NCBI GenBank assembly: GCA_947459535.1
Contig: CANHDY010000002.1
Span: 1-61,268 of the forward strand
Source of the DNA: Rickettsiales bacterium
GTDB lineage: Bacteria; Pseudomonadota; Alphaproteobacteria; Rickettsiales; SXRF01
Direction: 5' to 3'
Length of the DNA stretch: 61,268 nucleotides
This document shows positions 1 to 61,268 of the stretch, in pieces. The notes beneath the pieces are model-generated. The model was not told the origin of the DNA. It did not search any database and worked only from the letters and a program-made list of their open reading frames with translations. A program made the translations under genes and the position numbers. The first letter of the stretch is position 1; the number at the start of each line of letters is the position of its first letter.

Positions 1-1
1 A

Positions 2-799
2 AAGACGGTTGATCGGTTGTTGGAATTATTGGCGCTTGAGCCGCAAATTCACACGGTGGACATCACTGGCGGCGCACCGGAGATGAATCCGCATTTCCGC
101 TATTTTGTAAGCGAAATACGCCGCATGGGCAAAGAGGTCATCGACCGCTGCAACCTCACTGTATTTTACGAGCCGAATCAGGAGGGCACACCAGAATTTC
201 TGGCTGAGAATCAGATTCAAGTGGTTGCGTCCTTGCCGTGCTATTTAGAGGATAATGTCGATAAACAGCGTGGCAAAGGCGTGTTCGGCAAAAGCGTATC
301 CGCGCTCCAGAAACTGAACAGTCTTGGCTATGGCAAGGAGGGCAGCGGCCTAAAGCTGCATCTAGTGTATAACCCCATCGGCGCGCATTTGCCGCCAGCG
401 CAAGTGGGGTTGGAAGCCGCCTATAAGAAAAAGCTGCAGGATGAATTTGGCATTCAGTTTAACAGCCTGTTCACCATCACCAACATGCCGATCAAACGCT
501 TCGCACATATGCTGGAGCGTGACGGGCTGATGGAACAATACATGCAGCTGCTTATTGACAATTTTAACCCCAAAGCGGTGAGCGGCGTAATGTGCAATGA
601 ATTGGTATCCATCGGTTGGGACGGAAAAATTTACGACTGCGACTTCAATCAAATGCTGGAAATGCCCATTAGCTGGCAACCGCAAACCATCTGGGATATT
701 CATAAATTCAGTGAATTAAGTAAAACAATCGCAATGGGTGACCACTGTTTTGGCTGCACAGCCGGATCGGGTAGCTCGTGCACAGGCGCTTTAATGTAA
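2..799 (+). CDS. arsS: arsenosugar-biosynthesis radical SAM protein ArsS, C-terminal part (5' end lies upstream of the window)
   Basis: The frame is open from nt 2, and the 'M' at 17 in the ORF track is a TTG. Translation shows ...DITGGAPEMNP..., NMPIKRF and the Cys-rich tail GDHCFGCTAGSGSSCTG typical of the radical-SAM/Cys-rich ArsS family. It lies directly upstream of arsM. Confidence 0.75.
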   Translation, partial: KTVDRLLELLALEPQIHTVDITGGAPEMNPHFRYFVSEIRRMGKEVIDRCNLTVFYEPNQEGTPEFLAENQIQVVASLPCYLEDNVDKQRGKGVFGKSVSALQKLNSLGYGKEGSGLKLHLVYNPIGAHLPPAQVGLEAAYKKKLQDEFGIQFNSLFTITNMPIKRFAHMLERDGLMEQYMQLLIDNFNPKAVSGVMCNELVSIGWDGKIYDCDFNQMLEMPISWQPQTIWDIHKFSELSKTIAMGDHCFGCTAGSGSSCTGALM

Positions 800-808
800 G
801 GAGAAACT

Positions 809-1864
809 ATGACTGCAACTGCCACCGCTTTGAAACAATCTGTAAAAGAATATTACGGCGAAGTCCTGAAAACCAAGGATGACCTGAAAACCAGTGCCTG
901 CTGCCCGCTGGATGCCATGCCTTCGCATCTGCGCCCGTATTTAAGCAAGATTCACTCCGAGGTACAGGAGAAGTTCTATGGTTGCGGTTCGCCCATTCCT
1001 GCCGCTCTTGACGGCAAAATCGTGCTTGATCTGGGCTGCGGCACAGGGCGTGATGCCTATCTGCTCTCGCAGCTTGTGGGCGAGAAAGGCCATGTGATCG
1101 GCGTGGATATGACGGATAACCAGCTTGCCACTGCGCGTAAATATATCGATCATCACATGCAGGAATTTGGCTATAAAAAACCAAACGTCACCTTCCATCA
1201 GGGTTATATCGAAGATCTCAAATCTATCGGCATCACCGATAATTCGGTGGATGTGGTGGTATCCAACTGCGTCATCAACCTCTCACCCGACAAGGAATCG
1301 GTGTTCCGTGAAATCTTCCGCGTATTGAAACCAGGCGGCGAACTATTTTTCTCGGATGTGTTCACGGGTAAGCGCGTTCCTGAAGATTTAACCCGCGATC
1401 AGGTGTTGGTTGGAGAATGTCTGGGCGGGGCGATGTATATCGAGGATTTCCGCCGCATGTTGCGAAATGTCGGTTGCGTGGATTACCGTATTACCAGCAA
1501 AAATCGTATCTCGCTGGACGACAAGGAAGTGCAAGCCAAAGCAGGCATGATCGATTTTTACTCCATGACGATCCGCACCTTCAAGTCGGACTTCGAGGAT
1601 ATTTGTGAGAACTATGGCCATGTCGCCTATTACCAGGGCACCATGCCGGAATGTCCGCATGCGTTTCCGCTCGATGACCATCATTTGTTCCCCGCACATC
1701 AGCCGGTGGCGGTGTGCGGCAACACGGCGGATATGCTTTCCAAAACGCGCTACAAGGAGCATTTCAAAGTGACAGGTGATTTCTCACGCCATTTCGGGCC
1801 GTTTGATTGTGCGCCGTCCGGCGGGAGTTCCACATCTAATGAAGCGTCGGGGGCGTGCTGCTAA
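809..1864 (+). CDS. arsM: arsenite S-adenosylmethionine methyltransferase
   Basis: N-terminal Cys pair (TSACCPLD), SAM-binding motif VLDLGCGTGRD, and C-terminal Cys residues. An AGGAGA lies upstream of the ATG. Confidence 0.8.
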   Translation: MTATATALKQSVKEYYGEVLKTKDDLKTSACCPLDAMPSHLRPYLSKIHSEVQEKFYGCGSPIPAALDGKIVLDLGCGTGRDAYLLSQLVGEKGHVIGVDMTDNQLATARKYIDHHMQEFGYKKPNVTFHQGYIEDLKSIGITDNSVDVVVSNCVINLSPDKESVFREIFRVLKPGGELFFSDVFTGKRVPEDLTRDQVLVGECLGGAMYIEDFRRMLRNVGCVDYRITSKNRISLDDKEVQAKAGMIDFYSMTIRTFKSDFEDICENYGHVAYYQGTMPECPHAFPLDDHHLFPAHQPVAVCGNTADMLSKTRYKEHFKVTGDFSRHFGPFDCAPSGGSSTSNEASGACC

Positions 1865-2709
1865 TGCTTGCGATCATAGGAGGAACAGGAATCTATAACA
1901 TCGAAGGGCTAACGGTGCTGGAGGAAGTGGACGCGAAAACACCCTTCGGCGCACCATCCGCTCCCATTGTCAAAGCGCGTTACGGCAAGCACGACATTTT
2001 ATTTTTGCCGCGCCACGGGAGGAATCATCAATTCCTGCCGCATGAGGTGAATTACCGGGCCAATATCTTCGCACTTAAATCGCTTGGCGCACGTCAGATA
2101 CTAGGATTTTCCGCTGTTGGCAGTCTGCGCGAAGACATCAAGCCTGGGGATTTCGCTATTCCTTCGCAGTATTTCGATTGGGTAAAACAGCCACGCGAAC
2201 GCACATTTTTCGGCGGCGGCCTGGCCGCGCATATCTCCACCGCCGAACCGACTTGCCCGAACCTCACGCGCTGGGCGGCGGAAGGTGCTGGGGGCATGGG
2301 ACTCACGCTGCACACTGGCAAAACCTATGCCTGCGTGGATGGGCCGCGCCTCGGCACACGCGCCGAAAGCCATTTCCTGCGTATGGCAGGCTGTGATCTG
2401 GTGGGAATGACCAACGTGCCTGAAGTGTTTCTGGCGCGGGAAGCGCAGCTTTGCTATGCGACCATCGGTATTGCTACCGATTATGATTGCTGGCTGGATG
2501 ATCCATCGCAGCATGTGAGCGTTGCCGCCGTCATCGCACGTTACGGCGCAAGCCTTGAGAAGGCAAAATCGCTGCTCAAGACATTACTGGAATCTGATTT
2601 GCCGCCAGTGGATACCGCCTACCGCGAAAGCCTGAGAGAAGCGGTGCTTACGCCGGAAGCAACACTCAGTGATGAGAAAAAACAACTGCTGTCGATTCTG
2701 AAAGCATGA
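1864..2709 (+). CDS. mtnP: S-methyl-5'-thioadenosine phosphorylase family nucleoside phosphorylase
   Basis: MLAIIGGTGIY..., FLPRHGRNHQFLPHEVNYRANIFALK, GMTNVPEVFLAREA, ATDYDCW. The ATG at 1864 overlaps the arsM stop (TAATG). The track start at 1855 is a GTG. Confidence 0.8.
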   Translation: MLAIIGGTGIYNIEGLTVLEEVDAKTPFGAPSAPIVKARYGKHDILFLPRHGRNHQFLPHEVNYRANIFALKSLGARQILGFSAVGSLREDIKPGDFAIPSQYFDWVKQPRERTFFGGGLAAHISTAEPTCPNLTRWAAEGAGGMGLTLHTGKTYACVDGPRLGTRAESHFLRMAGCDLVGMTNVPEVFLAREAQLCYATIGIATDYDCWLDDPSQHVSVAAVIARYGASLEKAKSLLKTLLESDLPPVDTAYRESLREAVLTPEATLSDEKKQLLSILKA

Positions 2710-3299
2710 AGATTTCCGTTATCATCCCTCTTGCAGCAGACGAGACGAAGCATCAGGCATTGATAGCATCACTGCCAGAGGGGTTGGAAGTCATCGCATC
2801 ACAAGAAGGAAGCCGCGCGGCAAGCCTCAATGCGGGTGCAGCCAAGGCCACGGGGGATTATCTGTGGTTTTTGCATGCCGATTCACAGATTGATGCGGCT
2901 TGTGTACCCGCGCTCACCCGCGCCATCACACAGCATCCCGATGCGCTATTTTATTTTGACCTTGCCTTTGCCCGTGATGGCGCGCGGCTGATGTGGCTCA
3001 ATGCGCTGGGTACGAGGTTTCGTTCGCGCATACTCGGTGTTCCGTTTGGCGATCAGGGACTGTGCATCCGCAAAGCCTTATTTGAAAAACTCGGCGGCTT
3101 TCCTGAAGGGTTAGCTTATGGCGAAGATCATGTCTTCGTGTGGCACGCACGGCAAGCAGGTATCAGACTTAAGCCAACGAACGCTACGATCACCACCAGC
3201 GCGCGCAAATACCAGGCGCATGGTTGGCTTACCACCACCTTCAAGCATCAATATCTCTGGGTTAAACAGGCATGGCCGGAATGGAGAAAATGCCCATGA
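2706..3299 (+). CDS. family 2 glycosyltransferase (resembles the TIGR04283 arsenosugar-cluster type)
   Basis: MKISVIIPL..., YLWFLHADS and GEDHVF motifs of the GT-A fold. ATGA start/stop overlap with the upstream gene. Confidence 0.65.
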   Translation: MKISVIIPLAADETKHQALIASLPEGLEVIASQEGSRAASLNAGAAKATGDYLWFLHADSQIDAACVPALTRAITQHPDALFYFDLAFARDGARLMWLNALGTRFRSRILGVPFGDQGLCIRKALFEKLGGFPEGLAYGEDHVFVWHARQAGIRLKPTNATITTSARKYQAHGWLTTTFKHQYLWVKQAWPEWRKCP

Positions 3300-4006
3300 G
3301 CTCCGCCATTGCCGTATTCGCCAAAACCCCAGGGCTGTCGCCCGTTAAAACCCGTCTTGCCGCTGGCATTGGCAAAGAAAGTGCAGAGGAATTTTACCAG
3401 CTCTGCCTTGCGGTGGTGGAAGATGTGCTGGATATCGCTGCACACCGCATGAAAACGCCTCTCACACCATTCTGGGCGGTGGCCGAGCAAGATGGTCTTG
3501 AACACAGCGTATGGCAAAACATAGATCGCATGTGGACAGGCGAAGGCAGTCTAGGTGATCGGCTGCACCAAGTATATTCCACGCTCAGGAAAAATTATAA
3601 TACGGTGCTGCTCATTGGAACAGACTGCCCCCAGCTTTGTGTGCGCCATATTGAAAAGGCGATAGCGTGGCTTGAAGAAAATGCCGGATGTGTCATCGGC
3701 CCAGCATCAGATGGTGGTTTTTACCTCTTTGGCGGCAATGTGGATATTGACCCAGCTATATGGAAGGAAACGCCATACAGCGTGGACACCACCCGCAAAG
3801 TTTTAATGAAAAAGCTGTCGTCTGATTGGAGCGTTCATTTGCTAAATGAACTGGGCGATGTGGATGTAATAGAGGATTTACGCACCTTGCTGAGACACCG
3901 CGCCGCGATGACGCTTCCCAGCCAGCGGAAGTTGATACGCTGGATAGATGGGTATTTCGAGTACCATCAGCTATCCCCGTTCACCATCACGATACCGCCG
4001 TATTAG
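3296..4006 (+). CDS. DUF2064 / TIGR04282-like nucleotidyl- or glycosyl-transferase-fold protein
   Basis: AIAVFAKTPGLSPVKTRL, LLIGTDCPQL and GPASDGGFYLFG motifs. The ATG at 3296 overlaps the upstream TGA (ATGA), so it is preferred over the track start at 3272. Confidence 0.65.
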   Translation: MSSAIAVFAKTPGLSPVKTRLAAGIGKESAEEFYQLCLAVVEDVLDIAAHRMKTPLTPFWAVAEQDGLEHSVWQNIDRMWTGEGSLGDRLHQVYSTLRKNYNTVLLIGTDCPQLCVRHIEKAIAWLEENAGCVIGPASDGGFYLFGGNVDIDPAIWKETPYSVDTTRKVLMKKLSSDWSVHLLNELGDVDVIEDLRTLLRHRAAMTLPSQRKLIRWIDGYFEYHQLSPFTITIPPY

Positions 4007-4311
4007 GATTTCACTTCCAGTGACACACTGACAGTATCCTCAGCACTTATCTTTTCTTTTTTTCGCACGTCCGCTTTGAGTGGAAGCAGGTAACTGCCCG
4101 ATTTCGTGTCTGGGAAGATAGAGGTTTTCCATGTGGTTTTCCCGATGGTCACGGTGACGGGAACTGAGCCCCAACCGCGCCTTAATCCCCCTTCAAAAAA
4201 CTTGATTTGCTCTGATTGTTTTTTCGGCAAGGTGATAAAATGCCACGAGGCTTTGCCGCCCTGATAAAGCCATATTTTCGCTTTGAATGCATAGTGCGTG
4301 TGGTTTTTCAT
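4003..4311 (-). CDS. DUF1905 domain protein
   Basis: WHFITLPKK..., GWGSVPVTVTIGKTTWKTSIFP, LPLKADVRK. The internal ATG at 4311 overlaps the upstream SDR stop (ATGA). Confidence 0.6.
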   Translation of the reverse strand: MKNHTHYAFKAKIWLYQGGKASWHFITLPKKQSEQIKFFEGGLRRGWGSVPVTVTIGKTTWKTSIFPDTKSGSYLLPLKADVRKKEKISAEDTVSVSLEVKS

Positions 4312-5033
4312 GATGCCTTCCCATGATACTTCCGCGACACCATGCGCACTAGTAAACGTGGAAAAAGACACGAGGCCAGCCAGAACAGGCGTGAGACAGT
4401 ATCGGGCATAATGCGTTGTTTCCGTGCCTCAATTCCACGCATGATGCACGCCGCCACGCGCTCAGGTGATGTACCTTTGCCCTCGTTGTATTTGGCATAA
4501 TATTTTTCTGCGTGTGGGGTTTTCATTGGCCCTGGGTAGATGCGCGTGACCGTTATGCCGCGCCCATACACATACGGGGCAAGCGCATGGGCGAAACCAT
4601 CCAGTGCCGCCTTGCTTGCGCCATAAGCAATCGCAATGGAAAATGGTAGAAACTGGCTTGCGGAAATCACAAAAGCAATCCTGCCGCCATCCCTTATTTT
4701 GACTGCCTTCAGTAACTCACGCACCAATGCGATATGACCGAGTGCATTAATCTGTATCAGGCGGGAATCATGTTCACTGCCTGTATGCAAGAAATCATCG
4801 CTGTTGCTGATACCTGCGTTGCAGATGACGATGTCGAAGGCCTCAGCACCATCCAGCCATGCGAAGGATGGATGTTCACAATCGAATGGCACATGTTGCA
4901 CCTTGGGTGGTGCAGCCTCACGCGGGGCAATATCAGCAACGGTCACGTTGTCACCAAAAGCCGCGTACCGCTCGGCCAGTGCTTTGCCAAGCCCGCTACA
5001 ACCGCCTGTAATGAGGACGCGCTTACCTTCCAT
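4308..5033 (-). CDS. SDR family oxidoreductase
   Basis: MEGKRVLITGGCSGLGKA Rossmann motif, NAG, and a YGASKAAL catalytic motif. The ATG at 5033 is preferred over the TTG at 5048. Confidence 0.8.
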   Translation of the reverse strand: MEGKRVLITGGCSGLGKALAERYAAFGDNVTVADIAPREAAPPKVQHVPFDCEHPSFAWLDGAEAFDIVICNAGISNSDDFLHTGSEHDSRLIQINALGHIALVRELLKAVKIRDGGRIAFVISASQFLPFSIAIAYGASKAALDGFAHALAPYVYGRGITVTRIYPGPMKTPHAEKYYAKYNEGKGTSPERVAACIMRGIEARKQRIMPDTVSRLFWLASCLFPRLLVRMVSRKYHGKAS

Positions 5034-5778
5034 GTTTCCACCGTCCAAGCCGCATAATCAGCCCATGAAAATGAATAAGCACGAAACGCAGCACTGCCCA
5101 GTCCAGATACAGCGTGGTAAACCCCTCGCGTTTCAGCAACGCCTGATAGAGGCGTTTGCCCGTTTCCTCCTGCGGCTTAAAGCTGCTGACGTTAAAACCA
5201 GATTTTGCTTTGGTATGGAATGGTGTCGCCACGCCACCAATTTCCACGCAGAGGGTTCGGAGCTTTGGATACTCAAACGCCAGCGCATCCACCAGATAGC
5301 TGAGAGACGCTTTCGCCATGCCGTAAGTGGCATAATTGTTCCCAGGAATCCGTGCGGACATTGAACTGACGATGCAAATCTTGGTGTTGTTCGCAAGGCA
5401 TGACGGCAGCAGATTCTTAAGCAGCATGACATGACTGACCAGATTGGCCTCAAACATATCGAAAATGCTTTCTTCCGATGTTTCATGCAGCTTGCCAAGT
5501 TCAGCATAGCCTGCATTCAGCAAGATATGGCTAAAGCGAATGCTTTGCAGCTGGTGGGCAATATCCAAAACAGAATCGCCATCGCGTAAATCTGCAACAT
5601 AAAGCGTGAGCCTTTGCGGGTATGTTGCAAGCAGGTGCTTTTTCTGCTCCTCGCTGCGCACGATTCCCGTGACAGAATGCCCATCCGCCAGCGCCCGCTT
5701 AAGCACAACTTCGCCAATGCCGGAGGTGAGTCCGGTCATAAAAATATGGTATGTGCCTACGGTATTTTCTGTTTTCAT
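5023..5778 (-). CDS. SDR family oxidoreductase
   Basis: IFMTGLTSGIG, NAGY and YGMAKASL motifs. It sits in tandem with the previous SDR. Confidence 0.8.
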   Translation of the reverse strand: MKTENTVGTYHIFMTGLTSGIGEVVLKRALADGHSVTGIVRSEEQKKHLLATYPQRLTLYVADLRDGDSVLDIAHQLQSIRFSHILLNAGYAELGKLHETSEESIFDMFEANLVSHVMLLKNLLPSCLANNTKICIVSSMSARIPGNNYATYGMAKASLSYLVDALAFEYPKLRTLCVEIGGVATPFHTKAKSGFNVSSFKPQEETGKRLYQALLKREGFTTLYLDWAVLRFVLIHFHGLIMRLGRWKHGR

Positions 5779-5890
5779 AGACTGCTAAAATACGCTGAAA
5801 AATAAGGTGTTAGCAAACAATTTTGCCATGTAACTTTTGTGAGGCTGCAAGCGAAATACTAGCAGCATAGTTTATTAACGGAGATTATTC

Positions 5891-7051
5891 ATGACAGTTA
5901 CCACAGCCATTTCGCATCCATCCATTTGGATTAGAAGCCCTGGGTATGATCTGGCGCTTGTTATGGGAGGCACGCTTTTCACGCTTGCGCTCGCGGGTGC
6001 GGTGACAGTGAACCCGATTTTGTTGCCGATCTTTTTCTGGATATGGGTGGTGGGGTTTGAGGGGTCGCATTTCTGGGCGACGTTCAGCCGCACCTACATC
6101 GACCGAGTATTTCGTCATGAAAACGCCGATGTCTTAAGACGCAGCCTGATATTCTTTGTGCTTCCAATCGCTGCGGTATTTGCTGACAACGGGCTTTCCA
6201 CAACACTTGCAACCACGCTCTATGGCTTCTTCATTTTTCTGTGGAGTCTCTATCACAATGCGCGCCAGCATTATGGTTTTGTATCGATTTATGTGAAGAA
6301 GGCAGGAATGGAACAGAGTTTAAGCAGTCGATACCGTTCGCTCATTTATTGGGCGGTGGGTGCAACACAGGTTTATTTTGCTCTGAATTTCAAAACGCAG
6401 GTAGCATTCGCTGGTGCTCCGAAACCTGCTGAGGTCTCGACGCTCGTGGGACTGGTGCTTGAATACGGCCCCATCGTGGTCTCAACGCTGGCAGGGCTTT
6501 ATTTGCTGGGACTTGCTGCGAAGACCTACGCTTCGCATGGTAAAAAGGCACTTGTTCCCGCACTATACGTTGCCACCTGCCTGATATTTTATTCCACCAT
6601 GTTTTATGTAATCGCTCCATGTGAGCCATTCTTCTCAGCACATACCAATGGCGCACAACTATTTATGCTGATCGCAATTATGAACTCGCTATTTCATAAC
6701 ATCCAGTATCACGCCATTGTCTGGCATTATGCGAATCGACGTTATTCTCAGGAACAGCACGCCGAGGGTATTTATGGACTGGCACAATGGGTGAATGGTC
6801 GTGCGATAACCTATATGCTCGTGGCATTAGCGTTAGGAGCGGCTTTTGGCGCGATTGTATGGAATATGGGAGATTGGCCATCATGGACGGGCAACTTCGC
6901 TGCCAGCCCCTTCAATGCATTTGCTTATGTGCTTTATTTCGGCATTGTCGGGCATCACTTTTACCTCGATCAGTATATCTGGCGTCCAAGCAAACAACCT
7001 GAATTGCGCCGCTATCTTGATTTACGCCCGCAGGAAGCAAAGCTGGCATAG
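5891..7051 (+). CDS. polytopic inner-membrane protein with repeated His motifs, function unknown
   Basis: About 10 hydrophobic segments. His-containing motifs: EGSHFWATF, HNARQHYGF, HNIQYHAIVWHY, GHHFYLDQYIW. Confidence 0.6.
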   Translation: MTVTTAISHPSIWIRSPGYDLALVMGGTLFTLALAGAVTVNPILLPIFFWIWVVGFEGSHFWATFSRTYIDRVFRHENADVLRRSLIFFVLPIAAVFADNGLSTTLATTLYGFFIFLWSLYHNARQHYGFVSIYVKKAGMEQSLSSRYRSLIYWAVGATQVYFALNFKTQVAFAGAPKPAEVSTLVGLVLEYGPIVVSTLAGLYLLGLAAKTYASHGKKALVPALYVATCLIFYSTMFYVIAPCEPFFSAHTNGAQLFMLIAIMNSLFHNIQYHAIVWHYANRRYSQEQHAEGIYGLAQWVNGRAITYMLVALALGAAFGAIVWNMGDWPSWTGNFAASPFNAFAYVLYFGIVGHHFYLDQYIWRPSKQPELRRYLDLRPQEAKLA

Positions 7052-7087
7052 GCGCGGCAGACTCTTCAAAAATCAATATTCTGGCAT

Positions 7088-7117
7088 AAAAAAAGCCCCG
7101 CCAGAAGGCGGGGTTTT
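7088..7117. terminator. bidirectional intrinsic terminator between the host membrane gene and the prophage lysozyme gene
   Basis: A-run, then stem CCCCGCC (7096-7102) / GGCGGGG (7107-7113) with a 4-nt loop, then a T-run. Confidence 0.7.
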
Positions 7118-7556
7118 ATAATTGATACAAAAGACTTTCCGCTGATCTTCGCCGGATGAGTCCTTTAAGTTTTTTACCGCCAGCCCACACCCATTTCATG
7201 AATTCTGCTGGCGCATCGGCATGTTCCTCGCGGTTTATCTTGCGGCGAAGCGTTGAGCGTTGAAGTGCGCCACCGCCGAGATTGAACGTAAACGATACGA
7301 GCGCATCAAATTGGCCATCGGTGAGTGACACTTTGATCAGGCGCAACACGGCTTGTTCGGCGGCAATAATATCATTAATTAACAATTCCTCACCAGTCGC
7401 CTCGCTGATGCCGTTCTTAAACGCTTCACGTTCATATTCACGCACCAGATGCCCAAAGCCGATGGTCGGGTAGCCAGCAGCATCAAGGTAAATTCTCGGC
7501 TCAAATCCTTCAAACCGCTTGATCAGCTCAATACAATGTCGCGTAACATGCCTCAT
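7116..7556 (-). CDS. GH24 phage lysozyme (endolysin)
   Basis: CIELIKRFEGFEPRIYLDAAGYPTIGFGHL signature. The ATG at 7556 overlaps the holin stop (ATGA). Confidence 0.85.
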   Translation of the reverse strand: MRHVTRHCIELIKRFEGFEPRIYLDAAGYPTIGFGHLVREYEREAFKNGISEATGEELLINDIIAAEQAVLRLIKVSLTDGQFDALVSFTFNLGGGALQRSTLRRKINREEHADAPAEFMKWVWAGGKKLKGLIRRRSAESLLYQL

Positions 7557-7978
7557 TTCCCAGCCCTCAGCTTGGCCATTGCGCGTTGGCCGAAATAAAA
7601 GCTGATGATGCCTGCGAAAATGGCCTGATCTTCCGCCGTCCATAGCAACCACGGAAGATCAGCAGAGAATTGCATCACCTTCACCAATGCATAGAGAATG
7701 AAGAAGCTGTAGGCGATGACGGGGCGCACCGTGCCGTTGAGCGCATCCACCCAGCGAATGCCCGTGTTGTATGTCCGATAAAGGGCTTGGGATTCGGCAA
7801 TATCAGCGTTCACCTGAATTTCTTCAAGGCGGTTGGCGTGACCTTGCGCCTGTTGCTGCATTTGCAGTTCGAGGATTTTAAGCTCGTGCTTGCGATCCTG
7901 TGCATCACGGAACAATTTCAGGAAATCAGGAAATGCTGCGGAGAGAAAACCGAGCAGTGATCCAAGTAACGTAATCAT
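7553..7978 (-). CDS. putative holin
   Basis: Three hydrophobic segments. It lies immediately upstream of, and translationally coupled to, the endolysin. Confidence 0.55.
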   Translation of the reverse strand: MITLLGSLLGFLSAAFPDFLKLFRDAQDRKHELKILELQMQQQAQGHANRLEEIQVNADIAESQALYRTYNTGIRWVDALNGTVRPVIAYSFFILYALVKVMQFSADLPWLLWTAEDQAIFAGIISFYFGQRAMAKLRAGK

Positions 7979-8163
7979 ATAACCCTCCCACCAAGTAAAA
8001 CGACCAGTTCAAACAACATGCCGCCGAGGGCAAGGATAAGTGTGGAGAGCATCCACCACATGACGCGCTCGATGCGATCAAGCCTCTGCTCCAGCGATTT
8101 GTATCGCTCGGCGCACACGGCCACATGCACGTCTAAATGTTCCGCTTCCTGTTCGTGGGTCAT
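7975..8163 (-). CDS. small C-terminally membrane-anchored lysis-cassette protein
   Basis: MTHEQEAEHL...RIERVMWWMLSTLILALGGMLFELVVLLGG. The start at 8163 lies just downstream of a terminator hairpin, so the longer track ORF starting at 8256 is unlikely. Confidence 0.45.
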   Translation of the reverse strand: MTHEQEAEHLDVHVAVCAERYKSLEQRLDRIERVMWWMLSTLILALGGMLFELVVLLGGRVI

Positions 8164-8187
8164 GACATCTCCTTTGGGTTCAGGTGT

Positions 8188-8224
8188 AAAAAAACCGCCC
8201 AAGATTTCTGATTTCTGGGGCGGT
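8188..8224 (-). terminator. intrinsic terminator between the tail-fibre genes and the lysis cassette
   Basis: Minus strand: ACCGCCC (pairs with 8194-8200 / 8218-8224), 17-nt loop, then TTTTTTT. Confidence 0.5.
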
Positions 8225-8252
8225 CTGGTTAGGGTTGCGGTGCTGCTTCGGT

Positions 8253-8525
8253 TCATTTTTCAATCACCTCAACATCAATGGATTGATCGACGGTTTCCCC
8301 CGCTGAGGTAGTGATGCGGTTAGTGACCCGGTACGTTGTTCCCAGCGTGCCGCCAGAAAGTTTGATGGTGGCTTGCGTATCGGTAAAAGCAGATGACACT
8401 TCCGTAATACCGGAAGGCGCTGTCCAGCTCGATCCTGTGATCGTTTCCGATCCGAGATAATCCACCCAATCGATCCCGAAATTCACGATTTCGTCGGGGT
8501 CTTTATATCTGCGCTCGATGCCCAT
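8253..8525 (-). CDS. small phage fibre/tail adaptor-like protein
   Basis: YKDPDEIVNFGIDWVDYL...SSWTAPSGITEVSS...ATIKLSGGTLGTTYRVTNRITTSAG resembles a widespread small phage beta-protein family. The assignment is from memory of that family. Confidence 0.45.
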   Translation of the reverse strand: MGIERRYKDPDEIVNFGIDWVDYLGSETITGSSWTAPSGITEVSSAFTDTQATIKLSGGTLGTTYRVTNRITTSAGETVDQSIDVEVIEK

Positions 8526-8773
8526 TAGAGATACATGTCCTGAGTGGTTAAAATGATATGGCTGCCAAGCAGGTACATCCGCACGCCGTTCAACTCGGCC
8601 ACCAGTGCGCGCAGGTGCATGGTTTCACCCGTGGCGGTATTTTTCTTGATGGCATTGCGGTGAAATAGCTGGCTCTTGCCGTCTGGCAGCACGGTGACGA
8701 CCATATCCAGCGACACAGCATGATGCGCGCCATCTTCATCCTGACTGATTTCAAATGCGAGTGGTTCGGTCAT
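8525..8773 (-). CDS. hypothetical phage protein
   Basis: ORF tightly packed in the tail-fibre operon; no motif recognised. Confidence 0.45.
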   Translation of the reverse strand: MTEPLAFEISQDEDGAHHAVSLDMVVTVLPDGKSQLFHRNAIKKNTATGETMHLRALVAELNGVRMYLLGSHIILTTQDMYL

Positions 8774-8775
8774 GG

Positions 8776-9267
8776 CTAAATCTCGTCATAGCTGAAGGTG
8801 ATGGTTTCAGAGGGGGTTTGCCCTTGCGTAGCGGTACTCTGCACTTCCATCATGCAGACGGCATGGTCTCCTTTTTCGCCCGTGCCAGTAAACGGCCCAG
8901 CACCCAACGATAGCGGTGCGCCGCTGGTGAACGTGAAGCCATTGGTGAAGCCCGTGCTATTGGCAGGTTCGGCGGGCGTGGCGTAAGCCGCCACCGCCTT
9001 AGCCCAGAGCAACACGCCAGTGCCGAGGCCATTGGCGCCATCGGTATAGAATTTGGCATTCGATATTTGCACGGACGGCGCAATGGTGACATTGAGCCGC
9101 AGCCACTTCTCAAAGGAAAAATCCGAACCTGCGCCTGGAATCACCATCGGGTTGTTATTGTCGACCGTGGCGTTATCCGCATTCTTGAAGCGGATCGTGC
9201 CGCTGGTTTTATCGGTCGCAGTGCCGCCTGCGCCGTTCTTTTCAACAATTTGAACGGTTGCTACCAT
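8776..9267 (-). CDS. hypothetical phage structural protein
   Basis: ORF with Gly/Thr/Ala-rich beta-type composition, located in the fibre region. Confidence 0.45.
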   Translation of the reverse strand: MVATVQIVEKNGAGGTATDKTSGTIRFKNADNATVDNNNPMVIPGAGSDFSFEKWLRLNVTIAPSVQISNAKFYTDGANGLGTGVLLWAKAVAAYATPAEPANSTGFTNGFTFTSGAPLSLGAGPFTGTGEKGDHAVCMMEVQSTATQGQTPSETITFSYDEI

Positions 9268-9285
9268 ATTATGCTCCTTGAGGGG

Positions 9286-10488
9286 TTAGGGTTTGGAAAA
9301 ATCCTGCCTGCCGACTTTCACCAACGAGGGCTTGTTTCCGGTTTTTGCGAAACCATCTGGCTGGCCGATTGCCAGTGGCTGTTTCGCGCCAGCCCGAACG
9401 TTTGATTTGCCAGATGCTTTGATGAGGTTGCGTGCATTCGCCACGCCAAACACGGCGATCACGCCATCAAGCGATGCGCTTAAGAGAATATTGTTCTTAA
9501 GTGCCAGCCCGTTAGCTTGAGCAGATTTCAGTACGTTGCTTTGCAGCGCGGCATTAAGTGTTGCCAGCGCGACAATGTTCTTTTGCAAGGCTCCTTGCAG
9601 ATTGGCCGTGTGCAGCACGCCACGTTTTTCTAATAATCCATTGCTGGAGGCAGTGACGGATATATTTAGTCTCTGCACCAGCGCCGAAAGCCCTGCGTTA
9701 ATCAGCAGGGTTTTTTGCAATACACCATTAAGTGCCACTGCCTTGCTTCCCGCCTTGGAAAGCGCAGCATTGACTGCTGCGGTCTTGATAACTGCTGATT
9801 TTTGCAGCAAGGCATCGGCATTTGCCGTGCGTACGACACCAACCTTCGTAAGCAGCGTGTCGAGTGAGGCATTTGCTTGATTCAGTTTTTGCAGCAAAGC
9901 ATTGAGATTAACCGTGACTTGCGGGCTAATGCTGCCGCTTAGGAAAGCATTGATACTAGCCGTCAGTGTGATGCTTTTTTGTACAGAAGCATTAATCGTG
10001 AGTTTAAAGGCAAGGTTTCTTTTTTCTATTATTGCCTGTGCAGTAGTTTTGTTGCTGAGATTTTTTTGTAGAACTGAATTTGCCACCGCTGTTGTCGACA
10101 GTGTCTTCTGCAGAAGTGCATTCAGATCAGTTGCCGTTGTTATTGCCTTGGCAAGCACGGCATCGGCAGTTGTGTTCCTGCTCACATTTTGTTTCTGAGT
10201 CAATGCATTGGCAGAGGCCGTGCGCAACAGATTCTGTTTGAGTAATGCCGCGCCAAGGCTTGACGTAGATGTGAGCGTTTTGGAAAGCGTACCGCCCAGC
10301 GAGGTCGTAATCGCAATCCCTTGTTTCTGCAGAACTGCACTCGCCGCAGTGGCACGAAGAATATCCTGCCGTTGTACGATGGCATCAAGGCTTGTGGCAA
10401 CACTACCGCCACCAGCTTTTTCAATAGGCACTGCACCAATCTGTTGCTGCGCCCCATCAAACAGTATGTTTCGTGAGCCGAAGCGCAT
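9286..10488 (-). CDS. repeat-containing tail fibre-like protein
   Basis: About 20 consecutive degenerate 14-15-residue repeats of the type ALLQKxxxxxTAxxN. Confidence 0.55.
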   Translation of the reverse strand: MRFGSRNILFDGAQQQIGAVPIEKAGGGSVATSLDAIVQRQDILRATAASAVLQKQGIAITTSLGGTLSKTLTSTSSLGAALLKQNLLRTASANALTQKQNVSRNTTADAVLAKAITTATDLNALLQKTLSTTAVANSVLQKNLSNKTTAQAIIEKRNLAFKLTINASVQKSITLTASINAFLSGSISPQVTVNLNALLQKLNQANASLDTLLTKVGVVRTANADALLQKSAVIKTAAVNAALSKAGSKAVALNGVLQKTLLINAGLSALVQRLNISVTASSNGLLEKRGVLHTANLQGALQKNIVALATLNAALQSNVLKSAQANGLALKNNILLSASLDGVIAVFGVANARNLIKASGKSNVRAGAKQPLAIGQPDGFAKTGNKPSLVKVGRQDFSKP

Positions 10489-10489
10489 G

Positions 10490-11317
10490 TTATGCCTCCG
10501 CTAAGTGAAACGCTCCATGCACGATTCCGACAGAGCTGGTATTGGCCACGGCCAGAAGCTGTAAACAGGCAGCATCCTCGATGACAGGGCTTCCGCCGAA
10601 CCCACCGAGAAACGGATTCATGCAACGCTGCTGGATCGCGTGAATACCAATCGAAAGATTGGGCAGAAGCATCAGCGGCTTAAATAACGTGATGCCATAA
10701 TTGCCAGCCGTGGCGGTGGATGAAGAAGGCGTGACGGATTCCACCGAGCGAACGCCAATATCATCATCCTGCAACGGTATGGGTATGAACCGCCCGAGCG
10801 CATTATCGCTTGTTGCTCCGATCACCACGGGCTTGCTGGTGCGCCCAGCCACTCCCGCCTGATTCGTATAGGAAACCGTGGCAGTTTGCGCGAGCGTACC
10901 AAGTGCTGCGTAAATCTCTATGGCGGCCATGACACCCACGCCGTCCGTGTAGCGTGTGAGTGATGCCGTGGGCAGATTCGTGGTCTGGGTGGCAGTTGCT
11001 GTGCCTGACAAGCCGCCCTGATGACATAGACGGTCAATCAGCCACAGCGAACTGTTGGACGTGGTGAAACATCCTGCTTCAGCCTGAGCCAGATAATACG
11101 ATTTGGTGAGGCTGGTTAATTTCGGCTCGGAAAACAACGCCCCCACCGTATCCGCATTGCACGCTGCTGGCGTGGAAGGGATTGCGCCAGCATCAGGCGT
11201 GGTGAGCCACAGGCTGGTTAGTTTGGTGGAGGTGGCGGTTTGCGAATTCTTGGTGAAGAGATATTGCTTTCCCTTCTCAATCGCATCTTTCAATGCCTGA
11301 TAATCTGCCAGTGCCAT
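10490..11317 (-). CDS. tail fibre / receptor-binding candidate, paralogue A
   Basis: Shares DRLxHxGGLSGT, IEIYAxxG, SYTNQxGVxGRTxKPxxIGAT, LPLQDxDIGV and TAGNxG with the adjacent gene. Confidence 0.55.
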   Translation of the reverse strand: MALADYQALKDAIEKGKQYLFTKNSQTATSTKLTSLWLTTPDAGAIPSTPAACNADTVGALFSEPKLTSLTKSYYLAQAEAGCFTTSNSSLWLIDRLCHQGGLSGTATATQTTNLPTASLTRYTDGVGVMAAIEIYAALGTLAQTATVSYTNQAGVAGRTSKPVVIGATSDNALGRFIPIPLQDDDIGVRSVESVTPSSSTATAGNYGITLFKPLMLLPNLSIGIHAIQQRCMNPFLGGFGGSPVIEDAACLQLLAVANTSSVGIVHGAFHLAEA

Positions 11318-11319
11318 AA

Positions 11320-12159
11320 CTACCTCTCCGCAAAGCCAGCGGCGAACATGATTTGCGGTGCTGCCGTGCTGTTGGCCATGAATGCGAGCGCAAGGCAGGC
11401 ATTGGTGTCTATTTTGGGAAGCCCAGGTAATCCCGTCAGATAATCACGCCAGTAGCCTGTGCCTGCTCCAGGAATCAGGCCAAGCCCTATTGGTTTGGCG
11501 ATCACCACGCCGAAGTTTCCAGCCGTTCCTGTGCTTGCCGAAAGCGTGACAGAATCAACCGCCTGCACGCCAATATCGCCGTCCTGCAATGGGAGCATGA
11601 TGAGGCGTTGCGCTTCACGATAGCCCGTTGCACCTATCAATGCGGGTTTTGTCGTGCGGCCAGGTACGCCGTCCTGATTGGTATAGGATGCAGTTATTGT
11701 GCGGGAAGTTGCACCAATAAGGGCGTAAATCTCTATCCATATCTGATTGCCTATGCCGCCTGTGTTGCGGGTGAGCGTGCCGCCGACTGTTTGCGCCGTA
11801 GTAACAGTTCCCGAGAGTCCGCCGTTGTGCAGTAGCCTGTCATAAAGCAGTACCGCACCCGCTGCGCTGCATGTCATGCCATTGCCGAGCAACCACTTTT
11901 CGCGACCACCCGAGGGGTTGGCCTGCATCAAGCCGCCGCGTGTGGTGTTATCAGGAGCAATGGCGGAAGTAGGAACAACTCCCGATCCGCCCATACTGGA
12001 ATTATACTGCCAGAGCGATGACATGCGGCCTGCAACCGTGGCATTGGCTGCCGCGCTATCAATGCGGTTATCAATCCACACAAACAGATTCTCAGGGTTT
12101 CCTGAGTTTCCGCCCGTCATGCGATTGATGACTTCACTTAAATCTGCAAATGCGGTCAT
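11320..12159 (-). CDS. tail fibre / receptor-binding candidate, paralogue B
   Basis: Shares the same conserved blocks as 10490..11317. Confidence 0.55.
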   Translation of the reverse strand: MTAFADLSEVINRMTGGNSGNPENLFVWIDNRIDSAAANATVAGRMSSLWQYNSSMGGSGVVPTSAIAPDNTTRGGLMQANPSGGREKWLLGNGMTCSAAGAVLLYDRLLHNGGLSGTVTTAQTVGGTLTRNTGGIGNQIWIEIYALIGATSRTITASYTNQDGVPGRTTKPALIGATGYREAQRLIMLPLQDGDIGVQAVDSVTLSASTGTAGNFGVVIAKPIGLGLIPGAGTGYWRDYLTGLPGLPKIDTNACLALAFMANSTAAPQIMFAAGFAER

Positions 12160-12168
12160 GAAAAGCTC

Positions 12169-12882
12169 CTACCAAGTCCACGGGCCGCGTGGTTTGAGGT
12201 ACTGCATCGTGGTACGGATCACACCGCCCGTGAAATTGCCGCCATTGGCGGTTAAGCGGATCGGCGTGTTGGCGTAATAAGCCGTTGGCCCGATGATACC
12301 GATATTGGTGGAATCAAGTGCCGTGCCGATCAGATTGCCGAATTTCGTGGTGTCGCCTGCCACGCCGACTCCAAACGATGTCGCACCCGTGATCGCCGTC
12401 ATGACGCGCACATTGACGGTCAGCACAATTGAGCGGTCGGGGATAAAGATGGTGCTATCGACAAATGCACCCGAGCTTACCGTGACATCCTCAGTTTTAT
12501 GTTCGACACGCAGATACTCGCCGGTTTCTTTAAGTAGCAAGCTGTCCGGCACCCATGCCGCACCGTCATACACATAGTATTCGTCGGCGGTTTCATTCCA
12601 AAGCCGCAGCCGTTTGAAGGGCACAACGAAATACCAGCCGCCTCCGTCCACCGCCTGGGCGATCTGGTTTGCCTTGCCAGCCCATGCGCCGGTCGGCGAC
12701 GATCCCACCACCCAGCATTGCCCAACCGTGGGGCTTCCAGGAGGCGCATTCAGCCCCACATCCTGCGCCACGGCCTGAAGCAACACATCGAGCAGGTTCA
12801 GTGCTTCGTTATGGGTGACTTCTTTCTGCGACTGCGATTGCAGAATATAGGGCAGCAGCAATCGTCCGGTGGTATTGGCCAT
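12169..12882 (-). CDS. DUF2793 tail fibre protein
   Basis: N-terminal RLLLPYILQSQSQKEVTHNEALNLLD motif typical of DUF2793. It follows the g15-like gene. Confidence 0.6.
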   Translation of the reverse strand: MANTTGRLLLPYILQSQSQKEVTHNEALNLLDVLLQAVAQDVGLNAPPGSPTVGQCWVVGSSPTGAWAGKANQIAQAVDGGGWYFVVPFKRLRLWNETADEYYVYDGAAWVPDSLLLKETGEYLRVEHKTEDVTVSSGAFVDSTIFIPDRSIVLTVNVRVMTAITGATSFGVGVAGDTTKFGNLIGTALDSTNIGIIGPTAYYANTPIRLTANGGNFTGGVIRTTMQYLKPRGPWTW

Positions 12883-12912
12883 CGGCTTCTCCTTGGTTAA
12901 TGCTGTTAATAA

Positions 12913-15900
12913 TTAAACGGTGGTGATTCCTGCATTCCCACGTCCGACCAGCGTTGACATCTGGTACACATTCACCAGCACGCTGCTTTGCGCCGAACCG
13001 AAATCCACCACTTGCTGCGCGGAGGTATAAACCGCCGTTGGGCTGGTAAGGCCGGTTAGGGTACGCTTCAACGTCACGCCCTGCATGATATCCACCTCGT
13101 AGCGTTCCGATTCCTCAGATAGAGGCACATCAACTCCGTCCTTCCAGTCGCCGTTCAGTCGTGTGCGGCGTATCCAGTTGATGGTGAGATCGCCACCACC
13201 ATTGCGGCTGCCAGTGATATGTGCGGGAGCGTAAGGCTTTAGTGCGCGTGCGGCGTAGGTGAAATCCTGCGCAGTCGTAGCACCGAGCGTCGAGCCTACC
13301 GTCACGGGTTTATATTTCTTGGCTATGCCCCAACCCGATGAAGCCATAAGTTCCCGCGCCACTGCATTGGTGAGCAGGATAAAGCGTTCGCCTGCAACAT
13401 GGCCACCCACAGCCCATTCCGTGCCAAGCCGCCCGCGCAGCAACCGTGAAAGACGGTATTTATTGGTGTCGAGCAATGAAGCTGTCCCAAATTGAATCAC
13501 CTCATCACCGATCACACAGGCATTCGCACCGTTCAGCACGGCGATATCAGTAATGCTTTGCAGCTCGCCGAAGGTCAGCAGCACATCGATGGTGGTGAAA
13601 TCATCCCATGTGTAAATGTTACCAGCTGGGATGATGTTCAATACCGCGCCGAGTGTAGCCTGAGCAGTAAGCGTCTGCATTAGCGCATAGTTGGCGCCGC
13701 CGTCATCCGAGCGGTACACCGCCGAGCCTGTCCAGCCCTCGCCAAGACCCACCACGCCGTATCGCATGTAGGCATCGGTAATGCCATCGGTCGGGAATGC
13801 AGGAAGGTCAAACGCTTCCAGCCGTGTCGCCGATATGGTGGCCGGAGGCTCAATGCTGGGAGGCGTGGAACCCGCCGGATTATAAAAATCATAGCTACTG
13901 ACATCTTCTGCGACAGCGGTTGCCTCCTGCACGCCGCTTCTGACCAGCTTGGTGGAGGTCAAACGCATCAGGTAGGCAGCGCCGTCCTTCATAATGGTGA
14001 TGACGTCACTCGGCTCAACCAGCGCATATTTCGGCGGCAGGGTAAACTGGAACTGCACGCGCCCCACCCATGCATTATAGAGCGATACATCCGCAACCAC
14101 CTTTGCTTCCTGATCGGTGAGTACAATGGGCAGATTCACCGTGGCATAATCCACTGCCTTGACGGTCTGGCGCTGCGAAGACTGTGTTCCCGCCTGATAA
14201 TCTGCCGTGCGATTCAGGTAGATGACATCGACCTGGCGAGGTAGCTCCAATTCCTGCGTGCGGGTGATGGTAAGTGTTTCATCATTTCCGTCTCCGCGCG
14301 GCACAAGCTCGCTAAAATCCAGCGTGACATTCGACACTTTGCCGCGTTTCACGAACTTCAGCAGCCCGTCCGATTCCACCATGTCAAAGAAATATGCCGC
14401 CGCCAGCTGCTCCAGGCTGGCGCGCACGGTCTGGCGGTTGGTGATAACAAAGCCATTTACGATATCGGTAAGACGTGTGATATCGTACATATTGCTGTCA
14501 TAGCCAACCTTCTTCAGGAGATCGGCGACGATCTGGCCGAGGTTGGAAAGCCCCAGCTTGCCCTGCACCCAGTGGCCTGTTTTCCAGTTGCCACCATCTG
14601 ACCATACGGAGAGCAGATCGGGGAAGAACGGAAACGGTCTTGCATCCCATGTCCAGACAAAACGGCGGGCGAAGAGATTCGGCTCCAGCGTGTTCTCGGC
14701 GGTGAGATAATCCATGCTGGCATCAAGCGCCGTGCGCTGTGCCAGAAAATCCACTCTGCCTCTGCTGCCACGCGGGTAAAAACTCTCCACCGAATCGGGA
14801 TCGACAAACACGTTTGGTTGATTGGCACAGCCATCCACGGAGGGAAACCCAATCTCAGAGAACCATACGGGCTTCATTTTGGCCGTCCACGCCGTGCCAC
14901 TTGCATCGGGATTGGTATGCGTGCTATCCCACCAGTGCTTTACATTTTTCCACGCATAGGTTGGGCCGGAATAAAAAGTCTGGGTCGTGCGCGTGCTATC
15001 CCAAAAGTAATCCCATCCTTCGTCCTGCGTCCAGCCATCGTAAACCGCCTGATAATCAATCTGAGTTTGTGGCAGATCGGGAGTGAGTGGAAAATAACAA
15101 TCAATTGCCACCACGTCGATATTGGCATCCGACCACAGTGGGTCGAGATTGTACCAACCATTTACCGAATGGTATTCGCTCCAATCGCCGCCATAGGCAA
15201 CTTTTACACCACTGCCCACGGAGGTTTTGACACTGGCCGCGAGGCTTTTAAGCTGTGTAACGGCGGGGAACACACCAGCTGCGCTCATATATTGCGTGAG
15301 ACCAACCAGCTCGGAGCCAATCATGAACCCGTCGATATTGTTTTTCAGCAATACACCATCGACATTGAGATTGGCGTAGTGATTGATGAAGGCGTTATAG
15401 CCATTCGTGCTGGTGAAGAAGTTGGTGACATCCGTCACACTGGCGGGCGTGATGCGCCCGCGCCACGGCTTGGCTTGCGGCGTGATCGTATCCACCTGCA
15501 GCATCGGGTAAAATAGAACATTATAGCCACGCGCCTTCAACTCCTGACACAGGCGGATGATGCTTTTATCGGTGGGTGTACCGCCATAAGTGGGGGAGCC
15601 ATCGGGGAAATGCAGTATCTGGTGCGCCGTGGCACGGGTGAAGCCACCCACCGCCCATTCGTCGGGCGTAACGCGCGCGCCTTGGCCATCAAACTCAGCG
15701 GCGGGCTTGATCACCATCGTTGCAGGATCAAGCGTATCGCCGAACCAGTTGACTACCACCGACACCCATTCGACATTGGGCAGATTGGCTTCAAGATTAT
15801 CCAATGCCACCAGCGTATCGGCCTTAGCCGAGAGATTATTCTGGTTAATCTTTTCAACCTTGCCGCCCTGTACGAAGTTGCCTGCGACATCCTGCTGGCC

Positions 15901-16635
15901 GGACTGCTTTTCCTGCACCACCGTATCGTAGACATATTCGCCCGCACCGGGGATGATGGTGATGTCCTTGATTTTGTCTTCAAGGTCGAAGGCCTTTTTC
16001 AATGTACGTCGCACCTCAAACGTGAAGTTGGGGATGCGGTTGCCATAATCGCCAAGCGGAAAGTCCTTGATGACCACATACGCCATGCCACGATAACCAG
16101 GCGTTTGGCCAGCGGGCAGGAAAGTAGAAATATAGGTGTCGGGCAGTTGCGTTTCGTCGCCGAGATAAAGAGTGTATGACCCTTGCGTCAAATCCAGCTG
16201 CTTCGCGTCCGCCCAGACGCGCACCACCTCACTGATCGGCCCTTCACAAATCGCCACCGCAATACTGGCCGTATAGGTGTAGGTCGTGGTGGTGGTTTCC
16301 ACACTACCGCCACCACCACCGCCTTTGCCGCCACCGGAGCTTTGTGTGGTGGTGGTAATATGTTCCTGAATCGGTCGTGACCAGATGATGTTGCCGGCGA
16401 TGCGTGCGTTGCCATACACTAGCGGAATCGCCTTGCCATAGCTGGAGGCTTGCACCATCAGATCGGTGAGACGCGCACCTTCCTGATTAATCCGCGCCTT
16501 GCTGCCAAAGATGGAACGGTCAATGAATCCGCCGAGATATCCACCCACGCCGCCAGCAAGAGAAGCAAAGAACGTCCCCGCGCCAAGTGCTGCAGCACCC
16601 TGACTTGCTGCCGCTGCTAAAACTATGGCTGCCAT
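12913..16635 (-). CDS. baseplate/host-specificity multidomain protein (RcGTA g15 analogue, with a TIM-barrel-like glycoside-hydrolase domain)
   Basis: 1240 aa, with an N-terminal Gly-rich TM-like segment. Order g12-g13-g14-g15 matches GTA-type tails. Confidence 0.8.
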   Translation of the reverse strand: MAAIVLAAAASQGAAALGAGTFFASLAGGVGGYLGGFIDRSIFGSKARINQEGARLTDLMVQASSYGKAIPLVYGNARIAGNIIWSRPIQEHITTTTQSSGGGKGGGGGGSVETTTTTYTYTASIAVAICEGPISEVVRVWADAKQLDLTQGSYTLYLGDETQLPDTYISTFLPAGQTPGYRGMAYVVIKDFPLGDYGNRIPNFTFEVRRTLKKAFDLEDKIKDITIIPGAGEYVYDTVVQEKQSGQQDVAGNFVQGGKVEKINQNNLSAKADTLVALDNLEANLPNVEWVSVVVNWFGDTLDPATMVIKPAAEFDGQGARVTPDEWAVGGFTRATAHQILHFPDGSPTYGGTPTDKSIIRLCQELKARGYNVLFYPMLQVDTITPQAKPWRGRITPASVTDVTNFFTSTNGYNAFINHYANLNVDGVLLKNNIDGFMIGSELVGLTQYMSAAGVFPAVTQLKSLAASVKTSVGSGVKVAYGGDWSEYHSVNGWYNLDPLWSDANIDVVAIDCYFPLTPDLPQTQIDYQAVYDGWTQDEGWDYFWDSTRTTQTFYSGPTYAWKNVKHWWDSTHTNPDASGTAWTAKMKPVWFSEIGFPSVDGCANQPNVFVDPDSVESFYPRGSRGRVDFLAQRTALDASMDYLTAENTLEPNLFARRFVWTWDARPFPFFPDLLSVWSDGGNWKTGHWVQGKLGLSNLGQIVADLLKKVGYDSNMYDITRLTDIVNGFVITNRQTVRASLEQLAAAYFFDMVESDGLLKFVKRGKVSNVTLDFSELVPRGDGNDETLTITRTQELELPRQVDVIYLNRTADYQAGTQSSQRQTVKAVDYATVNLPIVLTDQEAKVVADVSLYNAWVGRVQFQFTLPPKYALVEPSDVITIMKDGAAYLMRLTSTKLVRSGVQEATAVAEDVSSYDFYNPAGSTPPSIEPPATISATRLEAFDLPAFPTDGITDAYMRYGVVGLGEGWTGSAVYRSDDGGANYALMQTLTAQATLGAVLNIIPAGNIYTWDDFTTIDVLLTFGELQSITDIAVLNGANACVIGDEVIQFGTASLLDTNKYRLSRLLRGRLGTEWAVGGHVAGERFILLTNAVARELMASSGWGIAKKYKPVTVGSTLGATTAQDFTYAARALKPYAPAHITGSRNGGGDLTINWIRRTRLNGDWKDGVDVPLSEESERYEVDIMQGVTLKRTLTGLTSPTAVYTSAQQVVDFGSAQSSVLVNVYQMSTLVGRGNAGITTV

Positions 16636-17069
16636 CGGTACACCTTCACCAATCGTGATTTCCAGTCATCATCCAGCCGGTGTTCCACCACACGGCGCGA
16701 CGGCGCAAAACTATGAATCATTCCAAGTCCGCCCTCATAATCAGTAAGGATGGCCAAGTGCTGCGGATTCTCTCGAACCTTGAACAAGGCAAGATCGCCT
16801 GTGCGCGCATCCGTTATTGGCACCTCGGCGAGCAATCCGGTCAGTTTTTCCGTAAGGTATTTGCCGTCTGGCTCTTTGGAATAAGTGATCTCGTCATAAC
16901 CGGCGAGTGGGCGACCATATGCATCTTTCAATCCCATCTCATCTACCACCCCGACGATGAGACCGAGGCAGTCGCAGCCTTTACCTTTCAGCCGCGCCTG
17001 ATGGTGAAACGGTGTGCCAAGCCAAGTGCGGGCTTGACGCACAAGAACATGAACATCTATGTTATTCAT
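16623..17069 (-). CDS. NlpC/P60 cell-wall peptidase (g14 analogue)
   Basis: WLGTPFHHQARLKGKGCDCLGLIVGV catalytic Cys context, with a downstream His. Confidence 0.8.
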   Translation of the reverse strand: MNNIDVHVLVRQARTWLGTPFHHQARLKGKGCDCLGLIVGVVDEMGLKDAYGRPLAGYDEITYSKEPDGKYLTEKLTGLLAEVPITDARTGDLALFKVRENPQHLAILTDYEGGLGMIHSFAPSRRVVEHRLDDDWKSRLVKVYRWQP

Positions 17070-17423
17070 ATGATTTACTTTTTTGTAAAAACACTGATAA
17101 CGGCACTGATTGTTGCCGCAATTTCGGAGCTGGCGCGGCGATATAGTATGTTCGCTGCAGCGCTGGCTTCCTTACCCCTGACATCAATTCTGGCGTTCGT
17201 ATGGATATATCAAGAAGGCAAGGATAATAGGCAGATTATTGAGCTTTCTTATTCAATATTCTGGCTGGTTATTCCTTCTCTGGCCTTCTTTTTGCTGTTA
17301 CCGGTCTTGATGAAGTTCGGGTTCAGATTTTATCCTGCATTGGCTTTAAGTTGCCTTGGCATGGCGTTAATTTATAGCGCATATATTGTCGTGATGCGCT
17401 GGTTTGGCATTCAAATTTCTTAG
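17070..17423 (+). CDS. DUF3147-like four-TM membrane protein (antisense moron inside the tail operon)
   Basis: MIYFFVKTLITALIVAAISELARR...SLPLTSILAFVWIY...IFWLVIPSLAFFLLLPVL. The ATG at 17070 abuts the g14 ATG (CATATG). Its stop overlaps the g13 stop. Confidence 0.6.
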   Translation: MIYFFVKTLITALIVAAISELARRYSMFAAALASLPLTSILAFVWIYQEGKDNRQIIELSYSIFWLVIPSLAFFLLLPVLMKFGFRFYPALALSCLGMALIYSAYIVVMRWFGIQIS

Positions 17424-18313
17424 GCCTGTTCCAAATCATTCGCCGTGGCGGCGGTAGCGAGCATTTTGTCAGTACCAGGTACATGGGGCTCACCGCGAAA
17501 ATTGACGGCATTGGTAAATTTAGTGAAGCAGGTGTTGAAGGTTTTGCCGCATCCCGCAATGGCGTTGAAGGTATCGCCGGTGGCAATGTTGTTCGGCATA
17601 GGCAGCACCAGCGTGACCTGCTTGTTGGAAAATTCCTTAATCTCCATGCGCCGCCCGGCATTTGCGCCAGTGAGCCACATCACTTCGCCGCCTGAGAAAT
17701 AGCCTGCCGCCTGCGTGAGCGCGTTGCTGATAAAGACCTGACGGCTGGTCACGGTATCAACCGTTCCTGCAAAAGTGAAGCTGGCCAGATTCACCTTGCA
17801 GCGTGTGTCGCCCAGCACGGCGCGGCAGGTGGGTGAATACAGTTCCACTATATTCTGGCTAAGTTTTTGCGCCAAGCCGCGCACCTCGGCAATAAACTGC
17901 CCGTTCTTAAGGCTCACCTCACCAAGCCAGCCACGGCGGTGCAGAATAATTCCTTGCGAGAGATCGGCCACATTGACCATAAAAATCTCGATCTCGGCGA
18001 AGTCATATTTTCCAGCCATAATGTCGACTTCGGTGATTGAGGTGGCATCAAGGATTCCGGCGATATCAAGATTGTCTACCGCGAATTTATCCTTCGTCTC
18101 AATGCTGGTGGGCGAAAACCCAGTTGCTGCCTTGTAAAGCTGGCTGCTTACGGTGAGATCGGAAGTGTGATCGGTAAATCCCATCACCGTGCTGTCCACG
18201 AGCGTCAGCTTCCAGCATACCGCCAGCGTCGTGACTTCGGAGGCGATATGCGCGGTTAGATTGGCGGATGCGGTTCTCACAGGCGTGTCTCCACGATGGG
18301 GATTGAATCCCAC
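17420..18313 (-). CDS. DUF2163 tail protein (g13 analogue)
   Basis: LTAHIASEVTTLAVCWKLTLVDSTVMGFTDH N-terminal signature. GTG start. Confidence 0.75.
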   Translation of the reverse strand: MGFNPHRGDTPVRTASANLTAHIASEVTTLAVCWKLTLVDSTVMGFTDHTSDLTVSSQLYKAATGFSPTSIETKDKFAVDNLDIAGILDATSITEVDIMAGKYDFAEIEIFMVNVADLSQGIILHRRGWLGEVSLKNGQFIAEVRGLAQKLSQNIVELYSPTCRAVLGDTRCKVNLASFTFAGTVDTVTSRQVFISNALTQAAGYFSGGEVMWLTGANAGRRMEIKEFSNKQVTLVLPMPNNIATGDTFNAIAGCGKTFNTCFTKFTNAVNFRGEPHVPGTDKMLATAATANDLEQA

Positions 18314-18879
18314 AGATATTGGGCTGGCCCGTCAATGCGGACGGCAAGAGCGTCCGTGTCAAATCGCACCGGCACATCAAAATCATAATCAGCACTTACT
18401 GCAATGCCCACACCAGGTGCGACCGTAAAAGTCACGATACCGGTGGTATGATCGACGGTGAAGCCAGAACTTTGCAAAACGCTGTTCAGGTAGATTGTTA
18501 CCGTGCCGCTCACGAGTTTTTTGATGTCGCGGATATAGCTATTGCTGCCACTGGTGTAAGTTTTTGTCAGTTGAAATGCGGTCTGGCTGCCATTACCCGT
18601 ACCGATATTTTGTCCCACCGCCTGAAAATCGCTCCAGTCTTTAAAGCGGAAACCATAGGCTTTTCCGAAACGCGCACGGAAGAAGGCGATCACCGCATCC
18701 ATATCGCCTTTGTTTTTAATGCCGGTGGAGACATCCCAGCGCCCAAGACTTTTCAGCCAGTTGATGTTTCGCTGTTCAAACCCGCCTTGGGTCGTGGTGA
18801 TGCTGGTATTAAACATCGGCCCGCCGGTGGCGCCGTAAGCAATCTTCGGCGGAAACTGCACTTCATGAAACGCTGCCAT
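18277..18879 (-). CDS. DUF2460 distal tail protein (g12 analogue)
   Basis: FHEVQFPPKIAYGATGGPMFNTSITTTQGGFEQRN signature. Confidence 0.75.
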   Translation of the reverse strand: MAAFHEVQFPPKIAYGATGGPMFNTSITTTQGGFEQRNINWLKSLGRWDVSTGIKNKGDMDAVIAFFRARFGKAYGFRFKDWSDFQAVGQNIGTGNGSQTAFQLTKTYTSGSNSYIRDIKKLVSGTVTIYLNSVLQSSGFTVDHTTGIVTFTVAPGVGIAVSADYDFDVPVRFDTDALAVRIDGPAQYLWDSIPIVETRL

Positions 18880-21095
18880 TATCCATTCCTCGTTTTAAAG
18901 CGCCCCATCTGCGCCGCGAGGCGATTCATGATTTGCCCCTGGCTTTCCGAGAAACTCTGGGCATTGGGGGTGGTGATATTCATAACGATCTGCGGAGTCT
19001 GCATACGCGCATTTTTGGGAATCACTGTTTCTCCGCGTTGCAGGATGGCGGGGAATTCATCGGGAAGTAAGCCGTTATGGAGGCGCGGCGCACCTGCAAA
19101 GGCATAGGCGGGGATCACGCGGCGTGGCGCGCTGGTTTCACCCACTTTGCCGCCGTCATGAAACAAGCTGCCAAAAATATCGCTAAAAAAACTGCCGAAT
19201 ATGCCGCCTCCGGATGATCCGCCGCTACCGCCGCCAATGGCACTACTCAAAGCCCCCGCAATCGGCCCCGTTACGTTCTCACGTAGGAATGAGCGTAGAA
19301 TATCCTGCTCCAGTGATTGGAACAGGTCTCCGATTTTGCTCAAGGAAAACTCGCCGCTCGATACCATATCAACCAGCGTGTCTTCTACCTTCTTGGCGGC
19401 ACTTCCAAATAAATCCTCGGCATTCTTTGCCGCGTTGGTAGCTTCATCGGCATAACGCCTGAGTGCGCGGGTGGCACCAGCCTCCCACTTGTCGCTGTCC
19501 AACAAGGATTTGTTGTAGATATCCTTGAGTTTAACGGCGTAGATCTCCTCGACCTTATCGATGTATTGCTGGTTCGCATCGGTTGCGCCGCCCAAATCCT
19601 CGATAACACGCGCTTTCCATTCATCAAGTGCCTGTTTGGCAAGGTCGAATGAGGGCTTGGTCTGTAAGATGCCGCGATTGATTTCCTCGATAGCCTTGTC
19701 ACGGCGATCTTCTGCCTTATTGGGTTTATTCGCATCCTGCTTATTGGCATCAGCGAGGCGAACCTTGGTCGATGCATCAAGCGCGGCAAGCGCCTTTTGC
19801 GCCTCGGCACTGTTCGCATCACCCTTATTCAACCCGATGATCTGCTTGCGCCGTTCCTCGGCTTCTTTCAGGATTTTCTGCTGTGCGGTAAGTGTGACAT
19901 CTTCATATTCCTTCAGGTATTTTTTCTGAAGTTCCAAGAGGTCGTTATTACGTTTCTCCGCCGCTTTCTTTTCCGCTGCATCGCGGGCATTTCTGATTTC
20001 TTCATCGGCCTTACGTTGTTCGGCAGCGATTTCATCATTGATCTTCTGCAGTTCGCGTTTTTTGGCTTCAAGCCCAGGCGCGCTTCCAAGCACGGCAATA
20101 TCCAGCTTGGTGCCGAAACTATCCTGCAGGCTGCTGATTTCTTCTTCGAGTTGTCCTTTGCGCTGCTCTCGTGTTGGGCTGACGGCTTCCTGCAACCCAC
20201 GCACCGCCTTGGTTAAAGCTGAGAGCGCCCCTTGCGCGAGGGCAGATTCACCAACCGTGCGCCCGAATGATTCCAGCAAATCATCCCACGCATCGCCCAG
20301 AGAATCGGCAGCACCCGTGAGTCCCTTAGCCTGCGCTTCGGCAAGCCCACGGGTTTTGCTTTCCAAATGTTCGAGGATAATCGCCTGCGCCGAGGCAACA
20401 TCGCCCATCTTCACAAAATTTTCTATCGCGGTTTTCTGTGTGGGCGATAGATCGCTGAATTTGCGCGCCAGCCTGCCGAGGCCTTCTTCTGGGGATTCGA
20501 GCGACTTGCCCAGCATATCAGCAGCGGAAGGCACATCCGTGCCAAGCCGCACGGCCAGATTGGTGGAGAGTGCCAACGCACGGGTGAATACATCGCCCGC
20601 GACATTTTCAAAAGAAGTCAGCGCGGCGGCGGCATTCTGAATTTCCTCCTTCTTAAAGAGCGTGTTACTTTCAATGGCTTCGCCAAGCGCGGTGATTTCA
20701 CGGGCGGTGACACCGGAAGCGGAATCCGTGGCGCGTAGTGCAGCGTTTAGATTGTTAAGCGCCTGTTCCGCTTCCTTGAATTCTTTAATGCCTTTGGCGG
20801 TGGCAACGGCAAGCGTACCGATAGTGGCTGCAAGTGCAAGACCCACAGGGCCAAGGCGACCCAGCACGCTGCCCACCGATCCCGCACTTCCGGCCAGCCC
20901 CTCCATGCCGAGGCGAACTTCCTGACTAACCGAATTAACGGCAAGCAATGCCCGCGAGGCAGGCTGGGTAGAATCCTTAATCTTTCTGAGTGCTCGCTCG
21001 CCTGTATCTCCGGTGGAGCTTAATTCATGGCGTGCTTTATCCCCGTCGATCACCGCCAGTCGGATCGAGATGTTTTTCGTCGTTGCGGTTGCCAT
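18879..21095 (-). CDS. tail tape measure protein
   Basis: 738 aa, long Ala/Glu/Lys-rich helical sequence, Gly-rich segment near the C-terminus. It lies downstream of the chaperone pair. Confidence 0.8.
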   Translation of the reverse strand: MATATTKNISIRLAVIDGDKARHELSSTGDTGERALRKIKDSTQPASRALLAVNSVSQEVRLGMEGLAGSAGSVGSVLGRLGPVGLALAATIGTLAVATAKGIKEFKEAEQALNNLNAALRATDSASGVTAREITALGEAIESNTLFKKEEIQNAAAALTSFENVAGDVFTRALALSTNLAVRLGTDVPSAADMLGKSLESPEEGLGRLARKFSDLSPTQKTAIENFVKMGDVASAQAIILEHLESKTRGLAEAQAKGLTGAADSLGDAWDDLLESFGRTVGESALAQGALSALTKAVRGLQEAVSPTREQRKGQLEEEISSLQDSFGTKLDIAVLGSAPGLEAKKRELQKINDEIAAEQRKADEEIRNARDAAEKKAAEKRNNDLLELQKKYLKEYEDVTLTAQQKILKEAEERRKQIIGLNKGDANSAEAQKALAALDASTKVRLADANKQDANKPNKAEDRRDKAIEEINRGILQTKPSFDLAKQALDEWKARVIEDLGGATDANQQYIDKVEEIYAVKLKDIYNKSLLDSDKWEAGATRALRRYADEATNAAKNAEDLFGSAAKKVEDTLVDMVSSGEFSLSKIGDLFQSLEQDILRSFLRENVTGPIAGALSSAIGGGSGGSSGGGIFGSFFSDIFGSLFHDGGKVGETSAPRRVIPAYAFAGAPRLHNGLLPDEFPAILQRGETVIPKNARMQTPQIVMNITTPNAQSFSESQGQIMNRLAAQMGRFKTRNG

Positions 21096-21851
21096 GCGTG
21101 TACCTGCCAGTCATCATGCCCCGCTCGGCGTGATGGAAAAGATGTAGAAATGCGTTGGTGTCGTATCCCAAAGTACGGGAAATGATGACGAGTGCTTCAA
21201 GATCAAAGCCAAGCACTGCGCCGCCCATGCCAATGCGAAGCTGACTGCTACCGCGCATGATGACATCCCAGACTTCGAATCCTTCTTCGGTGTGAGGCGC
21301 GTGTTGCTGGTATGGGCAATATTCTCCCGTCAGCGGGTTGGCTTCTCCGCGCGCGCAGGCGAGGTTTTCCGACGCACACCCTTCGCAGTAGCGCGGCCCG
21401 CCGCCATAGTGCCATTCGCAACGGGCCGCGATGCGTTTCCCTCCGCCTCCAACACATCAAGCTGCTTCAAATAGGAAATGCCAAACGCCTCATTCATGAA
21501 CCAGATGTCCATCAGCTCCCCTATATTATCTTTGGTAAGCGGCGCGATATTGTCAGTTCCAGGAAGAAATACCTGTTCCCAGGCAATGATGGAGGCTTTT
21601 GCCAGTTCCTTCATCAGCGTGGTGTGCGATACCGACTGGCGGGTCTGATCATCCGCCAGATCGGGGATTTCGGCAACATCCTGCCCAGCCTCTAGCCGCG
21701 TCTTACGCTCGGTTTGCAAGGCCAGCATGGAACGTATGGCTTCGGCCTGCGCCATATGCATGAGCGCACTGGTAAGCGGTTTCACTTTCACCCGTACACT
21801 AGCGGGAAGATCAAGCCAGAACGGTTCTTTCTTTAGATCAAGTTTCAGCAT
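21037..21851 (-). CDS. tail assembly chaperone frameshift product (gpGT analogue), -1 shift at 21435-21441
   Basis: The -1 frame is open for 66 codons without any start codon from 21456 to the first ATG at 21258, and continues to the stop at 21037. The predicted fusion is about 270 aa. Confidence 0.5.
21330..21851 (-). CDS. tail assembly chaperone (lambda gpG analogue)
   Basis: Located between the major tail gene and the tape measure gene. Contains the slip site G_GGA_AAC near its 3' end. Confidence 0.6.
   Translation of the reverse strand: MLKLDLKKEPFWLDLPASVRVKVKPLTSALMHMAQAEAIRSMLALQTERKTRLEAGQDVAEIPDLADDQTRQSVSHTTLMKELAKASIIAWEQVFLPGTDNIAPLTKDNIGELMDIWFMNEAFGISYLKQLDVLEAEGNASRPVANGTMAAGRATAKGVRRKTSPARAEKPTR
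21393..21441 (-). promoter_or_regulatory. programmed -1 ribosomal frameshift signal (slippery heptamer plus downstream hairpin)
   Basis: mRNA: G_GGA_AAC (21441-21435), 5-nt spacer, then GCGGCCCG (21429-22) pairing with CGGGCCGC (21400-393) across a 21-nt loop. Confidence 0.55.
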
Positions 21852-21860
21852 GGTTGCTCC

Positions 21861-23135
21861 TTATGGATAGCTGGTGACATCGTTTTTAAGCACGACAGTG
21901 ACGGATTTGCTGAGTGCATCGTCATACACGCCTTGCCAGTTGAAGCTGGTCTGCACACCGCCTGGGCCGGAGATCGGGATGCGCGGGCGCGGCAGATACA
22001 CTTCATGGAATGTCCATGTGAGGTTGAAGTTATTGCCGTCCAGCCCCGCCAGACGGTAAGCCAGCTCCAGTTCGATGGCGGTATTGTTAATCGCATCATC
22101 GACCAGCGTGGTGTCGGCAAAGCGCACATCGATGCTGCCGGTGATGGCAATGGTGGTGGGATCAACCCCATCAATCAGCCCATCACTGCGGATAGTCGGC
22201 ACGCCCTGCATACCGTTGGAATAGGTAAACTGCGCGCCCGTCACATTGCCCAGTGCCACATTGTTGCGTTTGACCGAGCCGTTGAACTGGCTGAAAGGTT
22301 TGTAAATCCTCGAAGTTGGGGTGCCGCCCTGCGAGGTGGTGTAGCGGGTTTCACCCTGCGCCAGAACATTGAGTGTGGCGTTCGCCGCGCCAGAGCGCTG
22401 GAAATTAAGTGCCATCGAATTGAGCATGCAACCCGTATGCACAAAATAGGCTGGCACATTGGCATGGCCAATCTCAGCCGCAAAGGATGGAAGTGCTGCT
22501 GCACCGCTTACAAACGTATGATTATAGCCACCGCCCGATAAAGTCGCGCCACTCACCACGCCATTGACATTACCGGAAGCAAGCGTGAAGTTGTTGCCAG
22601 CAGCCCCAAGCGTATCATGCACAATGTTTAGTTTTGTGCCTGCGCCATTAGAGTATGTGGCGGGGGTAATGCTGGCATTAACAGAGGCGTTAAGGTCGGT
22701 TGCCAGCTGCGTGAGCGTGGCGTTCAGGTTCGCGCCGATATTGGTCTGCGTACCGCTGGCACCCGATGCCACGAACGTCCATACCACGCCGTTAATGGTA
22801 ATGGTGTGTCCTGCACTGGGGTTGGCGGTGAAGGTAATGTCACCCGTAGCGGCAACGCCCAGAGTGGCAGGATTTCCCATCAGCAGTTGCAGCCAGCGGC
22901 CAAAGTCACGCCCCTCCACCGGCACGACGATATTGCCTTCATCGTTAATGACATCGCGGAATGGCGCGCGGGGCTCGCGGCCTTGCCCCAGCAGTTCGGA
23001 TGAAAGCAGTCCTTGCTCGGCGCTTAAATCCGACGAAACGAACGCGAATTTCTCCCAGTTACCGAGCGGCTTCACTCCATAGGTTGCTTCCTTCAGGGCG
23101 AGCAGTGTTGCCGCCGATCCATATGATCTGGCCAT
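21861..23135 (-). CDS. major tail (tube) protein with an internal inserted domain
   Basis: Lies immediately upstream of the chaperone genes. 424 aa, with a central Thr/Asn/Gly-rich segment. Confidence 0.55.
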   Translation of the reverse strand: MARSYGSAATLLALKEATYGVKPLGNWEKFAFVSSDLSAEQGLLSSELLGQGREPRAPFRDVINDEGNIVVPVEGRDFGRWLQLLMGNPATLGVAATGDITFTANPSAGHTITINGVVWTFVASGASGTQTNIGANLNATLTQLATDLNASVNASITPATYSNGAGTKLNIVHDTLGAAGNNFTLASGNVNGVVSGATLSGGGYNHTFVSGAAALPSFAAEIGHANVPAYFVHTGCMLNSMALNFQRSGAANATLNVLAQGETRYTTSQGGTPTSRIYKPFSQFNGSVKRNNVALGNVTGAQFTYSNGMQGVPTIRSDGLIDGVDPTTIAITGSIDVRFADTTLVDDAINNTAIELELAYRLAGLDGNNFNLTWTFHEVYLPRPRIPISGPGGVQTSFNWQGVYDDALSKSVTVVLKNDVTSYP

Positions 23136-23158
23136 AAATTCTCCTTATAAGTTTGAGG

Positions 23159-23599
23159 TTAATGAAGCGGACTTGCGGTATGAAAACGCATCATCACATT
23201 GACACTGGCAGCTCGCATGGCGGGTGCGCCTTCCACCGCTTCCTGAATAAATTCCGGTGCGCGCGCCTCGATCCATTCAGCCAATCCGCCCAGCGTGCGG
23301 TCGGCTAAAATCAGGTTTTCGATAATCATCAGCAGATCGTCGAGCGTTGTACCCTGGCTTTGGGCATAGGCCGTGTTCACCACCAACTCGATGGTGGCGA
23401 TATGCTCATAGATGTAAGTAAGCGGGGAGAGCAGCACTTCCGGCTCGCCGGATTCTCCGTCCTGCAATGTAATGATCGCACCTTTCTCAGGCACCTTCAT
23501 TGCCTTGTCGGGATTACGCACCACCTTGATCAGGCTGGTTTCGAGCGTCTTCAGCTCATTAAAAAAAGCCGACACTATCTGTTCTCTAACGCTCGGCAT
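23159..23599 (-). CDS. tail terminator-like protein (gpU position)
   Basis: Assigned by synteny only. Confidence 0.4.
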   Translation of the reverse strand: MPSVREQIVSAFFNELKTLETSLIKVVRNPDKAMKVPEKGAIITLQDGESGEPEVLLSPLTYIYEHIATIELVVNTAYAQSQGTTLDDLLMIIENLILADRTLGGLAEWIEARAPEFIQEAVEGAPAMRAASVNVMMRFHTASPLH

Positions 23600-24245
23600 T
23601 GCCTGTCTCCTGCCAGTTATCGATTACAAGCTGCGGTAATTTCTCCTGCCAGACCGTGGCGGCGCCAAAAACATCAAGCCGTTTTTTCAGCATCACCATC
23701 GGCACCAGAATGAACATGACCACCGTGGTCAGCCCACGCCCGGATTTAAGCGCGGACTCTGATGCCTTGCGATAACCTCCGCGCTTGCCGGAACCCGCCC
23801 GCAAATTATCCACCACCAGCAGCGATGGTGCGCCACGGCGGTAAACAAAACGGAGTCTTCCCAATGAATGTTCGGGAAAATTGCTGGGATTGATGCGCTT
23901 GCCGCCAATGCCGCGCTTGGGGGCGGCGGGTGTAGGAATGGCAAGAAAAGTGCCTTTATCACTGGTGATGGCCGCCCCGTCATTAAAAGCGCGGATCACC
24001 TGTGGCATATCGGCGTAGACCAGCCCAGCCGTACCCAGTGAAAACCCACTTGCCGGATAGCGGCGCATTTTCCATGTGCGCGCCATTTTTTCGCCAAGCC
24101 CCGAACGCACAACCTGCGCACGCAAGTCGCTTTTCAGTCCATTGGCAGCCTCGACCACGCCTTTGGTCACTGCTTTTTCGGCAGCAGCGGCTTCTTCCTT
24201 CATGATCTTTTTCAGATCACCACGGATTGCCGCCTCCAGCCTCAT
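23586..24245 (-). CDS. head-tail connector / tail completion protein (gpZ position)
   Basis: Assigned by synteny only. Confidence 0.35.
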   Translation of the reverse strand: MRLEAAIRGDLKKIMKEEAAAAEKAVTKGVVEAANGLKSDLRAQVVRSGLGEKMARTWKMRRYPASGFSLGTAGLVYADMPQVIRAFNDGAAITSDKGTFLAIPTPAAPKRGIGGKRINPSNFPEHSLGRLRFVYRRGAPSLLVVDNLRAGSGKRGGYRKASESALKSGRGLTTVVMFILVPMVMLKKRLDVFGAATVWQEKLPQLVIDNWQETGNAER

Positions 24246-24547
24246 AATTTTTTAGTCTCCACTGTCCATATTAAACGATGAATATCCCGCCGTGGTGCGC
24301 CGATGATGCGATAATCTTCACTTCCATAGCGTATGACATCGTCCTCGTGTGGTTCACTTACCTCGGTGGTTTTCAGATCAAAGAGCGTGACCTCAGCGAC
24401 AAGAATCGTGTCTCCAAGCCCAATAATCTCATCGGGACGTTTTGGGATGACGGTGACAATTCGGTTCGGGCCAATCCGTGGTTGAAAAGTCACCGTTACC
24501 CCAAGCCTGGCAAACATCGAATCCACTGCACGGGAAAACGCCGTCAT
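24242..24547 (-). CDS. head-tail joining protein
   Basis: Assigned from size, position, and the C-terminal pattern DDVIRYGSEDYRIIG. Confidence 0.4.
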   Translation of the reverse strand: MTAFSRAVDSMFARLGVTVTFQPRIGPNRIVTVIPKRPDEIIGLGDTILVAEVTLFDLKTTEVSEPHEDDVIRYGSEDYRIIGAPRRDIHRLIWTVETKKL

Positions 24548-24780
24548 GCGGCTTTACCGCCTTGGGGATCAGCGGGCGGCTTGCCGCCTTGCGTCTCCTT
24601 TTCGGGCGTTTTTTCCTTCTCAGTCGTTTTCGCTTCAGCCTTGGCAACACGCTGCGCGATGCCGCGTGCAATCAGGTCTTTGGCTTCATCGTCATCGATA
24701 TCGACCGGCGTACCAGGAGGCACTTCCTCCGTTTTTCCGGCTTTACCAACAACAAGTGTCGTGTGTGATGTGATTTTCAT
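24544..24780 (-). CDS. hypothetical small head-module protein with a Lys/Glu/Pro-rich tail
   Basis: ORF coupled (ATGA-type overlap) to the downstream gene. Confidence 0.4.
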   Translation of the reverse strand: MKITSHTTLVVGKAGKTEEVPPGTPVDIDDDEAKDLIARGIAQRVAKAEAKTTEKEKTPEKETQGGKPPADPQGGKAA

Positions 24781-24792
24781 GAGTGTCCTCCA

Positions 24793-25830
24793 TTAATTGA
24801 CGGTTGCGCAGAAGCAGGCATTCGGGCGATACGGCACGACGAGTGGCGCCGACTGCAGGAGCAGCCACCGCACAGCAGGGTCTTCTTCCAGCCACGATTT
24901 GCTGAAATAACGCTGGGCGCGGTATGCGGCTTTTTCGTCCTGAATCACGCCGTAACAACGTGTGCCTTCCACGTTGACGGGGCTGCCCAGAATCACCGTG
25001 TTGGTAGGAAGCATTGGCACGGTGTTGCCCAGATCATCGGTATAGACATCGTTGTAAATCCAGATGTCGAAGTCACCAATCGTGCCGATGAAGCGTGCCT
25101 TCTCATTACCTTGGCCACGCACTAGTGGGTCGACCTGGAAGGCCGAATTGGTGCCACGGTATATGGTGAGCAACGCTTTCACATCGTCGCTGTTTCGGAA
25201 CAGTCGCCATGCGGCAGGGTCCATGATCACCGTCTTGGCGGCAGCACCAGACTTGGTTTGAACAAGGCTTGCCCAGTCCTCCAAATTATCCAAAGGCTTG
25301 ATGCCAGCCTGACCCCAGCGGTTTACACCCGTGAGCGTCACAGTGAGTGCCGCATCACGCTGAAAATTCACCACCACGGTTGGGTAGTTATCTCCTGAAA
25401 CGGTCACTTGTCCCAGCCGCAATGCTTCGGAGGCCATCACTTCCTCGCGGCGTGTGAGGTTCTCCAGCTGGTTGGTCAGTGAACGGTTCAGCGCCGCATC
25501 CCGACGTTGTTGGGGTGTAAGCGTTCCACCAATGACTTCCCCTATGTTGCGTTTGAGAGGGGCACTGGGGTCAAAGCGTCGCTTATCCTTGGCATAGGCT
25601 GGCTTGAAACTTTTGGTTTCATAGCCGGAATCAGCGACGACTTTACCCGCAACCAGCGGTGACACAAACGGCGTGAGTCGAGGTTTCGATTTGTCGATAT
25701 CGAAGAAAATCTCTTCGGTATCGGCGGTTTGTACCTGACCGAAAAATGCATCGAGCAAGAATGAGGCTGGACGGTCGAGATACTCGACAGTCTTGTTCAG
25801 CACTTGGGTAGAAAAAATGTCGACAGGCAT
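24793..25830 (-). CDS. major capsid protein, lambda gpE family
   Basis: MPVDIFSTQVLNKTVEYLDRPASFLLDAFF...KPRLTPFVSPLVAGKVV matches the gpE-family N-terminus. It follows the decoration gene. Confidence 0.85.
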   Translation of the reverse strand: MPVDIFSTQVLNKTVEYLDRPASFLLDAFFGQVQTADTEEIFFDIDKSKPRLTPFVSPLVAGKVVADSGYETKSFKPAYAKDKRRFDPSAPLKRNIGEVIGGTLTPQQRRDAALNRSLTNQLENLTRREEVMASEALRLGQVTVSGDNYPTVVVNFQRDAALTVTLTGVNRWGQAGIKPLDNLEDWASLVQTKSGAAAKTVIMDPAAWRLFRNSDDVKALLTIYRGTNSAFQVDPLVRGQGNEKARFIGTIGDFDIWIYNDVYTDDLGNTVPMLPTNTVILGSPVNVEGTRCYGVIQDEKAAYRAQRYFSKSWLEEDPAVRWLLLQSAPLVVPYRPNACFCATVN

Positions 25831-25832
25831 GG

Positions 25833-26276
25833 TTAAGCTCCTTGGTTTTTGGTTAAGAAGATGGATTTATTCCGCAGGCCAGATGAGATGGAGGCTGCGG
25901 TGTGGCCAGCGCCAAGCGTCAGAGCGAGTTCATTGAACTCACCCGACAAATAGGCGACGGCTTCCTTGTCGGCGGCGGAGGCATCGGTATCCTCTCCGAG
26001 GATGGCCTCCGGCGTTTGTGATCCATCCACCGCTGCCGAGGCGCTGAGGATATATTTGCCGCTGGCGGTGATGCGCCCCAGTACCGCTCCACGTATAAGA
26101 TTGGCTGGGGTTGCGATGGTCACCTTGCGTGCAACGCGTGGAAACTCACCGGCGATTAGATTGTCAGGGGTATAAGTGCCCTGATTGGTAAAGCCTGATA
26201 CTGGCATAGCGTTATCTCCTTTGGGTTCTAGGGTTGGGTTATCAATGGATTGCAGGTCATTAAGGGGTTGGTTCAT
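25833..26276 (-). CDS. head decoration protein, lambda gpD-like
   Basis: Assigned from size, the GTYTPDNLIAGEFP motif, and position between the protease and capsid genes. Confidence 0.7.
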   Translation of the reverse strand: MNQPLNDLQSIDNPTLEPKGDNAMPVSGFTNQGTYTPDNLIAGEFPRVARKVTIATPANLIRGAVLGRITASGKYILSASAAVDGSQTPEAILGEDTDASAADKEAVAYLSGEFNELALTLGAGHTAASISSGLRNKSIFLTKNQGA

Positions 26277-27496
26277 GAAGCCGCAGCGAGGCGTTTAGCC
26301 ACGCTGTCGATGGAGTCTTCCTCGGCTTCGGCACTTGCTGGCGTGATTTTTGGATTGCCGAGATCGCGCATGGCCGCATCGAAGCCGTTGGTTTTTGGTT
26401 CGGGCTGAATTTTTGGTGCCTTGGCGAGCATGGCGACCGCGCTATCCGCTGCCATATCGGTGGCAAAGGACAGGTGCTGGGCAAGATCACCGCGATCCTT
26501 GGCTTCCTCGGATGCAAGGATGGTCTGGATGCGTGATCGCTCGGATGCCCTCGCATCGCTTTGCACTTGCGTGAGCAATTCAGGATGTTCTTGGGTGAGT
26601 GTTTCTAAATTCATGGTGGTCTCCTTCTGTTGAGTGGTTGCGGGTAATAAAAAACCCCGCTGGAAGGCGGGGTTTGAACTGGCGGAGAATTCCGCGATCA
26701 GTTTTTCGAGAGAGCCAATGCGGTCGGCAAGACCAGCATTCACGGCGTGTGCGCCGATTAATATGTCGCCGCCGCCGAACTGTTCCAATACTTGTGCGGC
26801 TTCAATGCCGCGATTGCGCGCGAGGGTGTTCACAAACACTTCCGCCATCGCATCAATGCGTGCCTGTAGCTTGGCGCGGCCTTCATCGGTTTCAGGATTA
26901 AGGCGTTTGAATGGGCTTTGTGAGGAAACGATTTCAATGGTGGTGGGTGCATTTTTATCGGGCTTGGCACCACGATACACCGCAACCACACCAATCGAGC
27001 CGAGGCCAGAGGTCTCAGAGGCAACCACCTGATCGGCGGCACTGGCAATCCAGTACGCACCCGATGCCGCATCGCCGGAAGCATAGGCGATGATCGGTTT
27101 CTTACCGCGTGCTGCGAAAATCATATTGGCCAGCTCGGAGCAGCCATTAACCTCGCCGCCAGGGGAGTCGATATTGAGGATGATGGCGTTGATGTCGGGA
27201 TTGTCGAGCGCGGCAGTAAAATCCTGCGCCAGAATCTCATACGAGGTGGCACCGCTGATCGCCGTGAAGATATTGGCATAGCGGAAGAGCGGCCCCGTGA
27301 CGGGAATCACCGCCACGCCATCACGTTCAATCACGGTATGGGTGTTTTGTAGTTCTTTACCAAGCCGTGCCGCCACTGCTTCGGGTTTTTCATTCTCGCG
27401 TTCGGCAATTTCCAGAATCGTCTGCAATGAAGATTCCGTGATTGCCCACGGCTCACTGGTCGCTTTGTTCCATGCTCGCATTGTCATTCTCCTCAT
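26273..27496 (-). CDS. S49-family head maturation protease / scaffold (gpC-like)
   Basis: NIDSPGGEVNG and ASAADQ motifs of the ClpP/SppA fold, with an Ala/Glu-rich C-terminal half. The start is uncertain (27496, 27484 or 27478). Confidence 0.8.
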   Translation of the reverse strand: MRRMTMRAWNKATSEPWAITESSLQTILEIAERENEKPEAVAARLGKELQNTHTVIERDGVAVIPVTGPLFRYANIFTAISGATSYEILAQDFTAALDNPDINAIILNIDSPGGEVNGCSELANMIFAARGKKPIIAYASGDAASGAYWIASAADQVVASETSGLGSIGVVAVYRGAKPDKNAPTTIEIVSSQSPFKRLNPETDEGRAKLQARIDAMAEVFVNTLARNRGIEAAQVLEQFGGGDILIGAHAVNAGLADRIGSLEKLIAEFSASSNPAFQRGFLLPATTQQKETTMNLETLTQEHPELLTQVQSDARASERSRIQTILASEEAKDRGDLAQHLSFATDMAADSAVAMLAKAPKIQPEPKTNGFDAAMRDLGNPKITPASAEAEEDSIDSVAKRLAAAS

Positions 27497-28991
27497 CGTC
27501 GGTGGTGTTTTGTTTGCTGTCTTTTCCTTGGCCGGGGAGTGATTTAACCGCGATACTGGGCGTTAAGTCCCCCAGACCAAGTTCTTTGATTTTTGCCTTC
27601 TCACGGGCGCGCTGCTCCAGCACGTCTTCCCAATCGAGTCCCTGCATGGCGCATTCATCTTCGAGCGTAGAAAGCCCAGCCTCTATGCGAATTTGTGAGG
27701 CTTGAGCTTCTTTGACGGGGTCAACCCAGCCGCGACCAGGGCCGATCCATTTGCAGCGCGACCATGCCGCGCGGTTAGTGTAAAAATCCTCTGCCTCGAT
27801 TTTGCCGCTATTGATGGCTTCTTCCAGCCACAGCTCGTAGACGGGCTTTGCCCAATAGGTAGCAAGCCACTGCCTGCGCCCAGAAAAGAATCGCCATGCT
27901 TCGAGCAATGCCGCGCGCGCCGAGGAATAATTCGTCTTCGAAAAATCCTTCATCAGCAGTTCGAAGGGCAGATTGAGGCCTGTGCCAATATGGCGCAGGA
28001 TATTTTCCACGAACGCGCCATACGATGAATTCGGGCGGCTCGGTGTAAAAGGTGAGAGCTTGTCACCAGGAAAGGTGGTGATGATGGAGCCGCCTGCGAG
28101 TTTTGCTTTCCATTCGCGGCGTTTCGCATCGTAATCTTCAAAGCTGCCGCCGAACATTTCGACGACCGTCTCTGCATCCAGCGGCGTTTCAATGAAGGCG
28201 GCGATCATGGCATTCACCACCGCTGCTTGCAATTCCGACCGCTCGTAGTGATCGAGCATTTTGAACATCGGCATAATCGGGGTAAGCGCAGGTTTTCCTC
28301 GGTTCTGGCCGGTGCGTTCCTTGTCATGGATATGCAACACACGCCTGCGTCCGAACGCGGTGCGCGAAGGAATGCGCTGCCATTCATCCGCCGAAGATGC
28401 AAACGGCATGAACACATCGCCAGGATGGGTCTTGCGGATGTGGTATGCCAGCGGCGCACCGTAATCATCAATCTCAATGCCGCCACGTAACGTTTTATCA
28501 TCTGGCTTGCTGCCTGGATTGCTCAGGCGATCCGGTTCCACCAGCTGGATAGTGGTGGCGAAGGCATTACCACGTTCCGGCAGCCACAGTGGCAGTGCCA
28601 ATGCCTCGCCATTAATAAAGCCGGAACGAAATACCTGCGTGGTCATCCCTGCAAAATTAAGCGACAGGGCGGCATCGCATTCCAGATTTTCAGCCCAGCA
28701 ACGCCAGAGCGATTCGACGTCACGCGACCAATCATCCGCCCATTCCTTGGTGCGGCCCAGCGCACGGTAATCAGGCAGTGCCACCAACCGTAGCCCTGTG
28801 CCGACGACATTATCCACCATCGTCTGCGCCGCGCCCGATGCCACCCCATGATTGCGGGTGAGATCACGCGAACGCCCGACGAGCGTGGGAAGTTCGCCCA
28901 GCAAATCCACGTCTGCCGAGCCGTTTCCGGGCAGCCAGCTGGAAAGTTCGCGCGCAGTGAGCGATGCAGCGCGGTGAGAGGTATCACTCAT
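27453..28991 (-). CDS. portal protein, lambda family
   Basis: 512 aa, located between gpW and the protease, with an acidic C-terminal tail. Confidence 0.85.
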   Translation of the reverse strand: MSDTSHRAASLTARELSSWLPGNGSADVDLLGELPTLVGRSRDLTRNHGVASGAAQTMVDNVVGTGLRLVALPDYRALGRTKEWADDWSRDVESLWRCWAENLECDAALSLNFAGMTTQVFRSGFINGEALALPLWLPERGNAFATTIQLVEPDRLSNPGSKPDDKTLRGGIEIDDYGAPLAYHIRKTHPGDVFMPFASSADEWQRIPSRTAFGRRRVLHIHDKERTGQNRGKPALTPIMPMFKMLDHYERSELQAAVVNAMIAAFIETPLDAETVVEMFGGSFEDYDAKRREWKAKLAGGSIITTFPGDKLSPFTPSRPNSSYGAFVENILRHIGTGLNLPFELLMKDFSKTNYSSARAALLEAWRFFSGRRQWLATYWAKPVYELWLEEAINSGKIEAEDFYTNRAAWSRCKWIGPGRGWVDPVKEAQASQIRIEAGLSTLEDECAMQGLDWEDVLEQRAREKAKIKELGLGDLTPSIAVKSLPGQGKDSKQNTTDDEENDNASMEQSDQ

Positions 28992-29217
28992 CGAACACCA
29001 CCTTGATCACGCCACGACGCGCTGTGCCGTTTAAGCGATTGATCTGCATTTTGAGTTTTTCGATATATTGCTCCAGCCTGATACTATCGGCCTGTGCATA
29101 GGTGGTGCTCCCATAGCTTCCGATAGAAACGCTCACTTCTTTTACGCCCATCATCAGCTGGTGGTGGGCTTCTTCCGCTTCGGCGAGACGGGTCTGCAAA
29201 GTGGCAAGATCGGTCAT
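28984..29217 (-). CDS. gpW-like head-tail joining protein
   Basis: 77 aa, LATLQTRLAEAEEAHHQL, located between terminase and portal. Confidence 0.6.
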   Translation of the reverse strand: MTDLATLQTRLAEAEEAHHQLMMGVKEVSVSIGSYGSTTYAQADSIRLEQYIEKLKMQINRLNGTARRGVIKVVFDE

Positions 29218-29226
29218 TGTTAATCC

Positions 29227-31245
29227 TCAAAGATAAGGGTCGTCGGCAGCGATGACATTACGCTGGCTGATCGTATTGCTGCGTGGTTGCGGCGTTGGCG
29301 ATGAAGCCTGTGGTTCCTGTGTTGCGGTGTAGGTATCCGCGTAAGGAACGCTCCGTTGTTTGCCGAGCGCGGCCTCCAGCTGTTGCCATTGACGATCAGA
29401 AAAACGGTCAATGCCATAGAGGCTCGCCGCCGTGCGGGCATAGACACGGCAATCGAGCGCCTCGTTATTACGCGTCGGGTCTTTCTCCCAGCTGGCGCGG
29501 GGGAAGCCTTTATGCAGCTTGATCACGCGCTTTTCGGCGGTGAGCTGCTTAAAATACTCCTCGGCATATTCAGGGAAGTGGCACGTTCCTGGTGGAAACG
29601 GTTCATCTTCCTTGGTCGGGCGGTCAAGTTTCAGCCAGCGATACAGCTCCATCTTGGCAACTGGCCCGCTGACATTCCATACACGGAGGCCACGCTTTTT
29701 GCTTCCCACATCGGCTTTGGAAACGCTTAAAATCAGTGCCGTTTCACTATCGCGGCCTTTGACCGCCACCACCGTGCGCGGCGTGGAGGCACGCGCACCC
29801 GCGCCACCCCAGCTCGCCTGCGGATGGGTTTTAACCCAGCCGTAAACATCCTGTGTTGCATAGCCGCTATCGACCGCCAGCACGCGGATGGGAAGTGTGC
29901 CGCCACCTGCATGTTGCCAATCCCGCCGCAGCAATGCTTCGAGCTTTTCCCACACCTCTGGCATGGCGGTGTCGCCCATGAGCACATGGTAATCGACCGA
30001 CCAGCTTTCTTTATGGCGTCCCCACGCCACCACCTCGCATTCGATACGGTCTTTCTGCACGTCCGCACCGGCCGTGAGGAAAAGACCTCCATGCGGCACG
30101 ATGCCCATCGTATATGTTTCGCGGCGTTCGTAGAGCCGTTTCCATTCCGGCGCTTCGTATTCTTCCTCATACGGCTCACCCAGCACCGTATTAACAAATC
30201 CCTTCATCAGTTCAGGATTCGCCTGTGCGTTTTCGAACATCTCCGCCGCATCACCCCATGAAAACCAACCCACGGGGCTGTAAAGCGATGACAAATGATA
30301 GCCGATGGTGCGGCCATCCGTTTCAGCGGTGGCCACCCAGCGGCCACGCGATAGCATCTGCGTTTTGTGGTGCTCGTCAATCAACGCGCCGCATTCTTCG
30401 CAGGCATATTGTGCTTCTTGCGGTTTGCCCTCATGCCAGCGCAACTGCGTAAAACGCAGCGGCTGAAAATGATCGCAATGCGGACACGGTACATGGAAAT
30501 ACCGCTGGTCGCTGCCGTCGAATTCCCGTTGGATGCGCGAGATACCCTTGGTGGTGGGCGTACTCACCAGAAAAATCTTCCGCCGCTTCTGGAAGGTGGC
30601 GGAGCGGCGTTCGGCGAGCAGGATCGGATCGCCTTCGCCCTCCACATCGCCAGGATACCCATCGACCTCATCCATAAACAAATACCGCGCAGGCATGGAA
30701 CGAAGCCCCACCGCCGAGTTGGCGCCCGTCATTACCAGAATGCCGCCCCGAAATTCCTTGCTCAGGATCGTGTTGCCCGAATCGCGTGCGCGTGCGGGCT
30801 TCACCAATTCGCGCAGCTCCGGCGTTTCATCGATTTGCGGGTCGATACGCTGCTTTGAGTTACGTTTCGCCAGCTCCACCGTTGGCGCCACTGCCATCAT
30901 CGGCCCCGGTGCCATGTGGATGACGTAGCCGATCCAGTTATTGCCGCATTCCGTGCCACCGATTTGCGCGCCTTTCATGAACACGATCTTCTGCACTGGC
31001 GAGTGCGGCGAGAGATTATCCATGATCTCCTGCAGGTAGGGCGTGCGGCTGGTGCGCCACCGACCTGGCTCGGCGGCGGATTTGGAAGACAGCATCCGGT
31101 AGCGATCCGCCCACTCGGAGACGGCGAGGAACGATTCGGGCGTTAATCCACTGCGCCACTGGCTTTCTACCGCATCCGCACCCTCATAAAACTCAGTCGA
31201 GACTTGCGCGGAATTCGGCAAGCTCTGAAAGGTGCTGTCTGACAT
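29227..31245 (-). CDS. terminase large subunit, gpA family
   Basis: 672 aa. Walker A-like KGAQIGGTE, a MDEVD Walker B-like motif, and the Cys cluster CPHCDHF...CEECG typical of gpA terminases. Confidence 0.9.
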   Translation of the reverse strand: MSDSTFQSLPNSAQVSTEFYEGADAVESQWRSGLTPESFLAVSEWADRYRMLSSKSAAEPGRWRTSRTPYLQEIMDNLSPHSPVQKIVFMKGAQIGGTECGNNWIGYVIHMAPGPMMAVAPTVELAKRNSKQRIDPQIDETPELRELVKPARARDSGNTILSKEFRGGILVMTGANSAVGLRSMPARYLFMDEVDGYPGDVEGEGDPILLAERRSATFQKRRKIFLVSTPTTKGISRIQREFDGSDQRYFHVPCPHCDHFQPLRFTQLRWHEGKPQEAQYACEECGALIDEHHKTQMLSRGRWVATAETDGRTIGYHLSSLYSPVGWFSWGDAAEMFENAQANPELMKGFVNTVLGEPYEEEYEAPEWKRLYERRETYTMGIVPHGGLFLTAGADVQKDRIECEVVAWGRHKESWSVDYHVLMGDTAMPEVWEKLEALLRRDWQHAGGGTLPIRVLAVDSGYATQDVYGWVKTHPQASWGGAGARASTPRTVVAVKGRDSETALILSVSKADVGSKKRGLRVWNVSGPVAKMELYRWLKLDRPTKEDEPFPPGTCHFPEYAEEYFKQLTAEKRVIKLHKGFPRASWEKDPTRNNEALDCRVYARTAASLYGIDRFSDRQWQQLEAALGKQRSVPYADTYTATQEPQASSPTPQPRSNTISQRNVIAADDPYL

Positions 31246-31735
31246 AGGTTTCCAGCGTCACATGCGTGGTGTGGGGATCAGCACCCAGCTCCGCCGCCAT
31301 TTGTGCGGAAACGCGGGCTGGCCAGTTAAGCCATGCATCACGTTCCTGCCGTCCCAGCTTAAAAACATGTGCCATAACTTTCGCCCTGTCGATTAACTCG
31401 CCCTTAAGTTTCTGCAGCCGCACGCGGTTGGTTTGCGCTTTGAGCACTTCATTCGCGGTGCGTGCCTGCATATAGGTGGTGCCGCCATTTGCGGGTGCGC
31501 CATTTTCTTTCAGCGTATCGCGCACGGCATCGATCGCGGCATCCGGCACCGGCTTCACCGTTTGCGATCCGCGTTGCTGCGCGGCATCGGTGTTTATTTT
31601 CCAAAGCGCATCGGCTTTGCCAGAATCAATGCTGCCGTCTGGCTCCAGCCGGATACGACCTGTTTTTATGGCCTTCCTCACCGCCGCATCGCTGACCCCG
31701 CGATGGCGACCATAGGCACGAATCGACATGCCCAT
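31193..31735 (-). CDS. putative terminase small subunit with N-terminal HTH
   Basis: SIRAYGRHRGVSDAAVRKAIKTGRI HTH, immediately upstream of TerL. The ATG at 31735 is preceded by GGGGG. Confidence 0.5.
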   Translation of the reverse strand: MGMSIRAYGRHRGVSDAAVRKAIKTGRIRLEPDGSIDSGKADALWKINTDAAQQRGSQTVKPVPDAAIDAVRDTLKENGAPANGGTTYMQARTANEVLKAQTNRVRLQKLKGELIDRAKVMAHVFKLGRQERDAWLNWPARVSAQMAAELGADPHTTHVTLETYVRQHLSELAEFRASLD

Positions 31736-31915
31736 ATCAACCCCCAAAACCCCATAAAACCGCCATGCTCAAGACACACCTCCAGTCAAGCCGAATATAC
31801 GCTTAATATATTGATAAATAATGCGAATTATTGCTTTTTCTGGTTGATTAAGATGCAGTTCGAAGCATTCATGGGGGTGTCCACAGGGGACAACAACCAA
31901 CCGAAAGGAATGCAT

Positions 31916-32419
31916 ATGAAAAACGAACCGCTACCCACCAACAACGAAGAATGGGGCTTTTGGGGAACCAGCGTCAGCAACGGCTACGATGCCGCGATGA
32001 CCTGGGATACCGCCAGCCGCTTTTTTGCCAAAACCTTTAACCTCGCGCCGGAAGAAACCCGCACGCTGCTCGATGCGCGTTTCGGTCGCCACCTTGCGGA
32101 TGACTTGAGCTTCATCAACGGCGGCCCAGCAACGGCGGAGGCGGTTGCAAACCACCTCGAAAAACGCAACGCCGATAAAGGCTGGCGCAGGCATTTTGAA
32201 AAAGCCATCCGCGAGGAGACGGGCAAGCTGATTCCCTACACCACGCCGAAAAGCAAAGACGAGATACTCACCAACATCGCGCTTACGCATCTCAATTTTG
32301 AGACGCTCGAAGAACGCAAATCCGACAGCCTCGATTTTAAGGATGTCGGAGTGCTGAATGTCAAAGCCGCCCTCGAAGCTGCTTACACGGCGGGCAGAGC
32401 CAGCCGGAAAGGAGCGTAA
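31916..32419 (+). CDS. hypothetical phage protein
   Basis: AAAGGA-N6-ATG at 31916. The upstream part of track ORF 31433.. is antisense to the terminase small-subunit gene. Confidence 0.5.
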   Translation: MKNEPLPTNNEEWGFWGTSVSNGYDAAMTWDTASRFFAKTFNLAPEETRTLLDARFGRHLADDLSFINGGPATAEAVANHLEKRNADKGWRRHFEKAIREETGKLIPYTTPKSKDEILTNIALTHLNFETLEERKSDSLDFKDVGVLNVKAALEAAYTAGRASRKGA

Positions 32420-32420
32420 C

Positions 32421-32741
32421 ATGAGCAACTTTGTAACCGTCCGATTTGCCCGCAAGCCAAGCAGCCTGCAAGAAATGCAAGCCGAGATTAACAGCCACGG
32501 CTGCGAGGTCGCAAAATGCGAAATCGCCGAGACAGTCACGCTCACCACCGAGGAGTATGACACTTTTACGCGCCTGATTTACAAGGACTGGCCTTGGCTC
32601 GATGGTCGGGGCGGCGACCGTAACGGCATCCGCCAAGTGGTGGCAATCACCGCGCCGGAGCGCGAAACGCTTTATGCCAATCCCGAAGGCTACAGCTACG
32701 CACGCTATATCGGCACCAGCCTCAACGAAGCCACTAACTGA
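32421..32741 (+). CDS. hypothetical phage protein
   Basis: AAGGAG precedes the ATG at 32421, two nt after the previous stop. Confidence 0.5.
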   Translation: MSNFVTVRFARKPSSLQEMQAEINSHGCEVAKCEIAETVTLTTEEYDTFTRLIYKDWPWLDGRGGDRNGIRQVVAITAPERETLYANPEGYSYARYIGTSLNEATN

Positions 32742-32754
32742 AAGGAATCAAACC

Positions 32755-33009
32755 ATGACCGCTTTTACGCATAACAATCGACAAACCTACCACAAGCAGA
32801 GCTACAGCTGGGGCAAGTTACGCACCTTACGCATGGGCAATGCCTATACCTGCATCATCCACCCAGAGCATCTGGCGGCGATTAACCGCAGCGAGGATTT
32901 CACCTGCGAGCAAGGCTTCTGCTGGAAAACCAGCATCGATAACGGCATCGTCACGCTGCAAAGCGGCGGCAACGCATTTACCATCTCACTCGCTGAACTC
33001 AACGCATAA
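32755..33009 (+). CDS. hypothetical phage protein
   Basis: AAAGGA precedes the ATG at 32755. Confidence 0.45.
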   Translation: MTAFTHNNRQTYHKQSYSWGKLRTLRMGNAYTCIIHPEHLAAINRSEDFTCEQGFCWKTSIDNGIVTLQSGGNAFTISLAELNA

Positions 33010-33019
33010 GGAGCATTTT

Positions 33020-33223
33020 ATGACAAAACCCAAATATCCCAACGTGCATGTGCAGCTGGTCGGTCAGGATGGCAATGCCTTTATGATTCTTGGTCTCTGC
33101 CAACGCGCTGCAAATAAAGCGGGGCTTCCAAAATCCGAAATCGAGGCCTTCATGCAAGAGGCAAAATCAGGCGATTACAATCACCTGCTGAATACCTGCA
33201 TGGCGTGGTTCGATATTGATTAG
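33020..33223 (+). CDS. hypothetical small phage protein
   Basis: TAAGGAG precedes the ATG at 33020. Confidence 0.5.
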   Translation: MTKPKYPNVHVQLVGQDGNAFMILGLCQRAANKAGLPKSEIEAFMQEAKSGDYNHLLNTCMAWFDID

Positions 33224-34461
33224 GGAGCGCACATCATCGCATCCACTTTTTTAATCCGCTCACCCAGCCAGCGCATCGTGCCGGTGTGCATGCTATTGCC
33301 AAGCGCCTTGTAGCGCGGCCCATCGGCGGCGGGTTTTCCGCGATAGGGAATCAACGTATAATCATCGGGAAATCCCTGCAGCCGCTCACACTCACGCGGC
33401 GTTAATCGCCGCACCGCCATATCCGCCAGCACAGCGGGTTGATTATCTCCCATCTCCGCACGTAGCGTTGAGCAGGTTTCCCGCAAATCGGTCGGCCCTG
33501 CGTTTCGAGCGATGCTTCCAGGCTCGAAGGCGATGTAGGTGGAGCGGTCGCCACCGGCGGTGACGGTTTTGGATTGCTCGGTTTCGTTTACATACATGCC
33601 GCCGTTCGGGCGGTCTTTGCGTTTGCCATTGGCATCGCAGTAGGTGACGTTGTAGGCACGCGCTGGAACGAACAATTCTGCACCATTTAAAGCATGTTGA
33701 TCTTCCAGTCCCATTTTATCGCCAAAATGCGCGTTGAGTGTTGACGCAATAGTTGCTGGCCATTTTTTGGTAATCAGGTTCTCCGTGCCGCCACCACAGT
33801 CTCCGCCATTAGCACGGATAGTTCCTACGCCTTCACGGTAGCCTCCAATGCTGCTTTGAGTAAAGCTGGTAGAGTTTTCCCGCGTTTCTCGGCGCGGCGT
33901 AATATCCCGCTGCAGGCTTTCGCGCTCAAATAATACCGCTGTGGCAGGTCGCCAGTCTCCAATATATCCGATAACGAACACACGCCTGCGTCGCTGTGGC
34001 ACTCCGAAATACTGAGCGTCAAGAATGCGGTAGGCGAACCCATACCCGCATTCCGCCAACGCGCCGAGGAAGGTGCCAAATGTCCGTCCTCCGTCAATCG
34101 ACAGCACACCGGGGACATTTTCCCAAACCACCCATCGTGGCTTTGTGCTTTGAGCAAGGCGAATAAATCCGAGTGCGAGGTTGCCCCGGTCGTCAGCAAG
34201 TCCTCTGCGAAGTCCTGCGATGCTAAAGGATTGGCAAGGCGTTCCTCCGACCAGAAGGTCAATTGCTCCATAATCATTTTCCGTGAGTGTCGTGAAATCA
34301 CCGAAGAGAGGCACATTAGGATAATGATGCGAAAGCACCGCGCGGGCGAAGGGTTCAATTTCGGAAAATCCTGCCGCCTCAAATCCGAGCGGATGCCACG
34401 CCACTGTTGCTGCCTCAATGCCGGAACATACCGACAGATAGCGAATGGGTTTGGCATCCAT
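33220..34461 (-). CDS. DNA (cytosine-5)-methyltransferase, orphan
   Basis: Motifs SVCSGIEA (I), GGTPCQSFSIAG (IV), ENVPG (VI), QRRRRVFVIG (VIII), RRLTPRECERLQGFPDDY (IX), GNS (X). Confidence 0.9.
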   Translation of the reverse strand: MDAKPIRYLSVCSGIEAATVAWHPLGFEAAGFSEIEPFARAVLSHHYPNVPLFGDFTTLTENDYGAIDLLVGGTPCQSFSIAGLRRGLADDRGNLALGFIRLAQSTKPRWVVWENVPGVLSIDGGRTFGTFLGALAECGYGFAYRILDAQYFGVPQRRRRVFVIGYIGDWRPATAVLFERESLQRDITPRRETRENSTSFTQSSIGGYREGVGTIRANGGDCGGGTENLITKKWPATIASTLNAHFGDKMGLEDQHALNGAELFVPARAYNVTYCDANGKRKDRPNGGMYVNETEQSKTVTAGGDRSTYIAFEPGSIARNAGPTDLRETCSTLRAEMGDNQPAVLADMAVRRLTPRECERLQGFPDDYTLIPYRGKPAADGPRYKALGNSMHTGTMRWLGERIKKVDAMMCAP

Positions 34462-34608
34462 AGGGCATATACGAAGTCAACGGAATTAGTTGGTTAGTGC
34501 ATTGATTTATAATGCGTTTAAGTGCTTATAAGCGTTGCTATCCTTCGCATTCGAAGCATTCATGCACTTGTCCGTATGGACATTAACCGCAAACGCAAAG
34601 GAGCATGT

Positions 34609-35085
34609 ATGATTATCCAACTTACCGACAACCAACGCGCCATCATCGAAGAGGCAACGCGGACAAAATATAACGATGTACGCGAGCTTGAAGCTCTCAA
34701 ACGGCTTGGGCCGCCCATCCGCGAAAATATCATCAAGGGCATGCTCAAGCGCGGCTTGCTCGAAATCCGCCACGATGAAGATGGCGGCAAACTCACCCTG
34801 GTCAGCGACATGGGCTACGCCGCCATTGGTAAAGCCGCAGGCGAAGCACCTGAGACTACTACCGAGAAGGTAGCCGCCGATACGCCCAAACAATCCAAAC
34901 AGCAGATTATGATAGACCTGCTCAAGCGCGAGGAAGGAGCGACGCTGCATCAGCTGGTTGCCGCCACGGGGTGGCAGAAACATTCGGTGCATGGCGCGAT
35001 GGCGGGTGTGCTGAAAAAGAAGCTCGGCCTTGCTATCAAGTCTGACAAGAACCGCGACGGCGAACGCACATACAAAATCGCTTAA
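34609..35085 (+). CDS. DUF3489 domain protein
   Basis: C-terminal KQQIMIDLLKREEGATLHQLVAATGWQKHSVHGAMAGVLKKKLGL matches the DUF3489 signature. AAAGGAG precedes the ATG. Confidence 0.6.
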   Translation: MIIQLTDNQRAIIEEATRTKYNDVRELEALKRLGPPIRENIIKGMLKRGLLEIRHDEDGGKLTLVSDMGYAAIGKAAGEAPETTTEKVAADTPKQSKQQIMIDLLKREEGATLHQLVAATGWQKHSVHGAMAGVLKKKLGLAIKSDKNRDGERTYKIA

Positions 35086-35095
35086 TGGAGGACGT

Positions 35096-35230
35096 ATGCT
35101 TACCGATAACGAATTGCGCGAGCAGCTCGAACGCCTCCGTGACCAGGCAATGGATGGCGATTGCAACTACAGTGAAAAACAATCACAGGCGTTGCAGAAA
35201 ATCATGGATGCGATTGACCATCTTGCCTGA
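35096..35230 (+). CDS. hypothetical 44-aa protein
   Basis: GGAGG lies 4 nt before the ATG. Short ORF, weak support. Confidence 0.3.
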   Translation: MLTDNELREQLERLRDQAMDGDCNYSEKQSQALQKIMDAIDHLA

Positions 35231-35263
35231 CTATAGATTGCCCAGCCGGTTTGTGCTGGGCAA

Positions 35264-36499
35264 TTATCGTTCCTGCGTCAGCGCCGCAAACGACTGGCCT
35301 GTTTCCTCCAGCGTTGCTTCCTTGCCGGTAAATTCCTGCCAGCGGCGAATGATGACATCGCAATATTTCGGGTCGAGTTCGATAAGACAAGCACTGCGGC
35401 CTGTTTTTTCGCAGGCGATGAGCGTCGAGCCGGAGCCACCGAACGGGTCGAGCACGATGTCGCGGCTCTTGCTGGAATTTTCCACCGCCCGTTGCACAAG
35501 CTCCACCGGCTTCATGGTGGGGTGGAGGTCATTAGACACGGGCTTATTGAAAAACCACACATCGCCCTGGTTGCGCGCGCCGCACCAGAAATGGGCGGTG
35601 CCTTCTTTCCAGCCATAGAGGATGGGTTCATACTGCCGTTGGTAATCAGCGCGCCCCATCGTGAACGTATTCTTCGCCCAGATGATAAATGTCGACCAGT
35701 GGCCGCCCGCTTTGCGGAAGGCGCTTTGAAGCGTGTCCAGCTCGGATGACGACATGCAGATGTAAATCGCGCCCTTGCACACGGCGACGAAATTCGTGCA
35801 GGCCTCCAGCAGGAACTCCTCAAACTCCGCACCGAGATTGTCATTTTTGATGGTACGTTTGTTCCCGCGCATTTTGTCTTTCGCGGTGGCACCGTAATTC
35901 ACATTGTAGGGCGGATCGGTAAATACCATATCGGCAAGGCTTCCGCCTAACACACGCTCCACCGCATCGAGCTTGGTGGAATCGCTGCAGAGCAGGCGGT
36001 GCGACCCCAGCAGCCATAGATCTCCGGGCTGGCTAATAGCGATGGCTTCCACCTCCGGTACCGCATCGTCTTCGGTGTTGCCAACTTCCGTCATGGGGGC
36101 GAGCAGCTTATCCAGCTCGTCCTCGCTGAAGCCCATGATATCGAGATTAAAATCTTCCGCCTGCAGGTCGGTCAGCTCCAGCCGCAGCATTTCTTCATCC
36201 CATCCCGCATTCATGGCGATACGGTTATCGGCGATGATCAGCGCGCGTTTTTGTGTTTCGCTTAAATGTGCGAGCATAATGGCGGGGACTTCATTCATGC
36301 CCAGCCGCTGCGCTGCGAGCAAACGACCATGTCCTGCGATGATGCCTTGGTGCTGATCAATCAAGATTGGATTTACAAATCCGAACTCGGCGATGGATGC
36401 CATGATCTGCGCGATCTGCTCATCCGAATGGGTACGCGCATTACGCACGTAAGGAATCAGCCGCTCGATGGAATAGCTGGTGATGGAAAGATCGGTCAT
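35264..36499 (-). CDS. ParB-like nuclease domain fused to an N6A/N4C DNA methyltransferase, orphan
   Basis: N-terminal LIPYVRNARTHSDEQI...GHGRLLAA (ParB/Srx fold), then FTDPPYNVNY and LDPFGGSGSTLIACE. The true ATG is at 36499; the track extension to 36760 crosses a terminator. Confidence 0.85.
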   Translation of the reverse strand: MTDLSITSYSIERLIPYVRNARTHSDEQIAQIMASIAEFGFVNPILIDQHQGIIAGHGRLLAAQRLGMNEVPAIMLAHLSETQKRALIIADNRIAMNAGWDEEMLRLELTDLQAEDFNLDIMGFSEDELDKLLAPMTEVGNTEDDAVPEVEAIAISQPGDLWLLGSHRLLCSDSTKLDAVERVLGGSLADMVFTDPPYNVNYGATAKDKMRGNKRTIKNDNLGAEFEEFLLEACTNFVAVCKGAIYICMSSSELDTLQSAFRKAGGHWSTFIIWAKNTFTMGRADYQRQYEPILYGWKEGTAHFWCGARNQGDVWFFNKPVSNDLHPTMKPVELVQRAVENSSKSRDIVLDPFGGSGSTLIACEKTGRSACLIELDPKYCDVIIRRWQEFTGKEATLEETGQSFAALTQER

Positions 36500-36514
36500 G
36501 GTATTCTCAGGTGC

Positions 36515-36529
36515 GAACCGAGTGCGAAC
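36515..36529 (-). promoter_or_regulatory. candidate alphaproteobacterial LexA (SOS) box GTTC-N7-GTTC
   Basis: Plus strand GAAC-cgagtgc-GAAC at 36515-36529, 15 nt upstream of the ParB-methyltransferase ATG. A third GAAC lies at 36533-36536. Confidence 0.45.
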
Positions 36530-36683
36530 TGCGAACCCGGATTTTATACCTATCGCTAAAAAAGTGGCGCGGCTTTGCCCCCCGCATACGTTCCAGGCAC
36601 GGGGAGGACCCGTGGCTTGCCGATGCGATGTAGGATAGCGGGAGATGGGCGGAAAGCCGCGCCGAGCGGCAGGGAGTGAACAA

Positions 36684-36707
36684 TAAAAAACCCGCTGATG
36701 AGCGGGT
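36684..36707 (-). terminator. intrinsic terminator of the antiporter/ybdK/nhaA operon
   Basis: Minus strand ACCCGCT-catc-AGCGGGT followed by TTTTTTATT. Confidence 0.7.
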
Positions 36708-36792
36708 TCGGGCGAACACAATTGTTCGACTATGCAAAAATACATATCATCTAGGTGCACCTACTGTCAACAGTTAGGTTCGCGCTAAACTC

Positions 36793-38001
36793 TTATTTGG
36801 CTGTCCTGCAAACAATTCGCAGCACAATCCCACCCCACAAGATACAAAGCAACGAACCGCTGATAACACCAACCTTCACCATTTCCTGCAAGTGCGGGTC
36901 GGAGAATGCCAGCATCCCAATAAACAGACTCATGGTGAAGCCGATACCGGCGATGATGGATACGGCGTAGAGATGTTTCCACTGCGTTGCATCGGGCATA
37001 CTCACCAGTTTGGTTTTAATCAGCAGCCATGAGGTGCCGAAGATGCCGATTTGTTTGCCGACGAATAGGCCGAGCGCAATGCCCAGCGGCAGCGGCTCAA
37101 GGAAACTGGAAAGGTTAAGCCCTTCCAAGCTAACTCCGGCACTGGTGAAAGCGAATATCGGCAGCACCACAAAGCTCACCCACGGATGCAGAAAGTGCAT
37201 ACAGCTATTCAGCGGCGAATGGTTCGGTTCATCCTTATCACGCATAGGAATCATCAACCCGACAATGACCCCAGCAAGCGTGGTATGAATGCCGGAATAG
37301 TAAAAGCAGAACCACAGGAACACGCCGATCAATATATACGGCGTGATAACAGCAATATTGGCGCGGTTAAGCAGAGCAAGTGCGGCGATGCCACCAGCGG
37401 CCAGTAGCAGCGGCATGACAGCAAGCCCGGTATTATAAAACGCAGCGATGACAAGGATTGCGCCAAGGTCATCAAAGATAGCCACGGCCAGCAGGAATAT
37501 CTTGATGGCCGGTGGAATACCTTTCCCCAGCAGCGTTAGAATCGCCAGCGCAAAGGCAATATCCGTGGCGGATGGAATCGCCCATCCATGAACCGTATCC
37601 GGGTTGGCATGATTCAAGCCAAAGAAAATCAGCGCCGGAATCGCCATCCCGCCAGCAGCGGCGAATAACGGTAATAAAATCTGGTCGCGTTTGGACAAAA
37701 AGCCCTCACACATTTCGCGCTTAAGTTCCAAGCCGATAATCAGGAAGAAGAACACCATGAGGATGTCCTTCACCCAGTCTTTCAGCGCATGGGTTGCCAT
37801 GTTTTCCTGAAAGCCGAAGGTGACAGGGGCGCTTACCAGTTCTTTATACATTGCTGAAAACGACGAATTTGCTGCTAACACTGCCAATAATGCAAACGCG
37901 ATCATCACGATGCCGCTGGACGATTCCGTTTCCATGAATTCGCGGATACGGCGTGGCAGAACGCCTTGGCGCACAGAGGTTATTTCGGATGGGTGTTGCA
38001 T
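36793..38001 (-). CDS. nhaA: Na+/H+ antiporter NhaA
   Basis: About 12 TM segments, and a FFLIIGLELKRE motif plus the IFDDLGAI (Asp-Asp) motif characteristic of NhaA. Confidence 0.85.
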   Translation of the reverse strand: MQHPSEITSVRQGVLPRRIREFMETESSSGIVMIAFALLAVLAANSSFSAMYKELVSAPVTFGFQENMATHALKDWVKDILMVFFFLIIGLELKREMCEGFLSKRDQILLPLFAAAGGMAIPALIFFGLNHANPDTVHGWAIPSATDIAFALAILTLLGKGIPPAIKIFLLAVAIFDDLGAILVIAAFYNTGLAVMPLLLAAGGIAALALLNRANIAVITPYILIGVFLWFCFYYSGIHTTLAGVIVGLMIPMRDKDEPNHSPLNSCMHFLHPWVSFVVLPIFAFTSAGVSLEGLNLSSFLEPLPLGIALGLFVGKQIGIFGTSWLLIKTKLVSMPDATQWKHLYAVSIIAGIGFTMSLFIGMLAFSDPHLQEMVKVGVISGSLLCILWGGIVLRIVCRTAK

Positions 38002-38033
38002 AATCTATTTCCTGTTTTTATTCTCGTGCGGTT

Positions 38034-39152
38034 TTAGCTCCCACGGAATGTGTTTAATGCGGCATCGACCATGCCCTCGGCGCTGCCTCGGTCATCATAT
38101 TGCTTTCGCAGGTAATGCGCGTCACTTCCACGGTGGCTGACGGCGGCAAGATGTTCCAGCGCGGGTAAACTTTCCAACGAATCGCAGTATGGTTCAATCA
38201 GGCGCAATGTGGAAAGTATATCTTCACGCAATGAAAGTGTTTCATAGGATTTAGGATGCACGATAGAGCCTTCCAGCCCGAAGCGGCACGCCTGAAAGCG
38301 GTTGTAGTTATAAACGAGGTAATCATCTTCAATCGGCGGCGGCTCGTGGCGTTCCAGCAGGTATTTGCATAATTCTTGCAGGTAACAGGCAAGCGCGGCA
38401 GCGTGTTTCACGCTCAGTGGCGTATCGCATACGCGCAGTTCAATCGTGCCATATTCCGGCTTCGGGCGAATATCCCAGTAAAAATCCTTCATGCTTTTGA
38501 CGATGCCGGTATGCTCCATCTTGGCAAAATAATTCTGCACGAAATCATCCCAGCTCAATGTGAATGGCGCACGGCCAGAGAGTGGAAACGCAAATACGGA
38601 ATTAAGCCGTGCCGAGTTAAACAATGTATCTTTGCCCTGCACGAAGGGTGATGAAGCGGATAGCGCAATAAAGTGCGGAATATAGCGGTTCAGCGAATGC
38701 AGTAGGAACATCGCATCATCGCCGGAAGCACAGCCAATATGCACATGCTGGCCGAAGATGGTGAATTGTTTGGCAAGATAACCATATAGCGCCGACACTT
38801 CGCGGAAGCGTGGTTTAGAAAATATCTTTTGCTCCGACCAGTTTTGGAACGGGTGCGTTCCGCCGCCGCAGATACCAATGTTCAATCTATCGGCGGCGTC
38901 GACTAACGTCGTTTTTATTTCCTGCAACTGCCCCAACAAACCAGAATGGTTCGTGTGAATGCTGGTTGCTATCTCAATCATGCTTTCGGCAATTTCCGGC
39001 ATCACCGTGCCGGGGAATGGTTTGCGTTCTAGCAGATGCAGCAGATCGGGGCTGGATGCGGTGAGGTTAAAATCAGACAGGCTAACCAGCTGCAATTCCA
39101 GTTCCACGCCCATTGTTAGCGCATCGGATGTTTTGAATGGCTCTAACGGCAT
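38034..39152 (-). CDS. ybdK: carboxylate-amine ligase, YbdK / glutamate-cysteine ligase family 2
   Basis: [13 protein letters not shown]-terminus, GGGTHPF and HVHIG motifs. Confidence 0.8.
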
Positions 39153-40339
39153 CAGCTTCCCTCCTTGTGAGGGGTTTCTTTCGCCCAGATCAGCGCACGC
39201 TGCGTGATAACAGGGCCAAGTATTTCCATGAACAGGGTCATAGCGGCTAATGCCGCCAATTCATCGACAAATTCTATGCCCAGATATTTTGCCTGTTCCA
39301 GCACCAGAATCACGAAGACGGATATAGGAGCCAGTGCCAGCCCCGTGAGCAAACCTTTATGCCATGACACACCACTCACATGCGCGAACGCTGCCACACC
39401 GATGGTCTTGGTAAAAAGTCGTGCGGCGATTAATAGCAAGCCGAGGCTTGCCCCCGCCCAGACTTTTTGCCATTCTAGCGTGGCAACCACGAATACGAAC
39501 AGCAGCACCGTCAGCAATTCACCCAGCGCACCGAAATTACGCTGCGTCTGGCTGAACGAAATCCGGCGATGGCGTGCCACCATTCCAAAGGTCAGTGTTG
39601 CCAGTACCGGCGAAAGTTTGGCCGCATGGGTAACGGCCACCAGCAAAATCACTGCTAGCGCGAATGCCACCGTACCATCCTGCGTTAAATTACCGAGCCG
39701 CCGCATGATGCTCGGTATCAACAGACCGAATATTGCTCCCAGTATGGCGGAAATAAAAAGCACCGACAGGCCACCCGATGCCGCTTCCCAAAGATTGCCG
39801 GAACTCTTGAATACAGAAAACGCGACAATCACCTTAAAGATAAATACTGCCAGTACGCAGTTAATGGCCGATAAATGCAGTATGCGTTCTGTGACCTGGC
39901 CGGAACTGCGCTGCTCATTGATAACGCGCAAAATGCCAGCTGGTGACGTGGACATGGCAAGTGATGCAAGCAGCAGCGCGTTGAGCGACGATGTGCCATA
40001 CCAACCGGCAATGCAGTAAACGACGATAAAAGTGCCGATGGATTCCACCAGCCCCGTCACACCTATCCACGGGTTTGTGCGTAGCCAGCGCAGGTTAATG
40101 CGATAGCCCAGTTCAAATAGAATCAGGCCAAATGCGATGTTGGCAAGAAACAGCATCGAGCCATATTCGCGGCTCGGCAGAAAACCCATTTGCGTATGCG
40201 CCAATGCGAAGCCAACCAGCCCGTAGATGCTGATGCGCGGCAAGCCAGTCCAGCGAGCGCCAAACTCTCCGGCTATCCATGCAATCACAACAGCAAGTGA
40301 CCACGCAACATCAGGTGAAAGTGATAATAAATCAGTCAT
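39152..40339 (-). CDS. cation:proton antiporter (Na+/H+ exchanger superfamily)
   Basis: 395 aa, about 11-12 TM segments, with CPA-type composition. Its stop overlaps the ybdK start (TGATG). Confidence 0.75.
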
Positions 40340-40413
40340 ATAGGGTTTATAGAATTGATATGCTTACAGGGCAAGATTTAATGCCCGTAACTAAGATTCT
40401 GCGAAGATATAAA

Positions 40414-40971
40414 CTATAGCGACTTGAATGACTCCACCAACTCATCGAGTGCTTCACGCAGGCGGATGATGCCATAGCCTTTGCGCCAGCCGCGCGCGGC
40501 TTCGTATTCATTCAGCCCTTCACCGTGGCAACAGATCTCCTGCACCATGCGCCGCGACTCATGATTAAGGTTGCGGAGGAGACGCTCGTGAAAGTTCAGC
40601 GCTTCGATCTGTATCTCCAGCGGGTACGCACCCACGTTGATGCCCTTATCAAACACCATCGGCACCAGCTCACGCGACATGCGCGGCTGCGCTTTCTCGT
40701 AGTTGCAAGCAATGCGGTCGGCAGCACGGTATTGCGTATCACTGATGCCACGGCGATGCTGTTCACCGATGCCACTTTCCTCATCGATCTTGTAGAGGCG
40801 GTGGTATTTATCGATGGGGCGTTTATCACGCACCCGCGTGGCTGTGGTCTTGCGGTCGAGATACACCGTCTCTAGCTTCACCTTTGCCTGAAACTCCGGC
40901 GTGCCGCGATCCGCCTCCAGTTGGATGGCGTGCGTGCGTTGGCGTGGTTTGCGTTGCTTCTTGCCCATCAC
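40414..40971 (-). CDS. DUF6456-like phage early protein
   Basis: C-terminal RRMVQEICCHGEGLNEYEAARGWRKGYGIIRLREALDEL resembles the DUF6456 signature (VCC..GL...E...GW). Assigned from memory. Confidence 0.45.
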   Translation of the reverse strand: MMGKKQRKPRQRTHAIQLEADRGTPEFQAKVKLETVYLDRKTTATRVRDKRPIDKYHRLYKIDEESGIGEQHRRGISDTQYRAADRIACNYEKAQPRMSRELVPMVFDKGINVGAYPLEIQIEALNFHERLLRNLNHESRRMVQEICCHGEGLNEYEAARGWRKGYGIIRLREALDELVESFKSL

Positions 40972-41738
40972 CGAAGCCCCATTGCATAGACTTCTTTGGC
41001 AAAATACTTCCAGCTGCGCGGCGGCTCGCTATGCGTCTGCAGGTTACGCATCAGCAGTTCGGCAATGACGGGCAGGATGTGCTGGAAGGGATCAATCCCG
41101 CTATCAATCCATTGGCGGATGATTTCGTAGTCGCCGGGCGGCTGAAGTTTGTGCTGCGTGAATATTTCTACGAGCTTGGCACTGAATGCCCCAGCATCTT
41201 GCTCGTTGAACGGATGGCGAAGTTGCCCACAGTTTCTGCCGAGCCTATCTGATCTATTATTCTTAAATTTAGATATAGATATAGATAGCAGATGCGAGGT
41301 GATGTGGTTCGCATCCACACCCGCATCTGCGAACAGCGATGGTTCGGATGCGCTTCGCATATGCGGCGGCGATGCATCCGCATTTGTTATCTGATTGTTT
41401 TTGTTGGATTCGCCCTGCCATCTGGCATTGGCATTTTGCCGTTTGCTATCGCGCTTTGCTTCGGCCTTTTGGTATTCATGGATTAAACGCTTCTGAGTGA
41501 GTAAGTGTGGGGGGTGTTTTTGCAAAAATGCCCCCAGGGTTTCGCGTATCTTTTTCCACTTATTCACATGCAGACCGAGCAGCCGAGACAACTCTTTATC
41601 GTCATCGCGTAAGTATCCACCACGCATCCACATGAAGCAGAGCAGCCGCATATACGCGCCTTGCTCTTCAAGCGACAAATGCTGCGTGTCAGCCAGATAC
41701 GCTTCGGTAAAAAACGGCATGTAAAAATGCTTGGTCAT
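40968..41738 (-). CDS. DUF1376 (YdaU family) replication-associated protein
   Basis: FYMPFFTEAYLADTQHLSLEEQGAYMRLLCFMWMRGG signature. Confidence 0.7.
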   Translation of the reverse strand: MTKHFYMPFFTEAYLADTQHLSLEEQGAYMRLLCFMWMRGGYLRDDDKELSRLLGLHVNKWKKIRETLGAFLQKHPPHLLTQKRLIHEYQKAEAKRDSKRQNANARWQGESNKNNQITNADASPPHMRSASEPSLFADAGVDANHITSHLLSISISKFKNNRSDRLGRNCGQLRHPFNEQDAGAFSAKLVEIFTQHKLQPPGDYEIIRQWIDSGIDPFQHILPVIAELLMRNLQTHSEPPRSWKYFAKEVYAMGLR

Positions 41739-42061
41739 GGTGCCTCCGCTTCGGGAAGCGAGATGAGCAGCTCGATGATCGCACCGATCACCGAGGCAGA
41801 CGATCCATCCGCCTTGCGCGGTAGGGAATCATACAGCGTGTGCGGTGAGGTAAAACGCTGCAGCAGGTGTGAGATCAGTACGCACGCATCCTGGGTAATA
41901 TGGTAGAGGGCACTGTCAGGTCGCGGCCCGTTCAGCCAGACCTCGCCGATCTGCCCGTTTGTGTAAAAGCCGATGGTCAGTTGATAGCGCACGCCATCGA
42001 ACACCAGCTCCATGCTCTGGTTTTTCCTGCGGGGGGAGAGTGGCTGGCGCTCGTCGTTCAT
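41735..42061 (-). CDS. hypothetical phage early protein
   Basis: ORF coupled to its neighbours; no secure motif. Confidence 0.4.
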   Translation of the reverse strand: MNDERQPLSPRRKNQSMELVFDGVRYQLTIGFYTNGQIGEVWLNGPRPDSALYHITQDACVLISHLLQRFTSPHTLYDSLPRKADGSSASVIGAIIELLISLPEAEAP

Positions 42062-42345
42062 GCTGCATCCGCTTTTTCTTTCGCTGGCAGGAAACGTTTG
42101 CGGAGCGCGAACCGTGGATCGAGCAATGCCTGCACATCGGGGGGAACATTTTCGAGATCGTAATAATCATCGGGGCGGACGGCACCCATTGTGATGAAGT
42201 AAATGCGTACCACCACGTCCGGATCTAAAATGCGTCCATGCTTGATGTGCCGATTAATGGTCGAGACAGAGCAGCCGACCATCGATGCGAGTTCGGATTG
42301 CTTCATTCCCACTAATTTGAGCCAATGGTGCAATTTCATGATCAC
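42058..42345 (-). CDS. Cro-like HTH regulator
   Basis: GMKQSELASMVGCSVSTINRHI HTH. Divergent from the cI-like gene. Confidence 0.6.
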   Translation of the reverse strand: MIMKLHHWLKLVGMKQSELASMVGCSVSTINRHIKHGRILDPDVVVRIYFITMGAVRPDDYYDLENVPPDVQALLDPRFALRKRFLPAKEKADAA

Positions 42346-42433
42346 TAATTCGCACTAAATGCAATTTTCTGTCAATGGGATTTTTCCGCTAAGGACTTGA
42401 CAGGATTTTGCCGTTGCGGTAAAAAGCGGAATT
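42346..42433. promoter_or_regulatory. divergent cro / cI-like promoter-operator region
   Basis: Inverted repeats CTGTCAA (42369-75) / TTGACAG (42397-403), and TTCCGCT / AGCGGAA. TTGACA-N17-TAAAAA ends about 8 nt before the ATG at 42434. Confidence 0.45.
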
Positions 42434-43018
42434 ATGACCACAAACAACATCGCATACCTTCGCAGACGGCGGAATATCACGCAAAAGCGGCTGGCCGATA
42501 TGATCGGCATCCCAGCCTCCACTCTCAATCGCATTGAGACAGGCGAAACCGAGGGCTTTGAGAAATACCGCGCGCTGCTCGCCAAAGCACTCGGCTGCAA
42601 GCCTGAAGCGCTGGATGCACCTGAGTTAAGCCTTCCCAGCACACCCATCACTGGTTTCGTAAAATACAAAACCTTCATCAAGGAAATTCCTGAGAAACAG
42701 CGTGAGACCGTGGATGCTATTTCTGGGTTGCCAGAGACAGCAGAGGCGCTGAAAATAAAGACTTCCGACCTTGTGCCGTATCATGGCGCCAACGATCTGC
42801 TCTATTTTGACGGCGTGCCGCAAGCCAATGAGCGGCTATTCATTGACCGTGAATGCATCCTTACCCTCGATACCAAGAAGCGCGGAGAGCGTTTGCTGGC
42901 TTGGGTTTCAAAGGGCAGCAAGGAAGGTCATTACATCCTGCACCCGCAAGGCGGAACGCTGATGATGGATGTCAAAATTCTTGCAGCACACCCCATCCTC
43001 CACATTAAACGCGCTTAA
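42434..43018 (+). CDS. XRE-family cI-like repressor
   Basis: ITQKRLADMIGIPASTLNRIETGE HTH, with a C-terminal ~110-aa domain lacking an obvious G-x-S-M peptidase motif. Confidence 0.65.
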   Translation: MTTNNIAYLRRRRNITQKRLADMIGIPASTLNRIETGETEGFEKYRALLAKALGCKPEALDAPELSLPSTPITGFVKYKTFIKEIPEKQRETVDAISGLPETAEALKIKTSDLVPYHGANDLLYFDGVPQANERLFIDRECILTLDTKKRGERLLAWVSKGSKEGHYILHPQGGTLMMDVKILAAHPILHIKRA

Positions 43019-43077
43019 GCCTCATTCTTTGCCGCTGCGGCAATAAACCACTGTATTTTCAGCAAAATATTTTCTTC

Positions 43078-43112
43078 TAACGCAATTTCTCTATAGACAA
43101 ATAATTGCGTTA
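43078..43112. promoter_or_regulatory. perfect 10-bp inverted repeat, candidate operator
   Basis: TAACGCAATT (43078-87) - N15 - AATTGCGTTA (43103-12), about 50 nt upstream of the ATG at 43163. Confidence 0.5.
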
Positions 43113-43162
43113 TCTGCTACCGACTCCTACCCATAAGCAACATTATGGGAGGTAAATCACCT

Positions 43163-43375
43163 ATGCGTATAAGAGATAAATTGCAACAATGGCTCGCTCG
43201 GCTGACATGGCAGCAAGCCTTCCAATTCATCATCGCCAGCTTTTTTATGCTGCTGTTTGCCGCATTTTTCGACTGGTTGATCATCAACTGGATCAGCGGT
43301 TGTTGCGAAGGCGGCATCTGCATTCCCGAATGGGTCTATCCTAGCTGCAAGATAGATGGAGGCAGCCATGATTGA
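43163..43375 (+). CDS. small single-TM protein with a Cys-rich tail
   Basis: GGGAGG precedes the ATG at 43163. FQFIIASFFMLLFAAFFDWLII TM segment, then SGCCEGGICIPEWVYPSC. Confidence 0.45.
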   Translation: MRIRDKLQQWLARLTWQQAFQFIIASFFMLLFAAFFDWLIINWISGCCEGGICIPEWVYPSCKIDGGSHD

Positions 43376-43736
43376 TGAAAATGATGTCAATCAATACGCC
43401 GCCCGCCAGCTGCTCATGCTCCGCCAGACCACTGGCATCAGCCAGAAACGTCTGAGCGAAGAAGTAGCGTTATCGCCGCAGCAGGTGCAAAAATATGAGC
43501 GCGGCCATAACCGCCTGTCGGTCGGCAAAGCCATGCAGTTCGCTGAAGCGTTTGATGTATCGATCCTCGTGTTCTATCCGCCGCGTGGCGATTGCCAATC
43601 TACTGAGCCGTTGCCACTCCCCACCGTGCGCATCCTTCGGCTCCTCGCGCGCATTCCTACCGAATGTTATGAGGAGGTTTATCAGGTGGTGAAAGCCATC
43701 GCCAATATCACCACCCGCGACGATGTGGGGGAATGA
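43368..43736 (+). CDS. XRE-family HTH regulator
   Basis: ISQKRLSEEVALSPQQVQKYERG HTH. GGAGG precedes the ATG at 43368 (the track start is 43356). Confidence 0.7.
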   Translation: MIDENDVNQYAARQLLMLRQTTGISQKRLSEEVALSPQQVQKYERGHNRLSVGKAMQFAEAFDVSILVFYPPRGDCQSTEPLPLPTVRILRLLARIPTECYEEVYQVVKAIANITTRDDVGE

Positions 43737-44098
43737 GCATGGCAACTATCGACCTCGACAATCTCCAAGCCACAGACATCACGCCAATGCTCAACGCATT
43801 GCATCGGTTTTTCATGGCGCATGGCATCACCGTGGTGACGGACAATCTTTTCCTGAAGCCGGAGCATCTGGCGCGGCGGTGGGAACTATCCATCAGCTGC
43901 CTCAACAATTGGCGCTTCACCGGCGGCGGGCCGCTCTACATCAAAACCGGCCCCGGCCCGAAAGCCAATGTGCGCTATCCCATCCTCGGCGCAGGCGGTG
44001 TGCTGGAGTTCGAGCAACAGCGTTGCTTTCGCTCCACCACCGAGGAATCGCAACGGTTGGCGGCATCCAGCGAATGCGACAGGAGTCAAGCGGTTTAG
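43733..44098 (+). CDS. excisionase-like HTH protein
   Basis: LKPEHLARRWELSISCLNNWRFTGGGPLYIKTG resembles the AlpA/MerR-type excisionase fold. Located just upstream of int. Confidence 0.5.
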   Translation: MSMATIDLDNLQATDITPMLNALHRFFMAHGITVVTDNLFLKPEHLARRWELSISCLNNWRFTGGGPLYIKTGPGPKANVRYPILGAGGVLEFEQQRCFRSTTEESQRLAASSECDRSQAV

Positions 44099-44184
44099 AT
44101 GGCTAGAATCGCTCATAAATACGTTGATGTTCAACCCCTTAAGAGCGGTAGTGACCCTGTCATAACCACTGAAAGGAGCGAACC

Positions 44185-45417
44185 ATGACAGTAAAACTTA
44201 CCAAAAAATCCATCGACGCATTTGAGGCCACCGGCAAACTTGAATATCTGTGGGATGCCGAGGTGAAGGGATTCGGGGTGGTCATCACCCCAGCGGGCAG
44301 TAAATCCTTCATCCTGAATTACCGCAACCAGGACAACCGTTCACGCCGCAAGACCATCGGCAAGTACGGTCATCTTACGCTTGAGCAGGCGCGGGATTTT
44401 GCCCGTGAACTGACCTATCGAATTGCCAAGGGTGAAGACCCCGTGCATCAGGACGAAATGCAGCGCAGCCAGCCCACCTTTGCTGAAGTGGCACAGCGTT
44501 TTCTCGATGACCATAGCGCCATACGCAGCCGCCCTGCAACGCACGCCAGCAATATACAAATTCTGGCACACATGGTGCTGCCGCATTTTGGGAAAATGAA
44601 AATCCGCTCCATCGAGCGCAAGGATATTTACGATTACCTTGCCAAAAATCGGCATCGTCCCATCGGTGCCAACCGTTCTCTTGCCGCCATGTCATCCATC
44701 ATGAGCAAAGCGGAGTTGTGGGGCTACCGCGACCGCAACAGCAATCCATGTTTCGGCGTGGAGCGATTTCCCGAAAATCGACGCGAGCGGTTCCTGAGCG
44801 AACAGGAGTTCGCATCGCTGGAGTCGGCCATGCAGCGCGCCGAACGCAACCTTACGGAAAGCCCGCATGTGCTGGCGATGTTCCGCATCATGATGCACAC
44901 AGGCTGCCGCCCTGGCGAAGCGCGTCACCTGAAATGGGATTATGTCGATTTCACTAACCGTGTTATCCGCCTGCCCAAAGAAGCCACTAAGGAAAAACGC
45001 CCGAAGACGCTCTTCATCACGCCCTATATTGAGGGAGTGCTGAAAAATATCCGCCGCATGGAGGGAAATCCTTATGTAGTGGTAAGTGAACGCAATGACG
45101 GCAAGCCGATTATGGATGTGAAAAAACCGTGGGATCGCATCAAGAAGGCAGCGGGCATTACCACCGAACTGCATCTGCATGATTTGCGGCACAGCCATGC
45201 CAGCATGGCTAACGCGCTGGGCTACTCATTGCCGATGATTGGCGCGCTGCTCGGCCACACACAGGCGCAGACGACGCTGCGTTACGCCCACCTTGCCACC
45301 GACCATCTGCGTAAGGCAGCGGAGGACATCAGCAACCGAATCGCCAACGTGGCTCAAACCACCAGCCCCGTGCCACCGCACGACAAACCACGAGCGAATC
45401 TGCGGATGGTGAAGTGA
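44185..45417 (+). CDS. int: tyrosine integrase (P4-like, with DUF4102 N-terminal arm-binding domain)
   Basis: LWDAEVKGFGVVITPAGSKSFILNYR N-terminus. Catalytic residues in HTGCRPGEARHLKW, HDLRHS and LGHTQAQTTLRYAH. Confidence 0.9.
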   Translation: MTVKLTKKSIDAFEATGKLEYLWDAEVKGFGVVITPAGSKSFILNYRNQDNRSRRKTIGKYGHLTLEQARDFARELTYRIAKGEDPVHQDEMQRSQPTFAEVAQRFLDDHSAIRSRPATHASNIQILAHMVLPHFGKMKIRSIERKDIYDYLAKNRHRPIGANRSLAAMSSIMSKAELWGYRDRNSNPCFGVERFPENRRERFLSEQEFASLESAMQRAERNLTESPHVLAMFRIMMHTGCRPGEARHLKWDYVDFTNRVIRLPKEATKEKRPKTLFITPYIEGVLKNIRRMEGNPYVVVSERNDGKPIMDVKKPWDRIKKAAGITTELHLHDLRHSHASMANALGYSLPMIGALLGHTQAQTTLRYAHLATDHLRKAAEDISNRIANVAQTTSPVPPHDKPRANLRMVK

Positions 45418-45475
45418 GCACATAAACTATTTGGTTCTTGCTGACATTTTAACGGACAGATGGTAATCTTCGCAC

Positions 45476-46633
45476 ATGGCTAAAAGTAAATACACATTCC
45501 ACGAGGATTTCAGCGGATCGGGCATGGCTCGGCTCGGCTTGGGCGATGCGTGGCAATGTGTTCGCGCCTGCGATATTGATGTTAAGAAATGCCGCGCCTA
45601 CCGAGAAAACTTTGGTGACGATCATCTGTATGAAGGCGATATCGCCAATGTAAATGTTCTTGGTGCAAAACCTGCGCGCCTTGCTTGGGCAAGTTTTCCT
45701 TGTCAGGATACGTCGCTGGCGGGCGGATATGCAGGACTTGCTGGTGAGCGCAGCGGCATGTTTTGGGCATGGATGCGTATCGTTGAAGGTATGGCCAATG
45801 CTGGAAAGCCGTTCGATATCGTGTGCGTGGAAAATGTGCGGGGGTTGTTAACCTCCAATGCAGGCACCGATTTCGCAGCAATTTGTGAAGCGCTGGCTAA
45901 GGCTGGTTATTGGATCGGATCGGCGGTGATTGATGCTTCCGATTTCTTGCCGCAGAGCCGTGAGCGTCTTTTTGTGGTAGGTATCCGGCTTGATAAGCGT
46001 CATCTCGATACCATCGTTTCAAAATCCCCCAATCCTTACTGGCATCCAGAATCCATGCTGCGTGCCTACGAGCATCTTACTAAGCGCGCGCGGGATAAAT
46101 GGTTCTGGCTCGAAATGCCTAAGCCCTCCTCAAAGCGCCTAACGCTTGAAGATATCATAACCGATCAGGCCGAAGGCGTAGAGTGGCACACTGCCGAGCA
46201 GACCGACCGCTTGATTGGCATGATGTCAGAAGAAAACCGTCGCAAACTCCGCGAACAGCAAGCCACTGGCAAACGATCCATCGGCACGTTATATAAACGT
46301 GTTCGCAACGGCCAGCAGCGCGCCGAGGTACGGTTCGATGGCATCGCTGGATGTCTGCGTACTGCCACAGGCGGCAGCAGCCGCCAAACCGTCATGATCG
46401 TGGAAGGCAAGAAAGTTCGCTCACGGTTGCTTGCGCCGCGTGAGGCCGCACGCCTCATGGGACTGCCGGATCACTATAAATTGCCGCAAAAATATAATGA
46501 TGCGTACCAGCTCTGCGGCGATGGTGTAGCAGTGCCGGTCGTGCGTTTCCTCGCAAAGACAGTATTTGAGCCGGTATTGGCGCGGATTGACGCATCGGAA
46601 GCCAAGAATTCCTCAGTTTTAGCAACTGCATAA
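45476..46633 (+). CDS. DNA (cytosine-5)-methyltransferase
   Basis: Motifs FSGSGM (I), FPCQDTSLAG (IV), ENVRGL (VI), QSRERLFVVG (VIII), REAARLMGLPDHY (IX), GDGVAVPV (X). Confidence 0.9.
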   Translation: MAKSKYTFHEDFSGSGMARLGLGDAWQCVRACDIDVKKCRAYRENFGDDHLYEGDIANVNVLGAKPARLAWASFPCQDTSLAGGYAGLAGERSGMFWAWMRIVEGMANAGKPFDIVCVENVRGLLTSNAGTDFAAICEALAKAGYWIGSAVIDASDFLPQSRERLFVVGIRLDKRHLDTIVSKSPNPYWHPESMLRAYEHLTKRARDKWFWLEMPKPSSKRLTLEDIITDQAEGVEWHTAEQTDRLIGMMSEENRRKLREQQATGKRSIGTLYKRVRNGQQRAEVRFDGIAGCLRTATGGSSRQTVMIVEGKKVRSRLLAPREAARLMGLPDHYKLPQKYNDAYQLCGDGVAVPVVRFLAKTVFEPVLARIDASEAKNSSVLATA

Positions 46634-46678
46634 TCCGTTGTAGCGGACTGAAAATAAATCGGTTAATCTCTGCCGATT

Positions 46679-47413
46679 ATGTCATCAAACTCACGTTCGC
46701 CATCCTCCGCCATCGATACTGTCGAAATGCCTTTCGACACCAATGCTCTGCGCAAAGGTTTAAAGTCATTCCTCGATCAGCCGGTGAGCGATCCGCGCGC
46801 GCCCAACGTCAAGCGCCTGGGCGGCTATAAGTTCGGCGTATACGCGTTTTACGATTATGATGATGAGCCGATCTATGTCGGCCAGACCCGCGAGAAACTT
46901 TCTGGTCGCATCGGCAGGCATCTCACCAACCAGCGCACTGATGCGGTGGCAATGAATGTGCTTGATCCTTACGAGGTTTATGCCGTGGCAGTATGGCCGT
47001 TGCCAGAATTCGAAGCGCGGTCGGGCAGTGATGCTGAAGTGAAAGCGCACCTTAATGCGCTCGAAGCAGCCGTATTCAATCAGCTGATGAAGGAATCAAA
47101 ATTCAGTGCTGTGCTGAATGAAAAAATCCCGCTCTTTGGCAAAGCTATCAAACCACCCAAGCCTTTTAAGGGAGTGATCATCAGTGATGAAGTGCGCGAT
47201 ATTCGTGGCCATCCCGATGTGCGCCTTGCACGCCGCGCTGCCACTATTGCGCGCCTGTCGCAAGTCATCTGCGAACGTGGCGACGTTCAGCCCGGACTGC
47301 GCCGCACGTTGCTGGTTCAGGCCGAGCGGCTCATGTGGCTTGCCAAAGAGCGCTATAAGCCGTTCGAGGCGCAAGCCATCGCGGAAGATGCGAATAAAGA
47401 CGAGGAATCGTAA
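46679..47413 (+). CDS. GIY-YIG domain nuclease (candidate restriction endonuclease)
   Basis: GVYAFYD-x5-PIYVGQT-x8-RIGRH, then LEAAVFNQL and LNEK (candidate Glu and Asn positions). The C-terminal ~100 aa are unassigned. Confidence 0.65.
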   Translation: MSSNSRSPSSAIDTVEMPFDTNALRKGLKSFLDQPVSDPRAPNVKRLGGYKFGVYAFYDYDDEPIYVGQTREKLSGRIGRHLTNQRTDAVAMNVLDPYEVYAVAVWPLPEFEARSGSDAEVKAHLNALEAAVFNQLMKESKFSAVLNEKIPLFGKAIKPPKPFKGVIISDEVRDIRGHPDVRLARRAATIARLSQVICERGDVQPGLRRTLLVQAERLMWLAKERYKPFEAQAIAEDANKDEES

Positions 47414-48846
47414 TGAGCATAGTCGAAAGCATCGAGAAGAATGTTGATAAGGTTGATTCGGCTCAAAAAGCTGTATTGCAGCGCATTCTGGACGCAGTTG
47501 ATTCCGCAAACCAAAAATTTAATATCGTTGAGCCATCCACTCAAAACGGGGAGAGCATAAATAGCGTTAAAGCGCGGCTTGTTTCAGCATTAGGCATGTT
47601 CAGGGGACTTGCAGCGGATGATGTTAATTTCACGCTTGTACCGTTTGCGTACCTGAACAATCTGGACGGACAACTTGTAAAGATATCTGCAGAACTAGAA
47701 AAAATTACTTCTGCTTTTAGCCAGATAGAAGCCAATGGTGGTATTGGCAGCATCAATCCATCTAATCAAACCATTACCAGTCAGAATGGACAGTTCAACT
47801 TTGATTTCACGCCTGTTTTTAATGCAATCGATACGCTTACCGATAATGCTCTGGACAGCTATTACAGAATCGGTTTCGTAATTGATAAGCCTGATTATTC
47901 GCAGATCGCAGCGATTACTGATGAGTTTACTGAAGTCCTTAATGACCTTGCGAAGAAGAAGAGTGAGCTGAGTGAAATTGCAAAATCATCAAACGATCTG
48001 AAGAAGAAAATTGAGAAGGCGAGTTCAGACACTGAATCGCAGTTTAAATCGGCAGAAGAGCTTGTAAAGCAAATCAACACCACCAAAACCCAAGCAGATA
48101 CTGCTGTAGCTAAGATAAACGAAATTGCTGATAAAGGAAATGCACAGGCTCCAGTAATTGAGCAGGTGTATCAAAAAGCTATAAGCCTCAAGAAGGATAT
48201 AGATGGCTACGAGCAGCAATTTAATAAATTCCAAACGGAGCTGGATACCAGACTCAAAAACTATACTGAAGGAAACACTCAGCTTGAACAATTGTTGAAG
48301 TCACTTCGTGAGCAAGAAGAGAAGATCAAATCAATCAATGAAGAGGCTAAATCTGCATTGAATTATGCTACTGTAGCGGGGTTAGCAAAAGGGTTCGGTG
48401 ACAGAAAAGATAATCTTTCTTCCGAGCAAGATACAGCTTTCAAGTCATTCAAAAATTCGCTTTGGTTATTCTTTTTCTCATCACTCATTCCTCTGGGCTA
48501 TCTTGCTTACAAAATTACCACAGGCGGTAAAATCGAGATTGAAGAGTTGTCGATGGCGCTATTGCCCGTAATCCCAGCAATAGTCTTCACCAAATTTGCG
48601 GCCAGCAAACATAATAACCTTTTCAAACTGCGTGAGCACTACGCACACAAATTTGCTGTGTCCTTCTCTCTGAAAGGCTTTAAAGATGAAATTAAGCCTG
48701 AAAACCAGCAGGGCATCGTGGAGGCAACATTCAAAGACCTTGCGGTTCATAATCCTGCAAATTCGATTGATAACCGAGATGGTGGAGAGAAGCACCCGTT
48801 ACCTTTCTGGGATTCAATCACCGGTTTCTTTTCGCCACGTAAGTAG
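47413..48846 (+). CDS. coiled-coil protein with C-terminal two-TM module, function unknown
   Basis: The ATG overlaps the upstream stop (TAATG). Long K/E/Q/S-rich helical region, then TM segments SLWLFFFSSLIPLGYLAY and LSMALLPVIPAIVFTKFAA. Visibly A+T-rich. Confidence 0.6.
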   Translation: MSIVESIEKNVDKVDSAQKAVLQRILDAVDSANQKFNIVEPSTQNGESINSVKARLVSALGMFRGLAADDVNFTLVPFAYLNNLDGQLVKISAELEKITSAFSQIEANGGIGSINPSNQTITSQNGQFNFDFTPVFNAIDTLTDNALDSYYRIGFVIDKPDYSQIAAITDEFTEVLNDLAKKKSELSEIAKSSNDLKKKIEKASSDTESQFKSAEELVKQINTTKTQADTAVAKINEIADKGNAQAPVIEQVYQKAISLKKDIDGYEQQFNKFQTELDTRLKNYTEGNTQLEQLLKSLREQEEKIKSINEEAKSALNYATVAGLAKGFGDRKDNLSSEQDTAFKSFKNSLWLFFFSSLIPLGYLAYKITTGGKIEIEELSMALLPVIPAIVFTKFAASKHNNLFKLREHYAHKFAVSFSLKGFKDEIKPENQQGIVEATFKDLAVHNPANSIDNRDGGEKHPLPFWDSITGFFSPRK

Positions 48847-48907
48847 ATGCATATCAGCACAAAACAGATGCAGGCGCAGTCATGTCAGCACCATATCAAC
48901 AATAGGC

Positions 48908-49000
48908 TTGGAAATGTTTGGAAATGTGCGTAGATTGACCTCGTGCCGCTAGGGGCTGAAACCCGCTGATTTTGGTATTGTTTGGCATTTATTGTTATTG
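48908..49000 (+). repeat. five TTGGWAWTGT-like 10-mers, candidate integrase arm-type sites
   Basis: TTGGAAATGT occurs twice in perfect tandem (48908-48927). TTGGTATTGT / TTGGCATTTA / TTGTTATTGT follow in tandem (48971-49000). Confidence 0.35.
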
Positions 49001-49021
49001 TCAATCAATAACTTAAATGGC

Positions 49022-49066
49022 TTTCGTAATGCGTAGGTCGCAGGTTCGACTCCTGTAGACGGCACC
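49022..49066 (+). pseudogene. 3' half of tRNA-Thr(CGU), from anticodon loop to CCA; putative att core
   Basis: TTCGTAA (anticodon CGT), TGCGT, variable AGGTC, T-arm GCAGG-TTCGACT-CCTGT, acceptor AGACGGC, then A-CCA. No matching 5' acceptor strand, D-arm or 5' anticodon-stem strand lies upstream. Confidence 0.7.
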
Positions 49067-49132
49067 ATTTACTTTCTAATTTGGCTGTGTCATAAGTGAT
49101 TGAATCCTCAGCAGTGTTGAGCACGAGCGTAT

Positions 49133-50026
49133 ATGTCATCAACAAGCAAGCCGAATTTTACTGCGTGGTTTGTTATGCAGGGGGTTCTTGCGACGCTGCA
49201 TCATCCAGATTACCGAGATGCATCCAACAATGAATTGGTTAGGCTTTATGAGCCGCTGGCAAAAATTGCAAGTAAAACAAGACTCATCAGCCGTCTTATA
49301 GATAGCCTGCCTTATTCGTTTCAATATCGCATTGGTCAGTGGGTGACGAACCCTAGTCGTCTAAGACACTTTCTTTTCAGAAAAAAAGAAATAGAAAAGC
49401 AGTCAAGAGAACTGCTTGCTGAAGGTGGTGTGACACAGGTGGTGGTACTGGGCGCAGGGCTTGATTTGCTCGCACTGCGTCTGGCTGGCGAATATCCGGG
49501 CGTGAATTTTATTGAAATCGATACATTTGAATCACAATCATTCAAGGTTGCCAGCCTACAAAAAATTCCTACCCAACTGCCTGCCAATCTTGAATTTATC
49601 GAAGGCGATCTGCAAAACCCGCTGGAGGGTATCCTTAAACCGTCGCGCCTCCATGATCCGAAAGCTAAGACATTATGGATTGCCGAGGGGTTCTTTATGT
49701 TTGTATCGCAAGAAGCTGTTCAGGCACTGCTTGAAGGCATTCAACGTATTTCAGTAGCCGGTTCCCATTTGATCATGACAACGCTTGTACAGGCGCGCCC
49801 CAGCGGATTGATCAAGCATAGCATGTGTGATTTCTTTATGCGCCGCGAACAATCCCCTTATCGCTGGTTTATGGGGCCGGCGGATGTAGGGGGCTTTGTG
49901 GGTGGGTTTGGATTTGGCATTAGCCGGCAGATGCCGTACCGCGCGCTACACAGCCAGTATTCTACACATACGGTAATGCCCGAGCCGCTTGAAGAAATGA
50001 TCCATTTACTCAAACTAAGTAAGTGA
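49133..50026 (+). CDS. class I SAM-dependent methyltransferase (leucine carboxyl / O-methyltransferase-like family)
   Basis: VVVLGAGLDLLALRL, FIEIDTFES and WIAEGFFMF motifs. Confidence 0.65.
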   Translation: MSSTSKPNFTAWFVMQGVLATLHHPDYRDASNNELVRLYEPLAKIASKTRLISRLIDSLPYSFQYRIGQWVTNPSRLRHFLFRKKEIEKQSRELLAEGGVTQVVVLGAGLDLLALRLAGEYPGVNFIEIDTFESQSFKVASLQKIPTQLPANLEFIEGDLQNPLEGILKPSRLHDPKAKTLWIAEGFFMFVSQEAVQALLEGIQRISVAGSHLIMTTLVQARPSGLIKHSMCDFFMRREQSPYRWFMGPADVGGFVGGFGFGISRQMPYRALHSQYSTHTVMPEPLEEMIHLLKLSK

Positions 50027-50084
50027 AGCTTGAGTGGTGCAATTTTTTGTGTTACATAGGTAAAAATTACCCATTGCCCAATAC

Positions 50085-50128
50085 TTAATAGGTTGTTAAC
50101 AGAATAATTATTGTTAATAGATTTTTAA
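50085..50128. promoter_or_regulatory. two perfect TTAA-N7-TTAA (CtrA-type) boxes
   Basis: TTAATAGGTTGTTAA (50085-99) and TTAATAGATTTTTAA (50114-28), upstream of the acyltransferase gene. Confidence 0.45.
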
Positions 50129-50134
50129 TTTTTT

Positions 50135-50175
50135 GGCGGTTGGAGGCTACATGGCGGCGGTTGGAGGCTACATGG
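50135..50175 (+). repeat. perfect 20-nt direct repeat with 21-nt period
   Basis: GGCGGTTGGAGGCTACATGG at 50135-54 and again at 50156-75. Confidence 0.85.
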
Positions 50176-50183
50176 AGACGGAA

Positions 50184-50912
50184 ATGAATGCGAAAGAAAA
50201 AACTTCGCAGGGACTTCTTGAGTCGATGCAAGATGCGCTGATTCGTCGCTTCAGTAAAGTTCCTAAGCCCCCAGAACCGGTTGTATTTGAGTTTACTAAT
50301 GATAAGTCGATGCTTCATCAATATTACCGATTACGCGACCAATTTTTTGGGCGTGATCTGGAGCATAGTGATGGTAGTGGTGGCGCCGATCTACACGATA
50401 AAATCAGCGATATATTGATTGTACGGCGCGGGAATCTGTTGATCGGTGCGTGCCGCCTTACGGTTCGTGAAGGTGATGAGAGCTTCCTTTTGCCGATGGA
50501 AACGGATGACTTTAATCTCAGGGATGCGTTTCCAGATCTCCCGCTAAACAAAGTCAGGCATGCTACAATCTCGAAGTTCGCCGTTTTAGAAGAGCATCGC
50601 CAGCAAGATATCCTCCATGGATTGTGCAAAATCATGTTTGAAAAGGTTGTTGCTGCCGACACACGCTATATCTTTGTGCGCACGACACGCATTCTGGCGC
50701 GTAACTGGCGGATGATTGCCAATAGTTTTGGCGCCCAACACACACGTATTTGCCATGAGGTTGAGGTGCCACCCATTCCTAACTTTGATGATAAACCCTA
50801 TCTGGTGATGTCGGATCTAACGGCGCTTTGCCAGCAGATGCACCCGAGAATTACGCCGCTGCAAAAAAAGAAGTTAGAGCTTGCTATTGCTAATGAAGCT
50901 GTTGACGCTTAA
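50184..50912 (+). CDS. GNAT-fold N-acyltransferase, LuxI/FeeM-like (tentative)
   Basis: YYRLRDQFFGRDL...D.HD...ILIVRRGNLLIGACRL...ISKFAVLEEHR resembles N-acyl amino acid or autoinducer synthase-like proteins. The start is uncertain: GGAG-N6-ATG at 50184 is preferred over the TTG at 50133. Confidence 0.5.
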   Translation: MNAKEKTSQGLLESMQDALIRRFSKVPKPPEPVVFEFTNDKSMLHQYYRLRDQFFGRDLEHSDGSGGADLHDKISDILIVRRGNLLIGACRLTVREGDESFLLPMETDDFNLRDAFPDLPLNKVRHATISKFAVLEEHRQQDILHGLCKIMFEKVVAADTRYIFVRTTRILARNWRMIANSFGAQHTRICHEVEVPPIPNFDDKPYLVMSDLTALCQQMHPRITPLQKKKLELAIANEAVDA

Positions 50913-52954
50913 AATCGAATAGTTAGGTTTCCATAGACACTCCTGCCGATTTCGGCGGGGCGGCTGTAGAGAAACGGTGTGAATTCCTGCTTGCGGCTGA
51001 CCAAAAGATTCTGTCCAACTAGGCTAAACTCCATGCCTTTGTGGATTTCGTAAGCAAGGCGCGAGTCAAACCTAACAATCGGCGAAATATCGATGCCAGC
51101 TTTGCGGCCAATATAGTAAATGGAGTTGCTGATCTCCAAACCATTATCAAACTGGTAATTTGAGCGGAGGTTAAACTGGTTTTTGGGTTGCCGACCCCAA
51201 TCAATATTGGTGGGTGAGGACTTTGTATCAAACGCTAAGTTGATGTAGCTGTAGGTAGCAGTCAGCTGCCAATTATTTTCAGGGTTCCATTTGCCCGATA
51301 ACTCAATGCCGTTCGAGCGCGCCTTGTTGCCATTGATGGTTTTGACTGGCAATATGTCAAAAGCTCCCGGCGCGTAGTTCGTAAAATCAAGTACATCCCT
51401 AAAAATGTTATCATAATCGTGGTAGAATATCGCTACATCGATCGATGAGCGCTTATCCGGTTGGATGCGATAACCTAGCTCATAAGCGATCATTTCTTCT
51501 GATTTCAGATCACGATTAGGCTGGCTGCGAATCAGTAGAGGATTGGCGCCCAGACCCCCGGTCGGGTTAACGGTGTAAGACAGGGTGCCATCATCGGTAA
51601 AGCGGCTGGGTGTGTGCACAGCGCGCGATACGGAGGACCACATCATCTGATCATTATCGATCAGCCAAGACAATCTCGAACTAGGCTGAACTTCAATGCC
51701 GGTATAATCGTTATGTTCCAGCTTGGTGCCAAGCGTTAGGAAAAGTTTATCGCGCGATAATGCGAAACGATCCTGCACAAAAGCACTAAACAGATTGTCA
51801 TTTCTTGTCTTTGGCGAGAGAGAATACTGTGCCGATGAAGGATTATTTTCGCTATTGATCAGCCTGTAGCCACCACCCCACACGATTTCGTGACGATCCC
51901 AACCTGTCCATATGTTTTGCAAATCAATATCAAAGGTGTTGGCTTCGTCATTGAAAAAGCTGGTGCTGAGATCGACATTGTCGATGTAAGCCTGCACAGT
52001 GGTATTTGATTCTTCATTGTGCCGTTGGTCATAACGGGCAAGGATATTGAAGCCAGTATTGTCTCTGCCGCTGGCAAGGGAGCTGCCGGTTGCTGAGTTG
52101 ACATCGGGGATATCATAATTGACGTTGCGATCAACGATGTAGGCATCGCCTTGCAGCGTGAGCTTGCCGGTCTCAGAAATTTTGGAATCACTTCTGAATC
52201 CGGCTTGGCTTTTTTTCCAGTTATCATTGGCGCTATCGCCGCTACGGGTAAACTGGGAGTTATATTGTGTTTGTTTGGCATAGATACGAGCATAGTCCTC
52301 GTCACCGGTTTTAAACCCATAACGAACTGATCCGATGCCTTGGATCTGGTTGCCGGCGCTTAAGCTTGCATAGCCTTCCTGAGTATCGGCTGCGTTTTTG
52401 GTTATAATATTGATCACGCCGTTCACCGCATTGGCGCCCCACAGCGTCGCACCCGGGCCACGGATCACCTCAATGCGCTCGATATCTTCAAGCAAGGTGT
52501 CCTGTTGATCCCAGATCACACCGGAAAAGAGAGGCGAATAAATGGTTCTGCCATCCATGAGCACTAGCAACTTGTTGGCAAATTGATTGACGCCGCCGCG
52601 CACGCTTACTGTCCAGTCGCCGGCGCCTGCCTGTGTTACGGTGATACCGGGTGCCATGCGCAGGATATCCGGGAGAGTGGTTGAGCCGGAGCGGCGGATA
52701 TCTTCCTGCGTGATGACATAGATGGCAGCGGCAGCATCAGTTTCCAGCTCGGGTTTTTTGGAAACCGAGGTAACTTTGATTTTTGCCAGATCTTCCAGCG
52801 ATAGATCATAGTCGCTTTCTTCAATGCTCGCGGTTGCCCGCGCATCAGGTGTGGAGAGTGCGGTGAGGAGAATTGCGATTGCTGTGGCGGTCGACAAAGA
52901 CTGCGTCGAAAAGACAGACGCCCTGTTGAAAGCTGGAAGTGTTCTGCTCAGCAT
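50909..52954 (-). CDS. TonB-dependent outer-membrane receptor
   Basis: Signal peptide, plug motif IYVITQEDIRRSGSTTLPDILRMAPGITV, and C-terminal ...YGNLTIRF. Confidence 0.9.
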   Translation of the reverse strand: MLSRTLPAFNRASVFSTQSLSTATAIAILLTALSTPDARATASIEESDYDLSLEDLAKIKVTSVSKKPELETDAAAAIYVITQEDIRRSGSTTLPDILRMAPGITVTQAGAGDWTVSVRGGVNQFANKLLVLMDGRTIYSPLFSGVIWDQQDTLLEDIERIEVIRGPGATLWGANAVNGVINIITKNAADTQEGYASLSAGNQIQGIGSVRYGFKTGDEDYARIYAKQTQYNSQFTRSGDSANDNWKKSQAGFRSDSKISETGKLTLQGDAYIVDRNVNYDIPDVNSATGSSLASGRDNTGFNILARYDQRHNEESNTTVQAYIDNVDLSTSFFNDEANTFDIDLQNIWTGWDRHEIVWGGGYRLINSENNPSSAQYSLSPKTRNDNLFSAFVQDRFALSRDKLFLTLGTKLEHNDYTGIEVQPSSRLSWLIDNDQMMWSSVSRAVHTPSRFTDDGTLSYTVNPTGGLGANPLLIRSQPNRDLKSEEMIAYELGYRIQPDKRSSIDVAIFYHDYDNIFRDVLDFTNYAPGAFDILPVKTINGNKARSNGIELSGKWNPENNWQLTATYSYINLAFDTKSSPTNIDWGRQPKNQFNLRSNYQFDNGLEISNSIYYIGRKAGIDISPIVRFDSRLAYEIHKGMEFSLVGQNLLVSRKQEFTPFLYSRPAEIGRSVYGNLTIRF

Positions 52955-53011
52955 GGGTACTACACTTTTGCAGGGATAATTGAACTAGACAATGCAAATA
53001 GTTGATTAAGC

Positions 53012-53026
53012 TTAAAAAAAGATTAA
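53012..53026. promoter_or_regulatory. perfect TTAA-N7-TTAA (CtrA-type) box upstream of the TonB-dependent receptor gene
   Basis: TTAA-AAAAAGA-TTAA, about 60-70 nt upstream of the ATG at 52954 (minus strand). Confidence 0.35.
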
Positions 53027-53111
53027 TTGAGGCGAGGTGCTGCCCTCATCGCTGAAAATTCAGATATTATGCGTCATTTTTGGCGCAGTTGTGATAAAGC
53101 TGGCTTTGTTT

Positions 53112-54146
53112 TTATGCCGCATCCAGCCATTGCTTCTGCTGAGTGAGTTCTTTTTCAAGCCCCACACTCAGCTGATGCAGCCGATGAATCGCGCTGCGCA
53201 GCTCGATGGTATCGGCGTTGCTGCGCGCGATGGTTTCTGTCATGCGTGATAGGAGTTCGCTGGCACCAAGCGAGCGTTGCGATACATCGCGTAGATCCTG
53301 CTCCATGAACCCTGCCAGATCAGTATGCTGGTGCAGATGCTGCTGCGCTTCGAGGACTTTTTTCTGAGTATGCTCGGCTTTCAGGGCAGTTGCCTCCAGC
53401 ACGGCTTGCATGGATTGGCTGGCATCTTTCAGCGCACGAATTTGTGTTTCAATGGTGCTGGCTGAGCGGCGAGTTGCTTCTGAAAGTTGTTTGATCTCGC
53501 CAGCAACCACGAGAAACCCTTTGCCTGCCTCGCCGGTATGCGCGGCTTCGATGGTGGCGTTGAGCGCCAGCAGATCAATTTTTTCGGTGATGGTGGCGAT
53601 GAACTCCAGCGATGCCTGCATGGCATTGCTGGTATCACGCGAGCTGGCGCAGGCGGTAATGCTGCTCGTGACGCCATCACTGGTTTCGCGGCTTACGCTC
53701 ACTACTTCGCTGATGCTCGCATCGAGTGATTTCAGCGCTTCGTGCAGCCGGTGCATGGTTTCAGCAAGTTCGTGAAAGCGATCCGACGATCCGCGCATCA
53801 TCGCTTGTGCTTCCTGAGTTTGCGCGGTGCTCTGGGTGATAAGATCGGTCAGCGCATCGCTGCGCTGGTCAATCTGACGTGACTCGATGAGATGGGTGCG
53901 TGTGCTGCCTGAAAGCTGGCTGTAGGCGCTACCCGCCTGAAGCCGGATCACATGTTGCTCAGATTGTGCATGAAGCAGTTGTTTGCGCATCTTGAGCAGC
54001 AGCTTTGCCAGTAATGCCGAACAAATCAGCGCCAACAGCAGTGAGGCCGGTATTGCTTGTTCAGGCCATAGCAGCAGCGCCGCAGTTGGTGCCAATGGAA
54101 GCAATGAAGCACAGTAGAGCAGGGTGGGGCGGGAAACCATGCCCAT
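53112..54146 (-). CDS. methyl-accepting chemotaxis protein (short; two N-terminal TM segments, no periplasmic domain)
   Basis: Signalling hairpin motif [34 protein letters not shown]. Confidence 0.85.
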
Positions 54147-54175
54147 GAGGCTAATGGAGTGAATTTAAAAAGCCT

Positions 54176-55870
54176 TTAATAGCGAACGGTAAGACCGCCA
54201 TAAATTCGGCCGCGATTGTCCCGATCTGAGGCAAGATCACGCGTGAGCGGAATGGCCAGCTCGAGATTGGCAGAAAGATGCTGCCCCATCTCGGCGCGCA
54301 CGCCAAACCCTGCAGAAGAAAGGCTTTCCCTGGGCTCCTGAGTGCCGCTCAGTTTGCGCCGCCAGACCGAACCAATGTCATAAAAGCCATACCACTGATA
54401 GGCACGTATGATGGGATCTGATATCGGCTGGCCAAATCTAAGCTCGGCTCTGGCGGCGGCGCCGTGATCACCTGCGAGTTCTCCTGGTTCGTAAGCGCTG
54501 CCATAGACCGGCCCGCCGAGCACGAACTGCTCTGAGGAAAGAAGAGGATTGAAGGAAAATTGCCCTGAGCCAGTCACCAGCAGCGACACCGACTGGCTGA
54601 GAGCATGGCTGTGAGAGAGATCCAGCGTCAGTTTAGTATAGCCATGATCGCCATAGCGGTTGCTGCGTCCGTCGCCGCTTTCGGTTGCACCCAGACCGGC
54701 AATGCCCTGGCTGAACTCGGAATCAACGATGGTCGCGGACTGATTGCTGGATCGATCAAAGCTCGCCCCAAGGCGCATATTGCGGAGCCGGTCATCCGTC
54801 AGGTTTGCCTGGCCGCGGTCTGTGGTTGTGTTGCGCATATCCATGCCGCCGCGCAGGTAGAGATTCTGGGTGCGGCTACGTAGATAGGGATGAATCGCAC
54901 GCAGCTGCGCATAAACCGATTCGCTTTTAACATCATCTGCTTTCAGCGATTCGCCGGGACTGGTCACCGCATAGGAAGTCATGGCAATGAGTTTTGTGCC
55001 GTCTGTGTTCAGTGGTTGCAGATAGCTGACATCCAAATAACGAAGTTCGCTGCTCGGGCTGGTGACAATACTGCGCATGGTGATGCGTTCATCCATGCCT
55101 AGCTGTGCGTTAGAAGCCACACTGACGGCGCTCTGCCATGGCCCCAGAAATTTTGAGCCGCGATTGTCGGTGGAGAGTTGGGCGTCGTAGTCTTTTTGTA
55201 CGTAGTAAATGACAAGATCGGTTGCGCCCGGGCTCGTGGTGCTTGGTTTGAGAACAGCGCGGGCGGTATTGCCCGGCAAATCGTTGATCAACAACATGTG
55301 CCGCTCAAGCGTTTTGCTGGTGAGCGGGGATTCCGTGCGAATGATTTCGAGATGTTCGTGGAGCAAGCCCAGCTTTGCTTCATCAGGAATTTCTCCCTGA
55401 AAGCTGATGGTGCCGATGCGTCCTTCATCCACCTGAAGGATCAGCGTGGCGCCATTCTCCAGCCGCTGCGGTACGGGATAGGCGATGGCCAATGCGTAGC
55501 CATCGCGGCGGTATTGTTCGTTGATGGCAGCTGTGAGCTGATCTATTTCGCTACGGCCAATTATCTTGCCAAGGAGTGGCTGGTAAAGCGCTGCGAACTT
55601 ATCCGGCGGGTAAATACTCATTCCTTGAATTTTGACGTCGCCAAGAAGAAACTTTCCGGTGTGACCGGAGGGTTCTGCTGCGGTTTGCTCGGGCGTTGTA
55701 ATCGGATTGTCATTGGAGCGCGCAAAGCTATCTCGCTGAAAGCGCTCGGCGGCTTTTACGGGATCCGCTGATGTGGGGATGATGTTTTGTGCGGCGGCCT
55801 GCCAGGAGCTGCTGCAGCATAGCAGCAGTAGAACTGGCAACGGAAACGAATGAAGGCGCAGGAATGTCAT
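54176..55870 (-). CDS. ShlB/FhaC/HecB-family two-partner-secretion transporter (TpsB)
   Basis: Signal peptide, POTRA region (VKIQGMSIYPP..., ILQVDEGRIGTISFQG), and a beta-barrel ending in ...GLTVRY. Confidence 0.8.
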   Translation of the reverse strand: MTFLRLHSFPLPVLLLLCCSSSWQAAAQNIIPTSADPVKAAERFQRDSFARSNDNPITTPEQTAAEPSGHTGKFLLGDVKIQGMSIYPPDKFAALYQPLLGKIIGRSEIDQLTAAINEQYRRDGYALAIAYPVPQRLENGATLILQVDEGRIGTISFQGEIPDEAKLGLLHEHLEIIRTESPLTSKTLERHMLLINDLPGNTARAVLKPSTTSPGATDLVIYYVQKDYDAQLSTDNRGSKFLGPWQSAVSVASNAQLGMDERITMRSIVTSPSSELRYLDVSYLQPLNTDGTKLIAMTSYAVTSPGESLKADDVKSESVYAQLRAIHPYLRSRTQNLYLRGGMDMRNTTTDRGQANLTDDRLRNMRLGASFDRSSNQSATIVDSEFSQGIAGLGATESGDGRSNRYGDHGYTKLTLDLSHSHALSQSVSLLVTGSGQFSFNPLLSSEQFVLGGPVYGSAYEPGELAGDHGAAARAELRFGQPISDPIIRAYQWYGFYDIGSVWRRKLSGTQEPRESLSSAGFGVRAEMGQHLSANLELAIPLTRDLASDRDNRGRIYGGLTVRY

Positions 55871-55932
55871 GCGCTATTGTTACAAAAAAAATATTAAAGA
55901 AAATGTAATGGCCATGCTTTTGCCATAAAAGA

Positions 55933-55955
55933 ACCCGGGCATTGCCCGGGTTTTT
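55933..55955. terminator. bidirectional intrinsic terminator downstream of the DUF465 gene
   Basis: ACCCGGGC-att-GCCCGGGT, flanked by an A-rich run upstream and TTTTT downstream. Confidence 0.6.
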
Positions 55956-55972
55956 GTCGACTAGCCTGAGGC

Positions 55973-56170
55973 TCAGGAGGAGGCCTCTTTCGGCGGCGCA
56001 GATAGCCCACTAAGCAGGCGCTGCGTTTCTTCTTTCAGGGCGAGATTCTGCTTTTTCAGCTGAGTGATGAGCGCGAAATCCGGCGACGGACGCGCTGATT
56101 CCAGAGCAATGGTTTCTTTTAACTGCTGACGTTTTTCCGAGAGGGCATCAATATGTGATTGAATTGACAT
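55973..56170 (-). CDS. DUF465 (YdcH family) protein
   Basis: 65-aa helical protein, HIDALSEKRQQLKETI...LKKQNLALKEE. Confidence 0.6.
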   Translation of the reverse strand: MSIQSHIDALSEKRQQLKETIALESARPSPDFALITQLKKQNLALKEETQRLLSGLSAPPKEASS

Positions 56171-56254
56171 GGAACGTGAACCTTTCTGACGTAAATGTTG
56201 CCGGAGTGCAACATGTGGAACACAAAACTACTAACAAGTAGGTTGATTATAAGA

Positions 56255-56300
56255 AAAGCTTGACCCCGGCTTCAAGCCCAAAGATGGTCAAGCTTTTTTT
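56255..56300. terminator. orphan terminator-like hairpin in a divergent intergenic region
   Basis: AAAGCTTGACC (56255-65) pairs perfectly with GGTCAAGCTTT (56286-96), followed by a T-run. No annotated gene reads into it from either side. Confidence 0.45.
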
Positions 56301-56379
56301 ATTTTCCTGTGTCGTGTTTTTTGGTTGACGGGCAATTTCCAAAAAAGAGAAACGGCGCGAGTGCAAGCATGCCTTATTC

Positions 56380-56426
56380 TTAATCGAAGCTTAAGTTTGT
56401 GTGGTTTGTGCTTAACCCTATCTTAA
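56380..56426. promoter_or_regulatory. two perfect TTAA-N7-TTAA (CtrA-type) boxes upstream of cheY
   Basis: TTAATCGAAGCTTAA (56380-94) and TTAACCCTATCTTAA (56412-26). The cheY ATG is at 56477. Confidence 0.5.
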
Positions 56427-56476
56427 AAAAAATCGATTAGGGTGGCGCTTAGTGAAATTCAAACCCGAGCGAGTTT

Positions 56477-56863
56477 ATGACCGTTAATAAAAACATGCCT
56501 ATTCTGGTGGTGGATGATTACAACACCATGCGCCGTATTGTTCGTAATCTGCTGAAGCAGCTTGGCTTTGACAATGCTGACGAAGCCGCTGATGGCACCG
56601 AGGCGCTCAAGAAACTGCGCGAAAAGCCGTTCGGTATGGTGATTTCCGACTGGAATATGGAGCCGATGAGCGGCATGGAGCTGCTGAAGCAGGTGCGCGC
56701 CGATGAGAAGCTCAAGATGCTTCCATTTATTATGGTGACGGCGGAAAGTAAGCCGGAAAACGTGATTGCCGCCAAGCAGGCTGGCGTGAGCAATTATATT
56801 GTGAAGCCTTTCAACGCCGAAACGCTCAAGACCAAGCTGGTCAGCGTGCTGGGCGAATTTTAA
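56477..56863 (+). CDS. cheY: chemotaxis response regulator CheY
   Basis: [25 protein letters not shown] and YIVKPF motifs. Confidence 0.9.
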
Positions 56864-56876
56864 TACGGAGATCATC

Positions 56877-57536
56877 ATGAGTGATACGCAGGCAAGGCTT
56901 GGCCATTCGCTGCTGAAAAGCATCGTCGAGCTCAAACAGGAGAAAAAGGAAATCACGCTGGAAGATCTTGGCGGAATTTTCGAGGAAATTGCTAATCATT
57001 TCGGTTCGCAAACTTCGAACACGGATCGCTTCATGCATCAGGAAATTGCTCGTCTGGCTAAATATATTCAGGATGCGAAACGTGAAATTTGCTCGATTGC
57101 AACAAACAATAATACCGAGCCGGCGATTGTGGATGCCTCGGCGCATCTGGACGAGGTGATTAAGGCCACCGAATCCGCCACCAACAGCATCATGGACGCG
57201 GTGGATTCCATCTCCGCCGCGGCAACTGGTCTGGGGGGCGATGCTGAGCAGAAGATTCTCGACGCGACCACCCGAATCTATGAAGCTTGCAATTTTCAGG
57301 ATGTGACTGGCCAGCGTATCCGCAAAGTGATCAAGCTGCTGGAGAATATTGAAGAGCGTATCGGAAAGCTCAATGAATTATTTGGTAATCATGATGAATT
57401 CATGCAGCAGGCAACCAGCAAAGCTCCTGAACCCATGAGTGACGCCGCGCTGATGAATGGCCCGCAGCTGACCGGTCAGGCGGCGTCGCAGTCTGATATT
57501 GATGCGCTGTTTGCCAGTCTTGGCGGTAAGTCGTAG
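56877..57536 (+). CDS. cheZ: CheZ-family CheY-P phosphatase
   Basis: ACNFQDVTGQRIRKVI catalytic-Gln motif, and a C-terminal acidic/hydrophobic CheY-binding-like tail SDIDALFASLG. Confidence 0.75.
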   Translation: MSDTQARLGHSLLKSIVELKQEKKEITLEDLGGIFEEIANHFGSQTSNTDRFMHQEIARLAKYIQDAKREICSIATNNNTEPAIVDASAHLDEVIKATESATNSIMDAVDSISAAATGLGGDAEQKILDATTRIYEACNFQDVTGQRIRKVIKLLENIEERIGKLNELFGNHDEFMQQATSKAPEPMSDAALMNGPQLTGQAASQSDIDALFASLGGKS

Positions 57537-57629
57537 GCATTTCCCCCAAGTCGCGACATACTGATTAAATACTTGTAAAAAAATCCCTCTGGCCTAGGAT
57601 TTGCTACGCATGGTGTGAGCGTAGCAACA

Positions 57630-60600
57630 ATGAATCTTTTACGGCTGTTTTTTTCTGTTTTGATGCTTTCCGCGGCGCTGATGGCGCTGCCAGCTGCATC
57701 GCGCGCAGAAAGCGCTGCCGTGCCGGCAGTGAAGGGCGCGGTGATTCGCGACTATGCGCGGCTGACATTCGAATGGCCGCAAACGGTTTTTTTTACCGCC
57801 ACCACCCAAGGCAAGCAGCTGATTCTGCGCTTTGATCGTAAGGCCAATCCGGATATGGGGCGGCTTCTCAGTCAGCTCAGTCCATACGTCACCCATGCTG
57901 AGCGCAAGGCTGATGGCCGCACCATTGTTCTGTCGCTGAATCGCCCATACCGTATTCGCACGTTTGTGAGTGACAATATTAACGGGGTGGATCTGCTGGG
58001 TGTTGACCCGAAAGCCAGACGTCAGATTGCGCGCGCTAAGCCGGAAGGGAAACAGGACGGAAAACCAGCCGCAGTCAAGCCGCTGGCTAAAACAGTCAAT
58101 ACGGCTAAAGCAGCACCCGCTACTCCGGCTGCGGCATTATCGAAACTGAAGCCCGCTGCTGGAGAGGTAACTGTGGAGCCATCTGCTCCTATTCCCAGCG
58201 TCGAAGTTCCGGCCTCACCACCAACGCCTGCTGTCGAATCCACGCCCACAGAAGCCACATTGCCTTCTGCGCCTGCTGTTTCCGCAGCACCGGTGGGCGA
58301 CAGCATGCCTGTGCCGCCTGCACAGCTTCAGCTGACGCCGCCCAGCGATGGTAGGCTGAAAGTCAATCTTTCTGCAGCCGCCGATAGCGCGGTGATTCGC
58401 TTGCCATTCGCGCAGCGAACAGCATTGGCGGCGTTTGTGCGCAACCGCTATTTGTGGATTGTGTTTAATCAAGCCGAGCCGCTGGATCTCAGTGATTTTG
58501 CAGATATGCCGCCCACGGTGGTGGGCAAGGCAGAGCAGGTGGCCGCTGGCCGCGCTACAGCGATACGTATGCCGCTTGATGATGGCGTATTTGTTCAGGT
58601 CGCTAAACAGGAAAAAGATAGCCTCGATTGGGCGGTGCTGGTGACGAGCCAACGTCAGGAACTGGCGCTGGCAACGAATGTGATGGTGAATACGGAACCG
58701 CCATCGCCGGCGCATGTGTTTCTCTATGCGCTGGATGCGGCAGAGCCGGTGAAGCTGCGTGATCCACAGATTGGTGATTCGCTCGTGGTGGTGCCATATT
58801 TCAGCCCCGGCCATGGGCTGGCAGCTGCGCGTGATTTTGTGCAGTTTGGTCTGCTGGCAACATCACAGGGGGCTGTGGTGGTAAAAAAAGCGGACGAAGT
58901 GCAGGTGGTGCCGCTTCGTAATGGTGTGCGTATTTCTTTGCCCGGCGGCGCTGTGCTGACGCCAGGCTTACCTGCGATGTCGGGGGCGAAGACCGGCAGT
59001 GCCTCTGTGGCAGCGGCGACATTGTTTCCGCATCAGCTCTGGTCGCTTGCAGATAGCAGCAATGCGCGGCAGTTTGTAAGTTCGCTCTTTCATCGTATCG
59101 TCAATGCTCCATCGCCACAGGAAGCTAACGAGGCGCGGCTTCGGTTGGCGCAGTATTATCTGTCTCAGGGGATGGCACCGGAGGCGCTCGCGCATCTGGA
59201 TGGCATTAACCGAGTGAACCCATCTTTTTATCGCGGCGGTAAGCTTGCTGCAATGCGTGGCGCAGCAAACTTTCTGATGGGACGATATGTGGATGCCTCA
59301 CGCGATTTTAGTGCTTCGGAGCTGAATAATAACAAGGAGGTTGATTTCTGGCGCAGCGTGCTGGCTGACCTGCTGGGGAATAACGAGCAGGCTTATGATT
59401 ATCTGGCGCTCAACGAAGATTATTTCAGCAAATATCCGCTGATTATCCGTCAACGTCTGGCGATTGTGGCCGCTGATCGGGCGATTGCCGCGAAAGAATA
59501 CAATACAGCACTCAAAATTTTTGACTCGCTTCAAAAAGATCAGCAGATTGATGCAATCAGTAACTACATCAATTTTCTGATGGCGAAGATTTCGCTGGAA
59601 ACAGGGCAGGTGGACGAAGCGCTCGCAACATTTGACAAGCTTGCCGAAGATTACGACCGGCCTTTTGTACGCGCCAATGCGGAACTTCACCGTATTCTTC
59701 ATGGGCTGAATAAGACGGGCATGAGCAAGCAGGATGCCGCTGACAGGCTCGAACGACTTCGCCTCAGCTGGCATGGCGATAACCTTGAGATTCAGGTACT
59801 CACCCTGCTGAGCGATATCTACACTGAGCAGCGGGATTTCTTGAACGCCATGCGTATTTGGCATAATACGATCCAGGCGTTTCCTAACACTGCGGTGGCC
59901 ATTCGCATGAACCGGCAGATGCAGGATACATTCGTACAGGTGTTCAATGAAGGCGGATTTGATGCGTTGCCTCCACTTGAGGCGCTGACACTTTATTATG
60001 AATACAGCAGCTATGCCCCAGCGGGTAAAGCGGGTGATGAGCTGGCCGAAAGACTCGCCGATAAACTTATCACGGTTGATCTGCTTGATCAGGCTGCGGC
60101 ACTTCTCGAGCGTCAGATGAAATTTCAAGTGGAAAAAGAAAAGAGAAGCAGGCTTGGGGCACGTCTTGCGACCATCCAGATTCTAAGCCGCCAGCCTAAA
60201 AAAGCCATAAAAGCGCTTGAATACTCCATGTATGGGGACAACCCATTACTCCTTAGGCTTTATCGCAACAGGCTGACAGCAGAGGCACTGATTGAAACAG
60301 ATGAAATTGATCGCGCCATGCAGGTATTAAGCAATGACACCAGCATAGATGCGGAAAAGCTGCGCCAGGCGGTTTACTGGAAGCGCAAAGAGTGGAAAAA
60401 TCTGATTTCCAGCATTGAAATGATTCTCAAGCAGCGCCAGGATACTACTGCCCCCATCACGCTCGATGAAAGTGAGATGCTGATGAAGCTGGCACTTGCG
60501 TATGTGTTTACTAATGATGTACCGCAACTGCTTTATTTGCGTGATTATTTCGGACCGCTGATGGCAGAAAACCCCAACCGGCAGATTTTTGAGTTTGTCA

Positions 60601-60773
60601 CATCGCCAGATATCTCGCTGACCACCAGAAATTTTGATCAGATCATCAATAAGCTACAAACTACACGTAGTTTTATTGGAAGTTATCAGGCGCGTATTGA
60701 AACTGCAGGATTGACGAACCCAGCTTCAACAACGACTGCCGCTGCAGCCAATACAAATACCCCCACCCCTTAA
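57630..60773 (+). CDS. secreted TPR-like repeat protein with an N-terminal AMIN-like domain and a Pro/Ala-rich linker
   Basis: Signal peptide MNLLRLFFSVLMLSAALMALPAASRA from the ATG at 57630 (the track start at 57615 is a GTG). Long helical-repeat C-terminal region. Confidence 0.55.
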   Translation: MNLLRLFFSVLMLSAALMALPAASRAESAAVPAVKGAVIRDYARLTFEWPQTVFFTATTQGKQLILRFDRKANPDMGRLLSQLSPYVTHAERKADGRTIVLSLNRPYRIRTFVSDNINGVDLLGVDPKARRQIARAKPEGKQDGKPAAVKPLAKTVNTAKAAPATPAAALSKLKPAAGEVTVEPSAPIPSVEVPASPPTPAVESTPTEATLPSAPAVSAAPVGDSMPVPPAQLQLTPPSDGRLKVNLSAAADSAVIRLPFAQRTALAAFVRNRYLWIVFNQAEPLDLSDFADMPPTVVGKAEQVAAGRATAIRMPLDDGVFVQVAKQEKDSLDWAVLVTSQRQELALATNVMVNTEPPSPAHVFLYALDAAEPVKLRDPQIGDSLVVVPYFSPGHGLAAARDFVQFGLLATSQGAVVVKKADEVQVVPLRNGVRISLPGGAVLTPGLPAMSGAKTGSASVAAATLFPHQLWSLADSSNARQFVSSLFHRIVNAPSPQEANEARLRLAQYYLSQGMAPEALAHLDGINRVNPSFYRGGKLAAMRGAANFLMGRYVDASRDFSASELNNNKEVDFWRSVLADLLGNNEQAYDYLALNEDYFSKYPLIIRQRLAIVAADRAIAAKEYNTALKIFDSLQKDQQIDAISNYINFLMAKISLETGQVDEALATFDKLAEDYDRPFVRANAELHRILHGLNKTGMSKQDAADRLERLRLSWHGDNLEIQVLTLLSDIYTEQRDFLNAMRIWHNTIQAFPNTAVAIRMNRQMQDTFVQVFNEGGFDALPPLEALTLYYEYSSYAPAGKAGDELAERLADKLITVDLLDQAAALLERQMKFQVEKEKRSRLGARLATIQILSRQPKKAIKALEYSMYGDNPLLLRLYRNRLTAEALIETDEIDRAMQVLSNDTSIDAEKLRQAVYWKRKEWKNLISSIEMILKQRQDTTAPITLDESEMLMKLALAYVFTNDVPQLLYLRDYFGPLMAENPNRQIFEFVTSPDISLTTRNFDQIINKLQTTRSFIGSYQARIETAGLTNPASTTTAAAANTNTPTP

Positions 60774-60782
60774 AGGAGATTT

Positions 60783-60977
60783 ATGCGCTGGCTTGATATT
60801 CAGGAGATTGCCATTCGGCTTGAAGAACTTTACCCCGACGCTGACAATGTCAACCTGCGCTTCACAGATTTGCGCCAGTGGGTGCTTTCCATTCCTGAAT
60901 TTCAGGATGACCCGAACGGTTGCAACGAAAAAATTCTGGAAGCCATTCAAATGGCCTGGCTTGATGAGCGCGACTGA
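60783..60977 (+). CDS. iscX: Fe-S cluster assembly accessory protein IscX
   Basis: YPDADNVNLRFTDLRQWV...FQDDPNGCNEKILEAIQMAWLDE closely follows the IscX/YfhJ pattern. Confidence 0.75.
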   Translation: MRWLDIQEIAIRLEELYPDADNVNLRFTDLRQWVLSIPEFQDDPNGCNEKILEAIQMAWLDERD

Positions 60978-61268
60978 TCTGCTGACGCTGCATGTGGCGG
61001 ATGAGGCGCAGATGGCAAGGTTTGCCGCGCGTACTGCGCCATTCATTTCGGCGCCTGCCCGCCTTGCCCTGATCGGCGATCTAGGCGCCGGTAAGACCAG
61101 CTGGGCACGCAGCCTGATTCGTGCCCTGTGCCAGCCGGACGAGGAGGTGCTCAGCCCCACCTTCATGCTGCAGCAAAGCTACCAGACGCGTCGCGGCGAG
61201 ATGCTGCATCACTTTGATCTCTACCGTGTCAAAAATCCTGCTGAACTGGTGGAATTGGGATTTGAAGA
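60964..61268 (+). CDS. tsaE: tRNA t6A biosynthesis ATPase TsaE, N-terminal part (runs off the window)
   Basis: ATG at 60964. LIGDLGAGKTSWARSL P-loop, SPTFML and HHFDLYR motifs. Not in the ORF track because no stop falls inside the window. Confidence 0.8.
   Translation, partial: MSATDLLTLHVADEAQMARFAARTAPFISAPARLALIGDLGAGKTSWARSLIRALCQPDEEVLSPTFMLQQSYQTRRGEMLHHFDLYRVKNPAELVELGFE

Follow-up and report, generated by a model that had tools for sequence, protein, structure and literature searches.

A putative restriction–modification pair and a swappable cargo slot as two probably independent units at the integrase-proximal end of a Rickettsiales prophage

Introduction

Type II restriction–modification (R-M) systems of the Eco29kI/Cfr42I/NgoMIII and Hpy188I kinds place an m5C methyltransferase (MTase) beside a small nuclease of the GIY-YIG fold, within mobile cassettes that occur on plasmids and in prophages. 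In dcm–vsr operons, the stop codon of a C5 MTase gene overlaps the start codon of a small nuclease gene downstream, and the nuclease, Vsr, has a PD-(D/E)XK-like fold. Cargo slots of the P2/P4 type, located next to int and att, are hot spots for defence genes in prophages and satellites. Druantia type II combines four components (DruM-DruF-DruG-DruE). In SNIPE, or PD-lambda-1, which acts in phage defence, a single polypeptide comprises an N-terminal transmembrane (TM) segment, DUF4041 and a C-terminal GIY-YIG nuclease (bioRxiv 10.1101/2025.11.03.685801).

The locus described here belongs to a Rickettsiales bacterium (contig CANHDY010000002.1) and was studied within a window of 61,268 nucleotides, i.e. 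the whole stretch of DNA that was analysed. A sequence-only reading had proposed that three adjacent genes, encoding an m5C MTase, a GIY-YIG nuclease and a membrane-anchored coiled-coil protein, form one defence module in which an R-M core is coupled to a membrane effector. Based on sequence comparison, we consider it about 70% probable that the three genes, which are real, belong to two independent cargo units rather than to one three-gene system, namely a putative R-M pair (45476–47413) and a gene-sized cassette in a swappable slot (47401–48846), and that the region forms the right, integrase-proximal end of a siphovirus-type prophage of ~40 kb.

The prophage and its right end

Genes for terminase, portal, protease, major head, tape measure and tail proteins were found at 12.9–31.2 kb of the window. 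Directly upstream of the cargo lies the prophage tyrosine integrase gene (44185–45417, + strand, 410 aa), whose product matched Pfam Phage_integrase (PF00589, 1e-23), Arm-DNA-bind_3 (4e-16) and the PHROG 1 integrase (6.9e-67). An integrase of identical length precedes the MTase and GIY-YIG genes in the sister elements L001 and L106–L109. The three cargo ORFs follow on the + strand with the coordinates originally assigned to them, spanning 45476–46633 (385 aa), 46679–47413 (244 aa) and 47413–48846 (477 aa). The junction at 47413 reads GAATCGTAATGAGC, which confirmed the overlap (TAATG) between the nuclease stop codon and the start codon of the 477-aa gene, and a Shine–Dalgarno-like GAGGA lies upstream of this start.

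The cargo is followed by a conserved prophage right-end segment (48847–49067, + strand), which is 88–91% identical to its counterparts in L001 and L106–L108. It ends in a tRNA-like 3′ fragment (T-arm, acceptor strand and CCA, at about 49031–49067) present as a single copy in the window, and the homology with the sister prophages stops at 49067–49073, within a few bases of this fragment. Searches with ARAGORN and Rfam retrieved no complete tRNA or tmRNA in the window, which also held no second att copy. Thus, of the int and att flanks proposed earlier, the integrase was confirmed but only the right-hand att is supported, through the tRNA-like 3′ end. The right-end segment is therefore presumed to be attR, and the left end of the prophage is not defined within the window.

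The methyltransferase and its GIY-YIG partner

The first gene of the two-gene cassette (45476–46633, + strand) encodes, as judged from a full-length profile match and conserved motifs, a C5 cytosine DNA MTase. The protein matched Pfam DNA_methylase (PF00145, 4.5e-47) over residues 7–364, TIGR00675 (2.3e-48; 165.5 bits versus a cut-off of 100.65) and the PADLOC models PDLC00028 (DruM-type; 2.8e-137, 455.7 bits) and MTase_II PDLC03243 (5.1e-99). The sequence-only reading had listed the stretches FSGSGM, FPCQDTS, ENVRGL, QSRERLFVVG and GDGVAVPV, all of which are found in the translation, and motifs I (FxGxG), IV (PCQ), VI (ENV), VIII (QxRxR) and X of C5 MTases are all readable. The 385-aa start retains motif I (FSGSG), which would be lost from the 369-aa gene call in the public record. 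Despite the match to DruM, Druantia type II was rejected, as the DruE, DruF and DruG models were unmatched by the five other locus proteins scanned (the nuclease, the 477-aa protein, the integrase and the products of the two genes downstream of attR). Nor did the ORFs listed for 40–53 kb include one long enough to encode a helicase. The DruM match thus reflects, at the level of sequence, a shared MTase subfamily only. Palindromes are generally depleted in the window, including GGCC, CCGG, GATC, CCGCGG and others, which points to no particular recognition site.

The second gene (46679–47413, + strand) encodes a GIY-YIG family protein, the putative restriction endonuclease partner of the MTase. 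It matched Pfam GIY-YIG (PF01541, 2.6e-5; 24.9 bits versus a cut-off of 22.6) over residues 51–102 only. An N-terminal helix precedes the nuclease core (about residues 51–150, nt 46829–47128), which is followed by a conserved, family-specific, Arg-rich C-terminal helical hairpin (residues 170–238, nt 47186–47392). The previously noted motifs GVYAFYD, PIYVGQT, RIGRH, LEAAVF and LNEK were all recovered from the translation. Across an alignment with 30 homologues, which share 54–96% identity with the window protein, Y55, Y66, G68, R77, H81, E129 and N147 are invariant and the C-terminal motif HPDxRLARRA...GLRRTL...RL..LA is conserved. The family is large, with 6404 homologues at E<=1e-3, all of about 245 aa. 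The AF2 model (pLDDT 83.5) found its best PDB matches in UvrC GIY-YIG domains, with TM (target) values of 0.61–0.70 and probabilities of up to 0.93, at E-values of only about 0.3. Motifs, catalytic residues and the predicted fold consequently place the protein within the GIY-YIG superfamily.

The analogy with Eco29kI and Cfr42I drawn by the sequence-only reading held at the superfamily level only. The catalytic Tyr/Tyr/Arg/His/Glu/Asn positions of GIY-YIG restriction enzymes are conserved in the window nuclease, which differs from them in its family-specific N-terminal helix and Arg-rich hairpin, and in the gene order of M then R. Single-sequence and profile searches against all PDB chains (E<=10) returned no real match, Eco29kI included, and Eco29kI was not among the 50 best Foldseek matches listed for the model, so that no homology to it was detected beyond the shared catalytic core. 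Hpy188I ranked 26th by fold, with TM values of 0.13–0.18, and restriction enzymes were absent from the meaningful fold matches. No PADLOC model (those for restriction endonucleases included), NCBIfam model or PHROG was matched.

Linkage between the two genes was assessed in 80 loci from named genomes. In 78 of these, i.e. in 78/78 testable loci, the nuclease gene is immediately preceded by the MTase gene in the same orientation, the remaining two being cut by contig ends. In most loci the intergenic distance lies between –4 and about +90 bp, a 4-bp overlap being common, and six loci have one intervening gene. The flanks are heterogeneous, with 92 Pfam families among 140 neighbours and none found in more than three, and copies of the pair are also carried by plasmids and temperate phages. 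The pair thus behaves as an autonomous mobile cassette. A nuclease gene linked to and co-conserved with the MTase gene, as in Type II R-M systems, was accordingly found; relatedness of the nuclease to a characterised restriction endonuclease was not, across the PADLOC, PDB sequence and fold searches. The consistent linkage and the invariant catalytic residues nonetheless agree with the earlier suggestion of an R-M core, and the pair is best read as a putative R-M cassette of Type II whose nuclease belongs to an uncharacterised GIY-YIG family. Within such a cassette, the MTase would methylate a short site on resident DNA, and the nuclease would cut incoming DNA wherever that site is unmethylated.

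Accessory genes accompany the pair in part of the set. A family of ~150 aa was found in 20 of the 80 loci, in 18 of them immediately 3′ of the nuclease gene, and all three members scanned were Vsr, which also follows the pair in L112. The arrangement recalls dcm–vsr operons, with a C5 MTase gene, a small nuclease gene, overlapping stop and start codons, and genuine Vsr in about a quarter of the loci; unlike in those operons, the nuclease here is of the GIY-YIG type and co-occurs with Vsr rather than replacing it. Where present, Vsr would repair T:G mismatches arising from 5mC deamination. An unknown 285-aa protein (p285), with no recognisable nuclease signature, accompanies the MTase in 10/80 loci and in the Burkholderia phages AH2 and Menos. 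Phage AH2 and some loci carry MTase–p285–GIY–Vsr-like arrays, and phage Menos carries MTase–p285–Vsr without a GIY-YIG gene, so the MTase family has a further candidate for its partner nuclease besides the GIY-YIG protein.

These arrays are also what would be expected if the GIY-YIG protein were another kind of MTase-linked nuclease, either a nicking or repair enzyme that assists or replaces Vsr at lesions derived from 5mC or a homing-type endonuclease that propagates the cassette, with restriction supplied by a further gene such as p285. Consistent with this, the protein resembles no characterised restriction enzyme in the PADLOC, PDB and fold searches, its nearest folds are those of repair nucleases (UvrC), and it is more strongly conserved than is usual for restriction enzymes (about 50–60% identity across Proteobacteria, Acidobacteria, Gemmatimonadota and Desulfobacteria). 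However, the additional presence of Vsr in about 25% of loci makes a role as Vsr substitute unlikely, and p285, lacking a nuclease signature, occurs in only a minority of loci, while every locus of the set has the GIY-YIG partner. Moreover, the strict order of MTase then nuclease, the translational overlap and the unrelated insertion contexts are typical of R-M systems. A non-restriction nuclease was therefore considered improbable, and a putative R-M pair is the preferred reading.

The interchangeable cassette

The third gene occupies a variable cassette (47401–48846), which was delimited by blastn breakpoints and GC content and is replaced in sister prophages that are otherwise 87–90% identical to the window element at the nucleotide level. 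Homology with L001 breaks off at 47391 and is regained at 48850; for L106, L107 and L108 the corresponding positions are 47400 and 48847. The left breakpoint thus falls inside the last codons of the GIY-YIG gene, and the right breakpoint 1–4 bases past the stop codon of the 477-aa gene, so that the slot is bounded by the nuclease's last codons and by a conserved 220-bp segment next to attR. In L001, the slot carries Thoeris, with ThsA (PADLOC, 4e-200) and two ThsB (1.3e-76 and 8.4e-56). In L106–L111, it holds an IetAS-like pair of an AAA ATPase and an 830-aa S8 peptidase (Peptidase_S8), the latter aligning over 98% of its length, at 39% identity, with S8 peptidases encoded on Ti-type plasmids of Agrobacterium. 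With conserved flanks and alternative cargo that includes known defence systems, the slot is, by sequence comparison, a prophage defence hot spot, and the earlier view of the int–att junction as such a site was borne out directly. The slot shares with P2/P4-type hot spots the conserved flanks and gene-sized alternative cargo, including Thoeris and an AAA plus S8 protease pair of IetAS architecture, but differs in lying within an alphaproteobacterial siphovirus-type prophage and in having the 3′ end of an R-M-like nuclease gene as its left flank.

The exchange bears directly on the proposal that the three genes form one defence system, for instance a membrane-tethered nuclease or a hybrid of R-M and abortive infection. 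The genes share a strand, the TAATG overlap is preceded by the Shine–Dalgarno-like sequence, no convincing terminator separates them, and the same GIY-YIG/477-aa junction was observed in an independent sample (L104). SNIPE provides a precedent for a membrane-anchored GIY-YIG defence nuclease (bioRxiv 10.1101/2025.11.03.685801). Against this, the sister prophages keep the MTase and nuclease genes and swap exactly the 477-aa gene; GC content is 41.6% in this gene versus 53.5–55.5% in the integrase, MTase and GIY-YIG genes, i.e. about 12–13 points lower; and the left breakpoint lies within the nuclease gene. The 477-aa gene is missing from all 80 pair loci, and neither pair gene was found as a neighbour in any of 17 loci of the 477-aa family. 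The third gene is hence not co-conserved, the outcome named beforehand as telling against a module, and a single three-gene system was rejected as very improbable. With its position at the left breakpoint or just within it, the TAATG overlap seems to have arisen through the insertion of the cassette and not to be a sign of co-evolution.

SNIPE shares with the locus the kind of mechanism that the sequence-only reading had imagined, i.e. membrane anchoring combined with a GIY-YIG nuclease, but identity with SNIPE was likewise rejected. The window nuclease and membrane protein are separate and not co-conserved, hydrophobic segments are lacking from the nuclease and a nuclease domain from the membrane protein, and neither matched DUF4041. 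There is a very small chance that, in this lineage, the 477-aa protein acts in addition as a tether or regulator of the GIY-YIG nuclease next to it, in a split SNIPE-like arrangement. The favoured reading of two independent units leaves the 477-aa gene as a solitary cargo gene.

The 477-aa membrane protein

The 477-aa membrane coiled-coil protein (47413–48846, + strand) was divided, using the family alignment, hydropathy and an AF2 model, into an N-terminal helical/small-sheet domain (residues 1–157, 47413–47883), a long helical region (residues 160–340, 47890–48432) with a conserved ATVAGLAKGF motif (residues 319–328), a hydrophobic hairpin (residues about 346–368 and 373–399, 48448–48609) and a conserved tail, LFKLREHYAHKF...NPA...HPLP (48610–48843). 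The two TM helices predicted earlier correspond to two hydrophobic segments by hydropathy, at about residues 350–368 and 373–399, and 40/40 aligned relatives have hydrophobic stretches in the corresponding region, at about residues 305–425 of their own sequences. The model has an overall pLDDT of 64.6, with 83–93 in the N-domain, and yielded no informative fold match. Searches of Pfam, PADLOC (2023) and NCBIfam gave coiled-coil noise only; PHROG 30912 was matched at 1e-7, and the precomputed Pfam label is DUF7121. The family comprises 691 representatives of 50%-identity clusters at E<=1e-3 and 266 at E<=1e-10, and most of the 150 listed matches are full-length, typically of about 450–510 aa.

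The protein would reside in the inner membrane through its TM hairpin, with both the large N-terminal helical/coiled-coil part and the conserved tail in the cytoplasm, and it may act at the membrane, either as an abortive-infection pore or depolariser or by blocking entry. Because sister prophages hold Thoeris or the IetAS-like pair in the same slot, its most likely role, as judged from location, is that of a stand-alone anti-phage or superinfection-exclusion protein. We tentatively propose that it is the founding member of a widespread and so far undescribed family, in which single genes, carried as swappable prophage hot-spot cargo, encode anti-phage or superinfection-exclusion proteins that act at the membrane. 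Such a protein would combine a helical sensor domain in the cytoplasm with a long coiled coil, a conserved amphipathic GATVAGLA motif, the TM hairpin and a conserved HYxxK...NPAD...HP.P tail.

A somewhat unlikely alternative is that the protein has no immune function and is instead a lysogenic-conversion or housekeeping-type membrane protein, engaged in remodelling or stress, adhesion or mobile-element maintenance, within a recombination-prone slot. The absence of any PADLOC defence match beyond coiled-coil noise fits this view, as do the weak fold resemblances, which are limited to generic helical membrane-associated proteins (IncA, VIPP1 and ESCRT-III). Family members are always solitary, with heterogeneous neighbours, and these may be ordinary genes: a 71%-identical homologue stands alone between hemY-like and EPSP-synthase-family genes, and others neighbour genes for transfer and replication on conjugative plasmids. 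The 54 neighbours surveyed include mobile-element genes and show no clear defence-island enrichment. On the other side, the identical slot carries Thoeris or the IetAS-like pair in the sister prophages, and the gene is patchy in distribution, compositionally foreign and often near integrases, resolvases or phage genes. A defence or exclusion role is further favoured by a homologue on a Vibrio plasmid, which adjoins an integrase and an Abi-family gene.

Organization of the locus

Open reading frames were called on the plus strand for a C5 methyltransferase (MTase) of 385 aa at 45476–46633, a GIY-YIG nuclease family protein of 244 aa at 46679–47413 and a protein of 477 aa at 47413–48846, as the sequence-only reading had placed them, and all the motifs it quoted were present in the translations. 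Both its motifs and its full-length profile matches (PF00145, 4.5e-47; TIGR00675, 2.3e-48) identify the first protein as a full-length C5 methyltransferase. The public gene call places the start of this gene 16 codons further downstream (L105:8112, corresponding to a 369-aa product); the start at 45476 is more plausible because the shorter version would delete motif I (FSGSG). The nuclease scored above the Pfam GIY-YIG threshold (2.6e-5), with the match limited to residues 51–102. Its stop codon overlaps the start of the 477-aa gene (TAATG), as had been reported, and the junction reads GAATCGTAATGAGC, with GAGGA upstream. Promoter and terminator scans of the locus yielded chance-level matches only.

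The locus lies at the right end of a siphovirus-type prophage, for which PHROGs identified a tail protein, tape measure, minor tail protein, major head protein, protease, portal and large terminase at 12.9–31.2 kb. Upstream of the MTase, a tyrosine integrase with an arm-binding domain was recognized by profile matches, and the right prophage end is marked by a tRNA-like 3' fragment comprising the T-arm, acceptor strand and CCA at approximately 49031–49067, which is present as a single copy within the window. The acceptor-strand bases of this fragment differ between the window and the sister prophage L001. Neither a complete tRNA or tmRNA nor a second copy of the att core, as expected for attL, was found across the 61 kb, so that the left prophage end is either undefined or outside the window.

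The methyltransferase and the nuclease as a cassette

When one genome per species was scanned, 557 loci were confirmed, and gene content was tabulated for the 80 that were kept. A homologue of the window MTase was located directly upstream of the nuclease and on the same strand in 78 of these, often with a 4-bp overlap; the remaining two were cut by a contig end. A family of ~150 aa was found in 20 of the 80 loci, immediately downstream of the nuclease in 18 and upstream of the MTase in two, and the three members scanned were all Vsr. The flanks of the pair differed from locus to locus, with 92 Pfam families among 140 neighbours and none in more than three. The pair is also carried by temperate phages and by plasmids, whose copies are annotated just as "GIY-YIG nuclease family protein" beside dcm.

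Strict linkage, the order of MTase then nuclease with translational overlap, the optional Vsr, the intact catalytic residues described below and promiscuous insertion together argue for a putative Type II restriction-modification (R-M) cassette, to which we assign a probability of roughly 60%. Caution is called for because the nuclease is unlike any characterized restriction enzyme, and because a separate protein of 285 aa (see below) also accompanies the MTase. As Vsr co-occurs with the GIY-YIG nuclease, the latter is unlikely to be a Vsr substitute.

Departures from the regular arrangement were observed at a few loci. The tandem, strict elsewhere, is broken in the 9.6-kb Polaromonas plasmid pW5NP1 (L100), where parA and a small ORF lie between the GIY-YIG gene and the cytosine methyltransferase gene and these two are encoded on opposite strands. 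In Sphingobium boeckii DSM 25079 (L069:8001–8801), the GIY-YIG gene contains an early in-frame stop and the MTase is intact, while L005 and L054 have frameshifted MTase genes and an intact nuclease; in L054, a long-read assembly made with canu, an indel error may account for the frameshift.

The nuclease family, large and remarkably homogeneous, numbers 6404 proteins with E ≤ 1e-3, and the best 120 of these were almost all of ~225–265 aa and share 53–98% identity with the window protein. The catalytic residues Y55, Y66, G68, R77, H81, E129 and N147 were invariant across 30 aligned members, as was much of an Arg-rich C-terminal region, HPDxRLARRA...GLRRTL...RL..LA. In the AlphaFold model (pLDDT 83.5), an N-terminal helix accompanies the alpha/beta core of the GIY-YIG domain, and residues 170–238 form a long helical hairpin.

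The pair resembles the GIY-YIG Type II R-M systems, but its nuclease is not a detectable member of either the Eco29kI or the Hpy188I family. The closest PDB folds were UvrC GIY-YIG domains (TM 0.61–0.70 on target, with E of only ~0.3); Hpy188I ranked 26th with a poor score, and Eco29kI did not appear among the 50 fold matches listed. Neither sequence nor profile searching found any match in the PDB, and no PADLOC, NCBIfam or PHROG model matched. Membership of the Eco29kI family, with support from neither sequence nor fold, was consequently discarded. The nuclease family is probably new, very abundant and restriction-enzyme-like: linked to an MTase, it exceeds 6400 proteins, occurs in at least 557 species-representative genomes and is missed by current defence and annotation models. 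If its members are restriction enzymes, many of the m5C methyltransferases regarded as "orphan" in Proteobacteria and elsewhere would be complete R-M systems, and both estimates of R-M abundance and the view of solitary methylase biology would shift.

Two further assignments were considered for the MTase. A match to DruM (455.7 bits) suggested Druantia II, which was rejected since DruE, DruF and DruG are not present: their models matched none of the other five locus proteins scanned, and no helicase-size ORF is listed nearby. Caulobacter ScmA (YGCCGGCR) is described as an MTase that stands alone, its Vsr-like gene being unlinked, in a paper that does not mention a GIY-YIG gene (iScience 2026, PMC12907096), and no link between it and the pair was established.

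The 285-aa companion of the methyltransferase

A family of ~285 aa with four invariant cysteines, hereafter p285, was found alongside the MTase family in ten of the 80 loci, with copies at L053:7131–7985, L036:7103–7960 and L026:9056–9979. Six loci have p285 between the MTase and the GIY-YIG gene. In Burkholderia temperate phages, the order is MTase-p285-GIY-endonuclease in AH2 (p285 at L102:2539–3393) and MTase-p285-Vsr, without a GIY-YIG gene, in Menos (L103:4646–5503). Direct comparison revealed no similarity to the nuclease, so p285 is a separate family rather than a paralogue. It had no match in the PDB or Pfam, and a possible (D/E)xK motif was not conserved across the family. p285 could partner the MTase, either as an alternative or in addition.

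The 477-aa gene as exchangeable cargo

The sequence-only reading had proposed that the three genes form one undescribed defence module. Of that proposal, the R-M-like core and the cargo hot spot are borne out and the three-gene system is not: on four independent lines, the 477-aa gene is cargo separate from the pair. The first line is co-occurrence. No homologue of the 477-aa protein was present at any of the 80 pair loci, and reciprocally, none of 17 loci of its relatives had an MTase or GIY-YIG gene nearby. The neighbours of these relatives were heterogeneous, and a 71%-identical copy stands alone, with a hemY-like gene on one side and an EPSP-synthase-family gene on the other.

The second line comes from homology breakpoints. 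The closest relatives of the window prophage are 87–90% nucleotide-identical, and homology to these sister prophages runs through the regulatory genes, integrase, MTase and nuclease up to 47391–47400, within the last four to seven nuclease codons. It resumes at 48847–48850, directly after the 477-aa stop codon, which ends at 48846, and continues to 49067–49073. Third, the 477-aa gene has a GC content of 41.6% (GC3 42.3%) versus 53.5–55.5% for the integrase, MTase and nuclease. Fourth, the nuclease/477-aa junction is lineage-specific, and it is real rather than chimeric because it recurs in an independent sequencing run (L104). Since TAATG falls on the left breakpoint or just within it, the overlap is most simply a consequence of cassette insertion; sharing a strand and overlapping at stop and start is not enough to make genes a system. 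The proposed combination of restriction with a membrane-anchored protein has its nearest precedent in SNIPE/PD-lambda-1, a single-chain membrane-anchored GIY-YIG nuclease, whose defining architecture is absent at the window locus.

The exact slot of the 477-aa gene is occupied by other cargo, within precise limits, in near-identical prophages, in line with the cargo hot spot that had been surmised. In L001, it holds a complete Thoeris system at 8753–11264, with ThsA (SIR2 and STALD domains; PADLOC 4e-200) followed by two ThsB TIR proteins. In L106 (5599–9101), and also in L107–L111, it holds an IetAS-like pair of an AAA ATPase (330 aa) and an S8 peptidase (830 aa), and IetAS is listed as a defence system. 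Over 98% of its length, the peptidase of these elements shares 39% identity with S8 peptidases from Agrobacterium Ti-type plasmids. The two proteins match in architecture the toxin-antitoxin pair IetAS, which is named in PMC5006074. The slot thus behaves like the cargo hot spots of other prophages and satellites. It offers a cheap and specific route to nominating new defence genes in Alphaproteobacteria, and nominates one sizeable uncharacterized membrane-protein family for testing.

The 477-aa protein family

Exhaustive HMMER searches retrieved 691 cluster representatives with E ≤ 1e-3, 266 of them with E ≤ 1e-10; among the best 150, most were full-length matches, typically of ~450–510 aa. 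In the alignment, a variable N-terminal region is followed by a long helical region and a near-invariant amphipathic motif, GATVAGLA (in the window protein, ATVAGLAKGF). Two hydrophobic segments, found in all 40 aligned members, come next, and then a conserved tail of basic and aromatic character, LFRLREHYAYKYS...GFK...FNPAD...HPNP. The protein lacks a signal peptide and its hairpin is bordered by basic residues, from which both large parts are predicted to be cytoplasmic. AlphaFold, run with a shallow alignment, predicted with confidence a helical N-terminal domain containing a small sheet (residues 1–157) and was of low confidence elsewhere (pLDDT 64.6); Foldseek searches of the PDB and viral libraries with this model gave generic helical matches only.

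Pfam, PADLOC and NCBIfam returned only coiled-coil noise (SMC, JetC, LmuB and ATG17), a PDB sequence search returned nothing, and no relative was found in the viral_contigs scan. The single PHROG match was to 30912, of unknown function (1e-7), over residues 282–447, which include the hairpin and tail. The precomputed public label is DUF7121, for which a literature search found no paper. Distant homologues adjoin an integrase and an Abi-family gene on a Vibrio plasmid, and lie between transfer and replication genes on a Campylobacter plasmid. Given its location, the most likely role of this candidate, with a chance approaching even, is that of a stand-alone anti-phage or exclusion protein, for which a membrane-disrupting or entry-blocking mechanism is plausible. 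That the family as a whole represents a new single-gene membrane defence is a tentative proposal, somewhat short of an even bet.

Other features of the prophage

Short GC-rich palindromes are strongly depleted window-wide (GGCC, 187 versus 358 expected; CCGG, 178 versus 292), and six-base palindromes are likewise rarer than expected (CCGCGG, 3 versus 26; CGGCCG, 2 versus 17; GCCGGC, 8 versus 26). Such a pattern fits heavy R-M pressure; as a guide to a recognition site it was set aside, since the depletion is general and singles out no site. The prophage further encodes a second C5 methylase at 33220–34461 (minus strand; PF00145, 4.2e-56) and a ParB-N-terminal/N6_N4 methylase fusion at 35264–36760 (minus strand), both probably orphan anti-restriction methylases of the phage. 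Inside the prophage, flanked by the latter gene on one side and a DUF1376 region on the other, three minus-strand genes at 36794–40424 encode an NhaA-type Na+/H+ antiporter, a GCS2 glutamate-cysteine ligase family protein and a Na+/H+ exchanger. L001 lacks this entire 3.6-kb segment, its flanks being contiguous there, and the segment is either a block of cargo for ion homeostasis or another variable slot, the second in this prophage.
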